DNA of 34,309 bases from assembly GCA_038064495.1 (NCBI GenBank), contig JBBTSZ010000002.1, positions 413,524 to 447,832 on the forward strand. Reading direction: 5' to 3'. Shown here piece by piece: positions 1-34,309 of this stretch (the first letter of the stretch is position 1; each line of letters begins with the position of its first letter). The stretch is from Patescibacteria group bacterium. GTDB taxonomy: Bacteria > Patescibacteriota > Minisyncoccia > Phycocordibacterales > Phycocordibacteraceae. The position numbers were made by a program, and so were the translations under genes. The notes below the pieces were generated by a model. It ran no database searches. It saw only the letters and a program-made list of their open reading frames with translations, and was not told where the DNA came from.

Positions 1-1
1 G

Positions 2-112
2 AGTTCGCTCAAAATCACCGAGCTGGGGCGTGGCCTTGCGACTGGTTCAGAGCTTGAATACTCCGACCCGCAAACCCTTTCCTCCGCACTGCAGAATCGT
101 AAAGAGACCTGA
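2..112 (+). CDS. recR: Recombination protein RecR, C-terminal end (partial, starts before window)
   Basis: Frame 2 reads SSLKITELGRGLATGSELEYSDPQTLSSALQNRKET*, matching the RecR C-terminal pattern ITxLxxGLxxGxELEYxD. Confidence 0.85.
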   Translation, partial: SSLKITELGRGLATGSELEYSDPQTLSSALQNRKET

Positions 113-182
113 TTACAGAAATCTGATTTTGGTATCTCCGTAATTGGACGGTCGTCTGTATATGGGGACGTTGGAAAGGTGA

Positions 183-208
183 AAAGACCGCCCTTCGGGG
201 CGGTCTTT
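183..208. terminator. Bidirectional intrinsic terminator
   Basis: AAAGACCGCCC-TTCG-GGGCGGTCTTT hairpin between convergent genes. Confidence 0.75.
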
Positions 209-211
209 AGG

Positions 212-544
212 TTAGCGTGCATAGGGTTCGCGGAACCATCCAAAGCGTTTTGTGAGTTCGCCTGCTGTGTGAGGGTTGATGGTTCCCTCCAAGTACACAT
301 GGATTCGAATAACCCGTTTTGAATGACCGTACAGAATGTGCTCCACTCTTTTGACGATGTGACCATTTGTCAAAAAAGGCTCACTGAACTGAAGATATGT
401 GGCGAGCTGCGGAACTGAGCGAACACGAATGTCCTTGGACACGTCCCACACTTCGCCCTTGAACGCTGAGTGTTCGCTGGAAACACAGGTAAGAAATACG
501 CGAACTTTGTAACTCAGTATCCAATTGAATAACCATGCAAACAT
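212..544 (-). CDS. Hypothetical protein (110 aa)
   Basis: ATG at 544 with AGGGAG RBS upstream; ends at the terminator; no recognised family. Confidence 0.55.
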   Translation of the reverse strand: MFAWLFNWILSYKVRVFLTCVSSEHSAFKGEVWDVSKDIRVRSVPQLATYLQFSEPFLTNGHIVKRVEHILYGHSKRVIRIHVYLEGTINPHTAGELTKRFGWFREPYAR

Positions 545-602
545 GTCTTTTCTCCCTTGAATCTCGCTGTCTGGTACGACTCTACCTGAGACCAATCAAA
601 AC

Positions 603-630
603 GCAAAATCGCCCGAAAGGGCGGTTTTGC
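603..630 (-). terminator. Intrinsic terminator downstream of rplU
   Basis: GCAAAATCGCCC-GAAA-GGGCGGTTTTGC hairpin. Confidence 0.7.
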
Positions 631-753
631 GAGTGCGTTAAAAATACTTTAGATGCTAGGCGCGAGGAGTTTGGGTGAGGAGACGTACTCATAGTACGTT
701 GACGAGCACAAACGAACTCGCAACAACGCAGCTGGAGTATTTTTAATGTGCTC
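631..753. repeat. ~124-bp palindromic intergenic repeat, copy 1 (MITE-like)
   Basis: Terminal stem GAGTGCGTTAAAAATACT / AGTATTTTTAATGTGCTC; core AGATGCTAGGCGCGAG..GTAC-n5-GTACG..CAACAACGCAG shared with 15929-16053 and 21092-21215. Confidence 0.8.
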
Positions 754-1085
754 TAGGCAATCTTGTCGATCTTAATCTTCACAAAAGGCTGTCTATGCCC
801 ACGACGCTTCAAGTAACGACTCTTTGCCTTGTACTTCACTACTTCTACCTTCTTTGCGCGTCCAATGGAGTACACGGAGGCAGTTACCTTCGCGCCTGAA
901 ATCATAGGAGTGCCAACGGTCGTTACCTTACCGTTGTCGGTCAGAAGCACCTCCTCAAAGGTAACGGGGTCGCCTTTCTTGAGGTCAAGGGTGGCTGCGC
1001 CACGTCCAAGCTTCTCAATAGTAACGAGGTCGCCTGGGGCAACTACGTACTGCTTTCCGCCCGTCTTTATTACTGCGAAATTCAT
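753..1085 (-). CDS. rplU: 50S ribosomal protein L21
   Basis: FAVIKTGGKQYVV N-terminus and RGHRQPF motif. Confidence 0.97.
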   Translation of the reverse strand: MNFAVIKTGGKQYVVAPGDLVTIEKLGRGAATLDLKKGDPVTFEEVLLTDNGKVTTVGTPMISGAKVTASVYSIGRAKKVEVVKYKAKSRYLKRRGHRQPFVKIKIDKIA

Positions 1086-1125
1086 ATTCCCCACATACTA
1101 CGGGTTTAGGCCCTAAAAAGCAAGG

Positions 1126-2190
1126 CTAATCCAGCTCCAAGGTAGAGGGTTTTTCGAGTATGGTCGTCTCAATCCCAATTTTCGTCTCAGCGATACGGTA
1201 CACATCCTTATCTACCTTCCCAAGCTCCTTGTAACCACTGTTGTAGTGGGAAACTGCGGTACCAAGAGCCGTACCGAGCTTTTTATAGTATTCCTCGTAA
1301 CTCCCAATGTGCTTACCAAGCTCTCCTACCCTTTTTTGGATTTCTTCCGCACGTTGCTCAATTTGCATGGCTTTCAGTCCCTGCATCACGGTTTGCAGGT
1401 ACGCGAGGAACGACGTTGGCGAGACAATAATGACTTTGTACTTGCTTGCCGCTCGCTGGATGAGATTTTCTTCTTCACCCACTCCCACTTGGTTCGTAAG
1501 AAGGTCGTAATAGATACCCTCAGACGGTATGAACATGAACGCAAAGTCCATCGTTCCCTCTTCTGGACGAATATACTTTGCCGTTTCCGTGATGCGCATT
1601 TTGAGGTCACTCACGAAGGCTTTCTCCGCCGTGTCGCGCTCCACGCTCCCTATGGGTGCACTCACAAAACGGTTGTAGTTATCAAGAGAAAACTTTGAGT
1701 CTATCGGCACAATCTTCTCGTTCACATACACTGCGGCGTCTACGATTTCTCCATTTTTGAACGGGTGCTGCATCTTATACATGCCAGGTGGCAAAACGTT
1801 CTTCAATACCGTTTCAAGATAGTATTCACCGAGGATGCCGCGCTGTTTTGGGTTCTTCAGAAGATCCTGGAGTGATTGCAGTTGCTCTGCGTAGGTTTGT
1901 GTCTGTCGACCAATCTCTTTTACCGAGGTAATCTCCGTCGTTATCTCCTTGATGAGTCGTGATGACTCTCCAAGCTGGCTCTTCACCGTCTCGTGCATCT
2001 GTTTGGAAGACTCCGACATACGACTATCAAGGGAGCGTTCTAGGCTCTCCATCTGTTTCTGTAAAAGCATCATGCCTCCGGTATCTTCCGTCGGCTTATT
2101 CTCTTCACGCTTCTTGAGAAGGAGATAGAGTCCAATTCCTTGGACCAAGAGAAGCGCACCGATAAGTATCGCGATGGTGACTATGCTCAT
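1126..2190 (-). CDS. rmuC: DNA recombination protein RmuC
   Basis: N-terminal TM helix, coiled coil, KQRGILGE, PIDSKF, DFAFMFIPSEGIY and SPTSF motifs; start trimmed to ATG 2190. Confidence 0.93.
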   Translation of the reverse strand: MSIVTIAILIGALLLVQGIGLYLLLKKREENKPTEDTGGMMLLQKQMESLERSLDSRMSESSKQMHETVKSQLGESSRLIKEITTEITSVKEIGRQTQTYAEQLQSLQDLLKNPKQRGILGEYYLETVLKNVLPPGMYKMQHPFKNGEIVDAAVYVNEKIVPIDSKFSLDNYNRFVSAPIGSVERDTAEKAFVSDLKMRITETAKYIRPEEGTMDFAFMFIPSEGIYYDLLTNQVGVGEEENLIQRAASKYKVIIVSPTSFLAYLQTVMQGLKAMQIEQRAEEIQKRVGELGKHIGSYEEYYKKLGTALGTAVSHYNSGYKELGKVDKDVYRIAETKIGIETTILEKPSTLELD

Positions 2191-2245
2191 ATCGCCAGTA
2201 TACCGCACCTGTTTTGAGGCAGGTCCTTCATGCTACACTCGGACC

Positions 2246-2701
2246 ATGACAATCCACGAGACAATCAAAGTCGGCATCGCAGAAGCCCTCAAAGCTCGCG
2301 ACGAGGTGAAACTCCGCACCTATCGCTCCCTCGTTACCGCAATGACCAACGAAGTCGTCGCGAAGAAGCGAAAGCCAGACGAATTTCTTACGGATGAGGA
2401 GGCACAGGCCGTACTTAAGCGCTCTGCAAATCAACGCAAAGATTCCATTGAGCAATTCACCAAGGGTGGACGCGCTGAACTTGCAGAGCCGGAGCAAGCG
2501 GAGCTTTCCGTAATTGAAGCACTTCTCCCTGCTCAAATGACGCATGACGAGATTGAAGCTATCGTACAAGCAAAGCTCGCTGAGCATGGTGTCACTGACA
2601 AGTCAGGAGCTGGTAAATTTATGGGTCTTATCATGAAAGAATTCGCCGGACGAGCTGATGGGAATGAAGTGAAATCAGTGATTGATTCCCTACTCTCCTA
2701 A
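2246..2701 (+). CDS. yqeY: GatB/YqeY domain protein
   Basis: ALKARD..QRKDSIEQFTKGGRAELA..LP..GRADG; ATG 2246 lies 6 nt after TACACT. Confidence 0.93.
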   Translation: MTIHETIKVGIAEALKARDEVKLRTYRSLVTAMTNEVVAKKRKPDEFLTDEEAQAVLKRSANQRKDSIEQFTKGGRAELAEPEQAELSVIEALLPAQMTHDEIEAIVQAKLAEHGVTDKSGAGKFMGLIMKEFAGRADGNEVKSVIDSLLS

Positions 2702-2719
2702 GCTATACACACCCCATAG

Positions 2720-2753
2720 TTGACATCTTATTGAAATAGTACTATACTATTTC
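2720..2753 (+). promoter_or_regulatory. Putative sigma70 promoter with overlapping palindromic operator
   Basis: TTGACA at 2720; perfect inverted repeat GAAATAGTA-tac-TACTATTTC at 2733-2753 covers the -10 region. Confidence 0.5.
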
Positions 2754-2781
2754 TTAGATTTCGAACCTTGGAGGGCATCAT

Positions 2782-2979
2782 ATGGCTGACATTCAAGCTC
2801 TTGCTGATAGCGCACTGCGCTTGAAGCAAACTCATCCCGGATGGGGACTTCCCGTCGCTGCAAAAAACGCAGTGCGCGGTATTGGCATTACCTTCACTCC
2901 TGACGTCAATCGTCTTTCTGGTGAAGTCGTCGCTGAATTGCGGAAACGTTCCGCGCTTAAGCGTAGAAACCGTATGTAA
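2782..2979 (+). CDS. Small basic hypothetical protein (65 aa)
   Basis: GGAGGG RBS; first gene of a two-gene unit with promoter and terminator. Confidence 0.6.
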   Translation: MADIQALADSALRLKQTHPGWGLPVAAKNAVRGIGITFTPDVNRLSGEVVAELRKRSALKRRNRM

Positions 2980-2994
2980 CAACAGGGGGATGCA

Positions 2995-3387
2995 ATGAAT
3001 CAAAAGATTTGGAAATCTTCGAACTTGAATCAAGTCGCGGTGAGGGATGACCATATTGTGATCTATCTCGAGCACAAGGGTCATCAACTCTATTGCTTTC
3101 TGACCGTTGTTATCCGACCGGCTGGATATGCACCGAAGCGTACAGCGCTGAGTATCATCCAAGAAGTCGAAGCAATTTGCGACGACTCACTTGGTTTGGT
3201 GACACCTTTGGCAGAAGATAACAATATCTTCAGAGGTACTGCGTGGCGCGAACGTGGAAACGGTATCTTGTGGTTTTCACGACCTCTTCCTGTATGGTCA
3301 GAAAGCTATCTTGACGCAATACGCTGTCACATCGAGGATAGTGAATACGCTTGGCGAGTTCGCGAATGCGTATCGGCTACTCGGTAG
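2995..3387 (+). CDS. Hypothetical protein (130 aa)
   Basis: AGGGGG RBS, follows 2782-2979, terminator directly after. Confidence 0.6.
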   Translation: MNQKIWKSSNLNQVAVRDDHIVIYLEHKGHQLYCFLTVVIRPAGYAPKRTALSIIQEVEAICDDSLGLVTPLAEDNNIFRGTAWRERGNGILWFSRPLPVWSESYLDAIRCHIEDSEYAWRVRECVSATR

Positions 3388-3403
3388 GGATCTGCGAGAA
3401 CGT

Positions 3404-3439
3404 AAAGGGGGTTCCGTCGTTATGACGGAACCCCTTTTT
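3404..3439 (+). terminator. Intrinsic terminator
   Basis: GGGGTTCCGTCG-TTA-TGACGGAACCCC followed by TTTTT. Confidence 0.8.
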
Positions 3440-3500
3440 GACTACTGCACGCAGAAGTGGTTTTATGAGAGTCGATTGGTCTTATTCATAGGAGGAGCAT

Positions 3501-3884
3501 ATGCGTGCATATCGGCCTCGCCGAGATTTAATGCATCGGGCAATGGACCTTGTGCGAAACGACCCTGAACGCGGTGAGAAAGCAGTACCACACGGCGAAG
3601 ATGGCATTACGCCGGACGCTGCAATGATAGTGCTTGCCAATGTAAACAAAGGTCGCGACAAACTCGACAAGCAGAAGAAGTCGTACGACCTGCGTGAACT
3701 CGTAAAGTGGTATTGCGATCGTCTCCCGTTTGCTGAAGTTGAAAAGCGCTATGGCTACGAGCTCGTGCTTATGCGCTATTACACGCTACTCTCGCAATTT
3801 AAAGCGGAGCGGCTTCGGAAGCGGCGGGAGCACCTCAAGGAACGTGAGCAGACGTTATCAAAAAACCTACTGCCCCTCGCGTAA
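3501..3884 (+). CDS. Hypothetical protein (127 aa)
   Basis: AGGAGG RBS before ATG; charged, helical composition. Confidence 0.65.
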   Translation: MRAYRPRRDLMHRAMDLVRNDPERGEKAVPHGEDGITPDAAMIVLANVNKGRDKLDKQKKSYDLRELVKWYCDRLPFAEVEKRYGYELVLMRYYTLLSQFKAERLRKRREHLKEREQTLSKNLLPLA

Positions 3885-3923
3885 GCGATGGGGCAGATTT
3901 GTTTTATGGGGTATGCTCTTCCC

Positions 3924-4691
3924 ATGCTAAGAACCGTATTGCTAGAGAAACGGCTTGGTGAAACTCCGCTTGAGGCACTCACCGCGTGGAAAACTGCTAA
4001 TCCTGAATATCAAGACATTCCGGCCAGCTATGCTGGCCGGCTTGACCCCATGGCGTCTGGCGCACTTCTCATTTTACTTGGGGACGAATGCAGGAAACAG
4101 AAAGAGTACACGGGTCTTGATAAAGAATACGAAATTGAAGTACTGCTTGATGTGGGAAGTGATACCGGAGATATCCTCGGACTGACAGTGGAGGCTGGTG
4201 TAATAACCACACCAACTGACGAGCAAATAACAGGAGTGCTCAAGCGCGAAGTTGGAACAAGCATCGTTCCCTACCCTGTCTACTCGTCAAAGACGGTCGC
4301 CGGTAAGCCACTTTTTTTGTACGCCCTTGAAGGTACACTCAATACCATTACTATTCCCACACATGAGGAAACTATCTATAGCATCAAACTCCGCTCGACA
4401 GCGGAAGTCTCAAGCGAACACCTGCGGAAACAAGTAGAAGGACTACTTAAAAAAGTACCTACGTCTGAGGAACCCTCAAAAAAGCTTGGTGCAAACTTTC
4501 GTATTGATGCAGTGAAAGAAAGCTGGAACGAGGTTTTTTCAGCACCATCACGTGCCTACGTAGTGCTAGCTCTCACCGTATCATGTGGTTCTGGAACCTA
4601 CATGCGCTCACTCGCTAGCCGTATTGGTGAACAACTTGATACGCGCGCACTCGCGCTTTCCATACACCGCACGAGGGTAGGTCTTACCTAA
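3924..4691 (+). CDS. truB: tRNA pseudouridine synthase, TruB family
   Basis: AGRLDPMASG catalytic Asp motif, YSSK, CGSGTYMRSLA; no PUA domain. Confidence 0.9.
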   Translation: MLRTVLLEKRLGETPLEALTAWKTANPEYQDIPASYAGRLDPMASGALLILLGDECRKQKEYTGLDKEYEIEVLLDVGSDTGDILGLTVEAGVITTPTDEQITGVLKREVGTSIVPYPVYSSKTVAGKPLFLYALEGTLNTITIPTHEETIYSIKLRSTAEVSSEHLRKQVEGLLKKVPTSEEPSKKLGANFRIDAVKESWNEVFSAPSRAYVVLALTVSCGSGTYMRSLASRIGEQLDTRALALSIHRTRVGLT

Positions 4692-5796
4692 TGCTGTGAT
4701 AGCCCCCGCGCACGCCGCTCGGCGAGAGCACCACCTGCCACAACTGATTTAAGCGGGAACGAAACGAACCCGCACAGGACAAAAGATAGTAGTCCCACAT
4801 ACGTTTGAAGCGGGGGCTGTAGTGCTGTTCTAGCTCCGGCCACGCTCGTGTGAAATTTGCATGCCACGCCATCAGCGTTTTGTCGTAGTCGGTACCAAAA
4901 CTGTGCCAATCTTCCATGACAAAGAGATTTTCAATGGATGCACCTACCTGAGTTACCGACGGCAACATGCCATTTGGAAAGATATAGCGGTCTATCCACG
5001 CGTCCGTAATCTTTGTAGAAAAATTTCCACCAATCGTGTGGAGAAGAAACAGCCCATCTGGTTTCAGACACCGGCGTACCACCTCCATATACGTACGATA
5101 ATTCTTGTAGCCCACATGCTCAAACATACCGAGCGAGACAATGTGATCAAACTCATCGGTTAACGAGCGATAATCTTCTACTTTAATCTCAACCGGAAGT
5201 CCCTTGCAGAGTTCGCGAGCGAGTATGGCCTGTTCTTTTGAAATGGTGATACCAACGACGGAAACGCCGTAGCGCTCCGCGGCAAACTTGGCGAAGCTTC
5301 CCCACCCACAACCAATGTCAAGTACTTTTTGTCCTTTTTGGAGGTTGAGCTTTCGGCACACAAGTTCAAGCTTGGCTTCCTGTGCTTCGTCAAGGGTTGC
5401 TGCATTCTTCCAGTACCCACAGGTGTAGACCATGCGTTTGTCGAGCATCCGCTCGTACAAGTCGTTCCCGATGTCGTAGTGACGCTCGCCCACAATCTGT
5501 GCCCGTGCTTTTGACTGATGATTATAAAATGAATGCAAGAGACTCATGGAAACCTCCTGCCACTTCGGAAGCACTTTCTGATACACGCCGCTTACCAGAA
5601 CTTTGTCAAAGAATTGGTCTATAGCGGGCACATCCCACCAACCGTCCATGTAGCCTTCGCCCAGTCCGAGCGTGCCGCCACGCGCCACGCGAGTGTAGAG
5701 ACGCTTATCGTGGATTTGTATGTCCCATGGATTGCTACCATTCACAGCTATCCCCGCACTATTGAGTAAAGAAGTAACGCGGTGTGTTAAATCCAT
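4684..5796 (-). CDS. cfa: Cyclopropane-fatty-acyl-phospholipid synthase
   Basis: HYDIGNDLY, YTCGYW, VLDIGCGWG (SAM binding), SLGMFEHVG, YIFPNG, RMWDYYL. Confidence 0.95.
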   Translation of the reverse strand: MDLTHRVTSLLNSAGIAVNGSNPWDIQIHDKRLYTRVARGGTLGLGEGYMDGWWDVPAIDQFFDKVLVSGVYQKVLPKWQEVSMSLLHSFYNHQSKARAQIVGERHYDIGNDLYERMLDKRMVYTCGYWKNAATLDEAQEAKLELVCRKLNLQKGQKVLDIGCGWGSFAKFAAERYGVSVVGITISKEQAILARELCKGLPVEIKVEDYRSLTDEFDHIVSLGMFEHVGYKNYRTYMEVVRRCLKPDGLFLLHTIGGNFSTKITDAWIDRYIFPNGMLPSVTQVGASIENLFVMEDWHSFGTDYDKTLMAWHANFTRAWPELEQHYSPRFKRMWDYYLLSCAGSFRSRLNQLWQVVLSPSGVRGGYHSIR

Positions 5797-5894
5797 GCTT
5801 ATTATTTTGCCACATACCCTCTGTAAATACAGAGGGTATTGACAGTTGCATTAATCTACTTTACCGTAGTGTTAGACACAAGCAGGAGAAGGAA

Positions 5895-6008
5895 ATGCTA
5901 AAGAAGCTCTTCGCGTGGTTGGATCGCATGCAGATCCAAAAGGACGCCAGGTCCATTCTGGCACTTCGGCATGAACAGAAACCTGTTGGCGTTCAGCCCC
6001 ACGCATAA
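5895..6008 (+). CDS. Small protein (37 aa), amphipathic N-terminus
   Basis: TTGACA at 5839, AGGAGAAGG RBS, ATG 5895 (MLKKLFAWLDRMQ...), own terminator. Confidence 0.55.
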   Translation: MLKKLFAWLDRMQIQKDARSILALRHEQKPVGVQPHA

Positions 6009-6028
6009 CCCGCCGATTCCGGCACCCC

Positions 6029-6058
6029 CAAAGCCGGCGCACTTGCGCCGGCTTTTTT
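6029..6058 (+). terminator. Intrinsic terminator
   Basis: AAAGCCGGCGC-ACTT-GCGCCGGCTTTTTT. Confidence 0.8.
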
Positions 6059-6089
6059 ATATGGCTACACAAGATACCGCGCGAAATAC

Positions 6090-6118
6090 TTGACAAATAC
6101 ACTATTTAGGTGTATTAT
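6090..6118 (+). promoter_or_regulatory. Sigma70 promoter carrying shared ATACACTATTT motif
   Basis: TTGACA-N17-TATTAT; spacer motif recurs at 15896-15913 and 24062-24079. Confidence 0.7.
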
Positions 6119-6181
6119 TGTTAGTTGAGCAGGTCTAAGAATCTGCCGGGAGTAAAGCTTCAATTCAATTGGAGACTTGAA

Positions 6182-7249
6182 ATGAGTATTTCATTCGTAA
6201 AGATCTTGACTGCCCTGGGGCTTATGGCTCCACAGCAGTCAGCGTTCATTGAAAAACCACATAGTACCGTTACGATTACGCTTCCTGCCGCGATTCCAAT
6301 GGTTTCGCCGATAACGGATCTCCGTCCTTTGGACGGAATGAAGCTTGGCAAACTGTCGGCACTCTATATGGGTGTTCGCGGAGAAGCTCCGGACTATGCG
6401 CAGATTGACTACACGGAAAATCTGCTCCATGCCTGGAAGCTCAAACTTGCGATTGATGGAGTTTCGCCTGCGACCCAAAAGTCGTATACGAAAATTATTG
6501 CTCGCTACGAGACCGGCAACAAAGGCCGTACTACCCTACCTGCATTTGTGGGTACGGTAGACCAGGAAATTACTCGGGTGAAGTACACGATTAACTTCGG
6601 TAAATTGTGTGCGAAGAAAGAGATCTCACAGGATGGGTGTGAACTCCTCCGTGACATTTCCTTTGCAATCACCGGTGAAGACCTCGTTGCCTATGGTATG
6701 ACCGAGCTGTTGCCGTTTCAGGATGGCAAAAGCAACGTCAAATTGCTCAAGGTGCTCCTCCCGTCCGCGGGTTCGGCGTATCTGAACAGTCTGCCAGCTC
6801 TTGGCGATACCAGAATGTCTTGTGGCTTCTACCAGTTCACCTCGTATGCCGTCCGGCATGACGGTGAGCGCGTAGAAGGAGCCAATGTGGTGAGTCAGTT
6901 TGTCCCAAGCAAATATCAGATCCCCGGATCTGTTGTAAGCCTTATCGGCAATGACCATCATCGTGCTGCGTACTACTTTGCAATTTATAACATTGCACGG
7001 TGGATACAGGTATCAAGCGCGAGTGAGCGCACTGAGCTCCGTCGTCTTTTTCCCACTCACATGGGCGAGGTCACGCAGTTCATGGCGATTGCTCATCATC
7101 TCCCCACACCAGCTATTGCGAAAGCACGAAACTGGGTTGAGGGACATGGCAAAAAGTCGCTCGCATCCTATCTTGGTCCGGAGCTTCGGCTCTATGCCAA
7201 GAAAACGAAGGAAAACAAGAAGGCGCTGCATAAAGCGCTCCGTGGGTAA
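6182..7249 (+). CDS. Secreted hypothetical protein, possible divergent lysozyme-like/lytic transglycosylase fold
   Basis: GGAG RBS; signal-peptide-like N-terminus; GMTE...GFYQF...AHH pattern loosely resembles SLT motifs (function is inference). Confidence 0.55.
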   Translation: MSISFVKILTALGLMAPQQSAFIEKPHSTVTITLPAAIPMVSPITDLRPLDGMKLGKLSALYMGVRGEAPDYAQIDYTENLLHAWKLKLAIDGVSPATQKSYTKIIARYETGNKGRTTLPAFVGTVDQEITRVKYTINFGKLCAKKEISQDGCELLRDISFAITGEDLVAYGMTELLPFQDGKSNVKLLKVLLPSAGSAYLNSLPALGDTRMSCGFYQFTSYAVRHDGERVEGANVVSQFVPSKYQIPGSVVSLIGNDHHRAAYYFAIYNIARWIQVSSASERTELRRLFPTHMGEVTQFMAIAHHLPTPAIAKARNWVEGHGKKSLASYLGPELRLYAKKTKENKKALHKALRG

Positions 7250-7288
7250 TGCCACTCGGGAGGGAGGCACCCTACAAGGAGACTTCCC

Positions 7289-7891
7289 ATGAAGAAATCG
7301 TATCTCATTATCCTGCTTGCACTTAGTAGTGCGTTCACTGTCTGGTGGCTTCATGCCCCCCGACAGACTCAAACAACGCAAACACTGGTACAAGTATCAC
7401 CCGCTGTCATCAGTGCCGTTCTGAAAGAGATTCGTCTTGAAACCGTACATGTCAATCTGACGGAAACGGTAGAGAGCACTCGGACACGACAATTCTGGTT
7501 TGGCGGCGTAGATATGGAATCCGCAACGTTTATCGCAACGGGTGTGGCACACGCAGGATTTCCAGAGGGAGCAATCCATCTGGAACAGCTCTCTGCTAAC
7601 CGTGTCTCACTCCGTCTCGATGCACCGGCTATCCTATCACTTGAAGATAAACTTCATGTGGTGGCGTACGACAGCATCTGGAGCGATATGCACTTTCAGG
7701 AGCAAGCGAGGGCGCAAGCTCGCGCACAGCTTTTGGTAGCTGCGTGTAAAAGCGATATCCTTGCTCTGGCAAACGAAAGTGCGAAAGAGCGGATAACGGC
7801 AATGGTACTACGTGTAGCACCTTCGGCAGTGGTAGATATACATACCGCACCGAATACGGAGGAAAAAAATTGTTCTTCTCACGTGATGTGA
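7289..7891 (+). CDS. DUF4230-domain membrane-anchored protein
   Basis: N-terminal TM; FIATGVAHAGF, LRLDAPAILS and ILALANESAKERI fit DUF4230; AGGAG RBS. Confidence 0.75.
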   Translation: MKKSYLIILLALSSAFTVWWLHAPRQTQTTQTLVQVSPAVISAVLKEIRLETVHVNLTETVESTRTRQFWFGGVDMESATFIATGVAHAGFPEGAIHLEQLSANRVSLRLDAPAILSLEDKLHVVAYDSIWSDMHFQEQARAQARAQLLVAACKSDILALANESAKERITAMVLRVAPSAVVDIHTAPNTEEKNCSSHVM

Positions 7892-7894
7892 GGC

Positions 7895-7933
7895 AAAAAG
7901 GGGGCCGGTCAATGCGACCGGCCCTTTACTTTT
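7895..7933 (+). terminator. Intrinsic terminator
   Basis: GGGCCGGTC-AATGC-GACCGGCCC followed by TTTACTTTT. Confidence 0.7.
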
Positions 7934-8091
7934 GGCCCCTATTTCACTTTTTATATATCTGTGGTATGGTCACCTTCTTGTTCTTTGCGAGCTAAAACGG
8001 TTTATCGTAGCCAAAAGGCCTTAGGAAATGAGGGTTTCTGGCTACGATAAACCGGCACTTTGCTGGAGCGTATGCCATAAGGGAAGAAGAC

Positions 8092-8778
8092 ATGAAGATT
8101 TCTCATAAAATCTTGCTTGTTGCGGCAGCACTTTCGTCTGTCGCATTTGCAGCACCGGCAGCGGCAGCGGATGTCGTGACCTACAATTCCGCTCCAGCAG
8201 CCGGCTGGAACTACGGCTCCGGCAACAACTATGCGCCGTCCAACACTGCTGTGCTGACAACTACAGACGGCAGCGAAATCGCTTTGCGCATGCACCAAAC
8301 GTTCCAGGTCGCGCCGGCCTCGGTCGGCAATCTGTACAGCTTTGCGCTCGGAACAACTCCGATCAGCTTTGATTGGGGCATTTCGTCCCCGGTCATGAAC
8401 GATGTATCGACCCTGACTGCACTGTTGACACTCACCAACATCGGCACCGGCTCGAGCTTCAGCTACAACCCATTCGCGGTCGGCAACGACAACGCAACCG
8501 GGGTTGGGTCCGGTGGCTCGTTCGCACAGAACAGCTTCCGGCTGAACTGGGCTCCAATCGGCTTTAATGCGCTTGTCGACAGCACCTACCAGGTCAACTT
8601 GACGGTGGGTGGGCTCGCTGGTGGCACCAGGTCGTTTGATGCTTTTGCACAGCTCGGCGCTGGCGCGACTGCGGCAGTTCCGGAACCTGCCACCTGGGCG
8701 CTCATGCTCTTCGGCTTCGGCTTTGCCGGCATCGCACTCCGCAGGAACGGTCGTCAGCACATTGCTCAGTTCGCGTAA
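8092..8778 (+). CDS. PEP-CTERM (PEPxxWA-type) surface protein
   Basis: Signal peptide; Ser/Thr/Gly/Asn-rich body; C-terminal VPEPATWALMLFGFGFAGIALRR sorting signal. Confidence 0.93.
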   Translation: MKISHKILLVAAALSSVAFAAPAAAADVVTYNSAPAAGWNYGSGNNYAPSNTAVLTTTDGSEIALRMHQTFQVAPASVGNLYSFALGTTPISFDWGISSPVMNDVSTLTALLTLTNIGTGSSFSYNPFAVGNDNATGVGSGGSFAQNSFRLNWAPIGFNALVDSTYQVNLTVGGLAGGTRSFDAFAQLGAGATAAVPEPATWALMLFGFGFAGIALRRNGRQHIAQFA

Positions 8779-8806
8779 TAACGAAATACACTACGCCTAA
8801 CGGCAG

Positions 8807-8834
8807 CGCCGGGACTTTTAGTCCCGGCGTTTTT
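8807..8834 (+). terminator. Intrinsic terminator
   Basis: CGCCGGGACT-TTT-AGTCCCGGCG followed by TTTTT. Confidence 0.8.
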
Positions 8835-8905
8835 CTTATACTGGATGTGCAGCACTCAAACGAAAAGAATTATGCATTTCTGAGTCTAGTACTATAATCT
8901 GATAT

Positions 8906-9391
8906 ATGAACAAGCAAGCAAAAAACACTATTTGCCTTTGGTATGAAAAGGACGCGCAATCTGCAGCGGAATTTTATGCCGCTACGTTTCCTGATAGTGA
9001 GGTAACTGGTATGCAGAGAGCCCCTTCTGATTTTCCAGATGGTAAGGAGGGTGATGTACTGACCGTAGAATTCATCGTTTTAGGAATTCCGTGTGTCGCT
9101 ATAAACGGTGGTCCAGCCTTCAAGCAGAGTGAGGCATTTTCATTTGTGATTGCAACGGATACTCAGGAAGAAACGGATCGTTACTGGAATGCAATCGTCG
9201 GGAACGGCGGTCAAGAAAGCCAATGCGGCTGGTGCAAGGACCGCTGGGGGCTCTCCTGGCAAATCACACCACGCGCCCTAACCGATGCTATGGCTGCAGG
9301 AGGCGCAGAGGCAAAGCGTGCCTTTGAGGCAATGATGACGATGAAGAAAATTGATATCGCCGCCATAGAGGCTGCACGTCGCGGCGAATAG
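8906..9391 (+). CDS. VOC family protein (PhnB / 3-demethylubiquinone-9 3-methyltransferase-like)
   Basis: TICLWY..AAEFY, INGGPAFKQSEAFSF, CGWCKDRWGLSWQI, MTMKKIDIA. Confidence 0.92.
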   Translation: MNKQAKNTICLWYEKDAQSAAEFYAATFPDSEVTGMQRAPSDFPDGKEGDVLTVEFIVLGIPCVAINGGPAFKQSEAFSFVIATDTQEETDRYWNAIVGNGGQESQCGWCKDRWGLSWQITPRALTDAMAAGGAEAKRAFEAMMTMKKIDIAAIEAARRGE

Positions 9392-9397
9392 ATCGTC

Positions 9398-9516
9398 GTG
9401 ACCCTACGGGAAGGTTCGCTTCGCTCTCGCATCGGTCACCCATAAGGCATTCGACTCCCCGTAGGGACTACAAACTGCAGCGGCCGTGAAGCTTATCCTT
9501 CACGCCTGGCACCTTT
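9398..9516 (-). repeat. tRNA-Glu 3'-end duplication (direct copy 9398-9410, inverted copy 9450-9466)
   Basis: GTGACCCTACGGG equals 9517-9529; TTCGACTCCCCGTAGGG is the exact reverse complement of 9521-9537. Confidence 0.85.
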
Positions 9517-9517
9517 G

Positions 9518-9589
9518 TGACCCTACGGGGAGTCGAACCCCGCTTCCATCCTTGAGAAGGATGTGTCCTAACCGATAGACGATAGGGCC
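9518..9589 (-). tRNA. tRNA-Glu(CTC)
   Basis: GGCCCTA/TAGGGTC acceptor, CATCC-TTCTCAA-GGATG anticodon arm, GGTTCGACT T-loop; CCA not encoded. Confidence 0.96.
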
Positions 9590-9608
9590 GTCCGTGCTTT
9601 ATAACAGA

Positions 9609-10898
9609 TTACCGACGCTTCTTCCACTCTTTTTCCTGACGAACGAGCTTGTGCGTATCTTTTTTATCATGTAACAGTACCTCGGTAACGCGCTCCATAC
9701 GCATGCCTTGTGAACCCTTTATCAGTACGACATCCCCTTCTTCAAGGAATTCATGAAGAAAAGCTGCAGCCTCCACTGCACTGTCAAAACTGTGTACGAG
9801 AGCTTCGGCGAGACCATTTTGACGTGCTGCTTCCGCAGTTGCACGCGAGCGTATTCCGACCGTCACAAGAATATCTGCATGCTTGGCGGCAAGAGCGCCT
9901 ATCTTTTCATGTTCAGCAATGGAATAACGACCGAGCTCAAGCATATCCCCGAGTGCGGCAATCTTGCGACCCTTGGTTGGTAGGGTATCAAGTGAAGCGA
10001 GCGCTTCTTCAGCTGCTGCCGGGGATGAATTGTAACTATCATCAATGAGCGTTGTTTCCTTCATACCATGCAGGAGTCGTGAGCGACCAGACGGTGGTAC
10101 GTAGTGTGAAAGTCCGGTAAGCGCTCGTGAGAAGGTGCTGCCGAGACGAAGTGCGGTCGCGAGTGCGGCTGCTGGTGCAAGGAGTTGGTGACGGCCAAGT
10201 GCTCCTCTGACTTTTAATTCCTTAGATTCCTTCCCTACCCGTACGATCGCTTTCATACCTACCGTGCGCATACCCTCAAGCATAATTTCTGGATTTGAAA
10301 TATGGACGTCAGCGTTCTCCGCAAATCCAAAGGTAGTCATGGAAGCGAGCGTCTTTTTACCCATGGAAAGTGCGTATTCGTTATTGGACGCGAGAATCAA
10401 GGGAGCTCCCGGTGGAAGTGAAAACGCTGGAAGAAACTCTTCGGCACGAACGGCGTCCGTACTGGCATACGCTTCCACATGCACGGGTACTCGTGGAAGA
10501 CGGGTAACCACAACCGCGTCAGGTGTTCCGATTTGCAGTATCTTCGTCAAATCACCCGGACGGTCCGCTCCCACTTCAAGCACGAGAATACGCGGATACT
10601 CCTGGCGTACAAGAAGCAAGCTTAGTGCCTTATAAAAGACTTTTACCCACGCAATACCATTATTCCAAGGGTTTTTTGCACCAATGATGGTGAGTGGTAC
10701 CCCAAACTCACTATTAAAACTTTTCTCACTTGCACGGACTTTCTTCTCTGAGGAAAGCGCTGCGGCAACCGCATCTTTCGTGCTTGTCTTTCCGACACTG
10801 CCGGTGACCATCACAATGGTTGGCTTGTAGGTATGTAAAACGGCTCGTGCGAAGCGAGCAAGAAGCGATGCGACGAAGCTGCGAGAATAGTGTTTCAT
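9609..10898 (-). CDS. murF: UDP-N-acetylmuramoyl-tripeptide--D-alanyl-D-alanine ligase
   Basis: VTGSVGKTSTK P-loop, NSEFGVPLT, IDDSYNSSP, LGDMLELG, LIKGSQG. Confidence 0.93.
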   Translation of the reverse strand: MKHYSRSFVASLLARFARAVLHTYKPTIVMVTGSVGKTSTKDAVAAALSSEKKVRASEKSFNSEFGVPLTIIGAKNPWNNGIAWVKVFYKALSLLLVRQEYPRILVLEVGADRPGDLTKILQIGTPDAVVVTRLPRVPVHVEAYASTDAVRAEEFLPAFSLPPGAPLILASNNEYALSMGKKTLASMTTFGFAENADVHISNPEIMLEGMRTVGMKAIVRVGKESKELKVRGALGRHQLLAPAAALATALRLGSTFSRALTGLSHYVPPSGRSRLLHGMKETTLIDDSYNSSPAAAEEALASLDTLPTKGRKIAALGDMLELGRYSIAEHEKIGALAAKHADILVTVGIRSRATAEAARQNGLAEALVHSFDSAVEAAAFLHEFLEEGDVVLIKGSQGMRMERVTEVLLHDKKDTHKLVRQEKEWKKRR

Positions 10899-10901
10899 TG
10901 G

Positions 10902-12629
10902 TTAAGATGCAGGTGCTCGGTCAGGCGGAATGGCGTAGTAATTGATGAGGAAATGCGTCATTTCCATAAATGGTTCAGTGAGGGTTTCTGACGCATACTG
11001 CACGCCCTGTGGCTGTTTGGTGTACAAAAGAATAATGTACTTCGCGTCATACGCTGGGAAGTAGCCAAAGAACGAGTGGAAATAGAGCCCCTTGGCGTAC
11101 TTCCCACCCGGGCCTGCTATCTGAGCGGTACCGGTTTTTGCGGCGACGCTCATTTCTGGAATCTTCACCATACCGTTTGCGAGCTTCTTATCCACCACCT
11201 CAACGAGCATACGAGTGGTTTGCTCAGTAGCGACCTCAGAGAACACACGCTCTTCCTTACCCCAGGAAAGCGGTTTTACAATACCATTTTCAAGACGCTT
11301 TGCCCGAACCAGGTGTGGCGTCACCACCGAGCCATGATTTGCGAGCGCGCCGAGTGCTTTTACCATCTGCATCGGACTTTCTGCCATACCCTGACCGAAG
11401 GAAGCTGTGTCGTACTCAATATCACGTGGACTGGTTTGAATGTTTCTGATGTCTCCTGCCACTTCGTTTGGTAAGTCAGTTCCCGTTTCCGTTCCAAAGC
11501 CAAGCTTTTCAAAATACGTCCGGAAGCGTTCATGCCCCAAGCGCGTTGCGATATAAGCCGCACCAATGTTGAGTGATTGCGACAAAATCTGCTGCATCGG
11601 CGTTCCTGGTCCACGTGGCTTCAAGTCGTAGTTACAGAAGGTCTGTGTGTTCACCGTCGCACACCCCGTATCGTTATAGGTAGACTGTGGCGTGATGACA
11701 CCCGCATCAAGACCAGCCGCCATCGTGAGCGGTTTCATAATTGAACCGAATTCATACTGGTGCTCCACGAGTGGATTACCGAAATGATTCGGGTCCTCAT
11801 GCGCAAAGTCATTCGCGTCAAAAGACGGTGCAGTATCAAGCGCGATAATTTCTCCTGTTGCAGGAATCATGATGATGCCTCCGGTCTCCCGACTACCATA
11901 GTGCGCGTTTACCCGTGCGAGTACCTGGTCTAATTTCTCCTGCACCACCGGGTCTATGGAGGTGATGAGATCGCCTTCACGGGAGGCCCGCGCATCCACG
12001 ACCACGTTATCAAGGTTCGCAAAGAGTTCTGCGAAGAAATTCCCAAAGAGTCCGACCGCACTCCGGTCTAAGACATCATTGTAATAGCGTTCAAGTCCAA
12101 TTCTGCCCTCAAGCGTATTGTCGTTATCAAACGCAACAAACCCGACCGACTGAGCAGCCTGCCGGCCGGCCGGATAGCTCCGCCAGCGTTCGCGCGTCAC
12201 GGACACACCAGCGAGTTTGTCAGCATCTATGGCGCGACCGATGTCCTCCGGCACTCTACGTGCTACCACCTCGTACGGGTCCTCTTTCTTTGCTACCGAA
12301 GCGAGAAACGCCTCCTTTTCTATCGGAAATCGTCCGTTCAATTTCTCGTATTCTCGTTCTGGGTCAGTAATCTTTGCGGGTTGTATGGAAACCGTAAAGC
12401 CTGTGGAGAGTGTTGCAGCAGAAATGAGCGTGCCGTCCTTACGTGTGAAGAAGATGCTACCTCGGTCATACAGTTCCTGGCTTGAGCTTATGTACTGACG
12501 GTCGGCACGAAGCGAGTAATCTCGCCCGTGCACAATCTGGAGCAAGTAGAGCTGTGCTATGAGGAGAAGCGCGACTCCTAGAATAATGGTGGTAAGGACG
12601 CGGAGTCGCAGCCTGACCTCCCTTCGCAT
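10902..12629 (-). CDS. ftsI: Class B penicillin-binding protein, FtsI/PBP3-like
   Basis: N-terminal TM; GSIMK (SxxK), SLN (SxN), KTGT; position in mraZ-rsmH cluster. Confidence 0.88.
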   Translation of the reverse strand: MRREVRLRLRVLTTIILGVALLLIAQLYLLQIVHGRDYSLRADRQYISSSQELYDRGSIFFTRKDGTLISAATLSTGFTVSIQPAKITDPEREYEKLNGRFPIEKEAFLASVAKKEDPYEVVARRVPEDIGRAIDADKLAGVSVTRERWRSYPAGRQAAQSVGFVAFDNDNTLEGRIGLERYYNDVLDRSAVGLFGNFFAELFANLDNVVVDARASREGDLITSIDPVVQEKLDQVLARVNAHYGSRETGGIIMIPATGEIIALDTAPSFDANDFAHEDPNHFGNPLVEHQYEFGSIMKPLTMAAGLDAGVITPQSTYNDTGCATVNTQTFCNYDLKPRGPGTPMQQILSQSLNIGAAYIATRLGHERFRTYFEKLGFGTETGTDLPNEVAGDIRNIQTSPRDIEYDTASFGQGMAESPMQMVKALGALANHGSVVTPHLVRAKRLENGIVKPLSWGKEERVFSEVATEQTTRMLVEVVDKKLANGMVKIPEMSVAAKTGTAQIAGPGGKYAKGLYFHSFFGYFPAYDAKYIILLYTKQPQGVQYASETLTEPFMEMTHFLINYYAIPPDRAPAS

Positions 12630-12630
12630 A

Positions 12631-12990
12631 TTAGTTCGCTAGACTAAGTCCAATGGATGGACGAGCCTCGGTGTAGGTAACCGCGGTTGGGTATACAAGG
12701 CCCGTTGCATGCGGGTCCATGGCGTTCAATTTAGCAACGGAAGAATAGTAGGTTGTTTCAAGAGTCGCAATGGTTCCTTCGGTCTCGTGTACGCTCGCCC
12801 GAAGTGAGGTCTGTAGGGTTGCTTCCACAACAGTCGTAATCATGAGTCCTACATAGAGCACCGCGAGTACGCCTGCCAAGTACGAAAGGGTTGTAATGGT
12901 AGAGTCCGGCATCGCAGGCAGGGTGATGGCTCCCTGACTTCGGCGTCGGGTGGTGTGAGTGGATTTACGCATATACTTTTTCGTTGACAT
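12631..12990 (-). CDS. Bitopic membrane protein in ftsL position (FtsL-like)
   Basis: Basic N-terminus, one TM, coiled segment; lies between rsmH and ftsI (function from synteny only). Confidence 0.55.
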   Translation of the reverse strand: MSTKKYMRKSTHTTRRRSQGAITLPAMPDSTITTLSYLAGVLAVLYVGLMITTVVEATLQTSLRASVHETEGTIATLETTYYSSVAKLNAMDPHATGLVYPTAVTYTEARPSIGLSLAN

Positions 12991-13915
12991 CGTTCATAAG
13001 ACACACCCCTTCCCCACTGCAACGCTCAAACACCCGGAGCTTGGCGCTTCTGGCACGTGGGTTCGCCGTTAGTTCAGCGGTGGACGGTACCGTCGGTTTC
13101 CGGGTGATGTTCGTACCCGTGCCTGCGTAGGCAGCATCTTTCAAGAGGCCTTTCACGATGCGGTCTTCAATGCTGTGGAAGGTGATGACCGCAACACGCC
13201 CTCCTTCGGTGAGGTGGGCAAGCGCAGCGCTCACGCCCGCGCGGAGTGCACCAAGCTCATCATTCGTGGCAATACGAAGCGCCTGAAATGTCTTGGTCGC
13301 TGGGTGCAGACGACGGTGCTGGTACCAGGAAGGGGTACCGCGCGAGACTGCTTCAGCAAGTGCGAGCGTGGTGAGGATACGATGCTGTTTACGAGTCTCC
13401 ACAATAGAGCTTGCAATACCACGGGAAAAACGCTCCTCTCCGTACTGGTAAATGAGATCGGCGAGCTCGTCCTCGGGAAGTGAGTTCACGAGGTCAGCGG
13501 CGGTCTTTCCTTCTTCAGGCTCGCCGTAGGTCATCAAAAGTGGTTCGTCAGTACGGAACGAAAAGCCACGACCGCTCGCAAGTTGGAAACCGCTCCAGCC
13601 AAGGTCAAAAAGGGCACCATCAATACAGCTCAAGTTCAGGTTTTTTAAAATCTGCTCAAGATTACGGAAATTATCCTTCACCAGGTGTACGGTGGGACCT
13701 TTGTCGCCAAGTTCGTCCACGACTGCCTGCGCACGGGCAATTGCCGCCTCATCAGCATCAATACCAATCAGGGTGCCAGAAGTACCAAGTGCAATAGCGA
13801 TTTCACGGAAGTGCCCTGCAGCGCCAAGCGTCGCGTCCACAATGACCATCCCCGGCGTAATAGAAAGCGCCTCGACGGATTCATGAAGGAGTACGGTGTC
13901 GTGGCGTGGTTCCAT
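12965..13915 (-). CDS. rsmH: 16S rRNA m4C1402 methyltransferase
   Basis: HDTVLL, VDATLGAAGH, RGFSF, HPATKTFQALRI, FHSIEDRIVK, NPRARSAKLR. Confidence 0.97.
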   Translation of the reverse strand: MEPRHDTVLLHESVEALSITPGMVIVDATLGAAGHFREIAIALGTSGTLIGIDADEAAIARAQAVVDELGDKGPTVHLVKDNFRNLEQILKNLNLSCIDGALFDLGWSGFQLASGRGFSFRTDEPLLMTYGEPEEGKTAADLVNSLPEDELADLIYQYGEERFSRGIASSIVETRKQHRILTTLALAEAVSRGTPSWYQHRRLHPATKTFQALRIATNDELGALRAGVSAALAHLTEGGRVAVITFHSIEDRIVKGLLKDAAYAGTGTNITRKPTVPSTAELTANPRARSAKLRVFERCSGEGVCLMNDVNEKVYA

Positions 13916-13920
13916 AGCTG

Positions 13921-14355
13921 TTATAGCGGCACGCCTGTGCCGAGACTTTCTGCGTACATATCCGCATCGCGTTCAATGGCTTTAGTGTAGGTAGTCCAAG
14001 ACTTTTCATCCCACACTTCAACGCGGTCGTTCACACCCGCAACGACACTCTTCTCTTTGAGTGCGGCAAATGACTTTAGATAATCAGGTATCAAAATGCG
14101 GCCGGCAGAATCAACATCCGCTTCAACCGCTCCCGCGAGCAAGAGACGGGCGAGACCGCGCCCGGCAGCGTTACCCATGGAATGACTCGCGATACGCTCA
14201 GACTGCTTTTTCCACGCAGCCTTCGGGTACACGAACAAACACTTATCAAATCCTCGCGTAACCACGACAGAACCACCGAGCTCCTTACGGAACTTAGCAG
14301 GAAGCGAGATTCGATTCTTGCTATCAAACGTATGACGGTATTCGCCGATAAACAT
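13921..14355 (-). CDS. mraZ: Transcriptional regulator MraZ
   Basis: MFIGEYRHTFDSKNRISLPAKFR and DSAGRILIP repeats. Confidence 0.97.
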   Translation of the reverse strand: MFIGEYRHTFDSKNRISLPAKFRKELGGSVVVTRGFDKCLFVYPKAAWKKQSERIASHSMGNAAGRGLARLLLAGAVEADVDSAGRILIPDYLKSFAALKEKSVVAGVNDRVEVWDEKSWTTYTKAIERDADMYAESLGTGVPL

Positions 14356-14393
14356 AAGAAATATAGGAAGCGAAATGAAGCGAAGTGGCAGCT

Positions 14394-14460
14394 CCCACTT
14401 CATCCCACTAGTATTGAATTATATGACACTTCATCCCACCAGGACCCCTGTTATCCCCAC
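14394..14460 (-). promoter_or_regulatory. mraZ promoter with MraZ-binding GTGGG repeats
   Basis: Minus-strand GTGGG at 14394, 14404, 14435 and 14456; 13-mer GTGGGATGAAGTG twice; TATAAT at 14418-14423. Confidence 0.7.
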
Positions 14461-14497
14461 ACAAAAACCGCCCGGAAGGGCGGTTTTTGTGTGGGGA
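14454..14497 (-). terminator. Long hairpin terminator after greA
   Basis: 20-bp perfect stem TCCCCACACAAAAACCGCCC-GGAA-GGGCGGTTTTTGTGTGGGGA. Confidence 0.75.
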
Positions 14498-14524
14498 CGA
14501 GTCCCCTACGAATCTGTAAAATCG

Positions 14525-14995
14525 CTAAGCTACCTTCTCTATTGAATAGGATTGTTTGCCGTTCGGCGTCTCAAACGTAAACTGCTCTCCCTTCTTCTTT
14601 CCCATGATGGCAGCACCAAGGGGTGAGACGTGTGAGAGTTTGTGAGCGCGCATATCAGCTTCTTCCGAGCCGACAATGGTGTACTCATGCTTCTCGTCAC
14701 TTCCCTCTTTCTTAATAACGACGGATGAACCGAATCCGACAATATCTTTTTTCTTACCGTCGGTAAGAATATGGGCACGCTTCACGAGCTCCTCAAGCTT
14801 ACGGATACGCTCTTCGGTTGCGGCCTGTAGTTCTCGTGCTTCCTGGTACTCGGCGTTCTCTGAAAGGTCTCCGAGTGAACGAGCATACTCAAGATTCTTC
14901 GCAATTTCTGTTCTGCGAACGGTCTTAAGATTCTCAAGCTCGTGAAGCATCTCATCGAACTTCTCTTGGCTGACTACAGTATCCTCTACGCTCAT
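14525..14995 (-). CDS. greA: Transcription elongation factor GreA
   Basis: ARSLGDLSENAEY, YTIVGSEEAD, SPLGAAIMG. Confidence 0.97.
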   Translation of the reverse strand: MSVEDTVVSQEKFDEMLHELENLKTVRRTEIAKNLEYARSLGDLSENAEYQEARELQAATEERIRKLEELVKRAHILTDGKKKDIVGFGSSVVIKKEGSDEKHEYTIVGSEEADMRAHKLSHVSPLGAAIMGKKKGEQFTFETPNGKQSYSIEKVA

Positions 14996-15073
14996 GATTT
15001 ATTGTTATGGGTTGTCGCTATTTTACGGGCTTACAGCAATGCGTCAACTAATCGCCCGTCTGGAGTATCAAAT

Positions 15074-15101
15074 AAAACCCCGCGCTGATAACAGCGCGGG
15101 G
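15074..15101 (-). terminator. GC-rich hairpin after the DGR-target-like gene (terminator and/or DGR stem-loop)
   Basis: Minus strand CCCCGCGCTG-TTAT-CAGCGCGGGG followed by TTTT. Confidence 0.7.
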
Positions 15102-15154
15102 CCCAAAGGACCAGAGTATCAAGGACCGAAGGTCCGAGGTTCAATGTTCCAAGT

Positions 15155-15724
15155 TCAACTTGCACGCAACGCCGCGAGGTAGGAGCCGCGCCAGCCGTCG
15201 TCGAGCCAGCGGTCGCCCCAGAGCCACCCGTCGCCGCTCCAGTAGAGGTAACGGACGAAAAGGTTGCCTCGCGAGTCGCGGTACACCGTACCCCAGAAGA
15301 AGACGTACTTGCCTTTCCACTCCTGGGGGATGAGGTGCGGATTGGCGAGCAGATAGTCGAGGACGCAGGCATTGAAGGGGACCTTCTTCGCCATCTCCTT
15401 GCGGAGCTTGTTGCCTTCGAGTATCTTGCCGTTCTTTTGGCCGTTCGCGAGCCAGAGCTCGACCTTCGAGGCGTCCCATTCAAATGAGCCGCTCTTCTGG
15501 TGTTCTTCGACGGACCAGCCGTCGGGAACGAACGGGTCAGCGTCGCAGTCGATGACGTGCGCGATGACTTCGATTGAGGCGTGGCCGAGACGGACCTTTC
15601 GCAACTGCGAGAGGGTGCTTCCCTCACACAACCACTTCAGGTCTTCAGGCGAGAACCCTTCACGGCGACAGGCCAGTTTGAGTTCGTTGGCTTGTCCAAC
15701 GTCGAGCATATCCATACTGCTCAT
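15155..15724 (-). CDS. Probable DGR variable (target) protein, 189 aa
   Basis: ATG 15724 with AGAGG RBS; C-terminus VRYLYWSGDGWLWGDRWLDDGWRGSYLAALRAS has a Trp scaffold with NNC codons; downstream hairpin. No RT or TR in window. Confidence 0.65.
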   Translation of the reverse strand: MSSMDMLDVGQANELKLACRREGFSPEDLKWLCEGSTLSQLRKVRLGHASIEVIAHVIDCDADPFVPDGWSVEEHQKSGSFEWDASKVELWLANGQKNGKILEGNKLRKEMAKKVPFNACVLDYLLANPHLIPQEWKGKYVFFWGTVYRDSRGNLFVRYLYWSGDGWLWGDRWLDDGWRGSYLAALRAS

Positions 15725-15883
15725 AGTTGTATCCTCTATGTTTGCGACAATGTTTCTCTCGAAACGGCGTCGCGTGCCAGCGGGCTCCCTCGTCGTGAGG
15801 ATTTGCCATAGCAGAGAATGGCCCATAAATAAGCCGCTTTCTGCTATGGCAAACGAGTTCAACGTATCAAAGAACTATCTAAC

Positions 15884-15913
15884 GTTATACATCACAAATA
15901 GTGTATATGTCAA
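15884..15913 (-). promoter_or_regulatory. Sigma70 promoter carrying shared ATACACTATTT motif
   Basis: Minus strand TTGACA-TATACACTATTTGTGATG-TATAAC. Confidence 0.65.
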
Positions 15914-15928
15914 TAATCAGGTTGCTCT

Positions 15929-16053
15929 GACGACTGCTGAAAAGTCTTCAGATGCTAGGCACGAGTGAGGAGCGAAATGAGCTGTACGTGCTGGTACGGT
16001 GAATAAGCACCAGAGCGAGAAACAACACAGATGGATACTTTTCAGCAGTCGTC
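15929..16053. repeat. ~124-bp palindromic intergenic repeat, copy 2
   Basis: 17-bp perfect terminal IR GACGACTGCTGAAAAGT / ACTTTTCAGCAGTCGTC; same core as copies 1 and 3. Confidence 0.82.
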
Positions 16054-17733
16054 CTATTTAAAATATTCGGGGGCTGTCGCATGCAACGCCGAAAGTGCAT
16101 GGTGAATTGCGTAAATGCCACCAATAGAGTTCCCTGACGGTCCGTGTTCCATCACAATCACGTAGACATATTTCGGATGCTCATAGGGGAAGAAGCCCAC
16201 AGCCCAGGAATTATAATACTCATTATGAAAACCAAGCTGGGCGGTTCCCGTCTTCCCTGCCACGTGCACGAACGACAAATCAGAAAGGCCAATTGAGGTT
16301 CCTTCGGTTGCACCAAGGCGCATCCCTTCCCGCACCACTTGGAGCGCACTTGGTGAGACCGCAATGGATTCTCCAATTGGTGCCCGTCCGGAAAGAATCG
16401 TTGGCTTCATAAGCTTGCCGCCGTTAGCAACTGCTGCAATGGCTCGCGCTGCTTCTATGGGTGTAATCTGCATCGCGTACTGACCAATGGCGGTGTGGTA
16501 GGTGTCACCAATGCGCCAGGGCTCGTTCAGTGTTTTCTTTTTCCATGCGGGGTCTGGAATAAATCCGGTTGCTTCGCGCGAGAGCTCAATGCCAGTTGGC
16601 TTTGCAAAGCCGAATGCTTCAAACCAATATTTCAGTCGTTCAATACCGAGGCCCTTTACGGCACCGAACCCACCACCGACAGAATAGAAGAACACGTCAG
16701 ACGACCAGGCGATGGCATGACGGGTATCCATCAATCCAAGCGCTTTCCAGTCTCGGAAAATTGAAGGGTGCTTCGGGTCGTACGGATTTGGAATAGAGAT
16801 AAAACCACTGGAATACACGCTGGTCTCAGGGGTAATAACACCGTCTGTGAGGGCTCCAGCTGCCTCAAGAGGCTTCACAATGGAGCCGGGAGTATAGAGA
16901 CCAGAGACAGCCCTATCAAGGTACGGTTGACGCGAATCCTTTGAGTAGCCGGCAATCACGTCAGAGGGTCCACCAGCGGACAAAATGTTCGGGTTGTATT
17001 CCGGATACGATACCAGCGCATGTATCTCACCGGTTTCAACATCCATCAAAATTCCAGATCCGCCCTGGAACGGAATCTTGTCTGCAAGTTCTGAAATAGC
17101 GTCATAGAATGCTTTCTGTGCACGCGCATCAATGGCAAGTGAAAGATTCTGACCGTTCACGGGAGGTGCCACCATACCCTCGGAACGTGTGGTGCCGTGC
17201 GCATCTTCTTCTACGAGGAGCGTGCCGTTCTTCCCCGCAAGACTGTCGTTAAAGGCTCCCTCAATACCCGCCAGTCCCGTGATGTCCGTATCGTAGTAAT
17301 GACCAGAGGAGTCCTTTCGTGGGTAGGACACGTACCCAAGGAGGTGCGCAAAACCCGGTGATTGATAGACACGCTTCACCCCACCGTCCTCGGTTGCTTC
17401 ATTACTTACGAGTACCGTACCGTTTCGGTCCAGTATGGCTCCACGCTGGGCAAACAAAATACCAGGTCGAAGACGATTCTTTTCACTTTGGGAGGCGTAG
17501 ACGTCACCATGAATAATCTCCAGGTTTGCTGCTTGAGCAACGAGTGCGATGAGCGCAACGATAAGGGTGAGCGAAAGACCGAGAAATGCATTTTGTGAAA
17601 TTGGTCGCTCAAGGCGACCCTCAAGGCGACCTCGGTCAAAGTCGGGAATGTTTGAGGCGTCCAAAAAAATCTCATCCGGAGCAAGTTCTGCGTCCCGTCT
17701 ACGACGTCTTTTGAAGCCTAAAAAACCTCTCAT
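16054..17733 (-). CDS. mrdA: Penicillin-binding protein 2 (class B)
   Basis: TM; PGSIVK, SSDVFFY, AIGQ, GKTGTAQ; follows mreB-mreC. Confidence 0.88.
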   Translation of the reverse strand: MRGFLGFKRRRRRDAELAPDEIFLDASNIPDFDRGRLEGRLERPISQNAFLGLSLTLIVALIALVAQAANLEIIHGDVYASQSEKNRLRPGILFAQRGAILDRNGTVLVSNEATEDGGVKRVYQSPGFAHLLGYVSYPRKDSSGHYYDTDITGLAGIEGAFNDSLAGKNGTLLVEEDAHGTTRSEGMVAPPVNGQNLSLAIDARAQKAFYDAISELADKIPFQGGSGILMDVETGEIHALVSYPEYNPNILSAGGPSDVIAGYSKDSRQPYLDRAVSGLYTPGSIVKPLEAAGALTDGVITPETSVYSSGFISIPNPYDPKHPSIFRDWKALGLMDTRHAIAWSSDVFFYSVGGGFGAVKGLGIERLKYWFEAFGFAKPTGIELSREATGFIPDPAWKKKTLNEPWRIGDTYHTAIGQYAMQITPIEAARAIAAVANGGKLMKPTILSGRAPIGESIAVSPSALQVVREGMRLGATEGTSIGLSDLSFVHVAGKTGTAQLGFHNEYYNSWAVGFFPYEHPKYVYVIVMEHGPSGNSIGGIYAIHHALSALHATAPEYFK

Positions 17734-17981
17734 GTAGCCATGATACGGGTTCTCACGAATCGCTCAACAACAAACGCGATAAGGGTAATAGCAAGACCAC
17801 ATAACGTAGCGTATGGAAGTGGACCTTGGGACCAATAAAGCGCGTCCGTAAAGACTCCAACGACAAGCGCAACAGGTGGCAAGAGTGCGGAAACGCCGGC
17901 AACAATAAAAAGAGCGAGTTGCCACGGGAACAACAGTACGGAAAGAAAGGCTCCTACAGTCGCAATAATCCGAACGACCAT
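17730..17981 (-). CDS. Small multi-pass membrane protein in mreD position
   Basis: 83 aa, very hydrophobic, between mreC and mrdA; about half the length of a typical MreD. Confidence 0.6.
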   Translation of the reverse strand: MVVRIIATVGAFLSVLLFPWQLALFIVAGVSALLPPVALVVGVFTDALYWSQGPLPYATLCGLAITLIAFVVERFVRTRIMAT

Positions 17982-17983
17982 AC

Positions 17984-18766
17984 CTAGGGAGCAATCTCAA
18001 GCCAGGTGAGGCTGAAGAGATTGATGTAGGGAGCGACATGTACCAGAGCGCGTGGTGATGAAGGGTCGGTATCAACGCGGACAATCGTACCTACCGGAAG
18101 TGCACCTGGTCCCGGAAGATACACAATGTCGCCGACCGCGACCGAACTTTCGCGTGGCAGCGACGCGGAAAACGCACCAGTACCAAGTCCGGTGAGTGTT
18201 ATCGGAATGCGCTTCTCCCCCACCCACCCTTCGCTTATTTTTCCTGGCGCTGAAAAGAGAGCGATGCGCGCGGTTGTTCGTTCGGCGCTTTCCACGGTGC
18301 CAATCGGCACGCCGCCCGGCGCAAATACAAACGCACCGGGAACTACCCCACCGTCCGTTCCTCGGTCAACGATGAACGTGTCGTAGGGCACGGTCGGCGG
18401 TCGGGCAAGCACTCCGGCAAGAATCCGAACCGCGCTCACACTACGCGAACCAACCAAGTGTGAGAGATCTTGTACTTGTGACGATAAACCACGATTAGAT
18501 TCTTCAAGTGCCTGATTTTCAGCAATGAGCATGTCTCGCTCACGTACCAAGTCTTCCTTATCAGCGAGTGCACTGCCATAGGTATGGAGACCGTTCGTGA
18601 TTGCGTTCCCAAACTGCCACACCGGCGTAACGAGGTACGTGAGCGCGCTTGGTGCAAAAAAACGGAGCCCAAGAATAATGACCCCAACAAGTACAAGGAA
18701 AAATCCGGCCATGTACACGCCCGAAGGCATGAGGGTATTACGCTTGTGCCAAGATTGCTTCTTCAT
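17984..18766 (-). CDS. mreC: Rod shape-determining protein MreC
   Basis: TM, coiled coil (LIAENQALE), IVDRGTDGGV, VGDIV; downstream of mreB. Confidence 0.87.
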   Translation of the reverse strand: MKKQSWHKRNTLMPSGVYMAGFFLVLVGVIILGLRFFAPSALTYLVTPVWQFGNAITNGLHTYGSALADKEDLVRERDMLIAENQALEESNRGLSSQVQDLSHLVGSRSVSAVRILAGVLARPPTVPYDTFIVDRGTDGGVVPGAFVFAPGGVPIGTVESAERTTARIALFSAPGKISEGWVGEKRIPITLTGLGTGAFSASLPRESSVAVGDIVYLPGPGALPVGTIVRVDTDPSSPRALVHVAPYINLFSLTWLEIAP

Positions 18767-19796
18767 GCATGAATGCTTCTGCCCACGGACGAGGATCTTC
18801 GGTGACAATACCGGTACCACGCACCACAGCGGTAAGTGGGTCTGGTGTTACGTGTATCGGCACGCCAAGCATCTTTGCGAGGAGCTCGGGAAGACCGCGC
18901 AGTTGTGCTCCACCACCAAACACCGTGACGCCCCGCTCAAGCACATCGGAAAGGAGTTCGGGTGGTGTTGCCTCAATTACCTCTTTCATGGCTTCCATGA
19001 GAGTATCCAGTGACGGCGCGAGTGCTTCACGAACGTGCGAATCGGTAAGCATAATTTCTCGTGGAAGCCCGGTGGCAAGATCGCGACCGCGAACCGCACG
19101 CTCGAGTTGTTCGTCAAGCGGAAGCACCGCCCCAATCGCAATCTTCGTGTCTTCAGCGGTTTTTTCACCAATAGCAAGCTGAAACTCACTCCGTACAAAA
19201 TCTATAATGTTGTCGTTGAAACGGTCACCGGCAACGTGCGACGACTTACTGGCAACTGTGCCGCCAAGCGCGAGCACTGCAATGTCCGTGGTACCTCCCC
19301 CGATATCAAGCACCATGGTGCCAATCGGTTCGGTGATGGGAAGCTTTGCGCCAATAGCTCCTGCCATCGGTTCTTCCATAATAAACACTTCGCGAGCACC
19401 TGCCGTGAGCGCTGCATCACGAACCGCGCGACTCTCTACGTTCGTCACGCCGGTCGGTACCCCAATCACCACGCGTGGACCAAGGAGGCGTGAGCGTCCG
19501 CCCTGCGCTTTGTTAATCAGGTACGCAAGCAACTCCTCGGTGACTTCAAAATCAGAAATCACGCCGTGAGAAAGTGGACGTACGGCACGGATGTGCGGTG
19601 GCGTTTTGCCGAGCATCACTTTGGCCTCTTTCCCAACAGCTACCACCTGCCCAGTTTTTTCGTTCAACGTCACCACCGATGGCTCGTTAATCACAATGCC
19701 GCGCCCGCGCACATACACGAGCGTGTTTGCGGTACCGAGGTCTATACCAATATCGCTTGAGAAGAGCGAGTTCCGTGAGAATTTCAAGCGAGCCAT
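18738..19796 (-). CDS. mreB: Rod shape-determining protein MreB
   Basis: DIGIDLGTANTLV, EPSVV, EEPMAGAIGA, DIGGGTTD, TPPELLSD. Confidence 0.96.
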   Translation of the reverse strand: MARLKFSRNSLFSSDIGIDLGTANTLVYVRGRGIVINEPSVVTLNEKTGQVVAVGKEAKVMLGKTPPHIRAVRPLSHGVISDFEVTEELLAYLINKAQGGRSRLLGPRVVIGVPTGVTNVESRAVRDAALTAGAREVFIMEEPMAGAIGAKLPITEPIGTMVLDIGGGTTDIAVLALGGTVASKSSHVAGDRFNDNIIDFVRSEFQLAIGEKTAEDTKIAIGAVLPLDEQLERAVRGRDLATGLPREIMLTDSHVREALAPSLDTLMEAMKEVIEATPPELLSDVLERGVTVFGGGAQLRGLPELLAKMLGVPIHVTPDPLTAVVRGTGIVTEDPRPWAEAFMHEEAILAQA

Positions 19797-19797
19797 A

Positions 19798-21036
19798 TTA
19801 GAATACGAGAATTTCTTCCTTCGTGAGTTTTTGCACTTCACCGGTCGCTCGGTTCACGAGCTCAACCGTGCCACTTGCAAGCGTGTCCTTGCCCACAATG
19901 AGGCGCCACGGAATACCCATCAAATCACTATCTGCGAATTTCTCGCCTGCGCGTACGTCTCTATCGTCAAAGAGCACTGAGTTCATGGGAAGCTCCCGAT
20001 ACAAGTCCTGTGCGTAGCTTGCTATTGTCGTGTCGCCACCATCAAGTGAAATTAAGTGGAAACGGAACGGCGCAACGGCTTCAGGCCAGACAATTCCTTT
20101 TTCATCAGAAAGTGTTTCGACAATTGTTCCCATAACACGAGATGGACCGATGCCGTAGGAACCCATAACCACCGGTTTCTTACTTCCGTCTTCTGCGGTG
20201 TACATAAGGTTAAGCGGTTCAGAGAAACGTGTACCGAGATTGAAGATGTTACCGACCTCAATCGCTTTCTTCTCAACGAGTTCCTCCTTCGTGAGACCAA
20301 GCTTCGCAAGATTTTCATCGCCATACACTTCTTTATTCACCGCAATACGCTTTCCCTCGTGTACGTAAATAGTGTCCTCTCCTGCCTCCGAGATTGTCTG
20401 GAACTCTTCTGAAAACGGGCTGAAAATGCCGCCTGAGGCGAAGGTCGGGTACGTGAGTTCGCCGAGTCCAAGACGCTCAAAGACTTTGATATATGCTTCG
20501 CGAATACCTGTGTACACCTGCGTATGCTCTTCATCGTCCTTTGAGAACGAGTAGAGGTCTTTCATTAAAAACTCCTTACCGCGCATGATTCCAGATTTGG
20601 CGCGCATTTCGTTACGAAATTTGTTTTGGAATTGATACGCGCTTACGGGCAGGTCACGGTACGAAGAAATGTGGTCAGTCATGATACGCGTGAGTGGTTC
20701 CTCGTGCGTAATTGCAAGTCCGGTCTCTCCCCCCGACTTAAATTCAGTCTTGAACCAATTATCTACTTTGTTGTCATCCCATCTGTCAGTACGACTCCAG
20801 AGTGCACGGTCTTGCAGTGCCGACATAACGAGTTCTTGTCCGCCAACCGCATTCATCTCCTGGCGGATGACTTCTACGATGTTGTTCAAAGTGCGCAGAC
20901 CAAGTGGCAAGTAGGAGTACACCCCTGCCATTTCTTTGTGGACATAGCCCGCACGAATCAGGAGCTGGGCATTTTTTGCCTCCTCGTCAGAAGGTGCATC
21001 GCGCCGTGTTTTTGTGAAAAGCTGACTGTGCCGCAT
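19798..21036 (-). CDS. proS: Proline--tRNA ligase (short form, no editing domain)
   Basis: LLIRAGY, THEE, KFRNEMRAKSGIMRGKEFLMKDLYSF, MGSYGIG, GEKFADSDLMGIP. Confidence 0.96.
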   Translation of the reverse strand: MRHSQLFTKTRRDAPSDEEAKNAQLLIRAGYVHKEMAGVYSYLPLGLRTLNNIVEVIRQEMNAVGGQELVMSALQDRALWSRTDRWDDNKVDNWFKTEFKSGGETGLAITHEEPLTRIMTDHISSYRDLPVSAYQFQNKFRNEMRAKSGIMRGKEFLMKDLYSFSKDDEEHTQVYTGIREAYIKVFERLGLGELTYPTFASGGIFSPFSEEFQTISEAGEDTIYVHEGKRIAVNKEVYGDENLAKLGLTKEELVEKKAIEVGNIFNLGTRFSEPLNLMYTAEDGSKKPVVMGSYGIGPSRVMGTIVETLSDEKGIVWPEAVAPFRFHLISLDGGDTTIASYAQDLYRELPMNSVLFDDRDVRAGEKFADSDLMGIPWRLIVGKDTLASGTVELVNRATGEVQKLTKEEILVF

Positions 21037-21091
21037 ATGTACTGACAGTATAAGTCTTTAGCTCTTGAGGGCAAATTACCAAGAAAAAGGG

Positions 21092-21215
21092 GAGGTCGGT
21101 GAAAAGCGCCTAGATGCGAGGCGCGAGCGAGGAGCGTACCGAGTCGTACGTGCTGGTACGGTGAGGGAGCACCGGAGCTCGCAACAACCGCAGATGGGTG
21201 TTTTTCACCTACCTC
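21092..21215. repeat. ~124-bp palindromic intergenic repeat, copy 3
   Basis: Terminal stem GAGGTCGGTGAAAAGCGCC / GGTGTTTTTCACCTACCTC; shares GTACGTGCTGGTACGGTGA with copy 2. Confidence 0.82.
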
Positions 21216-22321
21216 TAGGTGAAAAATTTCAGAACGTCGTGAAAAGACACCACCACCATGAGTAGTATGAGGAACGCAAAACCAACCGTGTTTACCGCCC
21301 GCGCAGCAACCACTGGGAGCGGCCTGCGAATGACTGCCTCAATGGCAACAAACAGGAGACGTCCGCCATCAAGTGCTGGTATTGGGAGAAGATTAATAAG
21401 CGCTAGATTTATGGAAATGATAGCGGTTAGTGTAAGCAGAGCTACAAGTCCATGACTGGATGCAGTACCCACTGCGCCAGCAATACCGATGGGTCCTGAG
21501 ACCTGCGTAAGGTCTGCGTTCAGGAGCGCGATACTTGAAAAGAATTGCCACAAACCTATCGCGGTCTCTTTCGTAATCTCTGCCGTTAACTTCGCACCTT
21601 CTATCGGAGCTTTCCACCAGGTGACCGGTACCGTGCCTGCAGTTGCAACCGCAAGACCAAGCGCTGGACGTGTTGGGTCGTTTGCAATGACACCTGCTTT
21701 CGGTGTTGCGGTGAGAATCATTTCTGTGCCACCCCGCAGTACTGTAATAGTGAGTGGAATCTGTGTAGAATCGCTTGCAATAAATGACGTGAAGTCGGTT
21801 GGCACAACTCCGGTAAACTCGTGGTCGCCAAGCACTACTTTTTTAATCGCGTCGCCTGCCTTAAGACCTGCTTCTGCCCCTGGTGAGCCGGCAAGTACAT
21901 TTGAAACCATGAGCGCCGCATCTTTCGCGTACGGTACTTCTTCCGGCGTAAGAGCACGCACGGTACCAATGGCAAGAATGCCGGAGATGAGAACCCATGC
22001 AAAGAGTAGATTCATAGCGATGCCAGCGAAGAGCGTGAGTGCCTGAAGCACGCGCGGACGAGAACCAAAAGCACGAGATACGTCACCTGTACCCTCTACA
22101 CGGTCCTGCTCATCTTCGCCGTAAATACGTACGAAGCCACCGAACGGCAGCCAATTAACACTGTATTCCGTTTCCCCATACTTCCATGCCCGTGCGCGTG
22201 GTGGATATCCAACACCAAACTCGTCCACGCGCATGCCTGACCATTTCGCAACGACAAAATGTCCGAACTCGTGCACCACGATAAGTGCAAGGAGAACAAG
22301 AATGAAGAGAATGACACTCAT
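21215..22321 (-). CDS. rseP: RIP/site-2 zinc metalloprotease RseP
   Basis: HEFGH, PFGGFV, PDZ segment, NLLPIPALDGG. Confidence 0.95.
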   Translation of the reverse strand: MSVILFILVLLALIVVHEFGHFVVAKWSGMRVDEFGVGYPPRARAWKYGETEYSVNWLPFGGFVRIYGEDEQDRVEGTGDVSRAFGSRPRVLQALTLFAGIAMNLLFAWVLISGILAIGTVRALTPEEVPYAKDAALMVSNVLAGSPGAEAGLKAGDAIKKVVLGDHEFTGVVPTDFTSFIASDSTQIPLTITVLRGGTEMILTATPKAGVIANDPTRPALGLAVATAGTVPVTWWKAPIEGAKLTAEITKETAIGLWQFFSSIALLNADLTQVSGPIGIAGAVGTASSHGLVALLTLTAIISINLALINLLPIPALDGGRLLFVAIEAVIRRPLPVVAARAVNTVGFAFLILLMVVVSFHDVLKFFT

Positions 22322-22324
22322 GAC

Positions 22325-22876
22325 CTAATTCGCAATCTCCGTCTCCTTCTTTTTCCCGAGCGTTTCTAGAGATTCATTTCCTTTATCAATCAACTTCTGA
22401 AGCTCGTCCTTGTAGCGCTTTAAATCATCCTGACTCATGCCTCCCTCTTTCTCTGCAGCTTCCAGTTCCTTCATCGCGTCGGTGCGATGGCCACGAAGCG
22501 TGACGCGTGCCTGTTCCAAACGGTCTTTGGAAAGTTTGGTGAGCATGGTGCGACGCTCTGCGGTCAGTTCTGGAAAGCTTACGCGTACCCCTTGGTCGTC
22601 TGAACCGACACCCACACCGAGGTCTGCGTCGGTAATCGCTTTTTCAATATTTTTTGTGATGCTCTTGTCCCACGGGATGATGCGAAGCGTGCGTGCGTCT
22701 TCAATAGTCACGGACGCAACTTGCTGAATCGGCGTTAACACACCGTAGACTTCTGGCTTCACGTTATCCAGGAGCTGTGGCGTGGCTCGTCCCGTGCGAA
22801 TGCCGGTAAATTCTTTTTGAAGCCACTCCTCTGTTTCTTGAATATGTTTGGTAAGCGCACCGAAGGTATATGCCAT
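22325..22876 (-). CDS. frr: Ribosome recycling factor
   Basis: IRTGRATPQLLD, PWDKS, FPELTAERR. Confidence 0.97.
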   Translation of the reverse strand: MAYTFGALTKHIQETEEWLQKEFTGIRTGRATPQLLDNVKPEVYGVLTPIQQVASVTIEDARTLRIIPWDKSITKNIEKAITDADLGVGVGSDDQGVRVSFPELTAERRTMLTKLSKDRLEQARVTLRGHRTDAMKELEAAEKEGGMSQDDLKRYKDELQKLIDKGNESLETLGKKKETEIAN

Positions 22877-22895
22877 ATCAGCATAGTGTAGCAAA

Positions 22896-22927
22896 TAAAG
22901 CGCGCCCCGACACAGGTCGGGGCGCGT
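22896..22927 (-). terminator. Intrinsic terminator
   Basis: CGCGCCCCGAC-ACAG-GTCGGGGCGCG with a T-tract on the minus strand. Confidence 0.7.
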
Positions 22928-22933
22928 ATGGAA

Positions 22934-23305
22934 TCAAATCGTATGCGGGTCTTTGCCCACCATAGCCGGTGCGAGCACCGGGTCGTACGGGGCAACTGCA
23001 ACAACACAGTCCGCAATACTTTGCCTGAGAAATTCATCACGACTGATTTCTTTCACAATTCCTTCAGCGTCACGTGCAAGAAATCGGGCTGTCACCTTGT
23101 TTTGAACAGCCGCAGCTTCGGCTTTTTGAATTACCTCGTTAATGACTTCTGTGCAGGCATCAAAGACCACCCGTGCATGCTCAGCCCTCTCGTCAGGAGG
23201 AGTCCTATCATTTTCAAGAGATTTTGGAGCATCGGGAAAGGCCGACGTGCTCATACTACAAGCACCTAGAGTGCTTAGCAGATATGCAATGGTACGCATC
23301 ATCAT
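22934..23305 (-). CDS. Hypothetical putative lipoprotein
   Basis: GGGAGG RBS; N-terminus MRTIAYLLSTLGAC with a lipobox-like LGAC. Confidence 0.55.
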   Translation of the reverse strand: MMMRTIAYLLSTLGACSMSTSAFPDAPKSLENDRTPPDERAEHARVVFDACTEVINEVIQKAEAAAVQNKVTARFLARDAEGIVKEISRDEFLRQSIADCVVAVAPYDPVLAPAMVGKDPHTI

Positions 23306-23362
23306 TCCTCCCTGTTGTGCCTGTCCGAAATGAACAGTAGCTAGGATTCGTTATACCACTCT

Positions 23363-24043
23363 TTAGAGTTTTGGCATCGTGAGCTGAAGGTGTTCAAAAA
23401 TCAGCTTATACGGAGCGCTTCGCTCGTGGAGAATGGGCAGAAAGCGATTCATATCACTTAGAAATGCCCGGGTCTCTGAAGCATTCCTTGCTGTCGCAAA
23501 TTTTCCGTGCACCTGTGTCATGCAGCCCTCGACAAGCCGGAGGGCTTCACCACGTGCCGCCTGTTTTTCCTCCTCCTTGTCTGACTTAATTCGGTCAAGG
23601 AGTTTCGTGATGAGTTTCTCGCGCTCACTCGCACTCGCCTTGATGAAGGTTGCTACTTCAGGCGAAAGTTCAGACGCTCCTCGCTCACTCAATCTCAAAA
23701 GGCGTGAGCGGAGCGTTGGAAGCAGGTCTCCTTCAGAAGGAATCACGAGGATGAGGGTTGTGCTCTCGGGTGGTTCTTCAAAAATCTTTAGAAGCGCATT
23801 CTGTGCTTCATGGAAAAAACGTTCAACGCAAATGACGAGAAGTTTTTGCTCGCCCACAAGCGGTGCCTGGAGTGCGAGACGAATGATACGGCGAGCGTCA
23901 TCAACTGAGAGAAGTCCGTAGCGCTCAACGATGAGGTCGGCGTTGTTCTCCCCTGAGAGATTCAGCTCGCCCGCTCCATACGCCCGCGCTGTCTCTATCG
24001 CCTCTTCTCTGTCTCCGGTGAGGTAGTACGCGTGGTGTGCCAT
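23363..24043 (-). CDS. holB: DNA polymerase III delta-prime-like subunit (short CPR form)
   Basis: HHAYYLTG, EAQNALLKIFEEPP, LLPTLRSR. Confidence 0.85.
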   Translation of the reverse strand: MAHHAYYLTGDREEAIETARAYGAGELNLSGENNADLIVERYGLLSVDDARRIIRLALQAPLVGEQKLLVICVERFFHEAQNALLKIFEEPPESTTLILVIPSEGDLLPTLRSRLLRLSERGASELSPEVATFIKASASEREKLITKLLDRIKSDKEEEKQAARGEALRLVEGCMTQVHGKFATARNASETRAFLSDMNRFLPILHERSAPYKLIFEHLQLTMPKL

Positions 24044-24049
24044 CTTTGC

Positions 24050-24100
24050 AGAATACAGTGCAAATAGTGTATTTGACAATCTACATATAGTTTATATAAT
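24050..24100. promoter_or_regulatory. Back-to-back promoters with shared ATACACTATTT motif
   Basis: Plus: TTGACA(24073)-N16-TATAAT. Minus: TTGTCA-AATACACTATTTGCACTG-TATTCT, 6 nt before the holB ATG. Confidence 0.65.
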
Positions 24101-24155
24101 GAATTTAGAAAGTGTTAGGACTTCCCTTTCACGAATAGCCTAGAAAGGGCTTGAG

Positions 24156-24734
24156 ATGCAAATTGATTTACTGATGGGTGCTGGGATTGCCGCTGCTTTC
24201 GCCTATATCGTGATCTTCACTGGCATCCTTCGTGGGCAGACGCGCATGAATATTGCCACATGGTTGGTCTGGTCAATCGTGAATACGGTTGTCACGGCCG
24301 CTATCATTAAAAGTGGGTTTTCTCATCCGTGGATGAACATCACCTTTATGATTGGTTCGATTGTGACCCTTCTCCTTTCGCTTCGGCGCGGAAATTGGTC
24401 ATGGGGGAAAATCGAGACAATCTGTTCCATTATTGCCCTTGTGGCGATGGTGTGCTGGTTCTACTTTGGTCCAACCCAGGCGCTAGTACTCGGCGTCACT
24501 GCAATGTTCGTCGGCGGTGTGCCGCAACTCATCGATACCTACCACCGACCGGGAGATCAACAATCTTGGACGTGGTTTCTGTTCCTCACTAGCTGCACCT
24601 TATCGTTGATGGGCGCACCAACGTGGGATCTTGCACATGTGCTCTATCCCATCTTCGGCCTTGTGATGAACGGCTTTATGTTTTTGTTCATTCTGTTACG
24701 GCCAAAGTCTGCAGCTCCTCGTTCTCGATATTAG
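24156..24734 (+). CDS. Multi-pass membrane protein (PQ-loop/SWEET-like)
   Basis: About 7 hydrophobic helices; N..TWLVW and VPQLIDTYHRP internal-repeat pattern. Confidence 0.7.
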   Translation: MQIDLLMGAGIAAAFAYIVIFTGILRGQTRMNIATWLVWSIVNTVVTAAIIKSGFSHPWMNITFMIGSIVTLLLSLRRGNWSWGKIETICSIIALVAMVCWFYFGPTQALVLGVTAMFVGGVPQLIDTYHRPGDQQSWTWFLFLTSCTLSLMGAPTWDLAHVLYPIFGLVMNGFMFLFILLRPKSAAPRSRY

Positions 24735-24801
24735 TGACTCTGATGTCTCACCGTGGGCTCCCTCGCTTTAATGCAGGGAGTCCTTTTCTATCCACAAGTG
24801 C

Positions 24802-25815
24802 TTATCGTTTGGAAACAATTGATTTCTTATACGTTCCAAGGTGAGCAAGAGCCACACCCGTTCCGCGAGCTACACAGTAGTACGCATCATCAGCAAGCTC
24901 AGCGCGCACCCCGGTACGCCTAAGTACGAGCTCAGGAAGATGCCGAAGTTGTGACGTGCCACCCGTAAGGATGATGCCGTTATCAATGATATCTGAAGCA
25001 AGTTCCGGTGGAGTCTCTTGAAGTACTTTTCGTACGGCTCCCATCATCTCGCGCAGTTCCCTGTTCATGGCCTGCACAATTTCATTTGTCTTGAGTTCTA
25101 CCGTGCGCGGAAGACCGGTGACCAGGTCGCGTCCTTTTACCGCCATGGTAAGTTCAACAGAAAGTGGCACAGCAGCGCCAATATTAATTTTGACTTCTTC
25201 AGCCGTCTTGTCGCCAATCGCGAGGTTGTATTGTTTTTTGACGTGGTCAATGATGGCACGGTCAAGTTTATTGCCCGCGCACTTCACTGAAGTTGAAGCT
25301 ACAATGCCGCCGAGCGAAATCACGGCAACATCAATGGTTCCACCACCAAGGTCAGCGACCATGCGACCGAGTGCTTCTTGAATCGGAATGCCCGCTCCTA
25401 TCGCTGCAAGGATTGGTTCCTTCACCACGTACGCGTCTTTCGCTCCTGCCTTCACGGCGGCTTCTATCACTGCACGCTTTTCGGTAGAGGTCACACCTGC
25501 TGGTACTGAAATAAGAACAGTTGGTTTAAACAAATTCCATTTTCCAAGCGCCTTACGCATAAAGTAGCGAAGCATGGCCTCCGTGACACGGTAATCCGCA
25601 ATAACGCCATCTTTCATCGGCCGGTACGCGGTAATGGAGTCCGGAGTGCGGCCAATCATCTTTTTTGCTTCAGCACCGATGGCGAGCACTTTGTTGTTTT
25701 CTGTTGAAACGGCAACGACTGATGGCTCATTCAAGACTACTCCTTTCTCAGGAAGGAACACCAGGACGTTCGTGGTGCCAAGATCGATACCCAATTTCGG
25801 TGAAAACATGGACAT
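24802..25815 (-). CDS. mreB: Second MreB/Mbl-family actin-like protein
   Basis: LGIDLGTTNVLV, EPSVVA, DLGGGT, ETPPELASD; start trimmed to ATG 25815. Confidence 0.94.
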   Translation of the reverse strand: MSMFSPKLGIDLGTTNVLVFLPEKGVVLNEPSVVAVSTENNKVLAIGAEAKKMIGRTPDSITAYRPMKDGVIADYRVTEAMLRYFMRKALGKWNLFKPTVLISVPAGVTSTEKRAVIEAAVKAGAKDAYVVKEPILAAIGAGIPIQEALGRMVADLGGGTIDVAVISLGGIVASTSVKCAGNKLDRAIIDHVKKQYNLAIGDKTAEEVKINIGAAVPLSVELTMAVKGRDLVTGLPRTVELKTNEIVQAMNRELREMMGAVRKVLQETPPELASDIIDNGIILTGGTSQLRHLPELVLRRTGVRAELADDAYYCVARGTGVALAHLGTYKKSIVSKR

Positions 25816-25894
25816 AGTTGCCGTATCATACCGCGTACTACGGAAGCACGCCAAATACATAGGTGTTTTCGAGAGCGCTCGGTATAATCGGCGT

Positions 25895-27202
25895 ATGGCG
25901 AGCGACGTTATCAATTTCAAAGTAGAGGGCGGACACCCTCTTTCTGGCTCTATTGAAACGAATCGCTCAAAAAATGGCGCCGTAGCACTCCTCGCTGCGT
26001 CCCTGTTAAACAACGGTACGACGACGCTTAAGAAAGTACCCGAGATTGAAGAGGTAAACAGACTTGTGGAGGTCCTTGAGTCTATTGGTATGAAGGTTGA
26101 ACGGAGCGACCACACCATCACACTCACTCCTCCCGAACGGATTTCACTTGAAACAATTAACAAGGAAGCTGCGGTGCGCACCCGAAGTATTTTGATGTTC
26201 ATCGGTCCGCTCCTCCACCACTTCCCTTCGTTTGATTTGCCACAGTCGGGTGGGTGTGACTTCGGTACCAGAAGCGTACGCCCGCATCTGTGGGCGCTGG
26301 AGCGATTTGGTGTTGCGATAGAAGCACACACCGACCGGTTTTCTATTTCGCATGATGGTCTCTCCCCTGCAACCGTCGTACTCCAAGAATCAAGCGACAC
26401 CGCAACCGAGAACGCACTGTTTGCTGCGGCAGGTATTCCCGGAACAAGCGTTATTAAATACGCCTCGGCAAACTACCAGGTGCAGGAAGTGTGCGGATTC
26501 CTGCAAGCACTTGGTGTGAAGATTGAGGGGGTGGGTTCTACAACACTCACCGTCACGGGACTTTCAAGCATCAATACTGATGTGGAATACACGGTTGCAG
26601 AAGACCCTACTGACGCAATGTTCTTTATTGCCGCAGCTGCAACGACACACTCCTCCCTAACCGTACGTCGTGCCCCAATTGAATTCCTTGAAATTGAGTT
26701 GGCCATCCTTGAAAAGATGGGGTTGCAGTTTACGGTCACGGACGCCGGCATTTCTGAAAATGGTATTACAAAACTCGCGGACATCCACATCACCGCGTCA
26801 GAACTTATCGCGTTTCCAGAGCGCATTCATCCACGTCCGTATCCTGGACTTAACATTGATAACCTCCCTTTCTTCGCCGTCATCGCAACGCAGGCGAAAG
26901 GCGACACCCTCATTAACGACTGGGTCTTTGAAAAACGTGCCATCTATTACACTGAGCTTGAAGCGCTTGGCGCAACCACCCTCCTGCTTGACCCGCACCG
27001 TATCCAAATCTCGGGACCGAAGCAACTCAAAGCCGCTGACATTGTCGCGCCTCCAGCACTACGGCCTGCCACCATTCTTCTGGTCGCTATGCTCGCGGCG
27101 GAAGGAACCTCTGTACTTCGAAATGTGTACATCGTGAACCGAGGTTACGAGAAATTGGTCACGAGACTCCAATCACTTGGCGCTCATATTGAACAGGTCT
27201 AA
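25895..27202 (+). CDS. murA: UDP-N-acetylglucosamine 1-carboxyvinyltransferase
   Basis: SKNGAV, GGCDFGTR (catalytic Cys), ATEN, PYPG, RGYE; ATG 6 nt after TATAAT. Confidence 0.94.
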   Translation: MASDVINFKVEGGHPLSGSIETNRSKNGAVALLAASLLNNGTTTLKKVPEIEEVNRLVEVLESIGMKVERSDHTITLTPPERISLETINKEAAVRTRSILMFIGPLLHHFPSFDLPQSGGCDFGTRSVRPHLWALERFGVAIEAHTDRFSISHDGLSPATVVLQESSDTATENALFAAAGIPGTSVIKYASANYQVQEVCGFLQALGVKIEGVGSTTLTVTGLSSINTDVEYTVAEDPTDAMFFIAAAATTHSSLTVRRAPIEFLEIELAILEKMGLQFTVTDAGISENGITKLADIHITASELIAFPERIHPRPYPGLNIDNLPFFAVIATQAKGDTLINDWVFEKRAIYYTELEALGATTLLLDPHRIQISGPKQLKAADIVAPPALRPATILLVAMLAAEGTSVLRNVYIVNRGYEKLVTRLQSLGAHIEQV

Positions 27203-27280
27203 TAGGTTCTAAGCCCAGGTTTCCAGCAATAAATAAATGCGCCCCGCCTCAAAAGAGACAGGGCGCACGAAAATCAACGG

Positions 27281-27670
27281 TTACTTGCCGCTTTCGAAAA
27301 GCGTACTGCAAACTTGGAAGCCCACCTTCGCGTAGACTGCGTCGATGCTGGCGTCGTTGTCCTCAGCCAGTCGTTGAGCGAGCCTGTTCACGTACGAGCA
27401 GAAAGCCCGAAGTTGACTCGGCTTGATGTCCCGAAAGGGTATCATCAGCTTGTACTGGGCGGAATACCCTCGTACATCAGGGGGAAGGGCGTACCAGTCA
27501 CCGCCGTGTTCGGGTGAGTCGCGCCACTGCTCGCTTGAATCAATGATCTCCCTCAAGCGCTTTGTGAGCCTTCGGAAGAAACCTGACGAAAGACTCAGAT
27601 CAGACAACTGGATCATGATCTCAGCCTGCACGGGAAACGGAATTTGATTCCAATTTGGTGCGGTCTCCAC
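27281..27670 (-). CDS. Hypothetical protein (129 aa)
   Basis: GTG start with AGGAGG RBS; minus-strand TTGACA-N17-TATTAT at 27712-27740. Confidence 0.65.
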   Translation of the reverse strand: METAPNWNQIPFPVQAEIMIQLSDLSLSSGFFRRLTKRLREIIDSSEQWRDSPEHGGDWYALPPDVRGYSAQYKLMIPFRDIKPSQLRAFCSYVNRLAQRLAEDNDASIDAVYAKVGFQVCSTLFESGK

Positions 27671-27846
27671 TGGAGGACCTCCTTGTTAAAGGGCAAAAGT
27701 ACCCAAATACTATAATACCTAATATAACTGTGCTTGTCAAGTTTAGAAAGATTCCAATATAGTTCCAGAGCGGCACGTGGTTGTAGGCATATGGTCAAAT
27801 AGATTTCCGAGGTGTAGTCTTTTTGAGGTTAGTGAGGAGACACAAT

Positions 27847-27990
27847 ATGTGTGAATGTGACAGCCCTTTCTGCCAAGAGCACGGTTGTGTAATGGCAATG
27901 AGTCCCGAAACACGAGCAGAGTTGATGGCGGTCTACAATGAACTGAGGCCGAAATCGTGGCTACAACGGTTTCTAGACCTGTTCTCTTAG
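27847..27990 (+). CDS. Cys-rich small protein (47 aa), not in ORF track
   Basis: GAGGAG RBS; MCECDSPFCQEHGCVMAMSPETRAELMAVYNELRPKSWLQRFLDLFS*; terminator follows. Confidence 0.55.
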   Translation: MCECDSPFCQEHGCVMAMSPETRAELMAVYNELRPKSWLQRFLDLFS

Positions 27991-28014
27991 GTCAGAGCTG
28001 AGATTCGGAATATA

Positions 28015-28041
28015 GTCGGGGGAGAAATCCTCCGACTTTTT
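28015..28041 (+). terminator. Intrinsic terminator
   Basis: AGTCGGGGGA-GAAA-TCCTCCGACT followed by TTTT. Confidence 0.7.
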
Positions 28042-28142
28042 ATATACCAAAGTCCTAACATCGACCCAGACGACCAGAAATAAAGGTGTACTCGACCAAT
28101 GGCGGTATCCAGTCCCACACTCACATACGCTACAATGTGCGC

Positions 28143-28433
28143 ATGAGGCCCATAGGCGACTACTTACCCAAAGACCTCGCAACACAAAAAAAGTCTAAAA
28201 AGACCCAGCGCGGTGAGCTTATGCGTTTTTTTCAGCGACATTTGAACTACTCACGTGCCCACGACGGTCTTCCCCTCCTCACCATGAGTCGTATGGGAAA
28301 GATTCTAGAAGGCATTCCAACGGATGACTTGTACTATTTAAAATCAGTCTGTAGTCGTTCAAAGAATTTCAGTAAGAAGTTCTGGTGGGAACTTGACCCA
28401 GAACGTCACGAAACAGCGAACAAACCCTTTTAG
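28143..28433 (+). CDS. Basic hypothetical protein (96 aa)
   Basis: ATG 6 nt after TACAAT; TQRGELM..DLYYLKSVC..FSKKFWWEL looks like a real conserved protein. Confidence 0.7.
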   Translation: MRPIGDYLPKDLATQKKSKKTQRGELMRFFQRHLNYSRAHDGLPLLTMSRMGKILEGIPTDDLYYLKSVCSRSKNFSKKFWWELDPERHETANKPF

Positions 28434-28471
28434 ATACTTGACGTATAGGCAGTTTTGGTTCATTATTACGA

Positions 28472-28669
28472 TAGGTTGAGCGTGTTCATAAAGAGCTGCA
28501 CGCGAAGACCTGGTCATTCTGCGGCTTCCCCGCCCAAAGGATTGATCGGAGTCGTCGGCACCAAGCGCTGGAACATAGTCAGGTGGCGACGGCCATTTGA
28601 TTCCAAAGCATCGGTGCCGACGGCACCATCCCACAATTGCTCTTACGCCACCTCCCAAGGTGGTTTTTT
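28472..28669 (+). ncRNA. Candidate structured ncRNA (~190 nt, possibly 6S-like)
   Basis: TTGACG-N17-CATTAT promoter; nested stems 28491/28639, 28551/28613, 28569/28601, 28579/28592; terminator GCCACC..GGTGGTTTTTT. Confidence 0.5.
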
Positions 28670-28690
28670 GTTATAGTTTATTCACGCATC

Positions 28691-29221
28691 ATGCTTCCCG
28701 TACTTCAATCAGGCGACGCCCTACTTCGCACTCCCTCGGTCAGCGTACCTGAGGAACTTTTTGGTACCCAAGAACTGACCCAGATGGTTGAAGATATGGC
28801 AGAAACCTTACATCATGAACCTGATGGTGTGGCGCTTGCGGCGCCCCAGGTTGGTCTTCCCTACCGCATCTTCATTGTCCGCCATGACCGGATGTCTGAG
28901 ACACATGAAGTTGGCCAGGATAGTGAACCCATACTTGGCGTATTCATTAACCCGAAGTTTATAAAAACCTCACGTAAGCGAGTGGAAGTGCCTGAAGGCT
29001 GTCTTTCGGTTAAGAATGTGTACGGCACAACCATCCGCTACGAGCGAGCACTGATAGAAGCTCGAACTGTCGATGGCACACGCTTTGAACGTGGGGCTGG
29101 CGGCATCCTCGCTCAAGCCTTTCAACATGAAACTGATCACTTAGAGGGTATTTTGTTCATAGACCACGCGATTGATATGCATGAGAGTCACCTCCCGAGC
29201 ACCCATGAAGAAACTGCGTAA
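28691..29221 (+). CDS. def: Peptide deformylase
   Basis: GVALAAPQVG, EGCLS, QHETDHLEG. Confidence 0.97.
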   Translation: MLPVLQSGDALLRTPSVSVPEELFGTQELTQMVEDMAETLHHEPDGVALAAPQVGLPYRIFIVRHDRMSETHEVGQDSEPILGVFINPKFIKTSRKRVEVPEGCLSVKNVYGTTIRYERALIEARTVDGTRFERGAGGILAQAFQHETDHLEGILFIDHAIDMHESHLPSTHEETA

Positions 29222-30047
29222 GTTTATTTATTTCGGAACACCGTATGTGGCGAAAGATACACTTGCGCTTCTCTATGAGGCTGGCTACATCCCAGCGCTC
29301 GTCGTGACATCACCAGACGCTCCGAAGGGTCGTGGTATGACACTTACCCCAACCGAAACAAACGTACTTGCGAGTCAGCTTGGTATTCCGGTTATCACTC
29401 CTGAAAAGCTCACGAGTGAGGTGATAGCAGAACTCAAAGTATATGGCACGGACTACGCACTCGTCGTCGCCTATGGAAAACTCTTTCCACAAGAACTCAT
29501 AGATGTGTTCCCGCTTGGGGTCTTGAATATTCACTATTCCCTTTTGCCTAAGTATCGCGGTGCTTCGCCGGTTGAAAGTGCACTTTTCCATGGAGAAACC
29601 CGTACCGGAGTCAGCATACAAAAGATGGTCCTGAAAATGGATGCGGGAGACATTCTTGCACAGAAAGAAACGGCAATAGACCCGACCGAAACCACCAGGG
29701 AGCTTCGTCCGCGCCTCGTGCGCCTTGGTGCTGAACTTCTCCTTGAGGTACTGCCTGCATTTGAGGAAGAGATGACATCCTTCACCCCACAAAACGAGGC
29801 GGAAGCAGCACGCTCAGGAAAGATTAGAAAGGAAGATGGTGAACTTACCCTTACCGGCGATGCGAGGACGAATTGGAACAAGTACCGCGCGTATGCCGAG
29901 TCACCTGGTACGTACTTCTTTATGCAAAAGGTTGGAAAAGCTATCCGTGTGAAGATTAAAACTGCTTCGTTTGACGGTACGCACTTTAGCCCGCTCCGCG
30001 TTGTGCCGGAAGGAAAATCAGAGACGGACTACGCGAGCCTCGTATAG
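29205..30047 (+). CDS. fmt: Methionyl-tRNA formyltransferase
   Basis: YFGTP, PDAPKGRG, VVAYG, NIHYSLLPKYRGASP, MDAGDI. Confidence 0.96.
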   Translation: MKKLRKFIYFGTPYVAKDTLALLYEAGYIPALVVTSPDAPKGRGMTLTPTETNVLASQLGIPVITPEKLTSEVIAELKVYGTDYALVVAYGKLFPQELIDVFPLGVLNIHYSLLPKYRGASPVESALFHGETRTGVSIQKMVLKMDAGDILAQKETAIDPTETTRELRPRLVRLGAELLLEVLPAFEEEMTSFTPQNEAEAARSGKIRKEDGELTLTGDARTNWNKYRAYAESPGTYFFMQKVGKAIRVKIKTASFDGTHFSPLRVVPEGKSETDYASLV

Positions 30048-30416
30048 TTACGCGTCACGACCGAACCGGAAAAAGTCTTTGATGCGTGCCCCGCTTTTCT
30101 TGAGCGTGCTTTCACGCTTATTTTTTTCTGTCTTCAATTTCTCACCGAGCTCGCCGCTTGCCTTGTCGATGGCACTTCGGAGGCTTTCCGCAGTTGCTCG
30201 AACGTTGTACCGCGTTCCTTCCATATCCAAATTAAGTTCGGTAAACCAGACTTCCCCGTTTTGGTGCGCCTCACTCGTTTTTCCAAGGTCAGCATAGATG
30301 TAGACTGGCCGATCATTTTTTCCTAAATATTTTCTAAGGCTGAGGAGTTTCTTTGTTGCAAGGTCCGTCATTTCGGGACCCAGTTCGTAATTCGTAGCCT
30401 TAAATTGGATCTGCAT
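30048..30416 (-). CDS. hpf: Ribosome hibernation promoting factor (HPF/RaiA family)
   Basis: MQIQFKATNYEL..KKLLSLRKY..AESLRSAIDKA..KLKTEKNK pattern. Confidence 0.85.
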   Translation of the reverse strand: MQIQFKATNYELGPEMTDLATKKLLSLRKYLGKNDRPVYIYADLGKTSEAHQNGEVWFTELNLDMEGTRYNVRATAESLRSAIDKASGELGEKLKTEKNKRESTLKKSGARIKDFFRFGRDA

Positions 30417-30435
30417 AGGATGTTTCGATTAATTC

Positions 30436-30660
30436 TTAATCCGTAGCGACACTTATCATTTTAGACCGACTATGATGTCCTGTCAGGATGCGTACTGCAT
30501 TAGTTGGGACACCAAGCTCGCGTGCAATGAGGACGATAATACGGTCGTTGGCGCGATTTTGTATGGCTTCCTCTTTCACCGAGATGCGCCAATGAGTCTC
30601 GGTTACTTGAACGAGGGTTTCTTTCTTCGCGTCCGGTGTTGCTGTGATACGTAGGTACAT
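30436..30660 (-). CDS. DUF167/YggU family protein
   Basis: ATPDAKKE..VKEEAIQNRAN..ILTGHHSRSK. Confidence 0.88.
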   Translation of the reverse strand: MYLRITATPDAKKETLVQVTETHWRISVKEEAIQNRANDRIIVLIARELGVPTNAVRILTGHHSRSKMISVATD

Positions 30661-30666
30661 TCTCAA

Positions 30667-30903
30667 TTATGAGCCGAATTGCTTATGGAGATATTTCATA
30701 ATGTCATCGGATTCGTAAAGCATGGTGCTCGTCTCGTCATCCACCATAAATGGCATCTGTCTCTTCCCGCCAAGCTCCAGGAGTTCTGCGGCAAAGACGG
30801 GGTCATGGATGTCTTTCAAGATAAGTGGAGCCTCTACTTCCTTCGCGACCTCTACCGTTTTCGCGCAGTACGCACAGTTCGGGTTGATGTAGAGGGTTAT
30901 CAT
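30667..30903 (-). CDS. Glutaredoxin / GST N-terminal domain protein
   Basis: CAYC, GGKRQMPFMVD, YESDDIMKYL. Confidence 0.9.
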   Translation of the reverse strand: MITLYINPNCAYCAKTVEVAKEVEAPLILKDIHDPVFAAELLELGGKRQMPFMVDDETSTMLYESDDIMKYLHKQFGS

Positions 30904-30921
30904 ATCCCCGTAGTATAACCG

Positions 30922-30949
30922 TTGCCGAATACTCGTTTTCAGCTAGAAT
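30922..30949 (+). promoter_or_regulatory. Putative promoter for the GIY-YIG/tRNA-Asn unit
   Basis: TTGCCG-N16-TAGAAT. Confidence 0.45.
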
Positions 30950-30999
30950 AAGCCCTGCGCCACTTTTGGTGGCGCATTGTGCAGATTAAAGCAAGAAGT

Positions 31000-31045
31000 C
31001 ATTCCGCGGCTCGCCTCGCTGAGGCTTGGCGAAGCGGGTAGCTCA
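31000..31045 (+). repeat. Duplicate of tRNA-Asn 5' end interrupted by a 29-bp palindrome
   Basis: CATTCCGCGG[CTCGCCTCGCTGAGGCTTGGCGAAGCGGG]TAGCTCA versus CATTCCGCGGTAGCTCA at 31283-31299. Confidence 0.75.
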
Positions 31046-31049
31046 TATA

Positions 31050-31295
31050 ATGAAGCTGTATATTCTTAAAAGCGTTTCGTTTCCAAAAACGTATGTTGGT
31101 ATTACAGCAAATTTAGAGAGGAGGTTGAGAGAACATAACTCGGGACAAAGCACCTATAGCAAACGCTATAAACCATGGGAGTTGATTCATACAGAAGAAT
31201 TCGACACTATGTTTTTGGCTCGAATCCGTGAGAAGTTCTTCAAGACTGGTGCTGGTAGACGTGAAATTGCAAAGTTATTAGACATTCCGCGGTAG
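31050..31295 (+). CDS. Stand-alone GIY-YIG nuclease (81 aa)
   Basis: LYIL..TYVGIT.NLERRLREHN.G..Y.PWEL..E..AR.RE..FK; last codons and stop lie inside the tRNA 5' end. Confidence 0.92.
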   Translation: MKLYILKSVSFPKTYVGITANLERRLREHNSGQSTYSKRYKPWELIHTEEFDTMFLARIREKFFKTGAGRREIAKLLDIPR

Positions 31296-31319
31296 CTCAG
31301 TGGTAGAGCAGGTCGCTGT

Positions 31320-31873
31320 GGAGAAGGTTCCTGGTATACTCAAGTGTGTATGCCAGAGACAAGAACCTATGCCGACCGCCGAGAGTACTTGAAAGAGGCT
31401 GTTAAGAAGCGGCGAAAATTCCTTCGAGAAAAGGCTTGCGAGTACGGAGGCGGAAAGTGCATGATTTGTGGCTATAAGCGTTGTTCAGCTGCACTTGATT
31501 TTCACCACATCGATTCCAAAGCAAAAGAGTTTGGTTTGTCTGCAAATGGACTGACTCGCTCTTGGGAAAAGATGAAGGCTGAATTGGATAAGTGCGTCTT
31601 GATATGCGCCAACTGTCACAGAGAAGTACATGCAGGCATTGCGCAGCTTCCAACGGAAACGTTGGTTGAAAAACGAGGTGAATTCGGGGAAACCCTCACG
31701 CGAAAGCGCGGGCAATCCCGAGCCAAGCCTGTGCGAAAGCACAGGAAGGTGTAGAGACTATCCCGTAAGGGAGTACTTGGTCGCAAGATCTGGGAAGCGC
31801 CTCGCACCCACACTCATCAAGCGATGAACGGGTGATGATATAGTCCATACTTTCGGTAACGAAAGACCATATG
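31320..31873 (+). ncRNA. Group I self-splicing intron (554 nt) at tRNA position 35/36
   Basis: Exon ends in U, intron ends in G; IGS CGCAGC 31642-31647; P3 CGAGGTG/CGCCTCG; P4 TTCGGG/CCCGAG; P7 GACTAT/ATAGTC; P8 CACCC/GGGTG; P9 CTTTCG-GTAA-CGAAAG. Confidence 0.92.
31350..31754 (+). CDS. Intron-encoded HNH homing endonuclease (134 aa)
   Basis: CMICGY..LDFHH..CVLICANCHREVH zinc-finger HNH signature; starts in the P1 loop and reads into the ribozyme core. Confidence 0.9.
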   Translation: MPETRTYADRREYLKEAVKKRRKFLREKACEYGGGKCMICGYKRCSAALDFHHIDSKAKEFGLSANGLTRSWEKMKAELDKCVLICANCHREVHAGIAQLPTETLVEKRGEFGETLTRKRGQSRAKPVRKHRKV

Positions 31874-31920
31874 TAACGACTTGGTCGTAGGTTCGAATCC
31901 TACCCGCGGAGCTTGTTAGG

Positions 31921-31944
31921 AAAATCGCCCTTTGGGGCGATTTT
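31921..31944 (+). terminator. Hairpin/terminator after tRNA-Asn
   Basis: AAAATCGCCC-TTTG-GGGCGATTTT. Confidence 0.7.
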
Positions 31945-31949
31945 GCGTT

Positions 31950-32085
31950 ACGAGCTCCCGGAGTGAGCACCGCATGCTCACGAGTAGGATTCGAAGATGT
32001 TGCGAGCATTTAGCAAAGCAAAATCCACAACGTGTACAGGTCCTGTAAGTACCGAAAGCGTACTCGCGCTCTTACCCGCGGAACT
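31950..32085 (+). repeat. tRNA-Asn 3'-end duplication (inverted copy 31950-31995, direct copy 32070-32085)
   Basis: CGAGTAGGATTCGAA matches the reverse complement of 31892-31906 at 14/15; TCTTACCCGCGGAACT matches 31898-31913 at 14/16. Confidence 0.8.
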
Positions 32086-32111
32086 AGACATAACTACTAT
32101 TTTCAGTATAG

Positions 32112-32969
32112 TTGCCTCACGTGAAGCGCGCTCCATTGTTTGTTCTCCTTCTCGCCGCTTTCCTGATATTCAGCGGCTTTGTGTTCTGGGACCAATTTCC
32201 ATTCTTCCTCTCTGCTACTCAACCCGCAGCAGTAGTACATTCTGATAGCGCGACTTCAACACTTCCAACCATTCCAGAAGCACAACCCTTTCTCTTTCAA
32301 TACCTTGAGGTGGTTGATGGATGCGGTCCGTATTATCAGGGCACGTGTGTGAACATGCGCTCAGGTCCTGGAATTGAGTATGGAGTGGTAGAACGTCTAC
32401 GCACCGGTATGGTTTTGAAGATTGCAGGGACCGTACAGGGTACTGATGGCAAACAGTGGTACGAGATAGCGCAGGATTCCTCCATTCGTTATCCGGAACG
32501 CATTTCAAGCAAGTGGTACGTGCAAGCAGATGCAGTCACCGAGTTTAATGATGACGGCGATCATCGCATTAAGAAGGGTGATGCATTCACGACAACGAAG
32601 CGCATTGTCGTAGATCTCTCACAAGAAGTCCTCTATGCATACAATGGTGACATTCTGTATATGCAGGAGCCCATTTCAACCGGACTCGACTTTACACCAA
32701 CTCCACGCGGTACCTTTACGGTGTACGCAATGACTCCAAGTCGCTATATGCAAGGACCGCTCCCTGGCGTCTCCGCCCAAGCCTATGATTTACCTGGAGT
32801 ACCCTGGAATCTTTACTTCACACAAGATGGCGCCGTGATTCACGGGGCATATTGGCATGACCATTTCGGTCAGTCCTGGTCTCACGGCTGCGTCAACTTA
32901 TCGCCAAAAAATGCGAAACGTCTCTACGAGTGGGCTGAACTCGGAATTACCGTTACCGTCGTAAATTAG
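32112..32969 (+). CDS. L,D-transpeptidase (YkuD) with SH3-like domain
   Basis: N-terminal TM; VNMRSGPG..WYEI SH3b-like; IVVDLS, TPTPRG, IHGAYWH..SHGCVNL; start codon uncertain. Confidence 0.92.
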   Translation: MPHVKRAPLFVLLLAAFLIFSGFVFWDQFPFFLSATQPAAVVHSDSATSTLPTIPEAQPFLFQYLEVVDGCGPYYQGTCVNMRSGPGIEYGVVERLRTGMVLKIAGTVQGTDGKQWYEIAQDSSIRYPERISSKWYVQADAVTEFNDDGDHRIKKGDAFTTTKRIVVDLSQEVLYAYNGDILYMQEPISTGLDFTPTPRGTFTVYAMTPSRYMQGPLPGVSAQAYDLPGVPWNLYFTQDGAVIHGAYWHDHFGQSWSHGCVNLSPKNAKRLYEWAELGITVTVVN

Positions 32970-33019
32970 CACAATACAAAAAGCTTGCGCTCACTGTATA
33001 TATACGAGATGATTACCCG

Positions 33020-33625
33020 ATGAAATTGTTCTTGGGCCTATTATTCTCTGTATTCTCAGGTGTTCCTCCTTCAGCACAAGCTGCCGTGATACCTCCTACA
33101 CCAGTTCCAAGTACTGTATCGGTTCCGTTCTACTCGCAATTTAAAGATATAACTTCTACAAAATGGCAGAAGGTCGGTTGCGGTATCGCAAGCCTCGCAA
33201 TGGTTATTGACTACTACAAACCGGCGGTTCCGGTAAACACGTTGTTAACTGAAGCAGTAGGGCTTGGTGCATATTCTAATGCTGGCTGGACATACGCGGG
33301 ACTTATAGCGACATCTAAGAAACATGGAATGCAGGGTATCGCCTATGACTTAAGCTCCTCCGACATGAAGTCGGCATACGCACAGTTCAGTAAGAAACTT
33401 GATGGCGGTCCTGTTATTGCGTCAGTACATTATAAATTTGACCCAAAGAGTACTGTTCCTCATCTGGTAGTGATAAATAAAATTAAAGATGGTGTCGTCT
33501 ATTACAACGATCCTGCAGCAAAGAACGGAGGGAAAACTATTTCAGTTACTGACTTTCAAAAGGCATGGAAGAAACGTTACATCGTAATTCGTCCGGAAAC
33601 GGTATCAAAACTCGCACTGAAATAA
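33020..33625 (+). CDS. Secreted C39-like peptidase
   Basis: Signal peptide; VPFYSQ, GCGIASLAMV, PVIASV, HLVVI, YYNDPA. Confidence 0.9.
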   Translation: MKLFLGLLFSVFSGVPPSAQAAVIPPTPVPSTVSVPFYSQFKDITSTKWQKVGCGIASLAMVIDYYKPAVPVNTLLTEAVGLGAYSNAGWTYAGLIATSKKHGMQGIAYDLSSSDMKSAYAQFSKKLDGGPVIASVHYKFDPKSTVPHLVVINKIKDGVVYYNDPAAKNGGKTISVTDFQKAWKKRYIVIRPETVSKLALK

Positions 33626-33639
33626 TAACTGGTGTTTAA

Positions 33640-33680
33640 TTATCCCCACTTTTATTCACAGTTTGTAAACAGTGTCCACA
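33640..33680 (+). promoter_or_regulatory. DnaA-box-like cluster
   Basis: TTATCCCCA (33640), TTATTCACA (33652), GTGTCCACA (33672). Confidence 0.35.
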
Positions 33681-33805
33681 ATTGCGTCCCTGAAACTCGT
33701 TGCTACCCTATACCTACCGGCAGAGGTCAAACTCTGTTGGGGCACACAAGAAAGAACTGTTATGCAAATAACACCATCCTCTTGTGAGACTCTTGAGTCA
33801 GTCCT

Positions 33806-34021
33806 TTGAATGTGTGTGCGGCTTGTGTGCGTCATTTCTCTTCCCTTGGGAAGCGGTCACGACTGCAGGAAATCCGACAAGTCATCACATATGCGTTCGA
33901 GATGCACGGACCTCGGTTCACGCAAAGAGGATCTACGGTACCCTCTCGGGCTGAAATCAACGTCAACGTAAAAGTCGCCTTCGGGCGATTTTTACGTTTC
34001 CCTACTAGCAATTCTCACTAG
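33806..34021 (+). CDS. Possible hypothetical protein or gene fragment
   Basis: 71-aa ORF with TTG start and no clear RBS. Confidence 0.3.
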   Translation: MNVCAACVRHFSSLGKRSRLQEIRQVITYAFEMHGPRFTQRGSTVPSRAEINVNVKVAFGRFLRFPTSNSH

Positions 34022-34074
34022 GGCTCCCTGTTGTATACTCACTCCAGAACCTGATCAAGAAGGGAGAGCAATCC

Positions 34075-34290
34075 ATGTCATGCCAACATAAAGAGCTTCA
34101 ATTTAGCTCAGGAGATTACTACATCCTGTGTACTGAATGTAGTAGAAAGTGGGCGACGGTAAACCCCGAACGACCGGAATATGGTGAAGACAAATATGGT
34201 CGGCAAGTTGGTGCAGATCCAACGATTGCAAACCAACGCTTTATTCCAAACGGACGCCTCGTCTTTGTGGATTATTCTGATGGGAAGTAA
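34075..34290 (+). CDS. Small hypothetical protein, possible zinc ribbon
   Basis: AGGGAG RBS; CQH..CTEC pattern. Confidence 0.6.
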   Translation: MSCQHKELQFSSGDYYILCTECSRKWATVNPERPEYGEDKYGRQVGADPTIANQRFIPNGRLVFVDYSDGK

Positions 34291-34309
34291 TGAAGTGGGG
34301 GGGGGGGTG

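Follow-up and report, generated by a model that had tools for sequence, protein, structure and literature searches.

The tRNA-Asn gene in the window (the whole 34,309-nt stretch of DNA that was analysed) raises the question of why its 5' end occurs twice and what the nuclease gene between the two copies is doing there. Positions 31010–31285 hold a hairpin, tRNA positions 8–14, a GIY-YIG gene and a fresh copy of the first bases of the tRNA, and together these probably make up a minimal selfish cassette within the 5' portion of this gene. The tRNA's own promoter, leader and first 14 nt are left upstream as a broken copy, and a complete tRNA gene follows the cassette. The same tRNA gene is cassette-free in related genomes, and the same design is found at many other tRNAs. 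By sequence comparison, the window cassette is apparently one copy of a widespread selfish DNA family. No prior description of this family of nuclease-hairpin tRNA cassettes was found in the literature.

Layout of the tRNA-Asn locus

The 17-mer CATTCCGCGGTAGCTCA is unbroken at 31283–31299, and a second copy upstream is split by an insert (Table 1). Direct reading of the sequence bears out the layout in the original prediction, namely the split 17-mer, the 29-nt palindrome, the 81-aa GIY-YIG gene and its stop codon at tRNA nt 8–10. The stop codon falls on these positions because tRNA +1 is T31286, and the last three codons of the gene also lie inside the tRNA. Between the two copies, the 81-aa frame is the sole sizeable ORF on the + strand; the ORF list gives it as 89 aa, from an upstream TTG. 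In the 703-kb genome, the 10-mer of the partial copy has two occurrences on the + strand and one on the − strand. A 371-nt contig of a different study matches 30916–31286 with zero differences, and on this basis the assembly at the locus is sound.

Table 1. Positions of the features at the tRNA-Asn locus within the window
Feature	Position	Strand	Basis
Native tRNA-Asn promoter: TTGCCG, 16-nt spacer, TAGAAT	30922–30949	+	Promoter scan and alignment
Leader hairpin TGCGCCAC-TTTT-GGTGGCGCA, between promoter and tRNA start	30956–30976	+	Palindrome search
Displaced partial copy, part 1: CATTCCGCGG, 3 leader bases (CAT) and tRNA-Asn nt 1–7	31000–31009	+	
29-nt imperfect palindrome CTCGCCTCGCTGAGGCTTGGCGAAGCGGG (CTCGCC...GGCGAAGCGGG), between tRNA positions 7 and 8 of the partial copy	31010–31038	.	
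Displaced partial copy, part 2: TAGCTCA, tRNA-Asn nt 8–14	31039–31045	+	
GIY-YIG nuclease gene, 81 aa; ATG at 31050, TAG stop at 31293–31295	31050–31295	+	
Intact tRNA-Asn(GTT): 5' exon 31286–31319, intron 31320–31873, 3' exon 31874–~31912	31286–31912	+	ARAGORN i(35,554)
HNH endonuclease ORF, 136 aa, within the group I intron	31344–31754	+	Pfam PF01844, 22.6 bits vs cut-off 21.4, E 1.2e-4

The tRNA-Asn(GTT) with its 554-nt intron is called by ARAGORN when introns are allowed and the run is confined to the locus. Plain ARAGORN on the window does not call it, and the whole-genome run with introns allowed does not list it. The intron belongs to group I (Rfam RF00028, 70.1 bits; gathering score 50). 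Its ends are marked by intron-less tRNA-Asn contigs of other organisms, which join 31319 to 31874 in all four sequencing runs. Two unrelated nucleases therefore occupy one tRNA locus, as had been proposed, with the GIY-YIG (PF01541) and the intron-borne HNH (PF01844) assignments both confirmed. A second intron between tRNA positions 7 and 8 is rejected, because an intron needs neither a duplicated 8–14 segment nor a second full 5' end. An integrase-type island is also rejected: there is no recombinase gene, the nuclease being the sole ORF between the repeats.

The promoter in the window aligns with a TTGC.G..AT...TTTTC.GCTAGAAT block that precedes cassette-free tRNA-Asn genes (L037, L039, L049, L051 and L054). 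It is the only promoter-like site found on the + strand of 30800–32100. A GC-rich hairpin is present at the matching leader position in cassette-free relatives. Because the window's counterpart of the promoter of cassette-free alleles is upstream of the broken copy, the cassette lies between the tRNA promoter and the tRNA body. This arrangement supports the earlier suggestion that the element may use the promoter of the tRNA.

Cassette-free alleles and recurrence at other RNA genes

In a tblastn search with 30 family proteins, the GIY-YIG gene is present at one of 30 genus tRNA-Asn loci, which is the window's own, and was found at none of the 29 others fetched. The most direct comparison is L031, where the 34-nt 5' exon is identical to that of the window and the promoter, leader and tRNA are present without cassette or intron. 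The gene is thus present or absent at an otherwise conserved site among relatives, the pattern used to recognise free-standing homing endonucleases. Nine clear cases and one weak case among the 29 other loci contain an extra partial 5' copy without an ORF; these look like scars or ORF-less derivatives. Scars or broken copies are represented by L093, L082 and L072.

The tRNA-Asn gene of G001 contains a second, unrelated cassette. Its protein is 40% identical, its hairpin is different and the split falls after position 13; like that of the window, it sits behind the native promoter. The two 5' copies are identical in the window (17/17) and differ from each other in G001, and neither pair shows which copy is native and which foreign. 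None of the four sequencing runs contains a contig joint that skips the cassette, and one has zero cover over 31002–31265; the tRNA 5' part is common to many organisms in the same samples and short-read contigs break there. These runs show no empty allele in the same population, and neither the missing joint nor the gap in cover speaks for or against one.

The homologue survey covered the best 70 of 104 hits, in 61 relatives. Twenty of these 70 genes lie directly 5' of a same-strand tRNA. An upstream partial 5' copy with a score of at least 13 is present in 16 of the 20, and in nine the score exceeds 17.8; in mismatched controls (n = 520), the 95th percentile is 13 and the 99th is 17.8. The partial copy is not detectable in the remaining four, which counts against the cassette reading. 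A GC-rich palindrome splits or abuts 15 of the 16 partial copies. The full layout of hairpin-split 5' copy, small GIY-YIG gene and intact tRNA is also present in Saccharibacteria, Planctomycetia and others. A TAG stop taken from tRNA positions 8–10 recurs at tRNA-Val (L008), at the tRNA-Asn of a Planctomycetia MAG (L070) and at tRNA-Ala (L169 and L171).

Insertion at tRNA 5' ends, as first proposed, describes these 20 loci but is not the sole type of site. Others include mirror-image 3' arrangements, 16S rRNA, RNase P RNA and positions beside tmRNA. RNase P RNA was named by eye as the host in L018 and L067, from the conserved GGAGGAAAGTCCG stretch only, and Rfam does not call it in either.

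The hairpin and the nuclease

An exact-match search of the whole genome (G000) finds a single copy of the palindrome. This count is misleading, because a gapped pattern finds three, in the window, in rplC and in rplW. The window hairpin is identical to the rplW copy at 27 of 30 aligned positions and to the rplC copy at 24 of 30. The three copies, of which two lie inside coding sequence, make the term 'REP-like' used in the original prediction only a loose fit. As free RNA, the hairpin region folds with −19.9 kcal/mol (z −0.81) and is no more stable than shuffled sequences, a point against the cassette reading.

In five cases, the nearest protein neighbour shares the hairpin class at a different tRNA: the window (Asn) with L061/L074 (Gln), L004 with L089, L103 with L100, L084 with L104, and L062 with L064. 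The hairpin of L074 agrees with that of the window in its arms, its bulged base and its place behind the acceptor stem. L061 and L074 encode proteins that are 99% identical, yet are separated by a clean insertion or deletion of the hairpin. On these alignments, hairpin type follows the protein clade and not the tRNA. The hairpin pattern is found in seven of 121 genus genomes (six of 120 besides G000), and a reversed control gives one hit. A strong GIY hit (E ≤ 1e-9) is present in five of the six other genomes with the hairpin and in 20 of the 114 that lack it (one-sided Fisher p 0.0014, for kin that are not independent).

Alternatively, the hairpin could be a miniature palindromic element in its own right, mobilised by a different activity. 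It would then lie in the broken tRNA copy only because insertion there is harmless, and the GIY-YIG gene would be a separate homing-type gene, free-standing and functionally unconnected to the hairpin. Ten of the 11 genus hairpin copies, all except the window's own, have no GIY gene within about 1.5 kb, as this reading would have it. G087, G139 and G078, which encode the closest genus proteins and contain no copy of the window's hairpin pattern, are also in its favour and count against the cassette reading. The published Ssn-related motif (SRM pattern, as given in the available text of PMC11893778) likewise matches none of the 43 family loci, and its three matches in G000 compare with 2–7 in five shuffles. 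What makes an independent hairpin unlikely is that the hairpin class tracks the protein clade across different tRNAs in five pairs. The arms, bulge and position that the window shares with L074, the palindromes at the partial copies of other genomes and the excess of strong GIY hits in hairpin-bearing genomes also argue against it.

The 81-aa protein matches the Pfam GIY-YIG family (PF01541) with E 1.3e-14 and 54.6 bits (cut-off 22.6), and the same gene is recovered by a whole-genome search for the family. The GIY-YIG domain fills the 81 residues, leaving no DNA-binding domain. Pfam finds GIY-YIG only, with no HUH transposase, and an NCBIfam search gives no family for either the GIY-YIG or the HNH nuclease. 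Among 30 aligned relatives, Y4, Y15, G17, R25 and H29 are invariant and E49 nearly so; the window protein has all of them. We take positions of the Y4, Y15, R25, H29 and E49 type to be active-site residues of GIY-YIG nucleases. The nearest solved relative is 1YWL (UPF0213; E 9.8e-6), followed by SLX1 (E 0.0012) and 1ZG2 (E 0.023). In the two measurable family pairs, dN/dS is 0.07 and 0.12. The retention of catalytic-type residues, together with these low ratios, indicates that the protein is functional.

Purifying selection of this kind would also be expected of a domesticated or host-beneficial nuclease that serves repair or upkeep of tRNA loci, or defence, the partial copies being by-products of local recombination. 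The cassettes at tRNA-Ser(GCT) and tRNA-Tyr are conserved across distant lineages with saturated synonymous sites. Some cassettes at one tRNA encode proteins that are 72–85% identical, with saturated synonymous sites. By this measure some single-tRNA cassettes are old, and long retention for host benefit would give a like picture. G000 itself contains a further small GIY-YIG gene, which is of the classical UPF0213 type and is flanked by protein genes. In the available text of a 2006 survey, the stand-alone Slx1-like GIY-YIG proteins of prokaryotes are regarded as repair enzymes with vertical inheritance (PMC1564403). A host-beneficial role is nevertheless quite improbable. The gene does not hold a housekeeping-like fixed position: it occupies one of 30 genus tRNA-Asn loci, its nearest relatives are at tRNA-Gln, and the same tRNA in G001 holds a different lineage. 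The family is patchy: ten of the 61 relatives yield no hit, whereas others have as many as six copies. It has left scars and broken copies (L093, L082, L072). Together with the covariation of hairpin and protein clade and the extra hairpin copies, this patchiness favours the nuclease-plus-hairpin element of the original prediction as a probable selfish unit.

Proposed mechanism and comparison with known systems

For the selfish cassette, we infer mobility and cleavage from sequence comparison. A single transcript would start at the tRNA promoter and continue across the nuclease gene to include the tRNA. Cleavage by RNase P at tRNA +1 would remove the last codons of the ORF and its stop; full-length nuclease would therefore be made only from unprocessed precursor, and its level would be kept low. 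The nuclease may cut DNA in or close to tRNA genes that lack the cassette, its own hairpin when this is single-stranded DNA, in the manner of Ssn nucleases, or both. The 29–30-nt hairpin would be its cognate site and could also spread alone. Host recombination repair would then copy the hairpin and the nuclease gene, along with the neighbouring tRNA 5' segment, into the gene that was cut. The conserved tRNA sequence on either side could provide the homology for repair, in parallel with the replacement gene end of fungal mobile ORFs. The duplications of 13–54 nt are not accounted for by any known GIY-YIG cut, and this counts against the cassette reading.

A broader version of this mechanism is a tentative possibility. 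The bare GIY-YIG domain and a stop-free palindrome of 29–30 nt might form a new class of two-part mobile system that has neither transposase nor integrase. Hairpins that extrude from single-stranded DNA, both those of its own palindrome and those in the arms of tRNA or other structured-RNA genes, would be recognised by the nuclease, and host repair would copy the element and rebuild the end of the invaded gene. The palindrome alone might give rise to in-frame insertions of 10 codons in essential proteins, L3 and L23 among them. L23 of G000 has 134 aa. The other 15 genus genomes mostly have open frames of 120–133 aa (up to 166), and one hit lies in a 399-aa frame read through a TAA stop. The N-termini of the 16 align with too low a complexity to prove a clean 10-codon insertion.

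A protein that acts on RNA would cleave or process the co-transcribed tRNA precursor, with the broken copy and hairpin as a recruiting or regulating RNA element. The location of the genes in or beside structured-RNA genes (tRNA, 16S rRNA, tmRNA and RNase P RNA) and several pairs of the window hairpin that are G-U on the sense strand are consistent with this. So are a GIY-YIG fusion to a TrmH-type tRNA methyltransferase and the RNA role suggested by the 2006 authors, as far as the available text of that survey describes them (PMC1564403). Such a role is highly improbable in view of the Ssn family, one characterised family of single-domain relatives, which is described as cutting single-stranded DNA and not RNA (available text of PMC11893778). 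It is difficult to connect tRNA processing with the hairpin copies that lie within protein-coding genes, and presence or absence among close relatives is unlike a needed processing factor. Coincidence or faulty assembly has a negligible probability as the origin of the repeat: the tRNA 5' part shared by many organisms in the samples does break short-read contigs, but the 10-mer and adjoining 7-mer would be so arranged within 300 nt with a rough chance of ~7e-7, the identical contig of the other study spans promoter, broken copy, hairpin and ORF, and the recurrence of the layout in many other genomes is a stronger argument than the chance estimate.

If the selfish reading is true, the cassette is among the smallest self-propagating DNA elements known, with less than 300 bp and one 81-aa protein. 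It would live in genes that cannot be lost and evade counter-selection by rebuilding the gene end. The stop borrowed from tRNA positions 8–10 suggests that nuclease synthesis and RNase P processing are intrinsically coupled. In the genomes of ultra-small bacteria and of other phyla, such cassettes would account for many of the odd 'tRNA fragments' and of the small genes annotated as 'GIY-YIG family', and they would explain some tRNA genes missed by annotation. They would also be a natural setting for single-domain GIY-YIG nucleases specific to hairpins, a group that attracts interest as single-stranded DNA tools.

Integrase-borne islands and prophages integrate in tRNA genes, where a partial tRNA repeat flanks the element and one tRNA stays intact. 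They duplicate the 3' part of the tRNA and encode a tyrosine or serine recombinase. The cassette shares the tRNA target, the partial repeat and the intact copy but has no recombinase, duplicates the 5' part and is shorter than 300 bp. Rickettsia palindromic elements are palindromic mini-elements inside genes. The hairpin resembles such elements as a short multi-copy palindrome, with some copies in-frame in protein genes and one beside a small nuclease gene. REP with RAYT and IS200/IS605 are palindromic mini-elements tied to a dedicated enzyme, according to the available text of PMC11893778. Unlike these, the cassette has no HUH transposase, and its palindrome is a unit of 29–30 nt in very few copies.

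On our reading, the cassette appears most like fungal mobile ORFs, phage SegB and the Ssn nucleases. Seg-type homing enzymes have a nuclease domain joined to a DNA-binding domain, and SegB is a phage protein with more than a catalytic domain. The cassette protein, at 81 aa and without a DNA-binding domain, is unlike proven homing endonucleases in this respect. According to its abstract, SegB of phage T4 is a free-standing GIY-YIG homing endonuclease in a tRNA gene cluster (PMC2330249). As in the cassette, a GIY-YIG gene is found in a tRNA-gene setting; the enzyme recognises a site that takes in conserved tRNA-gene sequence, and it spreads itself plus adjoining tRNA sequence. SegB lies between tRNA genes and the cassette inside one, and the abstract describes no duplicated tRNA fragment or hairpin.

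The mobile ORFs of fungal mitochondria are described, in the available text of PMC3630166, in atp6 of Allomyces macrogynus and in atp6, atp9, cox2 and nad3 of Glomus. Like the cassette, they place a free-standing endonuclease ORF in an essential gene (GIY-YIG in atp9), and a duplicate gene end leaves one intact, expressed copy with the displaced native end beside it. The gene end may be in phase with the ORF and share its transcript, and gain and loss are seen between close relatives. Unlike the mobile ORFs so described, the cassette has a bacterial tRNA host, a duplicated 5' end of only 13–54 nt, a bare 81-aa nuclease domain and a displaced copy split by a conserved palindrome.

The Ssn nucleases, such as SsnA of Neisseria meningitidis, are single-stranded DNA nucleases with NTS/SRM hairpin repeats (available text of PMC11893778). 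They are likewise single-domain GIY-YIG proteins, of about 90 aa, with hairpin repeats beside the gene and scattered in the genome, an arrangement that the authors themselves note resembles an insertion sequence. They differ in the SRM pattern, which is unmatched in the cassette family, and in having hundreds of hairpin copies rather than three; tRNA is mentioned 0 times in that text. The Slx1-like/UPF0213 proteins (1YWL and 1ZG2) share the minimal GIY-YIG domain without a C-terminal Asn region, as described in the available text of PMC1564403. The 81-aa protein agrees with them as a single minimal domain of ~80–110 aa. The classical UPF0213 type, with a GA[HK]YT motif and a position between protein genes, makes up about 15 of the 70 best hits (of 104), whereas the window's protein clade is without the motif and is tied to RNA genes.

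The cassette and the tRNA-Asn promoter

Before the intact tRNA-Asn gene, the window carries a hairpin-split copy of the tRNA 5' end and an 81-aa GIY-YIG gene, here called the cassette. The coordinates read in the sequence bear out the original observation of a tRNA-start 17-mer repeated upstream and split by a 29-bp imperfect palindrome. The ORF listing likewise agrees that the GIY-YIG gene (Pfam E 1.3e-14) is the sole content between the two copies. Its stop codon is tRNA nucleotides 8-10, because tRNA position 1 is T31286. An exact search finds just three occurrences of the 10-mer CATTCCGCGG in the 703-kb genome, and a rough estimate of the split repeat arising by chance is ~7e-7.

Features of the tRNA-Asn locus (window positions) and palindrome copies elsewhere in the genome (contig C2)
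Feature	Position	Strand	Basis or remark
Promoter block shared with cassette-free loci	30922-30949	+	Sole + strand promoter-like site in 30800-32100
Leader hairpin	30956-30976		Window sequence
Displaced copy, part 1, CATTCCGCGG	31000-31009		Sequence reading
Imperfect palindrome, 29 nt, CTCGCCTCGCTGAGGCTTGGCGAAGCGGG	31010-31038		Sequence reading
Displaced copy, part 2, TAGCTCA	31039-31045		Sequence reading
Single ORF between repeat copies, 81 aa	ATG 31050 to TAG 31293-31295		ORF listing
Unbroken 17-mer, CATTCCGCGGTAGCTCA	31283-31299		Sequence reading
tRNA-Asn(GTT), 554-nt intron	31286-31912		ARAGORN, introns allowed
Group I intron	31320-31873		Rfam, 70.1 bits vs gathering score 50
136-aa ORF with HNH domain	31344-31754		Pfam
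Palindrome copy, rplC last codons, in frame	C2:80769-80798		24/30 aligned positions as in window copy
Palindrome copy, near rplW start, in frame	C2:81706-81735		27/30 aligned positions as in window copy

The tRNA-Asn 5' exon pattern, searched with up to three mismatches, is present in 35 of 121 genus genomes, from which 30 loci were fetched. By tblastn with 30 family proteins, only the window's own locus among these 30 contains a GIY-YIG gene. Among relatives, the empty alleles that were sought exist. For example, locus L031 has a 34-nt exon identical to that of the window, and its promoter, leader and tRNA are present without cassette or intron. The cassette-free loci share a common order: a TTGC.G..AT...TTTTC.GCTAGAAT block, a GC-rich leader hairpin, (a)CAT and the tRNA. 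In the window, this block and the leader hairpin both precede the broken copy. On this comparison, which rests on five relatives and the oriented sequences of cassette-free loci, the cassette reads as an insertion behind the tRNA-Asn's own promoter. The tRNA-Asn of another genus genome, G001, has a different cassette, again behind the native promoter, with a protein ~40% identical and a hairpin (TCCGCCAGCTGGCGGA) placed after position 13. This genome falls outside the 30-locus set, its tRNA-Asn being too diverged for the 5' exon pattern.

An ORF-less extra partial 5' tRNA copy is clear at nine and weak at one of the 29 other tRNA-Asn loci. Short-spacer copies of this kind occur at L040, L044, L053, L059 and L034, and weakly at L048. 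At L042, L043, L046 and L056, the extra copy comes with a ~170-nt structured non-coding insert. These partial-copy loci look like scars or ORF-less cassette derivatives. The ~170-nt insert is hairpin-rich and conserved among its four genomes. It splits a long upstream tRNA-Asn copy (positions 1 to ~31), directly ahead of the intact gene, and seems to be a cassette relative that lacks an ORF.

Recurrence at other tRNA and RNA genes

The window protein matches 51 of 61 relatives (E<=0.001) at 104 places, with at most six per genome and at most 48% identity in those relatives. The best 70 of the 104 places were inspected (30 loci and the next 40 by E-value). At 20 of these 70 places, a tRNA on the same strand (Asn, Ser, Leu, Tyr, Val, Gln, Glu or Thr) directly follows the gene. 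A partial copy of the 5' part of that tRNA is found upstream at 16 of the 20 (score >=13), and a GC-rich palindrome splits or abuts 15 of the 16 copies. Against 520 mismatched controls, a score of 13 corresponds to the 95th percentile and 17.8 to the 99th; the window's score is 17, and nine loci are above 17.8. These counts uphold the predicted association of GIY-YIG homologues with tRNA adjacency, 5' duplication and a palindrome.

Insertion at tRNA 5' ends, as originally proposed, is supported by these 20 places but is too narrow, as other sites are also occupied. Among the best 70, a tRNA 3' end is the partner of one further locus, 16S rRNA hosts two, tmRNA adjoins three and, by eye, RNase P RNA hosts one. 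Two collection scans with the window protein give 23 loci from several phyla, 12 of them tRNA-linked by the 90-nt rule also applied to the best 70. Mirror-image cases among the 12 run from intact tRNA to gene to hairpin and 3' partial copy. A TAG stop supplied by tRNA positions 8-10 is also seen at tRNA-Val (L008), at tRNA-Ala (L169, L171) and at the tRNA-Asn of a Planctomycetia MAG (L070).

Inverted repeats enclose approximately 14 of the best 70 places, and approximately 15, located between protein genes, form a separate UPF0213-like clade of the classical kind (GA[HK]YT motif). L017 and L117 are in 16S rRNA, L009, L019 and L094 at tmRNA and, by eye, L018 and L067 at RNase P RNA; for the rRNA and RNase P members the enclosing inverted repeat would lengthen a helix. 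Small GIY-YIG genes between protein genes (L012, L016, L020, L022, L086, L095, L109; also L010, L014) have a 12-21-nt inverted repeat around the gene, often ATCCCGTTAGAGA ... TCTCTAACGGGAT, with a far arm overlapping the stop codon and adjoining the ATG of the following gene.

All residues invariant among 30 aligned relatives are present in the window protein. Its nearest solved sequences are the UPF0213 protein 1YWL (E 9.8e-6) and SLX1, and NCBIfam has no model for it. dN/dS is 0.07 for L061 vs L074 and 0.12 for L099 vs L106, and older pairs are still 72-85% identical in protein with synonymous sites saturated; selection thus acts on the proteins. A further small GIY-YIG gene in the window's genome (C2 ~153,740-154,030; L172 1372-1761) has a GAKYTK motif and is of the classical UPF0213 type. 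Its neighbours are protein genes, no tRNA is close by, and its clade is a housekeeping-looking one, distinct from the window gene.

The hairpin and the proposed working of the cassette

The nearest relatives of the window protein (49-53% identity; L061, L074, L168) are all at tRNA-Gln(TTG). In L074, CTCGCC-TTC-GGCGAAG directly follows the acceptor stem, with arms, bulged base and position matching those of the window. A second hairpin, common to L061 and L074, has the window's arms in reverse complement. Their proteins are 99% identical and the first hairpin is cleanly inserted or deleted between them, direct evidence for the gain or loss of hairpins as whole units. This ~19-nt indel, made up of the hairpin CTCGCCTTCGGCGAAG and three further nucleotides, sits immediately behind the displaced copy's acceptor stem. 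Five times, a protein's nearest neighbour carries the same hairpin class but is located at a different tRNA. Three loci of the TCCGCC...GGCGGA class fail to group together.

The proposed genome-wide palindrome count gives three copies, two of them in rplC and rplW. The encoded context (L124/L126, outside the window) is ..SSPRSNSGEAGKS up to the rplC stop and ..KKPRLADARAKRVP.. in the rplW N-terminal tail. Across the genus, the palindrome pattern has 11 copies in 7 of 121 genomes, compared with one match for a reversed control. Most are exactly 30 nt and within long ORFs in several frames, and two 29-nt copies are non-coding; as read from the sequences, the consensus is stop-free in every frame. 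A GIY match (E<=1e-9) is present in 5 of 6 other hairpin-bearing genomes but in 20 of 114 hairpin-less ones (one-sided Fisher p 0.0014, with kin not independent). However, G087, G139 and G078, whose proteins are the closest in the genus, lack the pattern, and of the 11 copies the ten outside the window have no GIY gene near them; both count against the tie. These comparisons show the hairpin-protein clade link and the solo copies, and the hairpin probably belongs to the GIY-YIG gene.

The cassette would work most like fungal mitochondrial mobile ORFs (mORFs), which bring a replacement gene end (PMC3630166). It also resembles the phage T4 homing endonuclease SegB, whose site takes in conserved tRNA sequence (PMC2330249), and the single-stranded-DNA Ssn nucleases with their hairpin repeats (PMC11893778). 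The likeness does not establish membership of any of these groups: the window protein has no DNA-binding domain, and the cassette family does not match the published Ssn motif. The Ssn study (PMC11893778) gives its homologues and motifs in Supplementary Data 3-5, which could bear on inclusion of the clade there. A 2006 GIY-YIG survey regards stand-alone Slx1-like proteins as repair enzymes passed on vertically, and its sole body-text tRNA case, among the matches listed, is a TrmH fusion (PMC1564403). In the full texts searched, which include few subscription journals, no account was found of a GIY-YIG cassette nested in a bacterial tRNA.

The anatomy, empty alleles, retained promoter and recurrence established here allow a working to be proposed. 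A single transcript would run from the tRNA promoter through the GIY-YIG gene to the tRNA. From the established function of RNase P, a cut at 31285/31286, inside codon 79, would take off the stop codon, so that a complete nuclease would come from the unprocessed precursor only. By analogy with the known systems, the nuclease may cut cassette-free tRNA genes and/or single-stranded DNA beside its hairpin. Recombination repair would then copy the cassette, with conserved tRNA sequence as homology on both sides. Such copying would explain why tRNA sequence frames every copy and an intact tRNA is always left. The hairpin inside the displaced copy possibly destroys a recognition site, breaks up a direct repeat through which the cassette would otherwise be deleted, or acts as a putative nuclease binding site.

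The tRNA-Asn intron

Two unrelated nucleases do share this tRNA locus, as predicted: Pfam finds both GIY-YIG and HNH, the latter within the intron. Intron-less tRNA-Asn contigs of other organisms join 31319 to 31874 in four of four sequencing runs, and the intron ends are therefore fixed. Among the 30 genus loci, the gene spans 72 nt at 16 (intron absent), ~285-298 nt at six, 387-406 nt at two and 625-649 nt at four including the window; its 3' end was not found at two. By tblastn, the other three long-intron loci have no GIY-YIG gene. Gain and loss of the intron and of the cassette are mutually independent.

The intron (L031-L060) sits between anticodon positions 35 and 36 and is polymorphic across the genus, being short and ORF-less (gene span ~285-406 nt) at 8/30 loci, of HNH-ORF size at 4/30 and absent at 16/30. 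In the window's genome, rated 98% complete, ARAGORN finds just 24 tRNA genes and overlooks tRNA-Asn because of its intron. More tRNAs may be concealed there by introns or insertions, and a candidate tRNA-Lys(CTT), interrupted by a 555-nt intron, is flagged at C2:514754-515402.

What the first reader, a model, noticed from the sequence alone, without database searches (positions are those of the whole stretch)
31286..31911. tRNA-Asn(GTT) split inside the anticodon (35/36) by a group I intron with an HNH homing endonuclease
Seen: two exons rebuild a perfect cloverleaf. The 554-nt insert has the U.G splice-site pair (GCTGT|G with CGCAGC), P3/P4/P6/P7/P8/P9, two extra hairpins after P7, a terminal G and an HNH ORF. 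Established: classic bacterial tRNA group I introns are in Leu, fMet, Ile and Arg tRNAs at other positions and mostly lack ORFs. I recall Asn-tRNA introns at this position being reported in Patescibacteria, so it may not be entirely new. Inference: tRNA scanners will miss this gene, splicing is essential if it is the only tRNA-Asn, and the intron is probably mobile.
Basis: partly seen in the sequence, partly recalled or inferred. Interest (0 to 1): 0.88.

Follow-up and report, generated by a model that had tools for sequence, protein, structure and literature searches.

The report
Split tRNA-Asn with mobile ribozyme intron
The only asparagine tRNA gene found in this tiny bacterial genome is cut in two, inside its anticodon, by a self-splicing-type group I intron that carries its own DNA-cutting enzyme gene, and the same element sits at the same spot in many other bacteria, where standard tRNA finders miss the gene.

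Summary
Exon 1 (31286-31319) and exon 2 (31874-31911) flank a 554-nt insert (31320-31873). Rfam calls it a group I intron (70.1 bits, E 5e-16). Two same-genus genomes carry an uninterrupted tRNA-Asn(GUU) identical to the two exons joined at the predicted junction.

The intron lies between anticodon nucleotides 35 and 36. It has a U.G pair at the 5' splice site and a terminal G. Helices P2-P9, plus two extra hairpins between P7 and P3', are supported by covariation in 38 relatives.

An intact 134-aa HNH gene fills the P1 loop and reads on through the guide sequence into the ribozyme core. Its HNH domain is under purifying selection.

No other tRNA-Asn was found in the 98%-complete genome.

Intron-less, ORF-less and ORF-bearing alleles coexist in the family, as expected for a homing element. 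The same element was found in 66 of 80 HNH-homologue loci, including ones labelled Acidobacteriota, Nitrospirota and Ignavibacteriota.

Splicing and cleavage are inferred, not shown. A 2025 preprint on tRNA group I introns in Patescibacteria, which I could not read, may already describe it.

The parts
31286..31319 (+). tRNA-Asn(GUU) exon 1: acceptor 5' strand, D arm, anticodon stem 5' strand, and loop nucleotides C32 U33 G34 U35
   Evidence: Identical to the first 34 nt of the intron-less tRNA-Asn of G038 and G124.
31320..31873 (+). Group I intron, 554 nt, ending in the terminal G (omega G) at 31873
   Evidence: RF00028 70.1 bits, E 5.3e-16. ARAGORN intron mode reports i(35,554). Covariation on 38 relatives.
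31315..31319 (+). P1 5' strand (last five exon bases). U31319 forms the splice-site U.G wobble with G31643
   Evidence: Read from the sequence. The guide-sequence bases G-C-A-G-C are invariant in 38 of 38 aligned introns. No covariation is possible because both strands are invariant.
31332..31340 (+). Extended -10-like motif (TGnTAnnnT) ending 9 nt before the HNH start codon. Proposed internal promoter giving a leaderless mRNA (inference)
   Evidence: The same motif at the same 9-nt distance is present in 10 of 13 ORF-bearing introns. The other 3 have close variants at the same place. The sigma-70 scan did not list it, because that scan requires a -35 hexamer.
31350..31754 (+). HNH endonuclease ORF, 134 aa plus stop. 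It sits in the P1 loop. Its 3' part is encoded by the guide sequence, P2, P3, P4-P5 and P6, and its stop codon lies in J6/7
   Evidence: Pfam PF01844 22.6 bits (cut-off 21.4). PHROG 2255 E 1.8e-31 over residues 8-111. At least 1061 homologues at E<=1e-3. pN < pS in 78 of 78 pairs. Single copy in the genome.
31643..31647 (+). Internal guide sequence (P1 3' strand), lying inside the HNH reading frame
31650..31665 (+). P2 hairpin (31650-55 with 31660-65, GAAA loop)
   Evidence: 6 of 6 pairs have compensatory changes; 98.7% of cells paired (helix 1).
31674..31804 (+). P3 (31674-80 with 31798-804). It encloses P4 (31684-89 with 31716-21), P5 (31693-95 with 31710-12), P5a (31699-701 with 31706-08), P6 (31722-24 with 31748-50) and P6a (31728-34 with 31739-45)
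   Evidence: P3: 2 of 7 pairs covary. P4: 3 of 6 pairs covary. P6a: 6 of 6 pairs covary. P3, P4, P5 and P6 are 98.5-100% paired. The variable P5a and P6a are 82.9% and 86.6% paired in the MAFFT columns.
31756..31845 (+). P7 pseudoknot (31756-60 with 31841-45), the expected guanosine-binding helix
   Evidence: Paired in 38 of 38 sequences but invariant, so this says nothing for or against the helix (helix 9).
31761..31793 (+). Two extra hairpins between P7 and P3', here called P7.1 (31761-64 with 31769-72) and P7.2 (31776-82 with 31787-93)
   Evidence: P7.1: 2 of 4 pairs have both-side changes. P7.2: 6 of 6 (helices 10-12). Both are absent from the ~200-nt tRNA(CAU) introns of relatives.
31805..31834 (+). 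P8 (31805-09 with 31830-34) with inner stem P8a (31814-18 with 31823-27)
   Evidence: P8: 2 of 5 pairs covary, 100% paired (helix 13).
31850..31865 (+). P9 hairpin (GUAA loop), followed by 8 nt ending in the terminal G at 31873
   Evidence: 5 of 6 pairs covary (helix 15). Every intron examined ends in G.
31874..31911 (+). tRNA-Asn exon 2: U36, A37, A38, anticodon stem 3' strand, variable loop, T arm, acceptor 3' strand and discriminator G. CCA is not encoded
31923..31942 (+). 8-bp hairpin just after the tRNA, followed by only two T. A weak terminator-like element
   Evidence: Read. The tool's terminator scan found none, because its rule needs at least 5 T.

Best explanation
Window 31286-31911 is the single tRNA-Asn(GUU) gene found in a ~0.70 Mb genome. 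Its relatives' records carry candidate-phyla-radiation (CPR, Patescibacteria) labels. The gene is interrupted between anticodon nucleotides 35 and 36 by a 554-nt group I intron.

Proposed mechanism:
1. The precursor is transcribed.
2. The last exon bases (G31 C32 U33 G34 U35) pair with the guide sequence at 31643-31647 to form P1, with a U.G wobble at the splice site.
3. The P3-P9 core folds, including two extra hairpins between P7 and P3'.
4. An external guanosine attacks the 5' splice site.
5. The freed exon attacks behind the terminal G at 31873, and the ligated product is a normal 72-nt tRNA-Asn body.

The P1 loop holds a 134-aa HNH endonuclease gene. It is probably expressed from its own extended -10-type promoter as a leaderless mRNA. 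The enzyme is proposed to cut intron-less tRNA-Asn genes, so that the intron is copied in by repair (homing).

Shown here:
- Exon and intron borders.
- Group I membership by model and by covariation.
- An intact HNH gene under selection.
- Presence/absence polymorphism at exactly this site.

Inferred, not shown:
- Self-splicing.
- Promoter use.
- Cleavage and homing.
For: Borders:
- ARAGORN on the joined slices gives tRNA-Asn(gtt).
- ARAGORN intron mode reports i(35,554).
- The intron-less alleles of G038 and G124 are 100% identical to the joined exons over 73 of 73 nt.
- DNA contigs with the exact joint 31319->31874 occur in 4 of 4 groundwater metagenome runs laid on the window. These come from relatives.

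Group I identity:
- RF00028 70.1 bits, E 5.3e-16.
- The hand-mapped structure on 38 introns gives 92.7% of cells paired, against 33-46% with slid partners.
- 41 of 66 pairs have both-side changes. The covariation score is 0.395 against 0.130 shuffled, reached in 0 of 500 shuffles.

Same site everywhere:
- 44 of 200 other genomes sampled from the family.
- 24 of 29 loci fetched from a 400-genome phylum sample.
- 66 of 80 HNH-homologue loci from species-representative genomes.
- 20 of 20 loci with non-CPR labels that I checked have RF00028 above its cut-off, at 58-100 bits.

Only tRNA-Asn found:
- 37 tRNAs by ARAGORN, none Asn.
- 37 RF00005 matches over the cut-off, none Asn. Two of the three sub-threshold matches are the 5' halves of the two split genes.
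- Genome rated 98.29% complete.

HNH:
- Pfam, PHROG and PDB matches.
- 13 of 13 long introns of the family set have intact 104-145-aa ORFs.
- Median pN 0.19 against pS 0.80, with pN < pS in 78 of 78 pairs.

Mobility:
- At least 118 of 200 family genomes have an uninterrupted tRNA-Asn (19 of 19 checked are Asn).
- 29 have an ORF-less intron and 15 an ORF-bearing intron.

Promoter idea:
- A TGnTAnnnT motif ends 9 nt before the ATG in 10 of 13 ORF-bearing introns.
Against: - No RNA evidence of any kind. No spliced junction, no intron RNA and no transcript start were seen.
- P1 (U.G pair included) and P7 are invariant, so covariation cannot test the two helices that matter most for catalysis.
- I could not find a convincing P10 pairing with the 3' exon (by eye).
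- P1 has to close over a 323-nt loop that holds a translated ORF. This could slow folding or require help.
- The Pfam HNH score is only just above its cut-off (22.6 against 21.4). NCBIfam has no match.
- The genome is in 11 contigs, so a second tRNA-Asn on unassembled DNA is not excluded.
- Mobility is not shown for this copy. HNH sequences cluster strongly by host group: 4 label changes between CPR and non-CPR, against a shuffled mean near 19 for the non-CPR label. That fits long vertical persistence with rare transfer as well as it fits active homing.
- 5 of 61 HNH rows lacked an intact CxxCH in a single uninterrupted reading. Four appear interrupted by a stop or a frame shift, and one reads S in place of the first C. 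So decay of the endonuclease gene may occur.
Confidence: 0.87

Rival explanations
1. The intron is real and spliced, but this copy is no longer mobile. On this view the element is mostly inherited vertically and occasionally lost. The HNH protein is kept for another role, for example helping the ribozyme fold (a maturase-like role) or general DNA nicking.
For: - HNH sequences cluster by host group. 24 of 27 rows with non-CPR labels, plus 2 unlabelled rows, form one clade with 98% SH-aLRT support. Acidobacteriota (7 rows) and Ignavibacteriota/Bacteroidota (4 rows) each group together.
- The HNH gene is single-copy, and the genome holds no intron-less target.
- Purifying selection shows that a function is kept, not which function.
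- The closest solved relative is the endonuclease domain of a group II intron maturase (6me0_C, E 5.5e-5).
Against: - Species of one genus differ in having no intron, an ORF-less intron or an ORF-bearing intron at one identical site. Exons are up to 100% identical across these states. Repeated precise loss alone is a strained account of that pattern.
- In some genomes the HNH gene lies outside an ORF-less intron. So the endonuclease gene moves independently of the ribozyme.
- ORF-less introns keep all core helices, so the ribozyme does not seem to need the protein in cis.
Confidence: 0.2
2. The intron cannot self-splice in the cell and depends on a host or intron-encoded protein cofactor. The group I fold is necessary but not sufficient.
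For: - There is a very long P1 loop (323 nt).
- P10 is weak or absent by eye.
- Established knowledge, recalled and not looked up here: many group I introns need protein helpers in vivo.
Against: - The core is complete and compact, and resembles the small bacterial tRNA introns.
- The Azoarcus tRNA-Ile intron of 205 nt self-splices efficiently (passage read, PMC13168695).
- ORF-less relatives of 213-257 nt persist in what the searches found to be the only tRNA-Asn match in most of those genomes.
Confidence: 0.15
3. The gene is a dead tRNA-Asn, disrupted by a decaying insertion, and asparagine codons are read in some other way.
For: - No expression data exist.
- Organisms with such small genomes are thought to depend on hosts (general knowledge).
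Against: - No other tRNA-Asn was found.
- Both exons are identical to the functional-looking intron-less alleles of relatives.
- All core helices are kept by compensatory changes.
- The ORF is intact and under selection.
- The same arrangement is kept in dozens of genomes from many lineages.
Confidence: 0.02
4. Assembly artefact: a chimeric contig joining tRNA halves to unrelated intron DNA.
For: The genome is a metagenome-type assembly in 11 contigs.
Against: - The same architecture recurs in 44 family genomes, 24 phylum loci and 66 named records, including complete chromosomes of 2.85 and 4.6 Mb.
- Contigs of an independent run cover the window stretch at 0 differences in overlapping pieces (table 8).
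Confidence: 0.01

Closest known systems
[quoted passage not shown] 2021 (PMC8172020) that some tRNAs of circularised CPR genomes had group I introns
   Same: Same general kind of organism, same kind of element (a group I intron inside a tRNA gene), and the same practical consequence of missed tRNAs. The title speaks of a novel insertion site, which may be this one.
   Different: I could not read the preprint. It is not held, and I saw only its entry in the reference list of PMC12641178. So I do not know whether it covers tRNA-Asn, position 35/36, the HNH gene, or the occurrence outside Patescibacteria found here. Lui et al. give one sentence without isotype or position (passage read).
Synechocystis PCC 6803 tRNA-fMet group I intron encoding I-Ssp6803I
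   Same: A bacterial chromosomal group I intron in a tRNA anticodon region that carries a homing endonuclease aimed at the anticodon region of the intron-less gene (PMC1995217, passages and table read).
   Different: That endonuclease is of the PD-(D/E)XK family and the host tRNA is fMet. Here the enzyme is HNH, the host is tRNA-Asn, the ORF fills the P1 loop and overlaps the guide sequence and the core, and the core has two extra hairpins.
Azoarcus sp. BH72 tRNA-Ile(CAU) group I intron (205 nt)
   Same: A compact ribozyme in a tRNA anticodon loop (PMC13168695, passages). From memory, its core is close in sequence to this one. Shown here: Azoarcus-sized introns (~200 nt) in tRNA(CAU) genes of this family share 76-81% identity with the P4-P6 part of the window intron.
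   Different: No ORF. From memory, no hairpins between P7 and P3'. Different tRNA and a different insertion position. Its subgroup name (IC3) is recalled, not tested here.
Phage group I introns with HNH homing endonucleases (for example I-TwoI in Staphylococcus phage Twort and I-BasI in Bacillus phage Bastille)
   Same: HNH-family endonuclease genes inside group I introns (table in PMC1995217). The window protein matches phage HNH families (PHROG 2255, E 1.8e-31). Extra P7.1/P7.2 hairpins are, from memory, a mark of such phage-type (IA) introns.
   Different: Those introns sit in phage protein-coding genes. In the 2007 compilation, HNH endonuclease genes were listed only in phage introns. This one is chromosomal and sits in a tRNA.
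Group I introns with LAGLIDADG or GIY-YIG genes in 16S/23S rRNA genes of CPR bacteria (Tsurumaki et al. 2024, PMC11270868)
   Same: Same group of organisms; self-splicing-type introns with homing endonuclease genes in essential RNA genes.
   Different: The host genes are rRNA genes and the endonucleases belong to other families. That paper's main text contains neither 'tRNA' nor 'HNH' (term search). In this genome RF00028 finds no intron other than the tRNA-Asn one.

Membership tests
Group I intron (Rfam RF00028) | Score above the curated gathering threshold of the covariance model | tested here: met
   70.1 bits against 50, E 5.3e-16, model positions 1-253. The same hit is found in the whole-genome search.
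Group I intron (Rfam RF00028) | 5' exon ends in U, paired with G of the internal guide sequence in P1 | tested here: met
   U31319.G31643 within a 5-bp P1. The guide-sequence bases are invariant in 38 of 38 introns. Because both strands are invariant, there is no covariation test.
Group I intron (Rfam RF00028) | Intron ends in G (omega G) | tested here: met
   G31873. All 44 family introns, all 24 phylum introns and all 66 introns of named records end in G directly before TAA. In one search the join test itself required a G there.
Group I intron (Rfam RF00028) | Conserved core helices P3-P8, with the P3/P7 pseudoknot, kept by compensatory change | tested here: met
   92.7% of cells paired; 41 of 66 pairs with both-side changes; slid controls 33-46%. 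P7 is invariant and therefore uninformative.
Group I intron (Rfam RF00028) | Guanosine-dependent two-step self-splicing | not testable with these tools
   No RNA run holds the locus. A bench assay is needed.
Compact bacterial tRNA introns of the Azoarcus type (subgroup IC3; the name is recalled) | Located in the anticodon loop of a tRNA, with P1 built from anticodon-loop bases | tested here: met
   P1 uses tRNA positions 31-35.
Compact bacterial tRNA introns of the Azoarcus type (subgroup IC3; the name is recalled) | P7 followed directly by P3', with no P7.1/P7.2; size about 200-250 nt; no ORF | tested here: not met
   Two covarying hairpins lie between P7 and P3' (helices 10-12), and the window copy is 554 nt with an ORF. 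ORF-less relatives are 213-257 nt but keep both hairpins. The definition of the subgroup is from memory. No subgroup classifier was available.
HNH endonuclease (Pfam PF01844) | Profile match above the curated cut-off | tested here: met
   22.6 bits against 21.4, residues 37-95, which is a narrow margin. Backed by PHROG 2255 at E 1.8e-31.
HNH endonuclease (Pfam PF01844) | Two Cys pairs plus the His...Asn...His catalytic motif | tested here: met
   C37-x2-C40, H52-H53, C86-A-N88-C89-H90 and H94 are present in the translation. Of the 13 aligned intron ORFs, 12 keep both Cys pairs and the N of the second motif, and 12 keep the last His. One ORF reads K in place of C40, and another reads T for the N and E for the last His. 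Which residue plays which role is by analogy, not tested.
Homing endonuclease / mobile intron | Presence/absence polymorphism of the intron at one identical site among close relatives | tested here: met
   Family sample of 200: at least 118 uninterrupted, 29 ORF-less intron, 15 ORF-bearing intron. About 39 were unresolved.
Homing endonuclease / mobile intron | Site-specific cleavage of the intron-less allele and copying of the intron into it | not testable with these tools
   Needs protein expression and a cleavage assay.

The most novel reading that the evidence does not exclude
The window copy may be one member of a single, very widespread selfish element aimed at the anticodon of tRNA-Asn(GUU). 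The element is a group I ribozyme with two extra hairpins after P7 and an HNH gene in the P1 loop. That gene may be expressed from its own internal promoter as a leaderless mRNA, and its conserved C-terminal residues are dictated by the ribozyme's guide sequence.

On this reading the element is not a Patescibacteria peculiarity. It occupies the same site in genomes labelled Acidobacteriota, Nitrospirota, Ignavibacteriota/Bacteroidota, Elusimicrobiota, Chloroflexota, WOR-3 and others, often as what looks like the only tRNA-Asn gene.

If the unseen 2025 preprint does not cover this, it would be an undescribed pan-bacterial tRNA intron family. It would come together with sister families in the same genomes: tRNA-Thr(GGU) at 36/37, and tRNA(CAU) and tRNA-Phe at 33/34. 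The Thr family is invisible to the Rfam model.
Probability: 0.35. Interest if true: 0.75.

Novelty: new member of a known kind. Interest (0 to 1): 0.55.

Why it matters
Annotation. Default tRNA finders report no tRNA-Asn for this genome, and by the same logic for dozens of others. That can be misread as incompleteness, as loss of a tRNA, or as a hint of codon reassignment. Running ARAGORN with introns allowed recovers the gene.

Biology. An essential decoding function in a ~0.7 Mb genome appears to hang on ribozyme catalysis. The element shows the whole life cycle expected of a homing intron within one bacterial family: empty site, ORF-less intron, ORF-bearing intron, and free-standing endonuclease gene next to the intron. 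It has also reached many phyla.

Tools. The family offers many natural variants of a compact ribozyme. It also offers small (~100-aa) HNH enzymes that presumably recognise a conserved ~20-30-bp tRNA-Asn sequence.

Tried and rejected
1. A first slicing was off by one base and gave a GTG (His) anticodon. I rejected it because that cut makes the exon end in G and the intron end in T, and the genome already has a tRNA-His. Corrected.

2. The missing tRNA-Lys(UUU) looked like a second lost tRNA. It is in fact split across the ends of contigs C8 and C2.

3. The idea that the same intron also sits in tRNA-Tyr(GUA) or tRNA-Thr(UGU), from ARAGORN calls. Rejected: inspection and re-joining show these are mis-parses of tRNA-Asn.

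4. RNA evidence. No RNA holder was listed for the locus, so splicing could not be looked at. Only DNA contigs were laid.

5. The terminator and promoter scan found no terminator and no promoter inside the intron by its own rules.

6. Rfam at E<=1 finds nothing on the tRNA-Thr insert, and no family for the ~100-nt extra insert seen in some introns.

7. NCBIfam has no match for the HNH protein or for the upstream GIY-YIG protein.

8. Literature.
- Searches on 'group I intron' combined with 'tRNA-Asn' or 'tRNAAsn' returned no paper whose listed title or abstract start concerned a bacterial tRNA-Asn group I intron. From I opened only PMC8450103.
- Searches on 'group I intron' and tRNA combined with Patescibacteria, CPR or candidate phyla radiation gave only the passing remark in PMC8172020 and the reference entry for the preprint.
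- The preprint, PMC179611 and PMC395396 are not held.
- Supplementary files were not consulted.

10. A first HNH tree used a regular expression that caught only 28 rows. It was redone with 56 rows. Five rows (L143, L192, L196, L201, L211) were dropped there because no CxxCH motif was found in the single uninterrupted reading.

11. P10 pairing. I found none convincing by eye.

12. No exact tally was made for about 39 of the 200 family genomes. These had no match, contig-end fragments, or only a P9-plus-exon-2 match (G154, G179, G059, G067, G015, G049).
Full report
**What is there**

The window is G000:C2:413524-447832 of a 703,483-bp genome in 11 contigs, rated 98.29% complete. At 31286-31319 lies the 5' part of a tRNA: acceptor strand, D arm, anticodon stem strand, and loop bases C-U-G-U. 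At 31874-31911 lies the rest: U-A-A, the other anticodon stem strand, variable loop, T arm, acceptor strand and discriminator G.

Joining the two slices in a script gives ARAGORN tRNA-Asn(gtt). ARAGORN run with introns allowed finds the gene unaided, as tRNA-Asn with a 554-nt intron starting at gene position 35. The insert is therefore 31320-31873, between anticodon nucleotides 35 and 36. A cut one base to the right would give a GTG anticodon, but it makes the exon end in G and the intron end in T. That contradicts the two most constant rules of group I splicing.

**Is it a group I intron?**

Rfam RF00028 matches 31551-31866 at 70.1 bits (gathering score 50), E 5.3e-16. It is the only such match in the genome.

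I mapped the helices by hand on the window sequence:
- P1: 31315-19 with 31643-47, with U31319.G31643 at the splice site
- P2: 31650-55 with 31660-65
- P3: 31674-80 with 31798-804
- P4: 31684-89 with 31716-21
- P5 and P5a
- P6 and P6a
- P7: 31756-60 with 31841-45
- two extra hairpins between P7 and P3': 31761-72 and 31776-93
- P8 and P8a
- P9: 31850-65
- terminal G at 31873

On an alignment of 38 related introns (A1), this structure has 92.7% of cells paired, against 33-46% when the 3' partners are slid by 1-3 columns. 41 of 66 pairs have changes on both sides. The covariation score is 0.395 against 0.130 in shuffles, reached in 0 of 500 shuffles.

P2, P4, P6a, P7.2, P8 and P9 carry most of the compensatory changes. 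For example, P4 switches between two fully complementary versions in 24 and 14 sequences. P1 and P7 never vary, so they are neither supported nor contradicted by covariation. I saw no convincing P10.

**The junction is confirmed by natural intron-less alleles**

A search of 200 other genomes of the same family with the 626-nt stretch, and with an intron-less allele, shows three states of the gene.

- Uninterrupted tRNA-Asn. By my count of the rows listed, at least 118 of 200 genomes have one. 19 of 19 that I fetched, spanning 79-91% identity, are tRNA-Asn(gtt) by ARAGORN. Those of G038 and G124 (same genus) are identical to window exon 1 plus exon 2 over all 73 bases.
- Intron at exactly the same place. 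44 of 200 genomes have it (38 aligned rows including the window; 7 more). Of these, 29 are ORF-less: mostly 213-257 nt, with a few of 314-334 nt that carry extra inserts. The other 15 carry the HNH gene and are 532-723 nt long.
- Unresolved. About 39 genomes.

One genome (G197, 4% contamination) shows both an interrupted and an uninterrupted copy.

DNA contigs of four groundwater metagenome runs contain the exact joint 31319->31874 (4 of 4 runs). One run also contains ORF-less forms. These are relatives' genes, laid at 85% likeness, so they confirm the junction and nothing more.

**The HNH gene**

The ORF 31350-31754 (134 aa) matches Pfam HNH just above its cut-off (22.6 against 21.4 bits) and PHROG 2255 'HNH endonuclease' at E 1.8e-31 over residues 8-111. 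Its nearest solved relative is the endonuclease domain of a group II intron maturase (6me0_C, E 5.5e-5). It has both Cys pairs and the His/Asn/His residues. It is single-copy in the genome and has at least 1061 homologues at E<=1e-3, typically 104-136 aa long.

In every ORF-bearing relative the gene sits in the P1 loop, directly 5' of the guide sequence. The reading frame always runs through the guide sequence, so the conserved C-terminal residues I-T-Q-L-P are dictated by the ribozyme. In the window copy, and in three relatives, the frame stays open through P2-P6 and stops in the invariant J6/7.

All 13 of 13 long introns in the family set have intact ORFs. Over the 90 codons before the guide sequence, median pN is 0.19 and pS is 0.80, with pN < pS in 78 of 78 pairs. 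So the protein is under selection.

An extended -10-like motif ends exactly 9 nt before the ATG in 10 of 13 ORF-bearing introns, with near-variants in the other 3 (window 31332-31340). I read this as an internal promoter giving a leaderless mRNA. That is inference only.

**Is the tRNA essential?**

Default ARAGORN finds 37 tRNAs in the genome and none for Asn. The Rfam tRNA model finds 37 matches over its cut-off, none Asn, and sees the 5' half of this gene only at E 0.68. tRNA-Lys(UUU) is present but split over two contig ends. Unless a copy hides in unassembled DNA, all AAU and AAC codons depend on this gene, and so on splicing. That includes the Asn codon of the HNH motif itself.

**How widespread is it?**

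In 400 genomes drawn across the phylum, a BLAST search with the core plus exon 2 hit 45 genomes. Of the 29 loci fetched:
- 24 are tRNA-Asn genes split at the same site, from at least 20 families
- 3 are intron-less
- 2 are tRNA-Phe genes with a different intron

A search of one genome per species with the HNH protein gave 111 relatives, of which 80 were kept. In 66 of these 80 loci a tRNA-Asn(gtt) is split at the same site. By record title:
- 23 are CPR/Patescibacteria-type lineages
- 9 are just 'bacterium'
- 34 carry other labels: Acidobacteriota, Nitrospirota, Ignavibacteriota/Bacteroidota, Elusimicrobiota, Aminicenantes, Acetothermia, WOR-3, Rokubacteria, Chloroflexota, Aerophobetes, and three Gamma- and one Deltaproteobacteria-labelled MAG

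Mis-binning cannot explain all of the non-CPR labels. The hosts include a 4.6-Mb Nitrospirales chromosome, a 2.85-Mb WOR-3 chromosome and contigs of 2.9, 1.35 and 1.23 Mb. All 20 of 20 such loci that I checked have RF00028 at 58-100 bits.

In an HNH tree of 56 rows (5 rows dropped, see Tried and rejected), 24 of 27 rows with non-CPR labels, plus 2 unlabelled rows, form one clade with 98% SH-aLRT support. The three 'Gammaproteobacteria' rows sit among CPR rows. The CPR/non-CPR label needs 4 changes. The tree is short (94 columns), built with the quick method, and unrooted. I take from it only that the element persists within lineages and crosses between phyla occasionally.

**Comparison with what is known**

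[quoted passage not shown] It lists a single tRNA-intron endonuclease, I-Ssp6803I of the PD-(D/E)XK family in tRNA-fMet, and lists HNH genes only in phage introns (passages and table, PMC1995217).
- The Azoarcus tRNA-Ile intron is 205 nt and ORF-less (passages, PMC13168695).
- For CPR bacteria, introns with LAGLIDADG or GIY-YIG genes are described in rRNA genes (PMC11270868). Its text contains neither 'tRNA' nor 'HNH'.
- Lui et al. 2021 note in one sentence that some tRNAs of their CPR genomes had group I introns (PMC8172020).
[quoted passage not shown] I saw only its citation, and it is not held.
- My full-text searches for 'group I intron' with 'tRNA-Asn' or 'tRNAAsn' returned no listing that concerned a bacterial case.

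I therefore file the window copy as a further member of a kind that has very probably been reported. Several features may be new: the host tRNA and site, the HNH gene in the P1 loop overlapping the guide sequence and the core, the two extra hairpins, and above all the spread outside Patescibacteria.

**Verdict**

The observation and the interpretation both stand. Confidence that this is a group I intron in the only detectable tRNA-Asn gene is about 0.95. Confidence that it self-splices and that the HNH enzyme drives homing is lower, which gives about 0.87 for the package as a whole. Interest is moderate. The case is clean and instructive, but it is one of many copies and is probably anticipated in a preprint.

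Noticed in passing
G000:C2:137682-137957 (outside the window; L002:283-558): A second split tRNA in the same genome. tRNA-Thr(GGU) carries a 203-nt insert between positions 36 and 37 (ARAGORN intron mode). Rfam RF00028 gives no match even at E<=1. Even so, a group I-type architecture (P1 with a U.G pair, P2-P9, P3/P7 pseudoknot, terminal G) is 96.2% paired on 26 relatives, with 27 of 47 pairs compensatory, against 32-49% in slid controls. The family also holds intron-less alleles whose exons abut at exactly this junction; that of G005 is 100% identical. This looks like a compact group I lineage that the Rfam model misses.
   Followed up: partly
L053-L062 (relatives G165, G002, G038, G078, G114, G159, G122, G141, G183, G095): Introns of about 200 nt, Azoarcus-sized, at 48-59 bits on RF00028 (7 of 10 above the 50-bit gathering score). 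They lack the two extra hairpins. They sit in a tRNA with a CAU anticodon, apparently between positions 33 and 34. Their P4-P6 part is 76-81% identical to the window intron. The junction was read by eye only.
   Followed up: partly
L074 (G589) and L083 (G533): tRNA-Phe(GAA) genes with introns of about 208-225 nt, apparently between positions 33 and 34. So at least four tRNA isotypes carry group I-type introns in this phylum.
   Followed up: no
L022 (G156), L027 (G197), L026, L028, L030, L032; also L187, L205, L210, L212, L215, L217: Where the tRNA-Asn intron is ORF-less, an HNH homologue often lies free-standing next to the tRNA gene. It is downstream on the same strand in G156 and G197, and upstream on the opposite strand in the four other family loci. 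This recalls free-standing endonucleases that serve a neighbouring intron, a comparison I make from memory.
   Followed up: partly
Alignment A1, rows G122, G112 and G176 (loci L020, L033, L009): An extra element of about 100 nt, with a G/C-rich hairpin start, is inserted in the P6 loop (G122, G112) and in the P7.2 loop (G176, G122) of otherwise ordinary tRNA-Asn introns. No Rfam family matches it at E<=0.1. It may be a small mobile insertion.
   Followed up: partly
window 31026-31295 (+): An 89-aa GIY-YIG protein gene (Pfam E 1.6e-14) ends 10 nt inside the 5' end of the tRNA-Asn gene. It is not next to tRNA-Asn in any related locus that I held.
   Followed up: partly
G000:C2:514756-514853 (outside the window): ARAGORN calls a 98-nt 'tRNA-Stop(tta)' with a long extra arm. 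The Rfam tRNA model does not list it at E<=1. Unexplained; it may be a false positive or a tRNA-like element.
   Followed up: no
G000:C2:107595-107671 (outside the window): The genome has a tRNA-Ile with anticodon UAU and only two CAU tRNAs. This suggests AUA is read by a UAU tRNA rather than by a lysidine-modified CAU tRNA.
   Followed up: no
L216, L218, L220, L221, L222 (records labelled Chloroflexi/Chloroflexota and Gemmatimonadaceae): More distant and longer HNH homologues lie about 450 nt downstream of other tRNA genes that ARAGORN reads as carrying introns of about 206 nt (Arg cct/tct, or Thr). Junctions were not checked.
   Followed up: no
L154, L171, L193 (records labelled uncultured Gammaproteobacteria): Their HNH proteins group with CPR-labelled ones. 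L171 pairs with a 'Patescibacteria group' record at 96% support. The labels of these MAG contigs may be wrong, or this may reflect a transfer.
   Followed up: no

Follow-up and report, generated by a model that had tools for sequence, protein, structure and literature searches.

tRNA genes are classic landing sites of mobile DNA, and to our knowledge the actors that target them bring their own integrase together with a fixed attachment site. tRNA-targeting integrases typically leave direct repeats of the tRNA 3' end that start in the T-loop, and integration of the CTXphi/attC type leaves, in this order, a target copy, a short body, an inverted copy, a spacer and a target copy. Casposons duplicate 15 nt of their target, and some of them target tRNA 3' ends. 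The rtT repeats (RF00391) of the tyrT-tyrV operon have been known since the early 1980s: behind tyrV of Escherichia coli we find three tandem rtT units, each built as inverted copy, middle and direct copy. The inverted copy takes 10 nt from the T-stem and acceptor 3' strand of tRNA-Tyr, the GC-rich middle carries GCGAAGC and GCGCAGC, and the direct copy covers 29 nt, starting near position 59, passing CCA and reaching into the flank. The rtT RNA is reported to be released in the processing of the tyrT transcript (10.1101/2024.07.17.603846).

Here, we analysed a stretch of 34,309 nt of a Patescibacteria genome (the window), in which the tRNA-Asn(GUU) gene is followed by an inverted and a direct copy of its own 3' end. 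Like rtT, the family to which this arrangement belongs lies behind tRNAs, has the order inverted copy, core and direct copy, ends in a copy of the tRNA 3' end and occurs also in tandem. However, the sequences are unrelated (no RF00391 match at E up to 10), rtT belongs to one enterobacterial tRNA operon whereas the Patescibacteria family is found behind about 20 isoacceptors in 93/151 genomes of the order, and the Patescibacteria arm, unlike that of rtT, spans the whole of positions 54-74 and is split by a conserved hairpin. With tRNA-targeting integrative elements the family shares the 3'-end repeat starting in the T-loop, the intact tRNA and the distal location of the original end. It differs from islands bounded by attL and attR in its length (172 nt for the Asn locus), in the lack of cargo and of an integrase gene, none being found inside or beside the repeat-bounded Asn segment, in having an inverted copy and a folded core, and in the use of one core family for many tRNAs.

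The attP site of CTXphi and attC are, like the present family, imperfect hairpins that carry the target in their stem, bulge out a side hairpin and have a variable or structured centre, and in both cases one strand appears to fold. In the present family, on the other hand, the stem is rewritten for each target on both strands, and the target is a tRNA gene instead of dif or attI. A conserved core site for a cognate recombinase is absent, as the stem differs with each of the about 20 isoacceptors, and we know of no cognate integrase for the family. MITEs and casposons resemble it as short, protein-less inserts within a duplicated target; the target-site duplication and the empty site in relatives that characterize MITEs are both found here (positions 60-74; tRNA-Gln(UUG)). 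Unlike in MITEs, the 'terminal repeats' are copied from the target and are not conserved ends of an autonomous element, and unlike in casposons, the duplication ranges from 8 to 36 nt and no Cas1 (PF01867) was found in the genome.

The 3' end of tRNA-Asn(GUU) and its copies

The tRNA-Asn(GUU) gene (31286-31912, plus strand) was reported by ARAGORN only with the intron option, as exon 1 (31286-31319), a 554-nt intron (31320-31873) and exon 2 (31874-31912); a default tRNA scan of the window called tRNA-Glu(CUC) only and not tRNA-Asn, and cmscan recognized the 3' half of tRNA-Asn as a weak match to the Rfam tRNA model. The intron contains a group I intron match (RF00028, 31551-31866, 70.1 bits versus a gathering cut-off of 50) and an HNH ORF (Pfam, 22.6 bits versus a cut-off of 21.4). 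T54, T60, the discriminator G73 and C74 of the tRNA lie at 31892, 31898, 31911 and 31912, respectively, and the gene encodes no CCA.

The following features all lie on the plus strand. The proximal copy of the 15-nt repeat (T60 to C74, 31898-31912) is the functional 3' end of the tRNA itself. Behind it, a spacer composed of a symmetric A-run, GC hairpin (31921-31944) and T-run (31913-31949 as a whole) forms the centre of a palindrome whose two halves are the antisense arm and the 3' end of the tRNA; the T-run consists of four T only, and a simple scan calls no terminator at 31921-31944. The whole antisense copy (31950-31995) ends at 31995 with the complement of the T-loop (ATTCGAA) and is made up of three parts: arm Y' (31950-31962), which is complementary to the acceptor 3' strand together with the discriminator and a few bases of flank and is eroded by one mismatch and one indel; helix hp (31963-31981), a 7-bp hairpin with a 5-nt loop that sits between the complements of tRNA positions 67 and 66 and splits the antisense copy; and arm X' (31982-31995), which is complementary to the 3' strand of the T-stem and to the T-loop, running from position 66 back to 54, and terminates in ATTCGAA. 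Then follows a conserved core S of 74 nt (31996-32069; 116.9 bits with the model R1 described below), comprising P1 (about 31998-32033) and the junction GUGUAC, P2 (32039-32053, loop UGUAA) and the junction GAAA, and P3 (32058-32067, loop UACU), with one mismatch in P1 and one in P2. The distal direct copy of tRNA positions 60-74 plus one base (32070-32085) is identical to 31898-31913 at 14/16 positions and lies 172 nt away from the proximal one, and it pairs with X' and Y' to form the closing stem P0. The positions that the earlier note had given for the T-loop start, the hairpin, the antisense copy, the 74 nt and the direct copy were all exact on re-reading.

No ORF of at least 60 aa lies wholly inside the 172 nt between the repeats, and the frames that overlap them (31758..32009 on the minus strand and 31997..32245 on the plus strand) extend past this segment. 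Folded as a single sequence, the Asn copy behaves like its shuffles (z = −1.28 and −1.38 for the plus and minus strands, respectively).

When the 300 nt downstream of tRNA-Asn were shuffled 2000 times with preservation of dinucleotides, the inverted match was reached in 0, the direct match in 4 and both in 0 of the shuffles; chance fails to account for both Asn copies. The sequence was also supported by independent contigs from runs of three studies with 0-2 differences: the Logan contigs X1 (31885-32600), X3 (31883-32272) and X4 (31955-32386) showed no difference, and X7 (31921-32166) showed two. The agreement of contigs from three studies excludes an assembly artefact. The contigs of four DNA runs contained no joint skipping 31913-32085, and the contig joints at 31309-31881 and nearby stem from intron-less tRNAs of other organisms. 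A look-up of sequencing runs that carry 31700-32400 returned no RNA run. The palindromic arrangement at the tRNA-Asn tail is real.

The 74-nt core defines a folded family in the host order

A BLAST search with the Asn element detected relatives in 10/41 related genomes, in which copies of the local tRNA (Gln, Arg, Tyr or Ser) stand on both sides of the core. A covariance model, R1, was built on the RNAalifold structure of 11 copies. It gave three matches in the own genome (behind tRNA-Tyr, tRNA-Val and tRNA-Asn with 146.5, 138.8 and 116.9 bits, respectively), and found the family in 68/151 genomes of the genus and in 93/151 genomes and 83/132 genera of the order, with up to at least 19 copies in one order genome and some tandem pairs; among 150 other genomes sampled from the phylum, one had a weak match. 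The host order consists of ultra-small groundwater bacteria.

In the family fold of about 145 nt, the two tRNA-derived arms form the closing stem P0, the side hairpin hp lies within the 5' arm, and the core consists of P1, P2 (loop UGUAA) and P3 (loop UAMU) with conserved junctions between them. Among 97 distinct copies, 94.2% of the pair cells held standard pairs, compared to 39-43% when the partners were slid, both-sided changes were seen in 36/42 pairs, and 0/500 shuffles reached any of these measures (the alignments were fitted to R1, which favours the model; slid controls and compensatory changes in a free MAFFT alignment agreed with the fitted counts). The hp stem (helix 2) showed double changes in 7/7 pairs with 98.8% paired. 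Thus, all four helices, hp, P1, P2 and P3, covary. Between the Val and Asn copies, hp is only about 43% identical, compared to 91% for the core. The core helices contain 61 G.U as against 25 A.C, suggesting that the tRNA-sense strand is the one that folds, although in sequences that are kin such an excess is a leaning towards this strand. The order-wide conservation of junctions and helices points to a function for the folded strand rather than to a mere parasite. In addition, the motif GCGN(N)AGC, which a review describes as extraordinarily stable in DNA (PMC13037366), occurs in the elements at 2.24 per kb on the folding strand versus 0.7 per kb in the genome, and its reverse complement at 0.59 per kb.

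Two further structural ideas were tried and rejected. A possible pseudoknot that would pair GCGAG, at the beginning of P1, with CUCGC in P3 was dropped, as the variants instead covary inside P1 and inside the P3 hairpin, and a hammerhead-like core was dropped since the CUGAUGA box is absent as judged by eye.

Scanning 31880-32130 against Rfam (cmscan, E up to 10) returned a partial tRNA and two chance hairpin matches only, and the whole window at gathering score gave only the group I intron and one tRNA. A search of the literature found no account of the family. The suggestion that the process might be undescribed therefore holds as far as Rfam and the literature searched are concerned, but the E. 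coli rtT units have the same layout. The 74-nt stretch that had been taken as a spacer turned out to be the conserved and covarying core of the folded element.

Recurrence at other tRNA genes and two core classes

The own genome (703 kb, 98% complete) was surveyed for copies of tRNA tails. Of its 39 tRNA genes, 12 are followed within 350 nt by a perfect copy, inverted or direct, of 12 nt or more of their own 3' end. One of these copies forms a second element in the window, on the minus strand (9398-9468), behind the tRNA-Glu(CUC) gene (9517-9589, minus strand). Its layout is like that of Asn, with an inverted copy (9450-9468), a 39-nt core (9411-9449) and a direct copy (9398-9410); the inverted copy is exact over 17 nt and the direct copy over 13 nt, and in the shuffle control each was reached in 0/2000 cases.

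The cores fall into two classes. Class A is common to Asn, Val(GAC) and Tyr, and class B, which is longer, to Ser(GGA), Ile(GAU), Ser(UGA), Gly(GCC), Cys and others. The 39-nt Glu core scores no R1 match and would belong to class B, an assignment made solely by a 9-nt sequence motif that is also present in the tRNA-Cys and tRNA-Gly cores of this class. Both classes carry a motif at their 3' end, of which the genome has 14 occurrences, 11 of them in such tRNA trailers.

These results bear out the proposal of a recurring system at tRNA ends with endpoints in the T-loop, both by the genome survey and by the family boundaries given below; other tRNAs do carry the pattern, namely 12/39 genes in the genome and about 20 isoacceptors in the family, and comparisons of arms with tRNAs across loci agree with the view that each arm pair derives from its own tRNA. 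The description of the two window elements as unrelated in sequence applies to their tRNA-specific arms but does not extend to the stretch between the Asn copies, which is the conserved family core.

The antisense arm is a true inverted copy of the resident tRNA

In 75 of the 97 copies, a sense tRNA ends within 60 nt upstream. These tRNAs represent 19 isoacceptors, or 20 when counted with tRNA-Asn, whose intron-bearing gene was missed by the tRNA listing of the trimmed region. Four other copies follow another element, and the remaining 18 have no ARAGORN-listed tRNA upstream, among which two have a contig end within 5 nt and two more have less than 135 nt of upstream DNA. Several of these 18 copies follow a decayed stretch with a T-loop-like start, and their distal copy is canonical and paired.

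The origin of the arm was evaluated at 63 positions at which the tRNA has a G.U or mismatched pair, four mis-registered Gln(CUG) loci having been removed. The arm was the complement of the tRNA 3' strand at 56 positions; at 5 it had the sequence of the 5' strand of the tRNA itself and at the other 2 that of neither, and it also mirrored T-loop variants of the host tRNA. Both results indicate that positions 54 to 74, often together with some flank, are truly copied in inverted form in the arm. The 56/63 complements of the 3' strand led us to reject a 5' half of a tRNA, or a pseudo-tRNA, as the origin of the 5' arm. In 31/33 loci the acceptor 3' strand and its flank can pair with the antisense arm (−12 to −47 kcal/mol), and the centre of the palindrome is a terminator-like hairpin at 13 loci and a short loop at 18 loci.

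Insertion boundaries, CCA and an empty site

Among the 66 copies in which boundaries could be counted (nine more had no 8-nt seed), the direct repeat begins at T60 in 42, and at T54 in 5 copies of a variant lacking P3. It stops at C74 in 27 copies and one base further in 11, and a few repeats extend up to 21 nt into the flank. The usual length of the duplication is thus 15 nt, the same as in casposons, with the range given above. CCA is encoded at positions 74-76 in 15/64 distal copies, every one of them beside a CCA-less gene, compared to 3/64 in the tRNA gene proper (11 copies were too diverged for this count, and two mis-registered Gln(CUG) rows are within the 64). In the own genome, at least 10/39 tRNA genes encode CCA, and among the element-bearing ones only Tyr does so.

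Homologues of the YkuD gene downstream of the Asn element occur in 27 other genomes of the genus, none of which adjoins tRNA-Asn, and for this reason tRNA-Gln(UUG) was used for an empty-site comparison. The tRNA-Gln(UUG) gene of genome G165 is empty, i.e. the gene with its CCA directly abuts the flank, and the same flank lies behind the distal copy in the genomes G079, G095 and G146. Comparison of the empty with the filled sites identifies the block as inserted DNA. The original end of the tRNA is the distal copy, with CCA and flank, and the present tail of the tRNA (60-74) is the duplicate, so that the tRNA stays whole through the duplication. One junction lies inside CCA, between C74 and C75. 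By analogy with the tRNA-Gln locus, the Asn distal copy is probably likewise the original tRNA 3' end.

Movement of the core and candidate partners

On a tree of the cores (85 columns; poorly resolved, with 7/94 inner branches starred), the tRNA label changed 55 times (minimum 19; shuffled mean 60.2) and the genome label 80 times (minimum 51; shuffled mean 86.4). The Val and Asn cores of the own genome were closest to cores behind Ser tRNAs of another species, with 93% identity. The label changes indicate that core lineages switched tRNA many times and that both arms were rewritten each time; one core lineage is found behind at least 20 isoacceptors, its arms adapted to each. At a given tRNA, copies in different species often look inherited, as do the three Gln(UUG) copies that share one flank, indicating that movement is rare.

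The earlier note had named an integrase, a nuclease or a reverse transcriptase as the possible driver. No such partner was found: the genome, at 98% completeness, contains no reverse transcriptase, serine recombinase, IS110 DEDD, TnpB or Y1 transposase, and its one tyrosine recombinase is encoded about 400 kb from the Asn element. The suggested correlation with GIY-YIG genes proved weak in statistics that ignore kinship and genome size (Spearman 0.22 for 150 order genomes; Mann-Whitney p = 0.11 for GIY-YIG counts in element-bearing versus element-free genomes), and in genomes with 15-19 elements there is a single GIY-YIG match. R1 matched 0/51 viral contigs chosen by one core 15-mer, and in the contigs of four runs no intermediate, excision product or within-population polymorphism was seen.

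Discussion

On balance, we lean towards reading the Asn stretch as a slightly eroded copy of an uncatalogued family of target-copying, non-autonomous insertion modules of about 145 nt. Such a module would spread or duplicate at the DNA level and enter at a staggered break, 59|60 and 74|75. The antisense arm would be made on site when the target is copied through fold-back (a snap-back or template switch), nucleated at the small hairpin immediately behind the tRNA, and the tRNA-sense strand of the module would fold. At loci without a terminator in between, transcription from the tRNA promoter probably continues through the module, and the product may be a trailer RNA whose end resembles a tRNA acceptor/T-stem, like that of E. 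coli rtT RNA. Snap-back copying would agree with the anatomy, and the module presumably depends on host enzymes. Against this reading, no enzyme able to move the element was found in the genome, and fold-back alone fails to explain why hp sits in the middle of the arm or diverges far beyond the core. As a more tentative extension, the family might represent a class of mobile elements without fixed ends, whose arms are rebuilt forwards and backwards from the target, with rtT as a distant second example. Such a class would use only host replication and repair enzymes, with small and very stable DNA hairpins as fold-back primers.

Another possibility, to which we give serious but limited credence, overlaps with the insertion-module reading and differs from it on mobility: the element may be mainly a host-serving, rtT-like trailer RNA, transcribed along with its tRNA, folded by the stem that mimics a tRNA and released by tRNA-processing enzymes with a tRNA-like (N)CCA end. 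It would then multiply through local duplication and gene conversion alone and not transpose. The four covarying helices and conserved junction bases across the order, the preference for G.U over A.C (61 to 25) on the tRNA-sense strand and a closing stem that copies the acceptor and T stems all fit an RNA, whereas the Asn copy, folded by itself, does not stand out (z = −1.28). A spacer without terminator-like hairpin in 18/33 copies would allow read-through, but in 13/33 copies such a hairpin stands between tRNA and element. The CCA end of 15/64 distal copies is as expected of a tRNA-like RNA and equally of the resident gene's own end. The distal copy being canonical and paired even where the neighbouring tRNA part has decayed also speaks for a trailer RNA, as does the identical layout of E. 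coli rtT, whose RNA is reported to be released from the tyrT transcript (10.1101/2024.07.17.603846). Duplication alone, however, leaves unexplained how one core lineage came to stand behind about 20 isoacceptors with rewritten arms.

Three other explanations were considered. The order of parts in the element is that left by integration of the CTXphi/attC type, the same strand folds throughout with GCGN(N)AGC enriched on it, and the genome has one tyrosine recombinase, so that the element could be a folded single-stranded attachment site at which a Xer-type recombinase swaps one strand and replication resolves the product, P0 mimicking the double-stranded tRNA target. This is improbable, since a single recombinase with a single core site cannot serve about 20 targets, strand exchange in the T-loop would give the new tRNA the tail of the previous one and leave the arm opposite the exchanged one unrewritten, the target is no dif site, and no circular or phage form was found (none of the 51 viral contigs picked by the 15-mer matches R1). 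Direct repeats starting in the T-loop, as typical of tRNA-targeting integrases, could also be attL and attR of an integrase island left after deletion of its cargo, and larger inserts do stack at tRNA ends in this lineage: L026 has a gene between tRNA-Asn and the element, and G000 has about 900 nt between tRNA-Ala(UGC) and the element. Yet att sites have no inverted copy, no integrase lies inside or beside the element, one core stands behind about 20 isoacceptors, and the interval holds a conserved folded core in place of random leftovers, which contradicts such an origin and makes it the least credible of those considered. The long, near-perfect hairpin that is possible in 31/33 loci (−12 to −47 kcal/mol) would, finally, allow the antisense arm to regulate its tRNA by pairing with the acceptor 3' strand of the precursor, affecting folding, 3' processing or termination. 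We regard this as very improbable: the pairing of the arm with the distal copy is kept even beside a decayed tRNA part, the conserved core would be left without a role, and orthologous tRNAs without the element exist.

In very small genomes, as many as about half of the tRNA genes are followed by this gene-less module of 145 nt. If insertion copies the arms from the target, as in the insertion-module reading, retargeting would be achieved without a guide-RNA gene or a recombinase, and if a class without fixed ends exists, copying of tRNA tails would be general in bacteria and the origin of rtT would be explained. If the element is mainly a processed trailer RNA, it would form a large tRNA-linked small-RNA family in Patescibacteria, of which E. 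coli rtT RNA would be one case of a wider rule. Either reading accounts for the missing encoded CCA in element-bearing tRNA genes. In the annotation of such genomes, tRNA 'fragments' behind tRNA genes should be recognized as parts of an element.

The 5' side of tRNA-Asn also carries a copy of its own tRNA end. A copy of the tRNA-Asn 5' end (3 flank bases and positions 1-14), interrupted by a 29-nt insert, lies upstream of the gene at 31001-31046 on the plus strand, and this copy and 31283-31300 flank a GIY-YIG gene on both sides. It is part of the locus, separate from the 3' element.

Apparent displacement and decay of tRNA 3′ ends

At the conserved flank of tRNA-Gln(UUG), an intact tRNA lies ahead in the related genome G165 (locus L209), which represents the empty site, with the tRNA and CCA running straight into the flank. 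In two other genomes, G115 (L218) and G108 (L226), only a decayed stretch with a T-loop-like start precedes this flank, and no tRNA was found within 330 nt. The tRNA body and its former tail seem to have come apart at the T-loop. A 'pseudo 3′ half', starting with GGTTC[GT]A[AG] and ending in an acceptor-strand-like sequence, precedes about 12 elements, including those at L026, L089, L117, L124, L139 and L150 (C2:314830-314870 in G000, the genome of the window). At L026, a gene sits between the pseudo 3′ half and an intron-bearing tRNA-Asn. The distance from tRNA-Ala(UGC) of G000 to its class-B element, which has the longer core, is approximately 900 nt.

Variation within and between elements

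A core variant without P3 was found at L106, L137, L142 and L146 (5 copies), and also at L007 and L013; in this variant the direct copy starts at T54 directly after P2, so that the entire T-loop is repeated. Behind tRNA-Val(GAC) of G000 (C2:211700-211560), a class-A element runs directly into a class-B core that is present only as its 3′ half and has no end of its own, suggesting that a single tRNA received insertions nested in each other or one after another. Mini-hairpin motifs of the form GCGN(N)AGC lie in the spacers that separate tRNA from element (17 of 75) and in the elements themselves (30 of 97), including at P1 tips. Relative to the genome background, they are enriched approximately threefold on the folding (tRNA-sense) strand. 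In the window, a promoter-like site (TAGACA, 16 nt, TATAGT; 10 of 12 positions matched) at 32085-32112 starts on the final base of the distal copy and lies upstream of a YkuD-type L,D-transpeptidase gene.

The direct copy of the tRNA 3′ end in the rtT repeats behind E. coli tRNA-Tyr genes is well known. In E. coli K-12 (NC_000913.3, 1286300-1287240; L156), two shorter copies accompany it in each 178-nt rtT unit: 10 nt of the tRNA-Tyr 3′ strand in inverted orientation, and 9 nt from the 5′ side of the T-arm.

Duplications of tRNA 5′ ends, and introns

Ahead of the tRNA-Asn(GUU) gene of the window (31286-31912), a gene for an 89-aa GIY-YIG protein (31026-31295; Pfam, 54 bits) is flanked on both sides by direct copies of the tRNA 5′ end, 17 nt long and comprising 3 flank bases and positions 1-14 (within 31001-31300); the upstream copy is divided by a 29-nt insert containing GGCGAAGCG. 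This stretch looks like a nuclease cassette put into the D-arm region with duplication of the tRNA start. The anticodon loop of the same tRNA is split by a 554-nt group I intron (31320-31873; Rfam, 70.1 bits), inside which lies an ORF for a 136-aa HNH endonuclease (31344-31754).

In G000, tRNA-Ser(GCU), one tRNA-Met and tRNA-Thr(UGU) (C2:115347, C2:133241 and C2:545117, respectively) each have 13-16 nt of their own 5′ end copied directly about 55-70 nt upstream, with a small hairpin-bearing insert in between. These copies are a 5′-side counterpart of the 3′-side duplications. When introns were allowed, ARAGORN also called one of 203 nt in tRNA-Thr(GGU) and another of 555 nt at C2:514754-515402 of G000; the latter call is doubtful.
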